Assembly: GCF_900105015.1 (NCBI RefSeq)
Contig: NZ_FNLK01000014.1
Coordinates: forward strand, 60,001 to 92,000
Direction of reading: 5' to 3'
Source: Schaalia meyeri
GTDB lineage: Bacteria; Actinomycetota; Actinomycetes; Actinomycetales; Actinomycetaceae
Length of the DNA stretch: 32,000 bases
The position numbers and the translations under genes are program-made. The notes beneath the pieces were generated by a model. It did no database searches and had not been told where the DNA came from. It was given only the letters and a program-made list of their open reading frames with translations. Of the stretch, positions 1-32,000 are shown in pieces (the first letter of the stretch is position 1; each line of letters begins with the position of its first letter).

Positions 1-1
1 G

Positions 2-334
2 CTGAGCCCCTACAAGGACCGCACGACGATCGTGACGGGCGAGAGGGGCGCCCTCGTGGCGGACACGGCGATGGGGGACCTGACCTTCTATGAGAACGGA
101 CACGCGCCCCTGCAGTGGGATGCGATCGCCGCCTTCCGGGGCGTCAGCGAGGGGCAGGTCGTGCGCTACGCCCTGACCAAACGCGAGCCCCTCGCGCTTG
201 AGCACGAGCGTTTCCGCGACGCGATCCGCGATGGCGGCGCTGAGCACGTGACCATGGACGAGGCCGTGGATAACCTGCGCGTTGTCGAGGCGATCCTGGC
301 CTCCGCCAGCTGCGGGCGGGCCATCGATCTGTGA
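2..334 (+). CDS. Gfo/Idh/MocA-family sugar oxidoreductase, C-terminal part (5' end lies outside the window)
   Basis: Frame 2 is open from the window edge to TGA 332-334. The peptide ...REPLALEHERFRDAIRDGGAEHVTMDEAVDNLRVVEAILASA resembles the C-terminal region of WbpB/UDP-sugar 3-dehydrogenase-type Gfo/Idh/MocA enzymes (from memory, no search). It sits in a polysaccharide locus. Confidence 0.6.
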   Translation: MSPYKDRTTIVTGERGALVADTAMGDLTFYENGHAPLQWDAIAAFRGVSEGQVVRYALTKREPLALEHERFRDAIRDGGAEHVTMDEAVDNLRVVEAILASASCGRAIDL

Positions 335-347
335 GGAAGTGGCGCGG

Positions 348-1460
348 CTAGGGCGTCACCTCATCGTAGACGGCGCGCAGCTGGTCGATGGAGGCGCGCA
401 GCGAGCGGTGTTCCTGGACCCACTCCCGGCACGCCCGCCCGTGGTCCGCGCGCTCTGAGTCGGACCACGCCAACGCCCGCTCCAGCGCGCGCGCGAGCGC
501 ATCCGGCGTGCGCGCCTGCGTGAGCGTCGATGCGCCCGGCGCGACCATTTCCGGCGTCCCGCCCGTGGCATAGGCGATCACGGGAACCCCGCACGCCTGA
601 GCTTCGAGCAGCACCAAACCGGCCGCTTCCTCCCGGCCCTGCGTCGGTTTTGTCGGCAGCGCGAGCACGCGGGAAAGCCGCATCCAGCCGCGCACGCCGT
701 TTCGGTCGAGCGGCCCGGTGAGTGTCACGTGCTCAGGGGCGGTTGCGCGCAGGCCCGAGGCGAGCGGCCCGTCACCCACGAGAACCAGCGCGTGGGGGTG
801 GGTAGCGTGCAGCCTGGTTGATGCCTCCACCAGGTCGGTGACCCCCTTGAGGGTGCTGAGCGCCCCAACGAAAAGAACCACGGGCACCTCCCCGGTGGGG
901 GAATGCTGGGGGCCTTGAGGCATCGGCGTCCACCAGGAGGTGTCCACCCCCTGATAGTGCACGCTCAGGCGCTCCCCGCTCGCCCCCGCGCCCAGCGCGA
1001 CGTCCGCCAGGTACCGCGAGACCGCGAGGAGACGGTTCGCGCCGCGGAAGGCGGCGGCGCGGTTGTATGCGTTCCACGCGGCGCCCGGGGGCCGCCCGAG
1101 CCGGCGGTAGGCGTCTCCTCCGTGCAGCGTGACCACCAGGGGCGCGCCCGTGTCGCGTGCCGCGCCCAGAGCGGGCAGGGACCACGTGGCCTGGTGCTGG
1201 TGAATGACGTCGGGCTTCCACGCCCCGACCGCCCGGCGCATCGCGCCCATGCCCCGCGCCTGTGAGACGACGCGCGACGGGAGGGCGCCGCGCAGCGCCC
1301 CCGGTGCCGACTCGTGGACGGGGACCGCAACGGTCGGGTCCTGGACGCGGGCCGCCAGCGTGAAGGCCTGCCACGTGAGCTCCGGCATCGCACCCGCGTG
1401 CGTGAGAGCGAAGTAGGTCGGGGGAACCAGCAGAGTTCCCTTTGTCAGGGCGACCCTCAC
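348..1460 (-). CDS. GT-B fold glycosyltransferase (family 4 / 'glycosyl transferases group 1')
   Basis: 370-aa ORF with a GTG start at 1460. The C-terminal segment GREEAAGLVLLEAQACGVPVIAYATGGTPEMV is the typical GT4 donor-binding region. Overlapping ORFs in other frames are Arg/Pro-rich GC artefacts. Confidence 0.8.
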   Translation of the reverse strand: MRVALTKGTLLVPPTYFALTHAGAMPELTWQAFTLAARVQDPTVAVPVHESAPGALRGALPSRVVSQARGMGAMRRAVGAWKPDVIHQHQATWSLPALGAARDTGAPLVVTLHGGDAYRRLGRPPGAAWNAYNRAAAFRGANRLLAVSRYLADVALGAGASGERLSVHYQGVDTSWWTPMPQGPQHSPTGEVPVVLFVGALSTLKGVTDLVEASTRLHATHPHALVLVGDGPLASGLRATAPEHVTLTGPLDRNGVRGWMRLSRVLALPTKPTQGREEAAGLVLLEAQACGVPVIAYATGGTPEMVAPGASTLTQARTPDALARALERALAWSDSERADHGRACREWVQEHRSLRASIDQLRAVYDEVTP

Positions 1461-1559
1461 GGGAGCCGCCCGAGGCTCAGGCGCAACAGCGTGAACGGGT
1501 GAGCGGGCATGAACCCATCCTAGGGGCTTAGCCGGGCGGGCAGGTGATTAAATGAGGGC

Positions 1560-2864
1560 ATGACGAACGCTCCTTGTGCCCCCGACGCGCGCCCCGGCGT
1601 CCTGCGACAGGTGCTCACGCTTCTTGGCGGGACTCTCCTCGCGCAGCTCATCGCGTTCGTCGCGCAGGTCGGCGTCGCCCGCCTCTACACTGACGCCGAC
1701 CTGGGTTACCTGGGTATCTTCACCTCGGCGGCAACCCTGGGGGCAGCTGTGGCCGGGGCACGCTTCGATCTGAGCGTCGTCCTGCCCGCACCGGGAGACG
1801 AGGCTACCGCCCGTTCCCTGACCCGATTGGCCTCCCGGTGTCTTCTGGTGGCCTCCGGGCTTGCCACGCTCGTGGCCGCGCTCGCCCGACCGTGGGTGGA
1901 GGCGCGCTACGGGGCGGCGCTCGCGGGATGGATGCTGGCCGTGGGGGCCTCCATCCTGTTCCTGGCGCAGGGGCAGGTGTGCTCCTACTGGCTGACCCGC
2001 CACCGGCGTTTTCGCGTGATCGCCAGCTCCTCCGTGGTGCGTTCCGTCGCGATTGCGGCACTGCAGCTGCTGTGCGGGTTCCTGGCCTCCGGGGGGCTGG
2101 GCGCCGCCATCGGCGCGACTGTGGCGGGGCAGTGCATCGCCGTGGCCTACCTGTCGTGGCGCGCCCGGGACGCGCGCCGCCACCCGGGCGATCCGACGCT
2201 CGCTCGGGTGGCCGCGCGCTACCGGAAGATGGCCCTCGTGGGAGTCCCGAACGTCGTCGTCGACGCCGTGCGTACCAGCGTCATCCCGCTGCTGATCGCC
2301 GGTTACTCGGTGGCGTCCCTGGGGCAATTTAACCTGGCGTGGATCGCCCTGCAGGCTCCCGTCGCCCTGATCGCCGGGGCGCTGTCCCAGGTGTACTTGC
2401 CGCGCCTGTCCGACACGAGCGCCGGCCAGATGACTCCGCTCGTGCGCAGGGTCGGCGGGGTCGCCCTGGCCTGTTCGATCCCCGTGTTCGCGCTGCTCGC
2501 GTGGGCGAGTCCCGCGCTGTTCCCACTCGTCTTTGGGCCACGGTGGGAGGCGGCAGGCTACTTCGCGCGCGCCCTGGCGCCGTGGCTCGCGCTGACCGTC
2601 GCGACCTCCCCGCTGTCCAACGTTTTCGTGGCCACCTACCACCAGCGCCGCATGTTGGCCTTCGCGTGCGTGTACTGCGCCGCGCCCCTCACGTGGCTCG
2701 CCGTGAGCCCATACGGCATCGAGGCCACGGTCGCCGTCATGGGCATCGGCATGGCCGTGCTGCTGGCGGGGATGGTCGTCATGGCTTACCTGACTGCCCG
2801 GGAATACGACCGTGGGGCGGCGGGTGACGATGCGGGGCAACGATCTTGCGCACAGCGAGGGTAA
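1560..2864 (+). CDS. Polysaccharide/oligosaccharide flippase (Wzx-like, MOP superfamily membrane protein)
   Basis: 434-aa ORF with many hydrophobic helices separated by short Arg-rich loops. It is transcribed divergently from the upstream GT and embedded among GT and sugar-nucleotide genes. Confidence 0.7.
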   Translation: MTNAPCAPDARPGVLRQVLTLLGGTLLAQLIAFVAQVGVARLYTDADLGYLGIFTSAATLGAAVAGARFDLSVVLPAPGDEATARSLTRLASRCLLVASGLATLVAALARPWVEARYGAALAGWMLAVGASILFLAQGQVCSYWLTRHRRFRVIASSSVVRSVAIAALQLLCGFLASGGLGAAIGATVAGQCIAVAYLSWRARDARRHPGDPTLARVAARYRKMALVGVPNVVVDAVRTSVIPLLIAGYSVASLGQFNLAWIALQAPVALIAGALSQVYLPRLSDTSAGQMTPLVRRVGGVALACSIPVFALLAWASPALFPLVFGPRWEAAGYFARALAPWLALTVATSPLSNVFVATYHQRRMLAFACVYCAAPLTWLAVSPYGIEATVAVMGIGMAVLLAGMVVMAYLTAREYDRGAAGDDAGQRSCAQRG

Positions 2865-2885
2865 AACCCGCGTGAAACGGTCCGT

Positions 2886-4040
2886 TTAGCGGCGCTCGCC
2901 CCCTCCCCGCTTGGCCGCGAGAGCCCCTTCGTAGGCCTCGCGCAGGCGGGTGGCGCCCTCTTCCCACGCGGGGATGCGCGGTGCAGCGAAGGCCTCGATA
3001 TCCGCACGAGTGATGCGCTCCAGCGCCGTGGCCAGGTCGCGCGCCGGGTCCTTGAGCACCCAGCGCGCCGCCTGGTCCCCCAGGTAACGGCGCGCCTCGG
3101 CCAGGGGAGAACACAGGACCGGGATGCCCGCCGCGAAGGCCTCCATCATCTTGTTGGGCGTGGACATGCGGTGCGAGAGGCACCCCGATTCGATGAGACA
3201 CAGCGCCACGTCGGCGCCGCGCGTCAGAGCCAGGACCCGATCCGGCTCCACGGGCGGCATGTAGTGGATATTCGGGTGTGCCGCTGCCGACCTCTTTACC
3301 TCGTCGGCGAAGGCCCCCGAGCCGACGAATACGACGTGCGCCCCCGCAGCGTGTTCGAAGGCGCGCAGGATCGCGTCGATGTTGCGCCCGGGCGCGAGAT
3401 AACCGGAATGCAGGTACAGCAGCGACCCTTGCGGGATACCCAGCTGGGTGCGCAGGTCAATAACCCCATCCACGCCCGTCGGCGCATTTGTGACGACGAC
3501 GGGATCCACGCCCGGATAGGCGTCGTGGTACCACCGGGCGATCGATTCGTTGACCACGGACACCACGTCCGCGCGCGCGATGTAACGACGCTCAATCACC
3601 CGTTGCAGGCGCTGGCGAAGCCCCGTTGACCCCACCGTCTCGGTCTCCAACTCGTGCGCGTTGTACACCAGCACCGCGCCGGTGCGCCGCGCCAGCGCGT
3701 GGGCCAGGGGAAGGAGGAAGAGGTTCTGCGCCGAAACGGCGGCCACGTCCTCGCGCGCGAACCGCCGATACACGCGCGCCCCCCACGCGCCCACGACCCG
3801 CACGCCGCCCAGGGGCGCCCCCACCGACGCACCCCGAATCCGCTCCAGGGACACGGAAGGGGTCACGGCCTGGTTCGTGGGGAGCGCGCCGCGGTCAATG
3901 CCGACGATGCGCGTGTGGGAAAAAAGGGGGGACAAAGAGTGCGCGATCTTCACGAGCCGCCCGGGGGATGCCAGGTCCGACGGATACAGCAGGAGGTTGA
4001 GAGCGCGTTCCACACCCCCATTGTAGGTGGCGTGGGGCAC
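2886..4040 (-). CDS. GT-B fold glycosyltransferase (GT4-like)
   Basis: The C-terminal 384 aa of ORF 2886..4505 are protein-like (YNAHELETE..., HSGYLAPGRNIDAIL, STPNKMMEAFAAGIPVLCSP). The first ~155 aa of the tracked ORF are low-complexity and antisense to the dehydrogenase gene. Start proposed at GTG 4040, with GTG 4013 as an alternative. Confidence 0.7.
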   Translation of the reverse strand: MPHATYNGGVERALNLLLYPSDLASPGRLVKIAHSLSPLFSHTRIVGIDRGALPTNQAVTPSVSLERIRGASVGAPLGGVRVVGAWGARVYRRFAREDVAAVSAQNLFLLPLAHALARRTGAVLVYNAHELETETVGSTGLRQRLQRVIERRYIARADVVSVVNESIARWYHDAYPGVDPVVVTNAPTGVDGVIDLRTQLGIPQGSLLYLHSGYLAPGRNIDAILRAFEHAAGAHVVFVGSGAFADEVKRSAAAHPNIHYMPPVEPDRVLALTRGADVALCLIESGCLSHRMSTPNKMMEAFAAGIPVLCSPLAEARRYLGDQAARWVLKDPARDLATALERITRADIEAFAAPRIPAWEEGATRLREAYEGALAAKRGGGERR

Positions 4041-4088
4041 TACACTGGGAGAGGAAGAACGAGGCCGGAGACGGAAAAGGGGAGGCGC

Positions 4089-5393
4089 ATGCGCATCGCG
4101 GTCGTCGGGTTGGGCAAGATCGGTTTGCCGCTGGCGGTGCACTACGCGCGCGGGGGGCACGCGGTCGTCGGCGTGGATGTCAACCCGCGGACGGTGGCCC
4201 TGGTCAACCGCGGGGAGCCGCCCTTTCCGGGCGAGGCCCACCTGGCCGACTACCTGCCTGCCCTCACAGCATCCGCCTCCCTGCGCGCCACGACGGACTA
4301 CGCCGATGCGATCCCGGGAGCCGACGCCGTCATCGTGGTCGTCCCCCTCGTCGTGGATTCCCAGAGCCGTCCCGATTTCGCCAGCATGGACGCGGCCACC
4401 CGCTCCATCGCCGCCCACCTGACACCCGGCACGCTCGTCTCCTACGAGACGACCCTGCCCGTTGGGACCACGCGCGGGCGCTACAAGCCGCTCATCGAGC
4501 GGCATTCCGGCCTGGTGGAGGGGCGCGACTTCGACGTGGTGTTCTCCCCCGAGCGGGTCCTCACGGGCCGCGTGTTCGCCGACCTGGCCCGCTATCCGAA
4601 GCTGGTGGGCGGCCTGAGCGAGGCGGGCGAGGAACGGGGCGTTCGCTTCTACCGGTCAGTCCTTTCCTTTCATGAACGCGACGACCTGCCGCGGCCCAAC
4701 GGCGTGTGGCCCATGGGAGGGGCCGAAGCCGCCGAAATGGCCAAGCTCGCCGAAACCACCTATCGAGACGTCAACATCGGTTTGGCGAACCAGTTTGCCC
4801 GGTACGCGGATCGAATCGGCATCGACGTCGCGCGCGTCATCGAGGCCTGCAACTCCCAGCCCTACTCCCACATCCACCGGCCAGGCATCGCGGTCGGCGG
4901 CCACTGCATCCCCGTCTATCCGCGCCTGTACCTGGCCGGAGACCCCGACGCGACCATCGTGTCCACCGCCAGGGCAGCGAACGCGGCCATGCCCGCTTAC
5001 GCGGTCCACCGGGCGGCCTCGATGCTGGGATCCCTGGAGGGCCTGCGCGTCGCCGTTCTGGGGGCCGCCTACCGTGGTGGTGTCAAGGAAACGGCCTTCT
5101 CCGGTGTCGTCGGGGTCGTTGACGCCCTGCGAGCGGCGGGCGCCCGACCGCTGGTTCACGATCCCCTCTACGCGGACGCGGAACTCGTCGCCTTCGGGTG
5201 GGAGCCCTACCACCTGGGTGAACAGGTTGACGTCGCCATCGTCCAAGCCGACCACGCCGCCTACGCGGCCCTACGCCCCGGCGATCTGCCCGGCGTGCGC
5301 CTCCTCGTCGACGGCCGCGCCATCACGGATCCGCTCTTGTGGGTCGGGACCCCACGCATCACCATCGGCGGGGGAGGGGCGGCGCAATGCTAG
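4089..5393 (+). CDS. Nucleotide-sugar dehydrogenase (UDP-glucose/GDP-mannose dehydrogenase family)
   Basis: ATG 4089 is preceded by AAGGGGAGG. The N-terminal Rossmann motif is MRIAVVGLGKIGLPLA. The catalytic-Cys motif GGHCIPVYP is present. The upstream part of tracked ORF 3654..5393 is antisense to the GT gene. Confidence 0.85.
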   Translation: MRIAVVGLGKIGLPLAVHYARGGHAVVGVDVNPRTVALVNRGEPPFPGEAHLADYLPALTASASLRATTDYADAIPGADAVIVVVPLVVDSQSRPDFASMDAATRSIAAHLTPGTLVSYETTLPVGTTRGRYKPLIERHSGLVEGRDFDVVFSPERVLTGRVFADLARYPKLVGGLSEAGEERGVRFYRSVLSFHERDDLPRPNGVWPMGGAEAAEMAKLAETTYRDVNIGLANQFARYADRIGIDVARVIEACNSQPYSHIHRPGIAVGGHCIPVYPRLYLAGDPDATIVSTARAANAAMPAYAVHRAASMLGSLEGLRVAVLGAAYRGGVKETAFSGVVGVVDALRAAGARPLVHDPLYADAELVAFGWEPYHLGEQVDVAIVQADHAAYAALRPGDLPGVRLLVDGRAITDPLLWVGTPRITIGGGGAAQC

Positions 5394-6562
5394 TCACCCT
5401 CGCGACCCGCACTTTTACGCCCGAGCCGACGGCCGCCGCACTGCGCCTCGGGGCGCTCGCCCGAGCACTCGCCGCCGGAGGCGACCGGGTCCGGGTCCTC
5501 ACCGCGCGCCTTGCCCCCGGTGTCGCTCGCGACACCGCTCGCGGCGAGGGGGGCGCTGCCGCGAGCGGCATCCTCGGCCCGGTCGAGGTGCGGCGCGCCC
5601 CGGTCCTGCGGGACCGGACGGGTGCCGTGCGCGGATACGTGTCCTACCTGTCCTTCGACCTGCCTCTCGTGGCGCGCCTGCTTGCGGGGCCCCGGCCGGG
5701 CGTGGTCGTCTGTGAGCCGCCCCCGACGACGGGGGCGGCCGTGCGTGTGGCGTGTGCGCTGCGCCGCGTGCCCTACGTGTATTACTGCGCGGATATCGTC
5801 TCGGACGCCGCCACGCTCGCCGGCGTCCCGGGCGTCGTCGTGCGCGCGGTGGCCGGCCTCGAATCCTTTGCGCTGAAGGGAGCGGGTCGCGTCATCGCCG
5901 TGTCGGAGGGGGTCGCCCGCCGCGCCCGTGCCCTCGGGGCGACCCGCGTGGAGGTCGTGCCCAACGGCGTGGCTGTCCCGGAGGAGATCGCGGGCGGGTC
6001 TCCCGACTCTTTCCCGCGTTGCACGGGACCCGTCTTCGTGTACGCGGGCACCGTCGCCCAATGGTTGGCGCCCGAAATCTTCGTCGATGCTTTTGAACGT
6101 GCGCGTGGCCGGCTGGGGGACGCACGATTGGTGTTCGTCGGGCAGGGCAGCGGCTGGGAGGCCCTCGCCCGACGCGCTCGCGGGGTCGGCGGCGTGGAAC
6201 TCATCCCCGCGGTGAGCGCCGCCGAGGCCGACCGGTGGATGGCTCGCGCCACCGCGACTCTGGCATCGCTGCGTCCCGGTGGCTACGACTACGCCTATCC
6301 CACGAAGATTCTCGCGTCGCTGGCACAGGGGACGCCGGTGATCTATGCGGGTCCGGGGCAAGCTGCCCGTGACGTCGAAGAGGGGGGCCTGGGCGTGGCG
6401 TGTGGGTTTGACGCCGACGAGATCGCCGAGGCCATGGCCGTCTTCGCCGCGGAGGAGGTCGCGTGGGCGGGGGCACAGGGGGTGCGTGCCTGGGTGCGTG
6501 GGCGTCGCTCCATCGAGGCGTCATCGACCGCGGCGGCTGCGGTGGTGCGTTCGGCCATCTAA
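5387..6562 (+). CDS. GT-B fold glycosyltransferase (GT4, WcaI/WbuB-like)
   Basis: ATG 5387 overlaps the preceding TAG (ATGCTAG), which suggests translational coupling. The N-terminus MLVTLATRTFTPEP... and the C-terminal YPTKILASLAQGTPVIYAG are typical of the GT4 family. Confidence 0.8.
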   Translation: MLVTLATRTFTPEPTAAALRLGALARALAAGGDRVRVLTARLAPGVARDTARGEGGAAASGILGPVEVRRAPVLRDRTGAVRGYVSYLSFDLPLVARLLAGPRPGVVVCEPPPTTGAAVRVACALRRVPYVYYCADIVSDAATLAGVPGVVVRAVAGLESFALKGAGRVIAVSEGVARRARALGATRVEVVPNGVAVPEEIAGGSPDSFPRCTGPVFVYAGTVAQWLAPEIFVDAFERARGRLGDARLVFVGQGSGWEALARRARGVGGVELIPAVSAAEADRWMARATATLASLRPGGYDYAYPTKILASLAQGTPVIYAGPGQAARDVEEGGLGVACGFDADEIAEAMAVFAAEEVAWAGAQGVRAWVRGRRSIEASSTAAAAVVRSAI

Positions 6563-6671
6563 GGGTGTGCGCGGTTCGTTCCCCATCGGGCGTTGCGCAC
6601 GGGCGTGATACGCGGGCCGGGCCCTCTCGGATGCGACGATGCGATCGACCCTGGTCGCATCGGTTCGCAGA

Positions 6672-6716
6672 TGTAACTATTTTCATGTTTACAGTTACAA
6701 AATAAGCACATAAAAT
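6672..6716 (+). promoter_or_regulatory. Sigma-70-like promoter TTTACA-17 nt-TAAAAT, overlapped by the inverted repeat TGTAACT-N14-AGTTACA
   Basis: -35 TTTACA lies at 6688-6693 and -10 TAAAAT at 6711-6716, with an exact 17-nt spacer. The repeat arms are at 6672-6678 and 6693-6699. The site sits in a conspicuously A+T-rich ~80-bp patch just upstream of the autolysin start. Confidence 0.45.
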
Positions 6717-6744
6717 CACGTTTGTCCCATTAACAACTTGAAGG

Positions 6745-8802
6745 ATGACTATGCGCTCCCCGTGGAGGACACTTGTAGCCGGGCTGACCCTGGCACTCGG
6801 CGCCACTGTCGCCGCCATTGTTCCATCGGCCCACGCGGCCGGCATCACCATCGCCATCGACCCCGGACACGGAGGTTCCGACCCCGGCGCAATCGCGAAC
6901 GGCCTGAAAGAAAAGGACCTGACCCTGGCGACCTCCCTGGCTCTCAAGGAGGAACTCGAGAGCTACGACGGCGTGCGCGTCGTCCTGACCCGCACGACGG
7001 ATACCAGGCCGTCTGAAAACACGAGCGCCGACCTATCTGCGCGCGTGCAGATGGCCGCCAGGGCCAATGCCGACGCGCTCGTGTCGATTCACTTCAACTC
7101 CGGCCCGCCCGCGGCCAGGGGCGCGGAGACCTGGTATCCGAACGCCTCCTCCTACAACTACTCCGCCCACACGCAGGGGCGGGCACTATCCAGCGCCATT
7201 CAGAGGCAACTGACGGGCCTGGGTCTGGCTGACCGCGGAATCAAGACGCGCGACAACCCGTACTACGACTACCCGGACGGCTCCACGGGCGACTACTACG
7301 CGATCAGCCGCCAGGCCCGCGAGAAAGGGATCCCCGGCATCATCGTCGAGCACGCGTTCCTCACCTCCTCCTCGGACGCGGCGCTCCTGCGCGATCCCGC
7401 CTTCGTGCGTTCCCTCGGCGTCGCAGACGCGACGGGCATCGCCCAAACCTACGGCCTGAGCAAGGGCAGGTGGGAAAAGTCCGGCGACAGCTGGCGTTTC
7501 CTCAGTAACGGCGTAGCCAAGACCGGCTGGTTCTCGGTGGGTGGACGCTGGTACTGGGCTGGCTCCGACGGGCGCACGATCCGCGGCTGGGCGACATTGG
7601 GCGGGCGCAGCTACTTCTTCGACGACAGCACCGCGATGGTGACGGGCTGGATGCGAGAAGATGGCAAGTGGTACTACCTGCGCTCGGGTGGCGACATGGC
7701 GACCGGATGGGTGAATCTGGGCGGTACCTGGTACTACCTGGACTCCAACGGCGTGATGGCCACCGGATGGCTCAACGACAAGGAACACTGGTACTGGCTG
7801 GGCGCATCCGGCGGCGCGGCCACGGGCTGGACGAAGGTTAACGGCTCGTGGTACCTGTTCGAAGACGATGCCCGCATGCTCACCGGCTGGCAGCTGACCG
7901 AGGACGACAACCAGTGGTACTACATGCACCCGAATGGGATCATGGCCACCGGATGGCTTAAGGACAAGGAACACTGGTACTGGCTGGACACGGACACGGG
8001 CGCGATGAAGAAGGGGTGGGTCAAGGTCGGCGGCACCTGGTACCACATGCAGCCCTCCGGCGCGATGAGCACCGGATGGCTGCTGGATGGGGCTACCTGG
8101 TACTGGCTGGACCCGAACTCGGGCGCGATGGCGACCGGCACCGTGACCGTCGAGGGACGCGCGTCGAACTTCTCGCCCTCGGGCGCCTGGCTGGGCTACG
8201 CGGCCGCCGGGTCCGACGCGTCGGCCCGCAGCGGACCCGGGCTGAATGCCGCGGGTCAGCGCCTCATTATGAGCGCGCCCACGGCCGCGCGCTCCGAGGT
8301 GATTGACGCCATGGTGAGCGCGTGGGAGGGCGCGGGTTACCCATACCCGAGCGCCCTGTCCTCCGGCGGTGCGGCATCGATCCGGGACTTCGCGGGTATC
8401 GTCTACGATGAGGCCGTGGCCGAGGGCGTGTCCCCCGAGCTCGTGTTCGTCCAGGCCATGAAGGAAACAGGCTGGCTGCGCTTCGGCGGCGACGTGAGTA
8501 TCGACCAGTTCAACTTCTCCGGCATCGGGGCGGTCGGCGGCGGCGCGCAGGGGGCGAGCTTCCCGGACGTGCGCACGGGCATCCGCGCCCAGGTTCAGCA
8601 CCTGCGCGCCTACGCGGACCCGACCGTGACCCCGTCGTCGCTCGCAAACCCGGTGGTGGACCCGCGCTTTTCCTACGTGCGTAAGGGCGTGGCCCCCGTG
8701 GTCGAGCACCTGGGTATCCAGGAAAATCCCGCCCGCGCCGGCTGGGCCGCTGCGCGAGGGTACGGGAACGATCTGGTGTCGATGATGAAGGCGTACTTCT
8801 AG
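6745..8802 (+). CDS. Secreted trimodular peptidoglycan hydrolase: N-acetylmuramoyl-L-alanine amidase (Amidase_3), cell-wall-binding repeats, and a C-terminal glucosaminidase-like domain
   Basis: A signal peptide ends ...SAHA/AG. Amidase_3 motifs are IAIDPGHGGSDPGA, VSIHFNS and IIVEHAFL. About 10 GW...WYY(L/M)...G.M.T repeats follow. The C-terminal FVQAMKETGWLRFGG...FNFSGIGA is typical of the mannosyl-glycoprotein endo-beta-N-acetylglucosaminidase family. ATG 6751 is an alternative start. Confidence 0.9.
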   Translation: MTMRSPWRTLVAGLTLALGATVAAIVPSAHAAGITIAIDPGHGGSDPGAIANGLKEKDLTLATSLALKEELESYDGVRVVLTRTTDTRPSENTSADLSARVQMAARANADALVSIHFNSGPPAARGAETWYPNASSYNYSAHTQGRALSSAIQRQLTGLGLADRGIKTRDNPYYDYPDGSTGDYYAISRQAREKGIPGIIVEHAFLTSSSDAALLRDPAFVRSLGVADATGIAQTYGLSKGRWEKSGDSWRFLSNGVAKTGWFSVGGRWYWAGSDGRTIRGWATLGGRSYFFDDSTAMVTGWMREDGKWYYLRSGGDMATGWVNLGGTWYYLDSNGVMATGWLNDKEHWYWLGASGGAATGWTKVNGSWYLFEDDARMLTGWQLTEDDNQWYYMHPNGIMATGWLKDKEHWYWLDTDTGAMKKGWVKVGGTWYHMQPSGAMSTGWLLDGATWYWLDPNSGAMATGTVTVEGRASNFSPSGAWLGYAAAGSDASARSGPGLNAAGQRLIMSAPTAARSEVIDAMVSAWEGAGYPYPSALSSGGAASIRDFAGIVYDEAVAEGVSPELVFVQAMKETGWLRFGGDVSIDQFNFSGIGAVGGGAQGASFPDVRTGIRAQVQHLRAYADPTVTPSSLANPVVDPRFSYVRKGVAPVVEHLGIQENPARAGWAAARGYGNDLVSMMKAYF
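7525..8136 (+). repeat. About 10 tandem ~20-aa cell-wall-binding (choline-binding/glucan-binding type) repeats inside the autolysin gene
   Basis: Ten consecutive units begin with GW (GWFSVGGRWYWAGSDGRTIR ... GWLLDGATWYWLDPNSGAMAT), with one degenerate unit on each side. Two 46-nt stretches (7756-7801 and 7942-7987) differ at only 2 positions. Confidence 0.85.
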
Positions 8803-8901
8803 GAGCTCGCTATTCTTCGACGAGGCCGGGGCTGGCCGTGCGGTTGTGCGGTCGGCCTCGGCCTTCTGGGCTTTGAGTGCGAGAGGGCTATGGTCAGGAG
8901 C

Positions 8902-10329
8902 TCAGTCGCGCAGCGAGTTGACGTAATCCTCGATGAGCCGCGAAGAATCGGAGGGGGTGAAGCCGATGGCCTCGATCTTCCTCAGGTCTAAGACGGAGGA
9001 CAGGGGGCGGGGAGCGGCGTCGCGGCCCGCGAAGTACTCCTTAGTGGTCACGGGCGTCACATCGCCCGAGTCGCGGCCACACAGTTCGAAGACGCGCGCA
9101 GCGATTTGCGCCCAGCTCATCACCGGGCCCTCACCCGACAGGTTGTACGTACCGAAGGGCGCGTCGTGCGTAAGCAGATGAATGATGCCCGCCGCAAGAT
9201 CCGACGTGAACGTGAGGCGCCCCACCTGATCCGACACTACCGACGGAGACACCCCCTGATCCGCCAGGGACGCCATGGTCTTGATGAAGTTCTTGCCGTC
9301 GCCCACGACCCAGGACGTGCGCACGATGTAGTGCTTCGGGGTCGACGCGACGGCCGCATCGCCGCCGGCCTTCGACTGGCCGTAGGCACCCAGGGGAGAG
9401 GGAGCCTCGTCCTCGACGTGCACCTTTTCGGTCCCATCGAAAACGTACTCCGTGGAAATATGCACCATCGTCACTCCGTGCGCGGTCGCCTCGCGTGCCA
9501 AGATCGCAGGCCCGGTCGAGTTGGCCTGCCATGTCGCGCGACGCCCCTCAAGCCTCTCCGCTCCGTCCACGTTCGTCCACGCCGCGGCGTTAATGACCAC
9601 GTCGATGTCCTCCCACGGCAGGGCGGCGACCTGCTCGGCGTCCGAAATGGACACCTCGGGCAAATCCACGCCCACCGCCATAAAACCGGCGTCCGGCAGT
9701 GCGCGCATCAGCTCGCGGCCCAGTTGGCCGTTCGCGCCCGTCACCAGCGCGCGGCGACCCGCAGGAGCTGGGGCGGGGAAGGGCGTCACGTCAGCGAGGC
9801 GAGGGTGGGCCTTATCCTTGTCCGACAGGATCGCCCGCTCCAGCGGAATCGGCCAATCCACGGCCACGGTCTCGTCCGCCACGTTCAAGAAAGTGTAGAG
9901 CGCGTCCGGCGACCAGTGATCATTGACCAGGTACGTGTAGGCCGTGTTCGGCTCTAGCGTCTGATACGCGTTACCCACGCCCTTGGGGACGAACACCGCG
10001 ACGCCCGGATCGATGACGGTCGTGTAGACGGTGCCGAACGAGGGGCCCTCGCGCAGATCCACCCACGCGCCGAAGACGCGGCCCGTCGCAACCGACACGA
10101 ACTTATCCCACGGCTCCGCGTGAATGCCGCGCGTCACCCCGGCCTCGTCGTTGAAGGAAATGTTGTTTTGCACGGGGTGGAAGTCCGGCAGGCCCAGCGC
10201 GACCATTTTTTCGCGCTGCCAATTCTCCTTAAACCAGCCTCGATTATCGCCGTGAACACTCAGATCGATGCGCAAAAAGCCGGGGATCGGCGTGGTCGTG
10301 ATCCCCAGGGGCTTAGCGGTGGGCGCCAT
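8902..10329 (-). CDS. rmlCD: Bifunctional dTDP-4-dehydrorhamnose 3,5-epimerase (RmlC) / dTDP-4-dehydrorhamnose reductase (RmlD) fusion
   Basis: ATG 10329 is preceded by AAGGAAG. The N-terminal half has the RmlC cupin pattern (RGWFKENWQ, GIHAEPWDKFV, GVGNAYQTLE). The C-terminal half has the RmlD Rossmann pattern (ALVTGANGQLG, INAAAWTNVDGAE, YGQSKAGGD). Confidence 0.9.
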   Translation of the reverse strand: MAPTAKPLGITTTPIPGFLRIDLSVHGDNRGWFKENWQREKMVALGLPDFHPVQNNISFNDEAGVTRGIHAEPWDKFVSVATGRVFGAWVDLREGPSFGTVYTTVIDPGVAVFVPKGVGNAYQTLEPNTAYTYLVNDHWSPDALYTFLNVADETVAVDWPIPLERAILSDKDKAHPRLADVTPFPAPAPAGRRALVTGANGQLGRELMRALPDAGFMAVGVDLPEVSISDAEQVAALPWEDIDVVINAAAWTNVDGAERLEGRRATWQANSTGPAILAREATAHGVTMVHISTEYVFDGTEKVHVEDEAPSPLGAYGQSKAGGDAAVASTPKHYIVRTSWVVGDGKNFIKTMASLADQGVSPSVVSDQVGRLTFTSDLAAGIIHLLTHDAPFGTYNLSGEGPVMSWAQIAARVFELCGRDSGDVTPVTTKEYFAGRDAAPRPLSSVLDLRKIEAIGFTPSDSSRLIEDYVNSLRD

Positions 10330-10525
10330 GGTTCTTCCTTTACGTGCGGTGTTCTCGCGCGAACGCGACATTCCCTATAAATGTTAGCCGATCTGTACAC
10401 CAGCGGCGGCGCGCTTCGTCCCATCCGCGCACGGGAGCATCAAGTTGTGGAAAAATACCGTGGTGTAGGGATAATTGTCAGCGATGCGCGACCCGCACGA
10501 GGTCGCGCCGGGAAGCGGAGGCATC

Positions 10526-11398
10526 ATGAAAGGCATCATCCTGGCGGGCGGGTCAGGCACCCGACTCAACCCGATCACCCTGGGGACATCGAAGCAGCTG
10601 GTCCCCGTCTACGACAAGCCGATGATTTACTACCCCCTGTCGACCCTCATGCTGGCCGGCATTTCCGAGGTACTCGTCATCACTACGCCGCACGACGCGC
10701 CCTCCTTCCATCGCCTGCTCGGCGACGGAAGCCAACTGGGCGTCAGCATCTCCTACGCCGTCCAGCACGAGCCCAACGGCCTGGCCCAGGCCTTCGTGCT
10801 CGGCGCCGACCACGTCGGCAACGATGGCGCGGCCCTGGTCCTGGGCGACAACATTTTCTATGGCCCCGGCATGGGCACCCAGCTGCGTCGCCACGTCGAC
10901 CCCGACGGCGGCGCCGTCTTCGCCTACCACGTCTCCAACCCGCGCGAGTACGGCGTCGTCGAGTTCGACGAGGAGTTCAACGCGCTGTCGATTGAGGAAA
11001 AGCCGGAGCATCCCAAGTCGAACTACGCCGTGCCCGGCCTGTATTTCTACGACAACGACGTGGTGGATATCGCCCGCAACCTCAGGCCCAGCGCGCGCGG
11101 TGAATACGAGATCACCGACGTGAATCGTGCCTACCTGGAGGCGGGCAAGCTCAAGGTCGAGGTCCTACCGCGAGGCACCGCCTGGCTGGACACCGGCACT
11201 TTCGATTCCTTGGCCGACGCCACCTCCTTTGTGCGCACGGTCGAGGCTCGCCAGGGCATGAAGATCGGCGCCCCCGAAGAGGTCGCGTGGCGCATGGGTT
11301 TCATCGACGACGAGGGCCTGCGCCAGCGAGCGGAGCCCCTGGTTAAGTCCGGTTACGGATCCTATCTGCTCGAGCTCCTTGAGCGAGAGGGCCGCTGA
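10526..11398 (+). CDS. rmlA: Glucose-1-phosphate thymidylyltransferase
   Basis: ATG 10526 follows [57 protein letters not shown] is the canonical RmlA N-terminus. The protein is 290 aa. Confidence 0.95.
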
Positions 11399-12154
11399 GT
11401 GAGGCGTCCCAGCAATGATTCGCGCCTGCTGATCGTCATCCCCGCGTGGAACGAGGAGGCGGTACTCGGAGACGTCCTCGAAGTGGTCAAGGTCGAGAAG
11501 CCTTCCTTCGCGGACATCCTCGTGGTATCCGACGGGTCAACGGACGCGACCGCCTCCATTGCGCGCGCCGCTAGCGTGGCCGTCCTCGACCTGCCGCTCA
11601 ACCTGGGGGTCGGCGGCGCCATGCGTGCCGGTTTCCAGTACGCGCGGCGCGAGGGCTACGAGTATGCGTGTCAGCTCGACGCGGACGGACAGCACGATCC
11701 GAGGGAAATTGAGACCCTCATCAAGGTGGCGTCGCGCGAGCACGCGGATGTTGTCATCGGTTCGCGCTTCGCGGGAAAGGGCAACTATGAGGCGCGCGGG
11801 CCGCGCAAGTGGGCGATGAACCTGTTTTCGTTCATCCTCTCGCGCGTGTGTCACACGCGCCTGACCGACACCACCAGCGGTTTCAAGCTCTACGGCCCCA
11901 GGGCTTTGTCCCTCTTTGCGTGCAACTATCCGGCGGAGTACCTGGGCGACACGATCGGCGCGCTCGTCATCGCGGCGCGCTCGCGCCTGGTCGTTCGCGA
12001 AGTCGGCGTGCAGATGCATCCGCGCGCGGGCGGAGAGCCCTCTCACAACCCGATCAAGTCGGCGCTCTTCCTGGTGCGGGCGACCCTCGCCCTCGCGGTG
12101 TCCCTGTCGCGCCCCGGCGAGCAGATCGTTTCGGATACGGAGGTGGGAGCATGA
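11399..12154 (+). CDS. GT2 (GT-A fold) glycosyltransferase, polyprenyl-phosphate sugar synthase-like
   Basis: The GTG start abuts the rmlA stop. VIPAWNEE, VVSDGSTD and QLDADGQHDP motifs are present, the last being the DxD region. Confidence 0.85.
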   Translation: MRRPSNDSRLLIVIPAWNEEAVLGDVLEVVKVEKPSFADILVVSDGSTDATASIARAASVAVLDLPLNLGVGGAMRAGFQYARREGYEYACQLDADGQHDPREIETLIKVASREHADVVIGSRFAGKGNYEARGPRKWAMNLFSFILSRVCHTRLTDTTSGFKLYGPRALSLFACNYPAEYLGDTIGALVIAARSRLVVREVGVQMHPRAGGEPSHNPIKSALFLVRATLALAVSLSRPGEQIVSDTEVGA

Positions 12155-12555
12155 GTCCCTCCTACGTGCTCGGGCTGGTTTTCGCGCTGGTCATCCTGGT
12201 GACGGTGTTCGTGAAGATGCGCAATTCGGGTCTCAAGGAGCGCTACGGCCTGTGGTGGTACGTCATCGCGTTCTTCACGCTGATACTGTCTGTCTTTCCC
12301 AGCATCTTGCGGTGGACGGCACTGCGCACGGGGGTCGTCGTCCCGTTGAACCTCGGCTTCTTCGTCGCCGGCGTCGTCCTCCTGCTTTTGTCCCTGCGCT
12401 TCTCCGTCGACCTGTCGCGCTCGGATGAGGATCGTCGGCGCCTGACCGAAGAGGCCGCGATCCTGCGCCTCCAAGTCGAGGAGTTGCAGCGGCGCGTCGA
12501 TTCTCTTGAAGCGCGTGGCCACGCAGCACAGCAGGGGGACACCGACACCCGCTGA
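12151..12555 (+). CDS. DUF2304-like small membrane protein with a C-terminal coiled-coil tail
   Basis: It starts with an ATGA overlap on the GT2 stop. Three or four hydrophobic helices are followed by LTEEAAILRLQVEELQRRVDSLE. The GT2-DUF2304 pairing is common in actinobacteria (from memory). Confidence 0.65.
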   Translation: MSPSYVLGLVFALVILVTVFVKMRNSGLKERYGLWWYVIAFFTLILSVFPSILRWTALRTGVVVPLNLGFFVAGVVLLLLSLRFSVDLSRSDEDRRRLTEEAAILRLQVEELQRRVDSLEARGHAAQQGDTDTR

Positions 12556-12685
12556 GGGACAAGGCGCATTCCGGCCGCGCCCGCTCCACGCACGGGGCCA
12601 CGGCTCGTCGGGCATTGAAGCCGACGGACACCGGATCCGTGCGGAGGCCCCGCGGGCCGAATCGCGGCGTGCCGCCCTGCGTGAG

Positions 12686-13858
12686 CTACTGGATGAGCGT
12701 TCCGTCCGGCCCGAGCCGCAGGCGTTCGGTCGGTGCGGCCGGGTCTGCCTCGCCTCGGGCCAGCTTGCGGGACAGGGCCGACGCGGGGTGCGATACGGGG
12801 GGAGGCGTGTCGCTGACCTGCTTAGCCCCGTGAGGCGTGAGCCGAGCGGCGTCATCTGTACGCACGGGCGCGCTGCGGGAGGAGGCCTCGTTGGCGGCGG
12901 CGCGAGACCCCATGGATGAGGCGTGGGAGGGAAGCAGGGGCTCCCCGTCCAAGTCTGCGGCAAGGTCGGCGATCATGGAGTGAGCCTCGTCGATGATGGA
13001 GGAGTCTTCGGCGTGAATCCCGTGGACCAGCCAGCGGACCAGCGCGATTTCGCTCATGAGCTGGGCGCGCGTGAAGATGTGCAGGTCGGTGGCGCGGCGC
13101 TCGTGCCCGTAGGCCTCGCGAAAACGTTCGAGGAACCGGTCGGACGCGGTGGCCTGGATCCAGGAGAGGTCCAGGGCGGGGTCGCCCACGTGCGCGCTGG
13201 TCCACCCGCCAATCGCCAGGACGGAGCCGCGCCGCACGGACAAACAGCGCTCCTGGACGTCGCCGTGGATGGGCGCGGAGGGGAAACGCCACAGGGATAC
13301 GTCTTCGAGGGCCGCTTCCCACCGGCTCCACACGGAGACGGGGATGGTGACTTCGCGGGCGGCTTCGTCGAGGAGGGCCAGGGTGCGGTCGCGACACTCA
13401 ATGGCTGTGTACGTGGGCAACCCGATCGAGGAAAACACGGTTTCGGGGAGGTTGTGTAGGGCCGCGAGGGCACGCCCGAGTGAGGCGGGCAGGAGCGGGT
13501 CGGTGTCAAGGTCCGCGGGGGTCGGTTCGCGGCCACCCGGGTCCCGGTGAACATAGACGAAACCGCCCCCGGGGAGCCGGGCCTGTCCGGCCAGCCGGGG
13601 CACGTCGAAGGGAATGTAATCGTGGTCGTACGCCGCGCCGAGGCGTTCGAGAATGCCCGAAGTGATCTCCAGTGCGGGCCCTGAGACCTCCTCGTGGGGG
13701 CAGGTGACGATCCAGCGGTTTCCGGCGGCGTCCTCGATGCCGGTCACGGAGGAGAGCTCGTCGCTGTAGGAGGGTGGGCGCAGCGCGGTGACGCGCATGC
13801 CGGGCATGGCGGAGGTGGCCAGTGCGGCCAGTTCGAGGGGGCTCTTCGCGGTGCTCAT
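12686..13858 (-). CDS. Aminoglycoside/macrolide phosphotransferase (APH/Mph)-like kinase-fold protein with a low-complexity C-terminal tail
   Basis: Start proposed at ATG 13858 (MSTAKSPLEL...). The Brenner-like motif is PIHGDVQERCL and the activation-segment equivalent is LAIGGWTSAHVGDPALDLSW. The last ~80 aa are Ala/Ser/Pro-rich. Confidence 0.65.
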   Translation of the reverse strand: MSTAKSPLELAALATSAMPGMRVTALRPPSYSDELSSVTGIEDAAGNRWIVTCPHEEVSGPALEITSGILERLGAAYDHDYIPFDVPRLAGQARLPGGGFVYVHRDPGGREPTPADLDTDPLLPASLGRALAALHNLPETVFSSIGLPTYTAIECRDRTLALLDEAAREVTIPVSVWSRWEAALEDVSLWRFPSAPIHGDVQERCLSVRRGSVLAIGGWTSAHVGDPALDLSWIQATASDRFLERFREAYGHERRATDLHIFTRAQLMSEIALVRWLVHGIHAEDSSIIDEAHSMIADLAADLDGEPLLPSHASSMGSRAAANEASSRSAPVRTDDAARLTPHGAKQVSDTPPPVSHPASALSRKLARGEADPAAPTERLRLGPDGTLIQ

Positions 13859-13934
13859 TTCTTTAACGTATCGCGGGATGGTCGCGGGCGTGGGGCCCCG
13901 CGCGGGCGTCGGTCCGATTGCGTGTTTGTCGGGT

Positions 13935-13963
13935 TTGCTACTTGCCGAAAAGCCTGTTACTTT
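13935..13963 (+). promoter_or_regulatory. Candidate tad operon promoter TTGCTA-17 nt-TACTTT
   Basis: Hexamers lie at 13935-13940 and 13958-13963 with a 17-nt spacer, about 40 nt upstream of the tadA ATG. This rests on a motif match only. Confidence 0.25.
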
Positions 13964-14001
13964 CAACACAGCGGATTGGTCTGCAGCGAGGAGGCGCAGC
14001 G

Positions 14002-15216
14002 ATGGAAGCCGTGACGCGCGCGTTGGCCGCGCAGGTTCGTGAGGGATTGGCCATGGGTGGCATCGACGCCACGCGCAACCCCAGGTCCGTGCGCGCCCTG
14101 ATCGAGCGCGCCATCGACCAGCACGCCTCCGACTTGCTTCCCTCCGCGCGCGAGCGTGTGGAAGCGGACCTGATGGACGACATCTGCGGCCTCGGACCCT
14201 TGCAGGTCCTCATGGACGATCCCGGGGTCGAGGAAATCTGGATCAATTCCGCCTCGCGCGTGTTCGTGGCGCGCTCGGGGATCGCGGAGCTAACCAGCCT
14301 GATATTAACGGACGAGGACGTTCGCGCCCTGGTGGAACGGATGTTGCATCATTCGGGTCGCAGGCTTGACCTGTCCAGCCCGTTTGTGGACGCGATGCTC
14401 GCCGGGGGAGAACGCCTGCACGTGGTGATTCCGCCGGTGACCGGCTCGTCGTGGAGCGTCAACATCCGCAAGCACATCCAGCGGGCGCGTACCCTTGAGG
14501 ACCTCGTGGCAGCCGACATGATTGCCCCGCCGATGAGGGACTTCTTGGCGGCTGCCGTGTGCTGCGGGCTGTCCGTGCTGGTGTCGGGCGGCACGCAGGC
14601 GGGTAAGACGACGCTGCTGCGCGCGCTCGCGGGGGAGCTCCCGCGCTCTCGGCGCGTCATCTCGTGCGAGGAGGTTTTCGAGCTGGGACTGGCGAACTGG
14701 GATCACGTCGCCATGCAGACCAGGCCTGCGGGGGCCGAGGGAACGGGCGAAGTGACCCTGCGGGATCTGGTGCGCGAATCCTTGCGCATGAGGCCCGAGT
14801 ATCTGATCGTCGGAGAGGTGCGCGGGCCCGAGGCGCTGGATCTGCTGGTCGCCCTGAACGCGGGCGTGCCGGGCATGGCGACAGTGCACGCGAACTCGGC
14901 GCGCGAAGCCCTGGACAAGCTTTCCATTCTGCCCCTCCTGGCCGGTGAGAACGTGACGACAGGGTTCGTTACGCCCACGCTGGCCTCTTCGATTGACCTC
15001 GTGTGTCACGTCGAACGAGGCGCGGGCGGGCACCGCTACCTGAGCGAGATCCTTGCCGTGCCGGGGCGCGTCGAAGGAAACCGGATCGAGACGGCCACGC
15101 TGTTCACCTTCGACGGGGAGCGCTGCGAGCGCGCCTCGGGGGGCCTGGATATGCACGAGCGCTTCGAGGCGGCGGGCTTCGATCTGGCTTCCCTGCTGGA
15201 ATGGGGTGCGTTGTGA
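14002..15216 (+). CDS. tadA: Tad/Flp pilus secretion ATPase (CpaF/TadA family)
   Basis: ATG 14002 follows GAGGAGG. Walker A is GGTQAGKTTLLRAL. The Asp/His box regions are LIVGEVRGPEALDLL and TVHANSAREAL. Confidence 0.9.
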   Translation: MEAVTRALAAQVREGLAMGGIDATRNPRSVRALIERAIDQHASDLLPSARERVEADLMDDICGLGPLQVLMDDPGVEEIWINSASRVFVARSGIAELTSLILTDEDVRALVERMLHHSGRRLDLSSPFVDAMLAGGERLHVVIPPVTGSSWSVNIRKHIQRARTLEDLVAADMIAPPMRDFLAAAVCCGLSVLVSGGTQAGKTTLLRALAGELPRSRRVISCEEVFELGLANWDHVAMQTRPAGAEGTGEVTLRDLVRESLRMRPEYLIVGEVRGPEALDLLVALNAGVPGMATVHANSAREALDKLSILPLLAGENVTTGFVTPTLASSIDLVCHVERGAGGHRYLSEILAVPGRVEGNRIETATLFTFDGERCERASGGLDMHERFEAAGFDLASLLEWGAL

Positions 15217-16079
15217 TTGCCATCGTGTGCGGCCTGGTGTGTGGCCTCGGACTCGTGTTGGCCGCCTCCCCTTGGTTCACGCCCGCCCCCGTGCGCGCGC
15301 CCTGGGGGCCGTGGAGGCGCCTGACCGAAGACGTCGGACGCGCGCGGGTCCCCGGGCTGACCGCCGTACGCCTGGTCATCCTCAGCCTGGCCGCCGGGCT
15401 GGCGTCCGCCGCGTCGGCGCTCGCGGTGACGGGGGCGTGGCCGGTCGCACTGATCGTCTCGCTCGGCGTGGCGTTCCTGCCGTACGCGTGGGTCGTGTCC
15501 CGGGTGGGCGCGCACGCCAAGACCGTGCGCGCCGCCTGGCCCGAGGTCATCGACGCGATGGTGTCGGGAGTGCGAGCGGGCACGTCGCTGCCGCAGGTTC
15601 TGTGCGACCTGGCCGATGAGGGGCCCGTGCCCCTTCGCTTCGCCTTCGAGGCGTTTTCGCGTGACTACAGTGCAAACGGGCGTTTCGCCTCGGCGCTGGA
15701 TCGGATGAAGGAAGAAATAGCGGACCCCGTTGCGGACCGCATCGTTGAGGCCTTGCGCATAGCCCGCTCCGTCGGCGGCGCTGACCTGACCAGACTCCTC
15801 CAGGATCTGGCCTTGCTCCTGCGCGAAGACGCGCGAGTGCGCGGCGAGCTGGAAGCCAGGCAATCGTGGACCGTGGGGGCTGCGCGCCTCGGGCTTGCGG
15901 CTCCGTGGGTGGTGCTCCTGCTGCTCTCGGGCGGAGGGGGCAGCGCGGCCGTGTGGAACTCTCCGGGAGGAATCGCTGTTTTGTGTAGCGGCGCGGGCAT
16001 CTGCGTGATCGCCTACCTGACGATGAAGGCGCTCAGCAGGCTCAGCGTGGACCCGAGAAACCTCGGAGGCAAGCGATGA
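15201..16079 (+). CDS. tadB: Tad pilus inner-membrane platform protein (TadB, T2SS F-domain family)
   Basis: The gene overlaps the tadA stop. Start is ATG 15201, or GTG 15213 with a GTGA overlap. It has an N-terminal TM helix, a cytoplasmic helical domain (WPEVIDAMVSGVRAG) and C-terminal TM helices. Confidence 0.8.
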   Translation: MGCVVIAIVCGLVCGLGLVLAASPWFTPAPVRAPWGPWRRLTEDVGRARVPGLTAVRLVILSLAAGLASAASALAVTGAWPVALIVSLGVAFLPYAWVVSRVGAHAKTVRAAWPEVIDAMVSGVRAGTSLPQVLCDLADEGPVPLRFAFEAFSRDYSANGRFASALDRMKEEIADPVADRIVEALRIARSVGGADLTRLLQDLALLLREDARVRGELEARQSWTVGAARLGLAAPWVVLLLLSGGGGSAAVWNSPGGIAVLCSGAGICVIAYLTMKALSRLSVDPRNLGGKR

Positions 16080-16972
16080 ACCCCTGGACCGTTCGAGCGC
16101 TCGACACCCTCGTTGCTGTCCTCGCCGCCTCCGGCCTCGTGTGCATCCTGGCGGCATGGCTGTCCCATCGCCCGTCTTTCGTGGCGCGGGTCGCGCAGGG
16201 CAGGGTGACCGAGACGCCACCGTCCGTCCTGACGGCGTGGGTTCGTCGCGCCGCTGCCACAACCCTGGAATCGCTGGGGTCGACCAGCGAGTCGGTGGCG
16301 CGCAGGCTGACCCTGGCCGGTCTCCCCGCGGAGGTGTCGGTTTTTCGGCTGCGTCAGGCGCTCGCGGGCATCGCCGGATTGATCCTGTCGTGTTTCGCCC
16401 TCACGCTGCGACCGGCGTCCTCGTTTCGTTCCTCCATCCTGCCCCTGTGCGCGTGCGCCATTATCGGTTCCCTGCTCGGCGTCACCGCGGCGGACCGTGC
16501 CCTGTCGCTGCGGTCGCGCAGCCGACAGAGGGCGATCGAGGCGGCCGTCCCGGATTGCGCGGAGCTGCTGGCGCTCGCGGTCGCGGCGGGTGAGTCGATT
16601 CCCGCGGCCATCGAGCGGGTCGCCGGGTGTGCGGGAGGCCCGCTCGGCACCGAGCTGGCCCTCACTGCGGGGCATATCCGTAACGGAACGCCGTCGGTGC
16701 GTGCGCTGGCCGAGCTGGTCCAGCGCACGGATTCTCCTGCCCTGACCCGGCTGGGGCGCACGCTGACGACCGCTATCGAGCGGGGGTCGCCCCTGGCTTC
16801 CGTTCTGCACGACCAGGCTCGCGATCAGCGTGAGCGCTCCCTTGCCGCGCTCATGGAGGAGGGCGGGCGGCGCGAGATCGCGATGTTGCTCCCGGTCGTG
16901 TTTCTGATCCTTCCTGTCACGGTCATGTTCGCGCTCTATCCGGGTCTCATCGCCTTGGATTTCACCCCCTAA
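16076..16972 (+). CDS. tadC: Tad pilus inner-membrane platform protein (TadC, T2SS F-domain family)
   Basis: It starts with an ATGA overlap on tadB. The topology matches TadB (AVPDCAELLALAVAAGESIPAAIERV, with C-terminal TM helices). Confidence 0.8.
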   Translation: MNPWTVRALDTLVAVLAASGLVCILAAWLSHRPSFVARVAQGRVTETPPSVLTAWVRRAAATTLESLGSTSESVARRLTLAGLPAEVSVFRLRQALAGIAGLILSCFALTLRPASSFRSSILPLCACAIIGSLLGVTAADRALSLRSRSRQRAIEAAVPDCAELLALAVAAGESIPAAIERVAGCAGGPLGTELALTAGHIRNGTPSVRALAELVQRTDSPALTRLGRTLTTAIERGSPLASVLHDQARDQRERSLAALMEEGGRREIAMLLPVVFLILPVTVMFALYPGLIALDFTP

Positions 16973-16987
16973 AGAAAGGAAGTCAAC

Positions 16988-17161
16988 ATGAAGAAGCTGC
17001 TGTTGAGGGGTCGTTTGGCACTGAGTGAACGCGGCGACGTACCCGGGTGGGTGCTGATCACGCTCATGACGGCTGCCCTCGTTGTTCTCATCTGGGGCGT
17101 GGCCTCGGAGCGCCTGGTGGAGATCTTCAATCGTGCGATGGATTCCATTTCGAGGATCTGA
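16988..17161 (+). CDS. Flp/DUF4244-like small pilin candidate (57 aa, below the ORF-track cutoff)
   Basis: AAAGGAAG precedes ATG 16988. The translation is MKKLLLRGRLALSERGDVPGWVLITLMTAALVVLIWGVASERLVEIFNRAMDSISRI. It has a basic leader, an ERG motif and a single hydrophobic helix. The gene occupies the flp slot between tadC and the tadE-like genes. Confidence 0.6.
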   Translation: MKKLLLRGRLALSERGDVPGWVLITLMTAALVVLIWGVASERLVEIFNRAMDSISRI

Positions 17162-17534
17162 TCGGGGCTTCGAGCGCGGCTCGGAGGTGGTGTCTACCGT
17201 TCTCGTCCAGGGCCTCGCGGTCGTTGTGATCCTTTTGCTCGCTCAGGTGGCCTTCGCCTCGTACGTACGCACGATGAGCGTGAGTGCCGCGTCGGAGGGC
17301 GCACGCCGGGGCGGCCTGCTCGGGGGAAACGAGGAAGAGGCGAGGGCGCGCACGGGGGAGCTCCTCGACTCCCTCGTGGGCGCTGCCAGGGATCGGCAGA
17401 TCGACGTTGGACGCGAAAGCGAGGGTGGAGTCGACATTCTCGTCGTGACGGTGCGCACGCGCCTGCCGCTCGTGGGCGGCTTGGGCCCCAGGTGGCTGAC
17501 CGTGAGGGGCCGCAGCCTCGTGGAGGGACCGTGA
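17133..17534 (+). CDS. TadE-like pseudopilin (minor pilin)
   Basis: The ERGSEVVSTVLVQGLAVVVILLLAQVAF leader-plus-helix resembles TadE N-termini. The start is uncertain: GTG 17133 is proposed, and ATG 17082 would overlap the pilin ORF by 80 nt. Confidence 0.6.
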   Translation: MRWIPFRGSDRGFERGSEVVSTVLVQGLAVVVILLLAQVAFASYVRTMSVSAASEGARRGGLLGGNEEEARARTGELLDSLVGAARDRQIDVGRESEGGVDILVVTVRTRLPLVGGLGPRWLTVRGRSLVEGP

Positions 17535-17929
17535 GCGAGCGCGGGGACGCGACCGTGGAGTTTTTGGGGATGCTGGTTGTGTTGGTGATCCCGCTGCTGT
17601 ACGTCGTTTTGGCGGTCGGCGCCGTCAGTGCCGGTGCGATGGCGGTGGACGCCGGTGCGCGCGAGGCGGCTCGTATTTTGGCGGAGGACCGAACGCGCGA
17701 GGACGATGCGCGGCGTGCTGTTTCCCTGATTGTTGAAGACTTCGGGGTGGATGCCGACGCGGAAGTGTTTGCCGCGTGCGCGGAATGCGACGGCGAGAAG
17801 GGGGTGGTCGATGTGCGCGTTTTCGTGCGCGTGCCACTGCCTTTCTTGCCCGAGTGGTTCGGCCGTGTTGGTGTGGGTGTCTCCTCAAGCGCCCGGGCGC
17901 CCGTCCGGGAGGTGGTTCCCGGTGGGTGA
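17531..17929 (+). CDS. TadE-family pseudopilin
   Basis: GTG 17531 overlaps the previous stop (GTGA). The N-terminus VSERGDATVEFLGMLVVLVIPLLYVVLAVG is the canonical TadE motif (ERG..(T/A)VEF followed by a hydrophobic helix). Confidence 0.75.
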   Translation: MSERGDATVEFLGMLVVLVIPLLYVVLAVGAVSAGAMAVDAGAREAARILAEDRTREDDARRAVSLIVEDFGVDADAEVFAACAECDGEKGVVDVRVFVRVPLPFLPEWFGRVGVGVSSSARAPVREVVPGG

Positions 17930-18359
17930 GGAAGGGCGTGTCGGCCTCCTCGTGGCTGCCGGGTGCGCGTTCGTGTGCCTGCTCATGTGCACGACGATAG
18001 TGCTCACGGAGATAGCGATGCAGGACCGGCGGTTGGTGTCGTGCGCCGACGCCTTGGCCGGTGCCGGGGCGGGCGGCGCGTCTGCCTCACCCCTTTATTC
18101 GGGCGGGAGAGTGGGGGTTGACGAGACCGTCGCGCGTTCGCGGGTTGACTTAGCGCACGAGGAGTTGTCCGCCTCGATCTGCCGGGTGGGCGACGGGGTT
18201 TCCGTCGCGTGGGTGAGCGTGGATAGTTCCGAGGTGGAGGTGGCTGTGCGGGCTCATCCGCGCGTGTCGCTGCTTCCGCCCGTGCTTCGCGGGGCGGTGA
18301 TTCCCGAGCTGGCGAGGACGTCGAGCGCGCGCGTTCGTGGGGCGTCACAGGCCCCCTAA
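17922..18359 (+). CDS. Third TadE-like protein (Rv3654c-type 'helicase/secretion neighbourhood' TadE-like family)
   Basis: GTG 17922 gives an 8-nt overlap with the previous gene. An N-terminal hydrophobic helix is followed by ...RRLVSCADALAGAGAGG, similar to the actinobacterial TadF/Rv3654c pattern (from memory). Confidence 0.55.
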   Translation: MGEEGRVGLLVAAGCAFVCLLMCTTIVLTEIAMQDRRLVSCADALAGAGAGGASASPLYSGGRVGVDETVARSRVDLAHEELSASICRVGDGVSVAWVSVDSSEVEVAVRAHPRVSLLPPVLRGAVIPELARTSSARVRGASQAP

Positions 18360-18411
18360 AGGTGTGCTGTGCGACGGTCACATTGTGGGATGAGGCGAGA
18401 TCTCACAGTAA

Positions 18412-19794
<1,383 letters not shown>

Positions 19795-19926
19795 GTGCCC
19801 TGCCCGTGGGGCAGCGGCGGCCTGCCTCCCCGGGGAACCGTCCTCTGGGTGATGGTGGGGGAGTAAGGGCCGCCACCCGCGCGGCTCACGGCCCTCGTCG
19901 GCCCGCTGATCGGTTACCCTGGGTGT

Positions 19927-21048
19927 GTGGCCATTGAATTTTCTGAAGAGATCCCGTCCCTGCGCACCACGATGGAGAACATCATCGCGGTCGTCCAGCC
20001 GGACAAGCTGCGTGAGCAGATCGCCGAGCTGAACGAAAAGGCCGCTGCACCCGACCTGTGGGACGACCCCAGCGCCGCCCAAAAGGTCACCAGCGCCCTG
20101 AGCCACTGCCAGAGCGAGCTGGATCGCGTCACGCAGATGAGCGAGCGCATTGACGACCTTGAGGCCATGGTGGAGATGGCCGCCGAGGATCCCGACGAGG
20201 GGGTCGACATCCTGGCCGAGGCCGAGGCCGACCTGGCAAGCCTCCGCGAGGACCTGGGCAACCTGGAGATCCGGACGCTCCTGGACGGCGAGTACGATGA
20301 GCGCAACGCGGTCATCACGATCCGAAGCGGTGCCGGCGGTGTGGATGCCGCGGACTTTGCGGAAATCCTCCTGCGCATGTACCTGCGTTGGGCGGAACGA
20401 CACGGGTATGCGACGAAGGTGATGGACACATCGTACGCGGAGGAGGCGGGCTTAAAGTCAGCGACCTTCGAGGTCCAGGCCCCCTACGCCTACGGCACGC
20501 TGTCGGTCGAGGCTGGTACGCACCGCCTCGTGCGCATCAGCCCCTTCGATAACCAGGGACGTCGCCAGACGTCGTTTGCGGCCGTTGAGGTCATTCCTCT
20601 GATCGAGACCACTGATCACATTGAGATTCCCGAGTCTGAACTGAAAGTGGATGTGTTCCGTTCCTCGGGCCCCGGTGGGCAGTCCGTGAATACGACGGAT
20701 TCCGCGGTGCGTATGACCCACATTCCCACGGGTATCGTCGTGTCCATGCAGGATGAGAAGTCGCAGATCCAAAACCGCGCGGCCGCCCTGCGGGTCTTGC
20801 AGTCGCGCCTGCTCATCCTGCGCCACGAGGAAGAGGAAGCGAAGAAGAAGGAACTCGCCGGCGACGTCAAGGCGTCGTGGGGTGACCAGATGCGGTCCTA
20901 CGTGCTCCAGCCCTATCAGATGGTCAAGGATCTGCGCACCGAGTTCGAGTCCGGCAACCCGCAGTCCGTGTTTGACGGGGACATTGACGGCTTCATTAAC
21001 GCAGGCATCCGTTGGCGCAAGAACGAGCAGAACACCGCTGGGGACTGA
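19927..21048 (+). CDS. prfB: Peptide chain release factor 2 (single uninterrupted frame)
   Basis: GTG start. The SPF tripeptide is in RISPFD, GGQ is in [16 protein letters not shown], and DLWDDP lies near the N-terminus. Confidence 0.95.
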
Positions 21049-21164
21049 GTGCGTCCGCTGGCGGGTTGAGTGCCACACCGTGGGTTTTCCGCGTGTCGCA
21101 CCCGGGGCGTGACATGATTGTTACCTAAGCTATACGGGACTGTTGACCCCGATCGGATGGTCCC

Positions 21165-21854
21165 ATGATTCGTTTTGATGATGTCACCATGGTGTACACG
21201 CCAGGTGCCCAGCCCGCGCTGGACCACGTCTCGCTGGAGGTGGAACGCGAGGAGTTTGTGTTCCTCGTTGGCAAGTCGGGTTCCGGCAAGTCCACGTTCC
21301 TGCAGCTCGTCATGCGCGAAATGAAGGCGACCAGCGGCAAGGTGTGGGTGCTCGGCAAGGACGTGTCCAAGCTGTCCACGTGGGCGGTCCCGAAGCTGCG
21401 CCGCCAGATCGGTACGGTGTTCCAGGACTTCCGCCTGCTGCCCTCCAAGACCGTGTACGAGAACGTGGCCCTGGCGATGCAGGTCATCGGGAAGCCCCGC
21501 CACGCGATCGAAACGGCCGTCCCCGACGCCCTGGAACTGGTGGGCCTGTCCGGCAAGGAATCGCGGTTGCCCCACGAGTTGTCCGGCGGCGAGGAACAGC
21601 GCGTCGCGATCGCGCGCGCCATGGTGAATCGTCCCGAGCTCCTCCTCGCGGACGAGCCGACGGGCAACCTGGACCCCGAAACTTCTCTGGGCATCATGCG
21701 TCTCTTGGATCGAATCAACCGCACGGGGACCACGGTAGTGATGGCCACCCACGACGCCGACATTGTTAACCAGATGCGCAAGCGCGTCATCGAACTCGAG
21801 GCCGGCGACGTTGTGCGCGATCAGTTCCGCGGCGTCTACGGGGCCGGGAGGTAG
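21165..21854 (+). CDS. ftsE: Cell-division ABC transporter ATP-binding protein FtsE
   Basis: [11 protein letters not shown]..., Walker [10 protein letters not shown], signature [14 protein letters not shown], Walker [13 protein letters not shown]. Confidence 0.95.
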
Positions 21855-21859
21855 AGGCA

Positions 21860-22774
21860 GTGAAACTTCGTTTTATTCTCTCCGAGGTCGGCAAGGGCTT
21901 GTCGCGTAACCGCGCGATGAGCGTGGCCGTCATTCTCGTGACCTTCGTATCCCTGTTGTTCGTCGGTATCGCCGGACTGACGCAGATGCAGGTGTCCAAG
22001 ATGAAGTCGGAGTGGTACGACAAGATCGAGGTCACGATCTATATGTGCGCGAGCAACGACGCGGCGGCGAACTGTAACGCGACCGAGGCGACCGACGCGC
22101 AGATCGACGCCGTGCGCAAGAAGCTGGCTTCCTCGGAGATGACGCCCTACGTCGCGCACGTGTACGAGGAGACGAAGGAAGAGGCGTACGAGAACTTCCA
22201 ACGCCTCAACGGCAATAATGCCCTGACCCAGTGGACCACGCCGGACATGCTCCAGTTCGCGTTCCGCATCAAGCTGGTTAACCCGGAGCAGTACTCGGTG
22301 GTCAAGGAAGAGTTCTCCGGGACCGCGGGTGTGTCGGAGGTGCGCGATCAGCGCGAGGTCGTTGAGCCTTTGTTCCGCGTGCTCGGCGCGGCGCGCACGG
22401 CCGCTCTCGGCTTGGGCGCGATCATGGTTGTCGCGGCGATCCTGCTGATCTCGACGACGATTCGCCTGAGCGCAATGAGCCGCGAACAGGAGACACAGAT
22501 CATGCGCTACGTGGGCGCGTCGAACCTGTTCATTCAGGCGCCCTTCATGATTGAGGGAGCGCTGGCCGCGCTGGTCGGCGCGGTGTTCGCGATTGGCACC
22601 CTGTTCGCGGGAGTGCACGTCGTCGTCCAGGGGTGGATGGCTCCCTCCTTCAGGTGGACGAACTTTATCGGCTTGGGTGAGGTGGCGATTATGACGCCGA
22701 TCCTGGTCCTGGCCGCGGTGGCGTTGGCGGTTATCGCCTCGGCGTTCTCTCTGGCGAAGTACACGAAGGCGTGA
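21860..22774 (+). CDS. ftsX: Cell-division permease-like protein FtsX
   Basis: GTG start 5 nt after ftsE. It has an N-terminal TM helix, a large extracytoplasmic domain and three C-terminal TM helices, and contains the FIQAPFMIEGAL motif region. Confidence 0.9.
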   Translation: MKLRFILSEVGKGLSRNRAMSVAVILVTFVSLLFVGIAGLTQMQVSKMKSEWYDKIEVTIYMCASNDAAANCNATEATDAQIDAVRKKLASSEMTPYVAHVYEETKEEAYENFQRLNGNNALTQWTTPDMLQFAFRIKLVNPEQYSVVKEEFSGTAGVSEVRDQREVVEPLFRVLGAARTAALGLGAIMVVAAILLISTTIRLSAMSREQETQIMRYVGASNLFIQAPFMIEGALAALVGAVFAIGTLFAGVHVVVQGWMAPSFRWTNFIGLGEVAIMTPILVLAAVALAVIASAFSLAKYTKA

Positions 22775-22779
22775 TTCGA

Positions 22780-24054
22780 ATGTTCCATTCACTGCTACCT
22801 CCCGCACGTCGCGCGCTGCGCGTTAGCGCGATGGCCCTGGCGGTCGCGTCCTTTGTGGCGATGAGCCAGGCCCTGCCCGCCCGCGCGAGTGAGGAGCGCG
22901 ATGCCGCCGCGAACGCAGCAGCCGAGGCGCAGGCCACGGTGAACGCTCTCCAGTCCCAGCTGGAGGGTATTGATGCGTCCCTGGCTCAGGCTTTCATTGA
23001 CCTGCAGGCCCTGAACGGGCAGATTCCGGTGGCACAGGCCGCCTACGACGCGGCAACCTCGACCTTCGATGCGAAGGCGCGCGAGCACGCAACGCTGCTC
23101 GGCGAGCTGAACGCCGCTCAGGGCGAGCAGGACCGGATTGATCAGTCTTTGACGCGGGCGAACACGCAGGCCACCGACGCGCAGCGTGCGATTGCCGACC
23201 TGGTGCGCCGAAAGTACCGCGAGGGCAACGTGGATCCGGTCGCCGTTGCGCTCACCGCCGGTGGGACGCAGTCGATTACGGATCGCGCGGCCGCAGCCGA
23301 TATGGCGCTGCGCACGGAGAGCCAGACCATGACGGCTGCGCTGGACGTGTCCTCGTCGCGGCGCACGCAGGCCACGCGCCAGAATGCGATCACGGACCGC
23401 ATCGCGGAGCTGGAGGCAAAGGCCGCGCAGGCGGAAGCGGACGCACAGGCCGCTAAGGACGAGGCAGACGCGAAGCTGTCTGAACTGAACTCCCTGAAGG
23501 AGCAGGCTACGGCCAAGCAAGCCGAGTGGGACGCTCAGAAGAGCCAGGTGGAGGCGTCACTGAGCCAGGCGGAAGCTGATTACCAGGCGCGCAGCTCTGA
23601 GCTGGCCGCCATTGATGCGGCGAACAGGGCATCCGGCGCGTCCTACGCGTCGTCCTCGGGCTTCCGTAATCCCCTGGACATCCCGATCGTCGTGACCAGC
23701 CCGTTCGGCATGCGCTACCACCCGGTCTTGGGCGTCATGAAAGGGCATTCGGGAACGGACATGGCCGCGGGCTGTGGAACGGTCATCCGCGCGGTCGCGT
23801 CAGGCTATGTCAATGCCGTGTCCTCGGACGTGTCGGCTGGTAACTACGTGGACGTCAACCACGGTATCGTGGGCGGCAACTCGGTCATCACGGAGTACCT
23901 GCACATGCAGGCCCAGTACGTGTCCTCCGGGCAGTACGTGAACGCGGGCGACGCGCTGGGTGAGGTCGGCTCCACGGGGTATGCGACGGGCTGCCACCTG
24001 CATTTTGGTGTTCGTCAGAACGGAAGCTACGTTGACCCCATGGGTTACTTGTAA
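22780..24054 (+). CDS. Secreted coiled-coil M23 (LytM-type) metallopeptidase, a likely FtsEX-coupled murein hydrolase
   Basis: It has a signal peptide (...ALPARASEE) and ~270 aa of Ala/Gln/Glu-rich heptad-like sequence. The C-terminal M23 domain has intact HSGTD (HxxxD) and CHLHF (HxH) motifs. GTG 22771 (GTGA overlap) is an alternative start. Confidence 0.85.
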   Translation: MFHSLLPPARRALRVSAMALAVASFVAMSQALPARASEERDAAANAAAEAQATVNALQSQLEGIDASLAQAFIDLQALNGQIPVAQAAYDAATSTFDAKAREHATLLGELNAAQGEQDRIDQSLTRANTQATDAQRAIADLVRRKYREGNVDPVAVALTAGGTQSITDRAAAADMALRTESQTMTAALDVSSSRRTQATRQNAITDRIAELEAKAAQAEADAQAAKDEADAKLSELNSLKEQATAKQAEWDAQKSQVEASLSQAEADYQARSSELAAIDAANRASGASYASSSGFRNPLDIPIVVTSPFGMRYHPVLGVMKGHSGTDMAAGCGTVIRAVASGYVNAVSSDVSAGNYVDVNHGIVGGNSVITEYLHMQAQYVSSGQYVNAGDALGEVGSTGYATGCHLHFGVRQNGSYVDPMGYL

Positions 24055-24142
24055 TCCGCGTTAGGATTAACCCTCGTAGCGTTGTCGCTGCGGAGGTCTT
24101 TCCTTGTAGCTGCGCGAGAGTCGTCGTCGGAGGGAGGCATGC

Positions 24143-24670
24143 ATGCCGAAGGAATGGAAGAAGCCTAAGCCCACGGAGGGGCAGCGTGCGAAGGCCGCAT
24201 CTGACGCAAAGAAGACGATCGCCCGCAACAAGAAGGCCCGTCACGACTACGCCATCGAGGATACCTGGGAGGCCGGGCTGGCCCTCATGGGAACCGAGGT
24301 GAAGGCCCTGCGGATGGGGCGTGCCTCGCTGGTGGACGCGTGGGTGGAGATCAACGGGGGAGAGGCGTGGCTGTACGGCGCGAATATCCCCCTGTATTCG
24401 CAGGGGTCGTGGACGAATCACGCCCCGACTCGCAAGCGTAAGCTCCTGCTGCACCGCGCCGAAATTGATCGCATGGCTGACCGCGTGGCCGCGAAGGGGT
24501 ACACGATCGTACCGCTTGAGCTGTATTTCATCGGTGGGCGCGTGAAGGTCGAGGTGGCCCTGGCCAAGGGCAAACAGGAGTGGGATAAGCGCCAGGCGCT
24601 GCGCGAGAAGCAGGACCAGCGTGAGGCTGAGCGCGCGATGCGCCGCTATGTCAAGCAGGCCCGCGGGTAA
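24143..24670 (+). CDS. smpB: SsrA-binding protein SmpB
   Basis: IARNKKARHDYAIEDTWEAGLALMGTEVKALR and the RKRKLLLHRAEI motifs are present. The C-terminal tail is basic. Confidence 0.95.
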   Translation: MPKEWKKPKPTEGQRAKAASDAKKTIARNKKARHDYAIEDTWEAGLALMGTEVKALRMGRASLVDAWVEINGGEAWLYGANIPLYSQGSWTNHAPTRKRKLLLHRAEIDRMADRVAAKGYTIVPLELYFIGGRVKVEVALAKGKQEWDKRQALREKQDQREAERAMRRYVKQARG

Positions 24671-24759
24671 GAGAAAGAAGGCGATTGCGTGCGGGGTTGC
24701 GCGTGCGTTTCCGTGGTCTCCTTCGTGCGGTCGAGGCACTCCCTCCTTCTCCTTCACCC

Positions 24760-24788
24760 TTGACGGGCGCGACGTGCGGGCATATACT
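24760..24788 (+). promoter_or_regulatory. ssrA promoter TTGACG-17 nt-TATACT
   Basis: Near-consensus hexamers lie at 24760-24765 and 24783-24788 with an exact 17-nt spacer. They sit about 55 nt upstream of the mature tmRNA 5' end, consistent with a processed precursor leader. Confidence 0.55.
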
Positions 24789-24842
24789 GATGTGTCCGAC
24801 GGCCTGCGGCTTTGCGGGGCGTCGGGAGTTGAAAACTCAAGA

Positions 24843-25220
24843 GGGGATGATCGGTTTCGACAGTGGTCGTCGATCGAAGTGAAGCGAGCCGAGGATGTGC
24901 GCTCAACTCGTTAACGATGCGTGCAAACCAATAGGTGCCGAACAGAATCGCACCGACTACGTTCTCGCTGCCTGATATCGCAGCCTGAACCTTTAGTCCG
25001 TCAGCCCGGGAGCTGCTTCCGGCCCGGTGTCTGGCGTCGTCTAGGGAGCCACTGGGTGCCGCCCATGTTGGTGGGGCGGCTCCGACACTTAATCAACTGA
25101 GCCTATCCGGCAGTGAGTCTACGCGGATGCCGGGGGCCGAGAAATAAAACCGTAGACTGCGCTCGGAGAAGAATTCGGGGCCGGCTATTGGACGGGGGTT
25201 CGATTCCCCCCATCTCCACC
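24843..25220 (+). ncRNA. ssrA: tmRNA (SsrA)
   Basis: The 5' GGGGATGATCGGTTTCGAC pairs with the 3' ...GGACGGGGGTTCGATTCCCCCCATCTCCACC, giving an acceptor stem with a G3:U pair and a T-arm. The internal tag ORF at 24937-24975 encodes AEQNRTDYVLAA followed by a stop. The gene lies directly downstream of smpB. Confidence 0.9.
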
Positions 25221-25225
25221 CTACA

Positions 25226-25256
25226 CCCCGGAATCTCGTTGAGATTCCGGGGTTTT
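25226..25256 (+). terminator. Rho-independent terminator of ssrA
   Basis: A perfect 12-bp stem (CCCCGGAATCTC / GAGATTCCGGGG) with loop GTT is followed by TTTT. Confidence 0.85.
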
Positions 25257-25334
25257 CATTGTCATTTAGCAGGTTTTACCCCCTCGTGCGCACAGCGCGC
25301 ACGTATCAGGAAATATCAGGATGTACCACCCTGA

Positions 25335-25379
25335 GTGGCGCAGGTGTGGCGCAGACAGTGGAAAAAGATGCTGCGCCAC
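25335..25379. repeat. Three copies of GTGGCGCAG (two direct with an 11-bp phase, one inverted) just upstream of the integrase remnant
   Basis: Copies lie at 25335-25343 and 25346-25354 (direct) and as CTGCGCCAC at 25371-25379 (inverted). The extended 11-nt complement is GAGTGGCGCAG (25333-25343) against CTGCGCCACTC (25371-25381). Confidence 0.6.
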
Positions 25380-25398
25380 TCGACGTGGAGGAGTGCTC

Positions 25399-25755
25399 AT
25401 GAACACCCGCCGATCGTTCGGCTCAATCCGCAAAAACCGCGCAGGCAGGTATGAGGCCCGCTACACCGGACCCGACGGCGGCAAATACACTGCCGGCGAC
25501 AGCTTCACCCGTAAGGGCGACGCCAGCTCCTTCCTGGCCCGCGTCGAGGCTGAGATCAGCACCGGACGCTGGATCAGCCCCAAGTATGCCCGCGAGCGCG
25601 CCGAGGCGCGAATGCTCTCGCTCGACGCTGTGCTGTGGCCGTCCGCTGATCAGGTTTTCGAAGATAATTCCAACCAGACCGATCAGGGCGCCGACGACGA
25701 CATTATCGAGTTGGACCCACGGCACCGCCGCGCTCACCTTCACTCACTTTCGTAG
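25399..25755 (+). pseudogene. Truncated tyrosine recombinase (phage-type integrase): N-terminal arm-binding region only
   Basis: MNTRRSFGSIRKNRAGRYEARYTGPDGGKYTAGDSFTRKGDASSFLARVEAEISTGRWISP matches the conserved N-terminus of actinobacterial island/phage integrases. After about 75 aa the sequence turns unrelated and stops at 118 aa. No catalytic R..HxxR..Y domain appears in any frame nearby. Confidence 0.7.
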
Positions 25756-26713
25756 CTAACGCGTTAGCGGCGACACATATGAAAGGGTCGACACCATCAA
25801 GGAAACGGTGACGGAACTGGACTTGGGGGTGCTCGTCTAGGTTGACTGCCAAGCGACAGACACGTGACCTGAACAGGCAAAGACATCCAGGGTCTCAGCC
25901 AGCTCATCCACGCGGCGAGTGAATATCCCCGCCGGGTGGTAAGTCAGCCATCACCGTGATCATGGCCGCCTCGGAGCAATCACGGCGCTGGCCAAACCTC
26001 TGAGGGAAGTAGCAGCCAGAGTACAGCTTGGAGAAAGCAACACAGATCGCGCCATCCCCGCTATCCAACGCCCAATGCTGGAACCCGTTACGCATGAGTC
26101 ATGCGATCAGGGGAGTGCTATCCCACTCAGCCTCCCCCACATGCTGCCCCAGCATCAGCCAACAACAACACGGTCATTGCGCTGTGTGGCAGCGAACGCA
26201 TCAAATCCGGGGACGCCTCAACCATAGCCTCGTCCGGCAAACCAGCAGGAGCGATCAACTTGAGGCGAGGTCGTCGTAGTGCCTCCAAGCGCTTCGAGTC
26301 GCAAGCAAAGAGCATTCCCGAAGACTCGCAGAGACCATACCCACATTCGCAAGGCCGACCAATACGCGCTCACGCCACCACGCGGAACACTACTCCAACC
26401 CTGCGGGGCTCGTGATTGGCGCGGGTGAAACCGCCGCCGCCCCTGCTGCCCGTAAAACCGCGTTTTCAGCTGGTTCTGGTCTCGCTGGGGAGGTCTTGGT
26501 TTCATGTCCTCCCCGGTGAGATGGTGCCGGGGTGATGTGGGTTTCAGGTTTGCTCTGCAGTTGGTGGGTGGATACTCGTGGTGTAACCCTTTGTCGCCCC
26601 TGCGCCGACACCTCGGAGCGTTGGCCTCACGTGACAACGTGCGGGCGCAGGTCGAGGATTGTTTCGTGATGAGTTGTTGGTGATGTCCGTGACGGGTGGG
26701 CGCGGAATTGCTG

Positions 26714-26742
26714 TTGCCATTATATACCCCCGGGGGTATTAT
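26714..26742 (+). promoter_or_regulatory. Promoter TTGCCA-17 nt-TATTAT whose spacer and -10 hold a perfect 16-bp palindrome ATACCCCCGGGGGTAT (CsoR/CstR-type operator)
   Basis: -35 is at 26714-26719, -10 at 26737-26742, and the palindrome at 26724-26739. The site is ~55 nt upstream of the reductase ATG. A G/C tract flanked by an ATAC/GTAT dyad is the architecture reported for CsoR/RcnR-family operators. Confidence 0.6.
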
Positions 26743-26795
26743 CGGGAGTGTTGCAGCAGACACCACTTCATTCAGAGACAGAAAGTGAGCGACAT

Positions 26796-28466
26796 ATGCG
26801 AGTAGTAGTCGTCGGAGGCGTCGCGGGCGGCATGAGCGCGGCGGCGCGCCTGCGTCGCCGTGACGAGACTGCGCAGATCATCGTCCTGGAACGGGGCAGC
26901 TACGTTTCGTTCGCAAACTGTGGCCTTCCGTACTACGTCAGCGGTGAGATCGCCGATCCCGCCAAGCTGCTCCTGCACACTCCGCAATCCCTGAAGGCAG
27001 CCCTCAACCTGGATGTGCGGATCAACTCCGAGGTCACCGGGATCGACTCCGGCGAACACTGCGTCAAGGTCGCCAGCACAGACACCGGCGAAACCTACAC
27101 GCTCTCCTACGATCATCTGATCCTTTCCCCCGGGGCATTCGCCAACCGTCCCCCGATCGAGGGTCTGGACTCCCCGCGCGTACGTACCCTCCGCACGGTC
27201 GATGACGCGCTCGCGCTTCGACAGGCTCCGGGCGCTCGCGCTGTCGTCTTGGGTGCCGGTTTCGTTGGCGTCGAAGCCGCCGAGGCGCTCGCGTGCCGTG
27301 GTCTTGAGACGCACCTCGTCGAGTTCGCTGACCACGTCTTACCGCCGCTTGAGGTCGAGATGGCAACGCTGGTAACGGAGGAGCTCCGTAACCTCGGCAT
27401 TCAGGTCCACGCCGGCGTCGCCGCCCGGACCATTGCGCGCGGCGAGGAATGCGATTCCGTGACACTTTCCGACGGTACCGTGCTGCACGCCGACGTCATC
27501 GTCCTATCGACGGGCGTGCGCCCAGATACGGCGTTCGTCGAGGCTGCAGGTATCGAAACCAGCCGCGGCTATATCCTCATCGATCGCCAGGGGCACACCA
27601 GCGCTGACAACATCTACGCCATCGGAGACGGAACTATCGGCCCAGATGAGGAACGCCCAGTCACGCTGGCGGGCCCAGCGAACCGTGGCGGCCGCCTAAT
27701 CGCAGACGCGATAGCCGACCGAGAACACGGCACCGATACTGCCCGTCGCATTCCGAAGCCGCAGGGCACGGCGATTGTTCGGGTCGGCACGCGGACTGCT
27801 GCCATGACCGGTGCTAACCGCGCGACCCTGGATGCGGCGGGCATCGAATACTTCACGGTGCACACGCACGCGAACCAGCACGCGGGCTATTTCCCGGGCG
27901 CGCAGCCGGTACACATTCTCATGCACGTGGGCGTCGATGGCGAGATTCTTGGCGCGCAAGCTGTGGGCGTTGACGGCGTGGACCGGCGTATTGACGTCAT
28001 CGCGACCGCGATGCGAGCTCGCCTGAAAGCCGCGGACCTGATTGATCTGGATCTGGCGTACTCACCACCATACGGCCAAGCCAAAGACCCGGTGAACCAG
28101 ACCGGTATGGTTGCCCACAACGTGTTGACCGGGGAGCTGGCACTGACCAGCCCGAGCGAGCTAACCGAGGATACGCCGGTACTGGACGTACGCTCGGCAG
28201 CCGAATATGCGGCCGGCCACATGAGAAAATCGTTGAACATTCCACATACTGAGCTGCGCGACCGCCTCGACGAGGTGCGAGCCTGGGTCGACGAAGAAGT
28301 TGGTGACCGGCCATTCGTCGTCATGTGCGCTGCCGGCGTGCGTTCATGGATTGGCTACCGCATTGTGCGTGCGGCAGGCTTCAACGTAACCATGCTGTCG
28401 GGGGGCATCCAGTCGCTGCGAGCATGGCTCGGTGACCGTTCGGGCGCCGTGCTGGTCAAGGGGTAG
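26796..28466 (+). CDS. CoA-disulfide/persulfide reductase fused to a C-terminal rhodanese domain (CoADR-RHD / Npsr / CoAPR type)
   Basis: ATG 26796. The FAD motif is VVVVGGVAGGMSAA, the redox Cys is in SFANCGLPYY, and the NAD(P)H motif is VVLGAGFVGVE. The rhodanese active-site loop VVMCAAGVRS lies in the last ~100 aa. Confidence 0.9.
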   Translation: MRVVVVGGVAGGMSAAARLRRRDETAQIIVLERGSYVSFANCGLPYYVSGEIADPAKLLLHTPQSLKAALNLDVRINSEVTGIDSGEHCVKVASTDTGETYTLSYDHLILSPGAFANRPPIEGLDSPRVRTLRTVDDALALRQAPGARAVVLGAGFVGVEAAEALACRGLETHLVEFADHVLPPLEVEMATLVTEELRNLGIQVHAGVAARTIARGEECDSVTLSDGTVLHADVIVLSTGVRPDTAFVEAAGIETSRGYILIDRQGHTSADNIYAIGDGTIGPDEERPVTLAGPANRGGRLIADAIADREHGTDTARRIPKPQGTAIVRVGTRTAAMTGANRATLDAAGIEYFTVHTHANQHAGYFPGAQPVHILMHVGVDGEILGAQAVGVDGVDRRIDVIATAMRARLKAADLIDLDLAYSPPYGQAKDPVNQTGMVAHNVLTGELALTSPSELTEDTPVLDVRSAAEYAAGHMRKSLNIPHTELRDRLDEVRAWVDEEVGDRPFVVMCAAGVRSWIGYRIVRAAGFNVTMLSGGIQSLRAWLGDRSGAVLVKG

Positions 28467-28474
28467 GACAGCGC

Positions 28475-28780
28475 ATGGCAACGCACGCACAGATCGTGAA
28501 TCGTCTCAAACGTGCTCGCGGGCAACTCGATGGCCTCATCGCACAACTAGAGAGCGGGGATGCGAACTGCCGGGATGTGCTGACTCAGTTCGCAGCAGTT
28601 AATTCCGCGGTGCGCCGTGCCAGCTACCTCGCGGTCGCGACGGTCATGTCGCAGTGCGCACTCGAGATCGCCGACTCAGAAGACGAAGGCGCCCGCGCGG
28701 CTGCGAAGCCGGAGCCGATTGTGAAAACGGACAAGATAACGATCAAAGAACTCGAGCAACTGTTCCTCAGCCTGGCCTGA
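28475..28780 (+). CDS. CsoR/RcnR-family repressor, CstR-like (two-Cys, no-His sensing site)
   Basis: The family pattern is VNRLKRARGQLDGLIAQLE...CRDVLTQFAAVNSAVRRA...SQCALE. Both conserved Cys are present. The position four residues before the second Cys, which is His in Cu-sensing CsoR, is Val here. The gene starts 8 nt after the reductase stop. Confidence 0.8.
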   Translation: MATHAQIVNRLKRARGQLDGLIAQLESGDANCRDVLTQFAAVNSAVRRASYLAVATVMSQCALEIADSEDEGARAAAKPEPIVKTDKITIKELEQLFLSLA

Positions 28781-28873
28781 GGCCAACACGAATCCGCTTC
28801 GAAAACAGATTCTTCCAACAACACGCAACGAATCCACAGCGGATCCGAGGCGCAACATCATAAGGAGAAAACA

Positions 28874-29053
28874 ATGTGTCGACCAACTGTCTGCGAGGTG
28901 TGTGGCAAGACCACGTGGAAAGGATGCGGTCAGCATATCGACAAGGTGAAGGCGACAGTTCCCGCAGACCAGTGGTGCAACGGACAACACACCGACGAGG
29001 AACGCTCCGCTGTCCGCGGGAAACGCGGCCTGTTCGGATGCTTCTTCCGCTGA
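28874..29053 (+). CDS. Small Cys-rich protein (59 aa, below the ORF-track cutoff)
   Basis: A perfect AAGGAG lies 5 nt upstream of ATG 28874. The translation is MCRPTVCEVCGKTTWKGCGQHIDKVKATVPADQWCNGQHTDEERSAVRGKRGLFGCFFR (6 Cys, 2 His). The CxxC...GCGQH N-terminus resembles a small conserved actinobacterial protein family (from memory, unverified). Confidence 0.6.
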   Translation: MCRPTVCEVCGKTTWKGCGQHIDKVKATVPADQWCNGQHTDEERSAVRGKRGLFGCFFR

Positions 29054-29197
29054 GCGGCCGACCCGCCTCCGCGCGGTGGGTGACCTGAAACCCAGTGGGA
29101 AGCAGGTGCTTGACGCAGTCGTAGACGAGTGGGACATCCCTGTGGCTGCGGGCCATGGGATATCCGGGGTGAATCTCATCAAGTTCGCACCTGACGG

Positions 29198-29227
29198 GTC
29201 CGACACCGCCGTCAGGCGGTGTCGGAC
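29198..29227. other. Perfect 13-bp stem hairpin (GTCCGACACCGCC-GTCA-GGCGGTGTCGGAC)
   Basis: Read directly from the sequence. There is no flanking T-tract on either strand. It may be the terminator of a lost minus-strand gene, because a 22-codon minus-strand remnant ending ...GLAKAIAATLSDTA stops inside the loop. Confidence 0.4.
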
Positions 29228-29392
29228 AGAGTCGCGGCGATCGCCTTAGCTAGGCCGGTGCGCGTGTCAGTGACACTCACGAGATCATTGCGCTACGCCG
29301 CGAGGCGGGAACCCACTCATCGCTCTTGTTGGGTGGGGGTGCCACAGTGCCAGGCCCTATTCTTCTCTGCAAGACGGACGTATCATTGAGTC

Positions 29393-29758
29393 ATGAGGTG
29401 GGCGACAAGATCAACGTGGGCTCGCATCGGCGTGCTGTTCAGCATCTACCTGCTGATTCCGGCACTCTGGTCTGGCTTCTCGAGCGGCTCGGAAGTAACT
29501 GAGGTCGTGAAAGGCCTCGCGTTCCTGATCCTGCTCGTCATCTTGCCGCTGGTTGCTATTGGAATAGGTGCCTGGGATGGCGTGAAGGAAGGCTTCAGCC
29601 TCCTGTGGGTGCTTGCGCCATTCCTGTGTTTTCTGGCGCCGATGTTTCTGTTCTTCAACGAAAGCGCCCTCATCTATGGGGCGGCCTACAGCGTCCTCGG
29701 TGTCGCAGCTCATGCCCTCGGCGCGTTTGTCTATTCGCGTCGCCGTGGGCGGGTGTGA
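29393..29758 (+). CDS. Hypothetical small integral membrane protein (about 4 TM helices)
   Basis: 121-aa ORF with four hydrophobic segments and a basic C-terminus (SRRRGRV). I recognise no family. Codon usage looks coding-like, but no strong SD is seen. Confidence 0.45.
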   Translation: MRWATRSTWARIGVLFSIYLLIPALWSGFSSGSEVTEVVKGLAFLILLVILPLVAIGIGAWDGVKEGFSLLWVLAPFLCFLAPMFLFFNESALIYGAAYSVLGVAAHALGAFVYSRRRGRV

Positions 29759-29773
29759 TGGTCGTAGGTCGCT

Positions 29774-29874
29774 GCGGATAGGAAACGGCCTCGTGGATAG
29801 GTTATGGGCATCTGGATAGCTTATTTTCCTATCCACGTGGCTATAACCTATCCGCAAGAAGACAACCTATCCGC
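29774..29874. repeat. Iteron-like array: six GGATAGG sites on a 19-bp phase, three forward then three inverted
   Basis: GGATAG starts at 29776, 29795 and 29814 on the + strand. CCTATCC starts at 29828, 29847 and 29866. The outer pair is GCGGATAGG / CCTATCCGC. The middle pair is GTGGATAGGTTAT / ATAACCTATCCGC, matching at 12 of 13 positions. The spacers between sites are not conserved. Confidence 0.8.
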
Positions 29875-30089
29875 GAGTAGCGCTCGTGGGTGTCGTTGAC
29901 CGCGTTCTCGTACCCAGCTCGGCGAGGGGGTGGGGCGCGTGCGCTTCCTCGATAGCCGCCACGGGTGGTCGCGGCTCCATCTGGCTGTGGCGGGGACTTG
30001 ACGCAGCTCATGGCCTCGCCTGTCAAACCGTTGCTCCCCAATATGTTCCCGGAGAAATGGGTAGCATTGATGCGAACGGAGGTACCGAC

Positions 30090-30734
30090 ATGGCCTTTGA
30101 TTTCAAAAAGGAATATAAGGAACTCTATGCGCCCAAGAAGGGGCCGAGCATCGTCGAGGTGCCGCGCATGACGTACGTGGCTGTGCGCGGCAGCGGCGAC
30201 CCCAACGAGCAGGGTGGGGCCTACCAGCGGGCGATCGCCACCCTGTACGGGGTCTCCTACGCGATCAAGATGAGCAAGAAAGGGGCGCGCGAGATCGACG
30301 GCTACTTCGACTTTGTCGTGCCGCCGCTCGAAGGGTTTTGGTGGCAGGACAATGTCAGGGGAGTCGACTACGCCCACAAGGAGACCTTCAACTGGATCTC
30401 GGTCATCCGCCTCCCCGACTTCGTGACCCGCGAGGACTTCTGCTGGGCCGTAGAGGAAGCGACCAAGAAAAAGAAGATGGACTTTTCCGCAGCCGAGTAT
30501 CTGACGATCGACGAGGGGCTGTGCGTGCAATGCATGCACGTCGGAAGCTACGACGATGAACCCGCCACTGTCGAGGCCATGCACGCCTACGTGGAAGAGA
30601 ACGGATACGCGCTCGACCTGACGGATGATCGCCTGCATCATGAAATCTACCTGGGGGATGCTCGCAAGGTTGCCCCCGAGAAACTCAGGACGGTCATTCG
30701 TCACCCGGTGAAGCGGGTGAATGCCACCCTCTGA
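30090..30734 (+). CDS. GyrI-like small-molecule-binding domain protein
   Basis: ATG 30090 follows GGAGG. MAFDFKKEYKELYAPKKGPSIVEVPRMTYVAVRGSGDPNE... and ...HHEIYLGDARKVAPEKLRTVIRHPV are typical of stand-alone GyrI-like (SOUL/AraC-effector-fold) proteins. The upstream part of tracked ORF 29886..30734 is not protein-like. Confidence 0.8.
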   Translation: MAFDFKKEYKELYAPKKGPSIVEVPRMTYVAVRGSGDPNEQGGAYQRAIATLYGVSYAIKMSKKGAREIDGYFDFVVPPLEGFWWQDNVRGVDYAHKETFNWISVIRLPDFVTREDFCWAVEEATKKKKMDFSAAEYLTIDEGLCVQCMHVGSYDDEPATVEAMHAYVEENGYALDLTDDRLHHEIYLGDARKVAPEKLRTVIRHPVKRVNATL

Positions 30735-30864
30735 GGGCGGTTGGGCGGTCGCCCCTCTCGCGGGTGAGTCTTTCCGGGCCTTATCGGCGGCGGTGAACCT
30801 GCTGGCTTGGAAACCATTTCCCGGGTACTGTTGGCCTGTTGACCCCTACATGAAGGAGCAGAAG

Positions 30865-31182
30865 ATGCTAGTTGTCACGACCCCAACTGTCGAAGGCATG
30901 CCGATTAAGCAGTACATCGGGATGGTGTCGGGCGAGACTTTCGCCGGCGTCAACATGTTCAAGGACTTTGGTGCTGGCCTGTCCAACATGTTCGGCGGGC
31001 GTGCCTCCCAGTACGAGGAGGAAATCGGAAACGCGTCCGCGACCGCCGTCAACGAGATGTGCACCCGCGCCCAAGCCATGGGAGCGAACGCCGTCGTCGG
31101 GGTGAAGGTCGACTACTTCACGGCCGGAACCAACAACGGCATGCTCGCCGCAATCGCGACCGGTACGGCGGTCATTCTCTGA
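30865..31182 (+). CDS. YbjQ/UPF0145-family protein ('heavy-metal-binding' domain)
   Basis: AAGGAG lies 6 nt upstream of ATG 30865. MLVVTTPTVEGMPIKQYIGMVSGE...GANAVVGVKVDY...GTAVIL is the characteristic YbjQ pattern. The protein is 105 aa. Confidence 0.85.
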   Translation: MLVVTTPTVEGMPIKQYIGMVSGETFAGVNMFKDFGAGLSNMFGGRASQYEEEIGNASATAVNEMCTRAQAMGANAVVGVKVDYFTAGTNNGMLAAIATGTAVIL

Positions 31183-31242
31183 TTGGCCGTTGTTGGCGAT
31201 AGCCCGAAACTTCGCGGTGGATTGGTTAGTTGTGTGGGTGGG

Positions 31243-31279
31243 CCCGCGTCCCTGGAGTTTTCTGGGGGCGCGGGTTTTT
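31243..31279 (+). terminator. Rho-independent terminator after the YbjQ-family gene
   Basis: A 10-bp stem (CCCGCGTCCC / GGGGGCGCGGG, one G:U pair) with a ~10-nt loop is followed by TTTTT (31275-31279). Confidence 0.75.
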
Positions 31280-31320
31280 GTGTGTGGGTGATGGTGGGTG
31301 GGGTTTGGTTTGGTTGATCC

Positions 31321-31356
31321 TGTGGGTGTGGGTGTGGGTGTGGGTGTGGGTGTGGG
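31321..31356 (+). repeat. Perfect hexanucleotide microsatellite (TGTGGG)x6
   Basis: Six exact tandem copies read directly from the sequence. They are flanked by further degenerate GT-rich sequence. Confidence 0.95.
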
Positions 31357-31535
31357 TGTGTGGTGTGTTGGTTAAAGTCTCAGTGTTTTTTCAGGCTGTA
31401 TTGTCGTTGTGGCAAGGTTGGTTTTTTATGGTTGGTGTTGTCACAAGGGAATACGGCACGGGCCGCTGGGGTCCGGGGTATGCCGACGAGATATTTTTGA
31501 GGAGCCTTCTGGGAGTACTTGCACTGTGTTGATGG

Positions 31536-31579
31536 GATATGCTGTGGGGCCGACCGAGAGGTCGGCCCCACAGCATATC
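31536..31579. repeat. Perfect 20-bp-stem palindrome (GATATGCTGTGGGGCCGACC-GAGA-GGTCGGCCCCACAGCATATC)
   Basis: Read directly from the sequence. It produces the mirrored artefactual ORFs (MLWGRP.GRPHSIS) on both strands. Confidence 0.9.
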
Positions 31580-31884
31580 TGCGCTTTGTTCCAGTCGTGG
31601 AAGGAAGGATCGTTGGAGATGGGAAGCGCGCCTCTGCGCTGCACCGCTCGAAGCAGACGAATGCGCCGGTCGCGGCCTGTTTCACGGTCGCGATGAGCTG
31701 AACGATTGGGAAGTTTGGGTGACGTGTGGCACATAATGTGGGATTTTGAGATCAAAATGGGTGGCATTTTCGTGAAATCCGCGAAATTTGGCACTAAAGT
31801 CGGCGAAATGGCCGGAGATTTCGTAGTGTGTGTTTCGAGGCCACGACAGTGGTAACCAAGAACGAACAGGAATGAGGTTTCTCA

Positions 31885-32000
31885 ATGTCCGTGAACCGTA
31901 CCGAGCTTGTCGCTCAGATTGCCGAACGCGCCGACCTGACCAAGGCGAAGGCCGACGAGGCCCTGGCTGCCTTCCAGGCCGTCCTCGTTGAGTCCCTGGC
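31885..32000 (+). CDS. hup: HU-family nucleoid-associated DNA-binding protein, N-terminal part (3' end lies outside the window)
   Basis: ATG 31885. MSVNRTELVAQIAERADLTKAKADEALAAFQAVLVESL is the canonical HU/IHF N-terminus. Confidence 0.85.
   Translation, partial: MSVNRTELVAQIAERADLTKAKADEALAAFQAVLVESL

Follow-up and report, generated by a model that had tools for sequence, protein, structure and literature searches.

The array of GGATAGG sites at positions 29771-29877 of the 32-kb window (the whole stretch of Schaalia meyeri DNA that was analysed) is almost certainly one copy of an interspersed, clade-specific chromosomal repeat family of the Schaalia/Pauljensenia group. In a species-representative scan, with one genome per species and a pattern of three GGATAGG heptamers spaced 10-14 nt apart, the same dyad was found, among the matches listed, at many loci, several per genome (at least 3-5 copies per genome under this strict pattern). 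The carriers among the matches listed were Actinomyces sp. ICM47, HPA0247 and HMSC035G02, Schaalia odontolytica UMB0018, Pauljensenia sp. and related MAGs; all family loci among these matches belong to the Schaalia/Pauljensenia group of the Actinomycetaceae, a taxonomic range that is a lower bound. Matches to the GGATAGG pattern in other phyla were unrelated tandem repeats with periods of 5-21, and a sequence-only model of 31 copies (model R1) scored above 30 bits only at Actinomycetaceae loci among the scan matches listed. Five contigs of IMG/VR carry the element. Searches with blastn identified no match of the unit among the 72,556 plasmids of PLSDB or the 50,697 phages of INPHARED, apart from chance matches of 19-29 nt. 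The genes beside other copies encode glycyl-tRNA synthetase, ribosomal protein L9, a GluRS-like enzyme, MurB, methionine aminopeptidase, RNase H and a Cys/Met PLP enzyme, and the flanks of a further copy were identified by eye as ksgA- and rpfB-like. Given such housekeeping neighbours at dispersed loci, the element is a chromosome-wide intergenic repeat. No neighbouring gene recurred at independent loci beyond generic ABC ATPase paralogues and orthologous flanks, and no description of such a repeat in Actinomycetaceae was found in the literature that was searched, by sequence and by topic.

The copy in the window is a modular palindrome of 107 bp (29771-29877, without strand) that consists of three forward and three inverted 19-bp modules. 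GGATAGG is found on the plus strand at 29776-29782 and 29795-29801, followed by GGATAGC at 29814-29820, and CCTATCC on the top strand (GGATAGG on the minus strand) is found at 29828-29834, 29847-29853 and 29866-29872. The spacing within both triplets is exactly 19 bp, and the three mirrored pairs have a common dyad centre at 29824. The site positions, the 19-bp spacing and the dyad symmetry had been reported in the preliminary description and are exact. Each strand of the window contains one set of three GGATAG at 19-bp spacing, compared to 0.00 sets in 100 dinucleotide-preserving shuffles. Overall, GGATAGG occurs 8 times in the window vs. 1.96 expected, and the 3 occurrences outside the array are singletons. 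Module 1 (outer left, 29771-29789, plus strand) combines the leader GCTGC, the core at 29776-29782 and a divergent tail, AAACGGC; module 2 (29790-29808, plus strand) combines the leader CTCGT, the core at 29795-29801 and the tail TTATGGG; and module 3 (inner left, 29809-29827, plus strand) starts with the leader CATCT, followed by the GGATAGC core, which is the form of the inner-left core in many family copies. The 7-nt A/T centre TTATTTT (29821-29827) is common to modules 3 and 4, the latter (inner right, 29821-29839, minus strand) having its leader, ACGTG, at 29835-29839, and the inner cores start 15 bp apart. On the minus strand, module 5 (29840-29858) reads CTTGC-GGATAGG-TTATAGC and module 6 (outer right, 29859-29877) reads ACTCGC-GGATAGG-TTGTCTT. 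Because the bases that flank the six cores are also alike (GC/GT/CT/GT/GC/GC-GGATAG(G/C)-AAAC/TTAT/TTAT/AAAA/TTAT/TTGT, each site in its own orientation), the similarity of the sites extends past the heptamer. Conservation had been described as limited to cores of 7-13 bp; it is wider, given that the two inner spacers of this copy match at 8/12 positions and that 16/19 module positions are conserved across the family. Model R1 aligned to positions 29772-29877 with 83.4 bits (E = 1.8 × 10−25) and identified no second copy in the 32-kb window, where the next best match reached 4 bits. The G+C content of the element is ~50%, vs. roughly 60-75% for the genome.

Across the family, 191 modules yielded the consensus SATSC-GGATAGG-TTAT-nnn, in which positions -5 to +10 are conserved (the 16 of 19 positions mentioned above) and the last 3 bases are free. 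The 19-bp module lacks symmetry and is not complementary to itself. Copies were collected by requiring that the inner cores start 15 bp apart, so that this distance is part of the definition of the set; the arms of head-to-tail modules are opposed and meet at a fixed, A/T-rich centre. Among at least 76 distinct copies used for the architecture counts, arms contain 1-6 modules, the 3+3 form is the most common (36/76 copies), and 69/76 copies have arms of equal size or with a difference of one module; the copies are 69-145 bp long, with a median of 107 bp. Same-strand spacing was 19 or 38 bp in 310 of the 319 intervals. Close relatives differ by whole modules (2+3 vs. 2+4, 2+2 vs. 3+2, and 5+3 vs. 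4+3), and neighbouring modules of the same arm are the most alike at the free positions (0.45, compared to 0.28-0.35 for the other pairings), which fits replication slippage. Arms thus gain and lose whole 19-bp modules, probably by slippage.

In the window, the array follows a gene cluster located downstream of smpB (24143-24670) and the tmRNA gene (24843-25221), the latter adjoined by the N-terminal remnant of an integrase (118 aa, PF26003). The cluster consists of genes for a CoA-disulfide-reductase-type flavoprotein with a rhodanese domain (CoADR, 26748-28466), a CsoR-family repressor (28475-28780), a Cys-rich ORF of 59 aa and a DUF2651 membrane protein of 121 aa (PF10852, 29393-29758); a palindrome at 26724-26739 is presumably the CsoR-type operator of this CoADR-CsoR-DUF2651 operon. 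The element starts 13 nt past the DUF2651 stop codon, and its first core is 18 nt past it. A GyrI-like protein (PF06445, 30090-30734) is encoded with its start 212 bp after the element, followed by a YbjQ-family protein. The small membrane protein and the GyrI-like protein named as neighbours in the preliminary description were thus identified as PF10852 and PF06445 proteins, and its view that the binder is not encoded next door agrees with the domains of the neighbours and with the lack of any gene that recurs near the copies. PADLOC detected no system among the neighbours of the array or the genes bracketed by other copies. The region of the window is 99.5% identical to CP012072.1, which we take to be Actinomyces (Schaalia) meyeri W712; the window lacks a 906-aa LRR/choline-binding gene, so that the two strains differ. 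Five metagenome contigs with an identical GyrI-like protein were uninformative because their intergenic region is identical as well.

To follow the copy downstream of DUF2651 over larger distances, we used 65 fetched metagenome loci, in which the DUF2651 relatives are 58-72% identical to the window protein. The array follows DUF2651 in 48 of the fetched loci, and in most relatives the first core lies -5 to +171 nt from the DUF2651 stop codon. In seemingly empty loci, an inserted NADAR-type gene (PF22397) precedes the element, which is displaced by ~930 bp. Two alleles (L139 and L156) are truly empty and read tacGCGGATAtgtcc, at the place where filled relatives read GCGGATAGG...[element]...cgcGCGGATCTGTC; judging by these junctions, the empty alleles look like a deletion between GCGGAT microhomologies, not like a pre-insertion site. 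A further allele (L170) has kept a single module. The core columns hardly vary among 41 distinct orthologous sequences, whereas the free positions and the flanks do. An outer-left tail variant, GGATAGGAA(A/G)CG, is found in the window and in one metagenome clade (L148, L167, L172 and others), and the right arms of two groups are told apart by gtatccgcataac vs. gtatccgcgtaac. Such lineage-specific variants at free bases indicate vertical descent and argue against overwriting from other copies, which would erase this signal. The copy at the DUF2651 locus is ancient, with orthologues throughout the clade. Neutral intergenic DNA would be unrecognisable at this divergence, and we therefore infer purifying selection on the sequence and phase of the modules at this locus. 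The gene that follows the copy varies by lineage, being GyrI-like in the window and a methyltransferase or NADAR-type gene elsewhere.

Conservation of the modules could also reflect what an enzyme is able to mobilise rather than a host function. Under this explanation, the family would be a selfish REP/REPIN- or MITE-like element, the modules would be bound by a putative transposase (a multi-site DDE enzyme or one resembling RAYT) whose single gene would lie elsewhere, and the mobilising enzyme would keep the copies uniform. Dispersal, intergenic location, palindromic structure and restriction to one clade are all compatible with such an origin, as is the location of copies at rearrangement junctions. 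Copies are also often near contig ends, as repeats are (at least 8 copies of the genome and viral scans lie within ~610 bp of a contig end), and one copy has a gene for an IS3-family OrfA at a distance of 166 bp; REP-type repeats are frequent targets of IS elements. The two arms, being inverted copies of the same modules, constitute terminal inverted repeats. However, direct repeats around 33 copies (2-9 bp long, offsets 0-11) were not more frequent than in mismatched-flank controls, i.e., no target-site duplication was detected at any offset, and no transposase or other gene recurs near the copies. Lone arms, such as might flank an autonomous parent element, were not found among the scan matches listed. 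Copies within the same genome differ at the free positions, which gives no indication of a recent copy-and-paste event; the clean empty alleles are limited to those described above, which resemble microhomology deletions; and the orthologous copy has kept its cores through deep divergence, which an inactive selfish copy would not. A dispersed MITE/REP-like unit with target-site duplications, or one that is unconserved in relatives, had been set against the protein-site reading in the preliminary description: the unit is indeed dispersed, but it lacks target-site duplications and is strongly conserved in relatives. On balance, we consider a selfish element a tenable but unlikely explanation.

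Another feature that could be the target of selection is the pairing of the arms. The 121-nt region that contains the element is predicted to fold as a long imperfect hairpin, both as DNA (-29.6 kcal/mol, z = -6.3) and as RNA (-59.5 kcal/mol, z = -7.0), and all copies can adopt a long hairpin. An RNA or single-stranded DNA hairpin at the 3' end of the upstream gene might act in transcription termination or protect the mRNA from 3' exonucleases, as do REP and BOX elements, and the location just past the DUF2651 stop codon, in the window and at -5 to +171 nt in the relatives, the balanced arms and the lack of copies between divergent genes (0 copies, by rough gene calls) would suit this role. 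Nevertheless, the pairing itself bears no mark of selection. Across the full mirror helix of 31 copies, pairing within a copy involves 76.4% of the cells, vs. a mean of 78.1% when the right arms were dealt among the copies, and in 499 of 500 shuffles of the right arms pairing was at least as high as in the real copies. No measure of covariation between the arms exceeded its shuffled value, partner modules resemble each other no more than non-partners do, and the free bases form mismatched internal loops in the hairpin. Given that the same consensus stands in both orientations, pairing is a by-product. Furthermore, a hairpin would not need the conserved primary sequence and the exact 19-bp spacing, and some copies are located upstream of operons. 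No U-tract and no promoter-like or terminator-like site was detected in a scan of 29300-30300, and an intrinsic terminator was rejected on these grounds and on the ~50% G+C content of the element. Neither the window nor 6 related loci had an Rfam match at the gathering score; at E values up to 10, the only hits were chance miRNA matches (E ~1). The 'Actinomyces-1' RNA motif is a different RNA that contains a k-turn. A CRISPR array does not fit either, because the units recur every 19 bp, with only ~3 variable bases in each, and the halves are inverted, whereas CRISPR repeats are 23-47 bp long with unique spacers. The view put forward in the preliminary description, an array of protein sites as opposed to a structured RNA or a CRISPR, fits the conserved sequence and phase and the absence of covariation and Rfam matches. 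The comparisons among copies thus suggest that the sequence and phase of the modules are under selection and that the pairing of the arms is not, and a hairpin function appears improbable.

All examined copies are intergenic. At ~15 independent loci, our rough GC3-based gene calls placed ~10 copies between co-directional genes, 5 between convergent genes and 0 between divergent genes; if one quarter of the intergenic regions were divergent, the chance of 0/15 would be ~0.01. In several lineages, a second copy is found ~110-150 bp upstream (5') of the first gene of the CoADR/DUF2651 operon, such that the operon is bracketed; upstream of the CoADR gene in the window, model R1 found no trace of such a copy. 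Accessory genes with low GC3 adjoin copies or are bracketed by them: the right junction of the NADAR-type gene is at the outer edge of the element, and a gene for a DUF4230 protein is bracketed by copies between the ksgA- and rpfB-like genes. Judged by these flanks, the element often appears to mark the boundary between conserved and variable DNA.

It is very unlikely that the array is a local multi-operator of the GyrI-like and YbjQ genes or of the CoADR-CsoR-DUF2651 operon. Such a role would be in line with the position of the array 212 bp upstream of the GyrI-like gene and with the second copy ahead of the operon in several lineages, but the array stays where the downstream gene changes (GyrI-like, methyltransferase or NADAR-type), other copies flank unrelated housekeeping genes, the operon already has an apparent CsoR-type palindrome of its own, and there is no promoter-like site in or beside the array. 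Resemblances of the module to familiar binding sites were also considered and rejected. The DnaA box, TGTGGATAA, differs from the typical TSCGGATAG by 2-3 mismatches in most modules. The DtxR/IdeR iron box has TAGGTTA in common with the module; its inverted halves are 2 bp closer here, and most modules are direct repeats. In the case of GGA repeats bound by CsrA, the arms would pair together, and to our knowledge Actinomycetota lack CsrA.

Least of all can the array be read as it was in the preliminary description, namely as a single orphaned origin (iterons), partition centromere or set of recombinase arm sites left over from a decayed island at the tmRNA gene, which we consider extremely unlikely: 19-bp head-to-tail repeats do have the size of plasmid iterons (such as those of P1 and F), the integrase remnant is ~4 kb from the array, and copies on three prophage-type IMG/VR contigs are 1.5-2.3 kb from a short tyrosine recombinase gene, but the family is multi-copy, chromosomal and located beside core genes, has no match among the plasmids and phages, and is conserved at the DUF2651 locus across the clade, and rep, par and int genes are neither adjacent nor recurrent near the copies. 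Considered singly, an iteron origin agrees with the 17-22 bp of known iterons and disagrees with the multiple chromosomal copies, the lack of a match in the plasmid collection and the missing rep gene; for a partition centromere, there is no parA/parB or parM/parR within ~5 kb in the window or recurring near copies; and for a tyrosine-recombinase att site, the 3' end of the tmRNA gene is not repeated within 24800-32000 and most copies have no integrase. A search for att sites around the IMG/VR prophage copies found flanks rearranged with other repeats, without a tRNA nearby. An integron attC site, to which the bracketing of two accessory genes bears a loose resemblance, is conserved in structure only, whereas the sequence of the element is strongly conserved and there is no integrase nearby. 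As to the decayed island itself, the integrase remnant that adjoins the tmRNA gene agrees with it; the array, however, is not part of a recent island because in another genome (L034) the DUF2651 gene followed by the array is also found downstream of the tmRNA gene.

The family belongs to the interspersed intergenic palindromic repeats but fails the defining features of each family to which we compared it. The closest in behaviour are the REP/BIME elements and the pneumococcal BOX elements, with the MIRU elements having similar VNTR-like dynamics, and with iterons and transposon ends resembling the family in unit size and phasing. The REP/BIME/REPIN elements of proteobacteria are likewise short, clade-specific intergenic palindromes located at the 3' ends of genes and seldom in divergent intergenic regions, and likewise form mosaics of oriented units without target-site duplication; proteins bind to them, and rearrangements and IS insertions are concentrated there. 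The REP unit, however, is an imperfect stem-loop recognised by a RAYT (a Y1 transposase), whereas the 19-bp module is not a stem-loop and no RAYT-type or other transposase gene recurs near the family copies; the family also differs by its two opposed stacks with a fixed centre, its low known copy number and its occurrence in Actinomycetota. BOX elements of Streptococcus pneumoniae are similarly modular, interspersed and intergenic, with a variable number of internal modules, a possible long hairpin and no known transposase, but they are arranged as boxA-boxB(n)-boxC from three modules of ~45-60 nt, as opposed to one mirrored 19-bp module, and the sequences are unrelated. The MIRU-type VNTRs of mycobacteria are intergenic repeats of an actinobacterial group that also change by whole units between close strains; these units, unlike the ones described here, are 46-101 bp long, some of them overlapping small ORFs, and form only direct tandems, without a dyad. 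Plasmid iterons (17-22 bp) with inverted-repeat operators match the ~19-bp unit, the head-to-tail phase and the core followed by a short variable part, and their asymmetric monomer-type sites also occur in inverted orientation; they differ in occupying one place on a plasmid beside rep, compared to multi-copy chromosomal arrays without rep that are missing from the plasmid collection. Finally, the ends of multi-site transposons (the TnsB sites of Tn7, Mu, and the 19-bp repeats of Tn402/Tn5053) also carry phased repeats of ~19-22 bp that are opposed at the two ends; such ends flank kilobases of cargo and generate 5-bp target duplications, whereas here the arms abut, there is no duplication and the number of modules varies.

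Because selection seems to act on sequence and phase and not on pairing, the modules are most likely protein sites, i.e., putative recognition sites in duplex DNA for a sequence-specific protein that would be encoded elsewhere in the genome. Its subunits would be stacked head to tail within an arm, and the two oligomers thus formed would meet head to head at the centre. As 19 bp correspond to ~1.8 helical turns, successive sites face different sides of the helix, and the bound proteins would spiral around it. Phasing at ~1.8 turns is unusual for simple cooperative operators, which counts against the reading that we prefer. The location of copies at gene 3' ends and at the edges between conserved and variable DNA favours a boundary role, such that the bound array would probably act as a roadblock, an insulator or a recombination edge, and probably not as a promoter operator. 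That the family works via protein binding with a host-level role is, from the patterns of conservation, an evenly balanced judgement. The more specific version, in which the arrays are landing pads for an undescribed clade-specific binder, with two opposed trimers or oligomers assembled on ~3+3 phased sites, and mark boundaries around the operons and accessory-gene cassettes that they bracket, either as an insulator or as an edge for the capture or exchange of DNA, is speculative, and we put it forward with little confidence.

Repeats of this general kind are well studied in proteobacteria and streptococci, and the build of the present family is unusually regular, with one module, an exact phase and a mirrored 3+3 arrangement. 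Its conservation separates selection on sequence from selection on pairing and so makes the family well suited to a search for the trans-acting factor. The elements also break assemblies, vary in steps of 19 bp like VNTR markers and mark the junctions of accessory genes. The carriers are abundant human oral commensals and, as indicated in a preprint (bioRxiv 10.1101/2024.07.17.604004), include the host species of the Saccharibacteria epibiont TM7x. If the arrays do serve as landing pads, they would constitute a chromosome-wide protein-array system without a described counterpart in Actinomycetota.

We identified a second copy of the element in five related loci (L164, 801-897; L182, 783-898; L186, 1542-1655; L128, 4821-4898; and L191, 3738-3853; coordinates are local to each locus). 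In all five, ~110-150 bp separate this copy from the first gene of the CoADR/DUF2651 operon, which lies downstream of it; the operon is thus bracketed by two element copies. Several of the loci additionally have a paralogue of DUF2651, 129 aa in length, at the start of the operon. At the DUF2651 end, the first element core lies at -5 from the DUF2651 stop in L158, L159, L177 and L194; the stop codon in these loci is the TAG within the first GGATAG, and the element therefore extends into the 3' end of the DUF2651 reading frame.

Accessory genes are found beside element copies or bracketed by them. In L090 (2736-3377) and in L138, L147, L155, L186 and L196 (~4400-5290), DUF2651 and the element are separated by an inserted orphan gene of the NADAR type, which belongs to the DarT1-associated antitoxin family (PF22397) and is flanked by AT-rich DNA. 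The insertion replaces ~46 bp at the 3' end of DUF2651, and its right junction coincides with the element's outer edge. In L090, a duplication of the element and ~300 bp of its right flank surrounds the NADAR-type gene. A low-GC3 DUF4230 gene is located between two element copies in L032 (3308-5092), where the flanking genes, identified by eye, resemble ksgA, which encodes an rRNA dimethyltransferase, and rpfB, which encodes a resuscitation-promoting factor. Another dispersed repeat, distinct from the element and ~100-280 bp long, recurs near element copies in several genomes (L131, 7698-7980; L032, 4558-4841; L034, 1986-2316; L076, 571-692; and L060, 3036-3112), and showed no match to any Rfam family in the four loci that were scanned, L131, L032 and L034 among them.

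In the window, the sequence ATATACCCCCGGGGGTATTAT (26722-26742) directly precedes the CoADR-rhodanese gene (start 26748) and contains the palindrome ATACCCCCGGGGGTAT (26724-26739), which we take to resemble a CsoR/CstR-type operator. The CsoR-family repressor encoded at 28475-28780 looks like the candidate regulator of this putative operator, and a similar motif is also present 5' of the CoADR-rhodanese gene in L191. The Cys-rich 59-aa ORF that begins MCRPTVCEVCGKTTWKGCGQH (28874-29053) had no match in Pfam; its position, with the CsoR-like gene on one side and DUF2651 on the other, is constant in related loci, so that it probably represents a genuine small protein encoded by the operon.

Schaalia-type elements were also found in an assembly labelled 'Sanguibacter keddieii strain 250_SKED' (NZ_JVOJ01...; L048, L067 and L106). 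The flanks of these copies look orthologous to those in Actinomyces sp. HPA0247, HMSC035G02 and one MAG, L048 pairing with L086, and L067 with L061 and L111. This assembly probably carries a wrong label or contaminating sequence.

A 118-aa ORF (window 25399-25755) adjoins the tmRNA gene (24843-25221) and is followed by ~1 kb of apparently non-coding DNA. Its sole match is the integrase N-terminal domain PF26003, a separate Pfam scan of the ORF gave no match, and no repeat of the tmRNA 3' end was detected within window positions 24800-32000. The ORF and the non-coding DNA that follows it are the decayed remains of an integrative element located at the tmRNA gene.

At the right end of the window, the non-coding stretch 5' of an HU-like gene (start near 31886) contains a G/T-rich, microsatellite-like run of GTGGGT/GGGTGT units (31298-31362) and a perfect inverted repeat whose 20-bp arms enclose a 4-nt loop (31536-31579). 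A ~365-bp segment is present there in one copy (31215-31580) and in two copies in CP012072.1 (~7110-7474 and 10381-10750 of L001), where the copies flank a gene for a 906-aa LRR/choline-binding protein that is missing from the window; the window accordingly derives from a strain other than that of CP012072.1. The presence or absence of this gene is a strain polymorphism that arises via recombination between the ~365-bp direct repeats.
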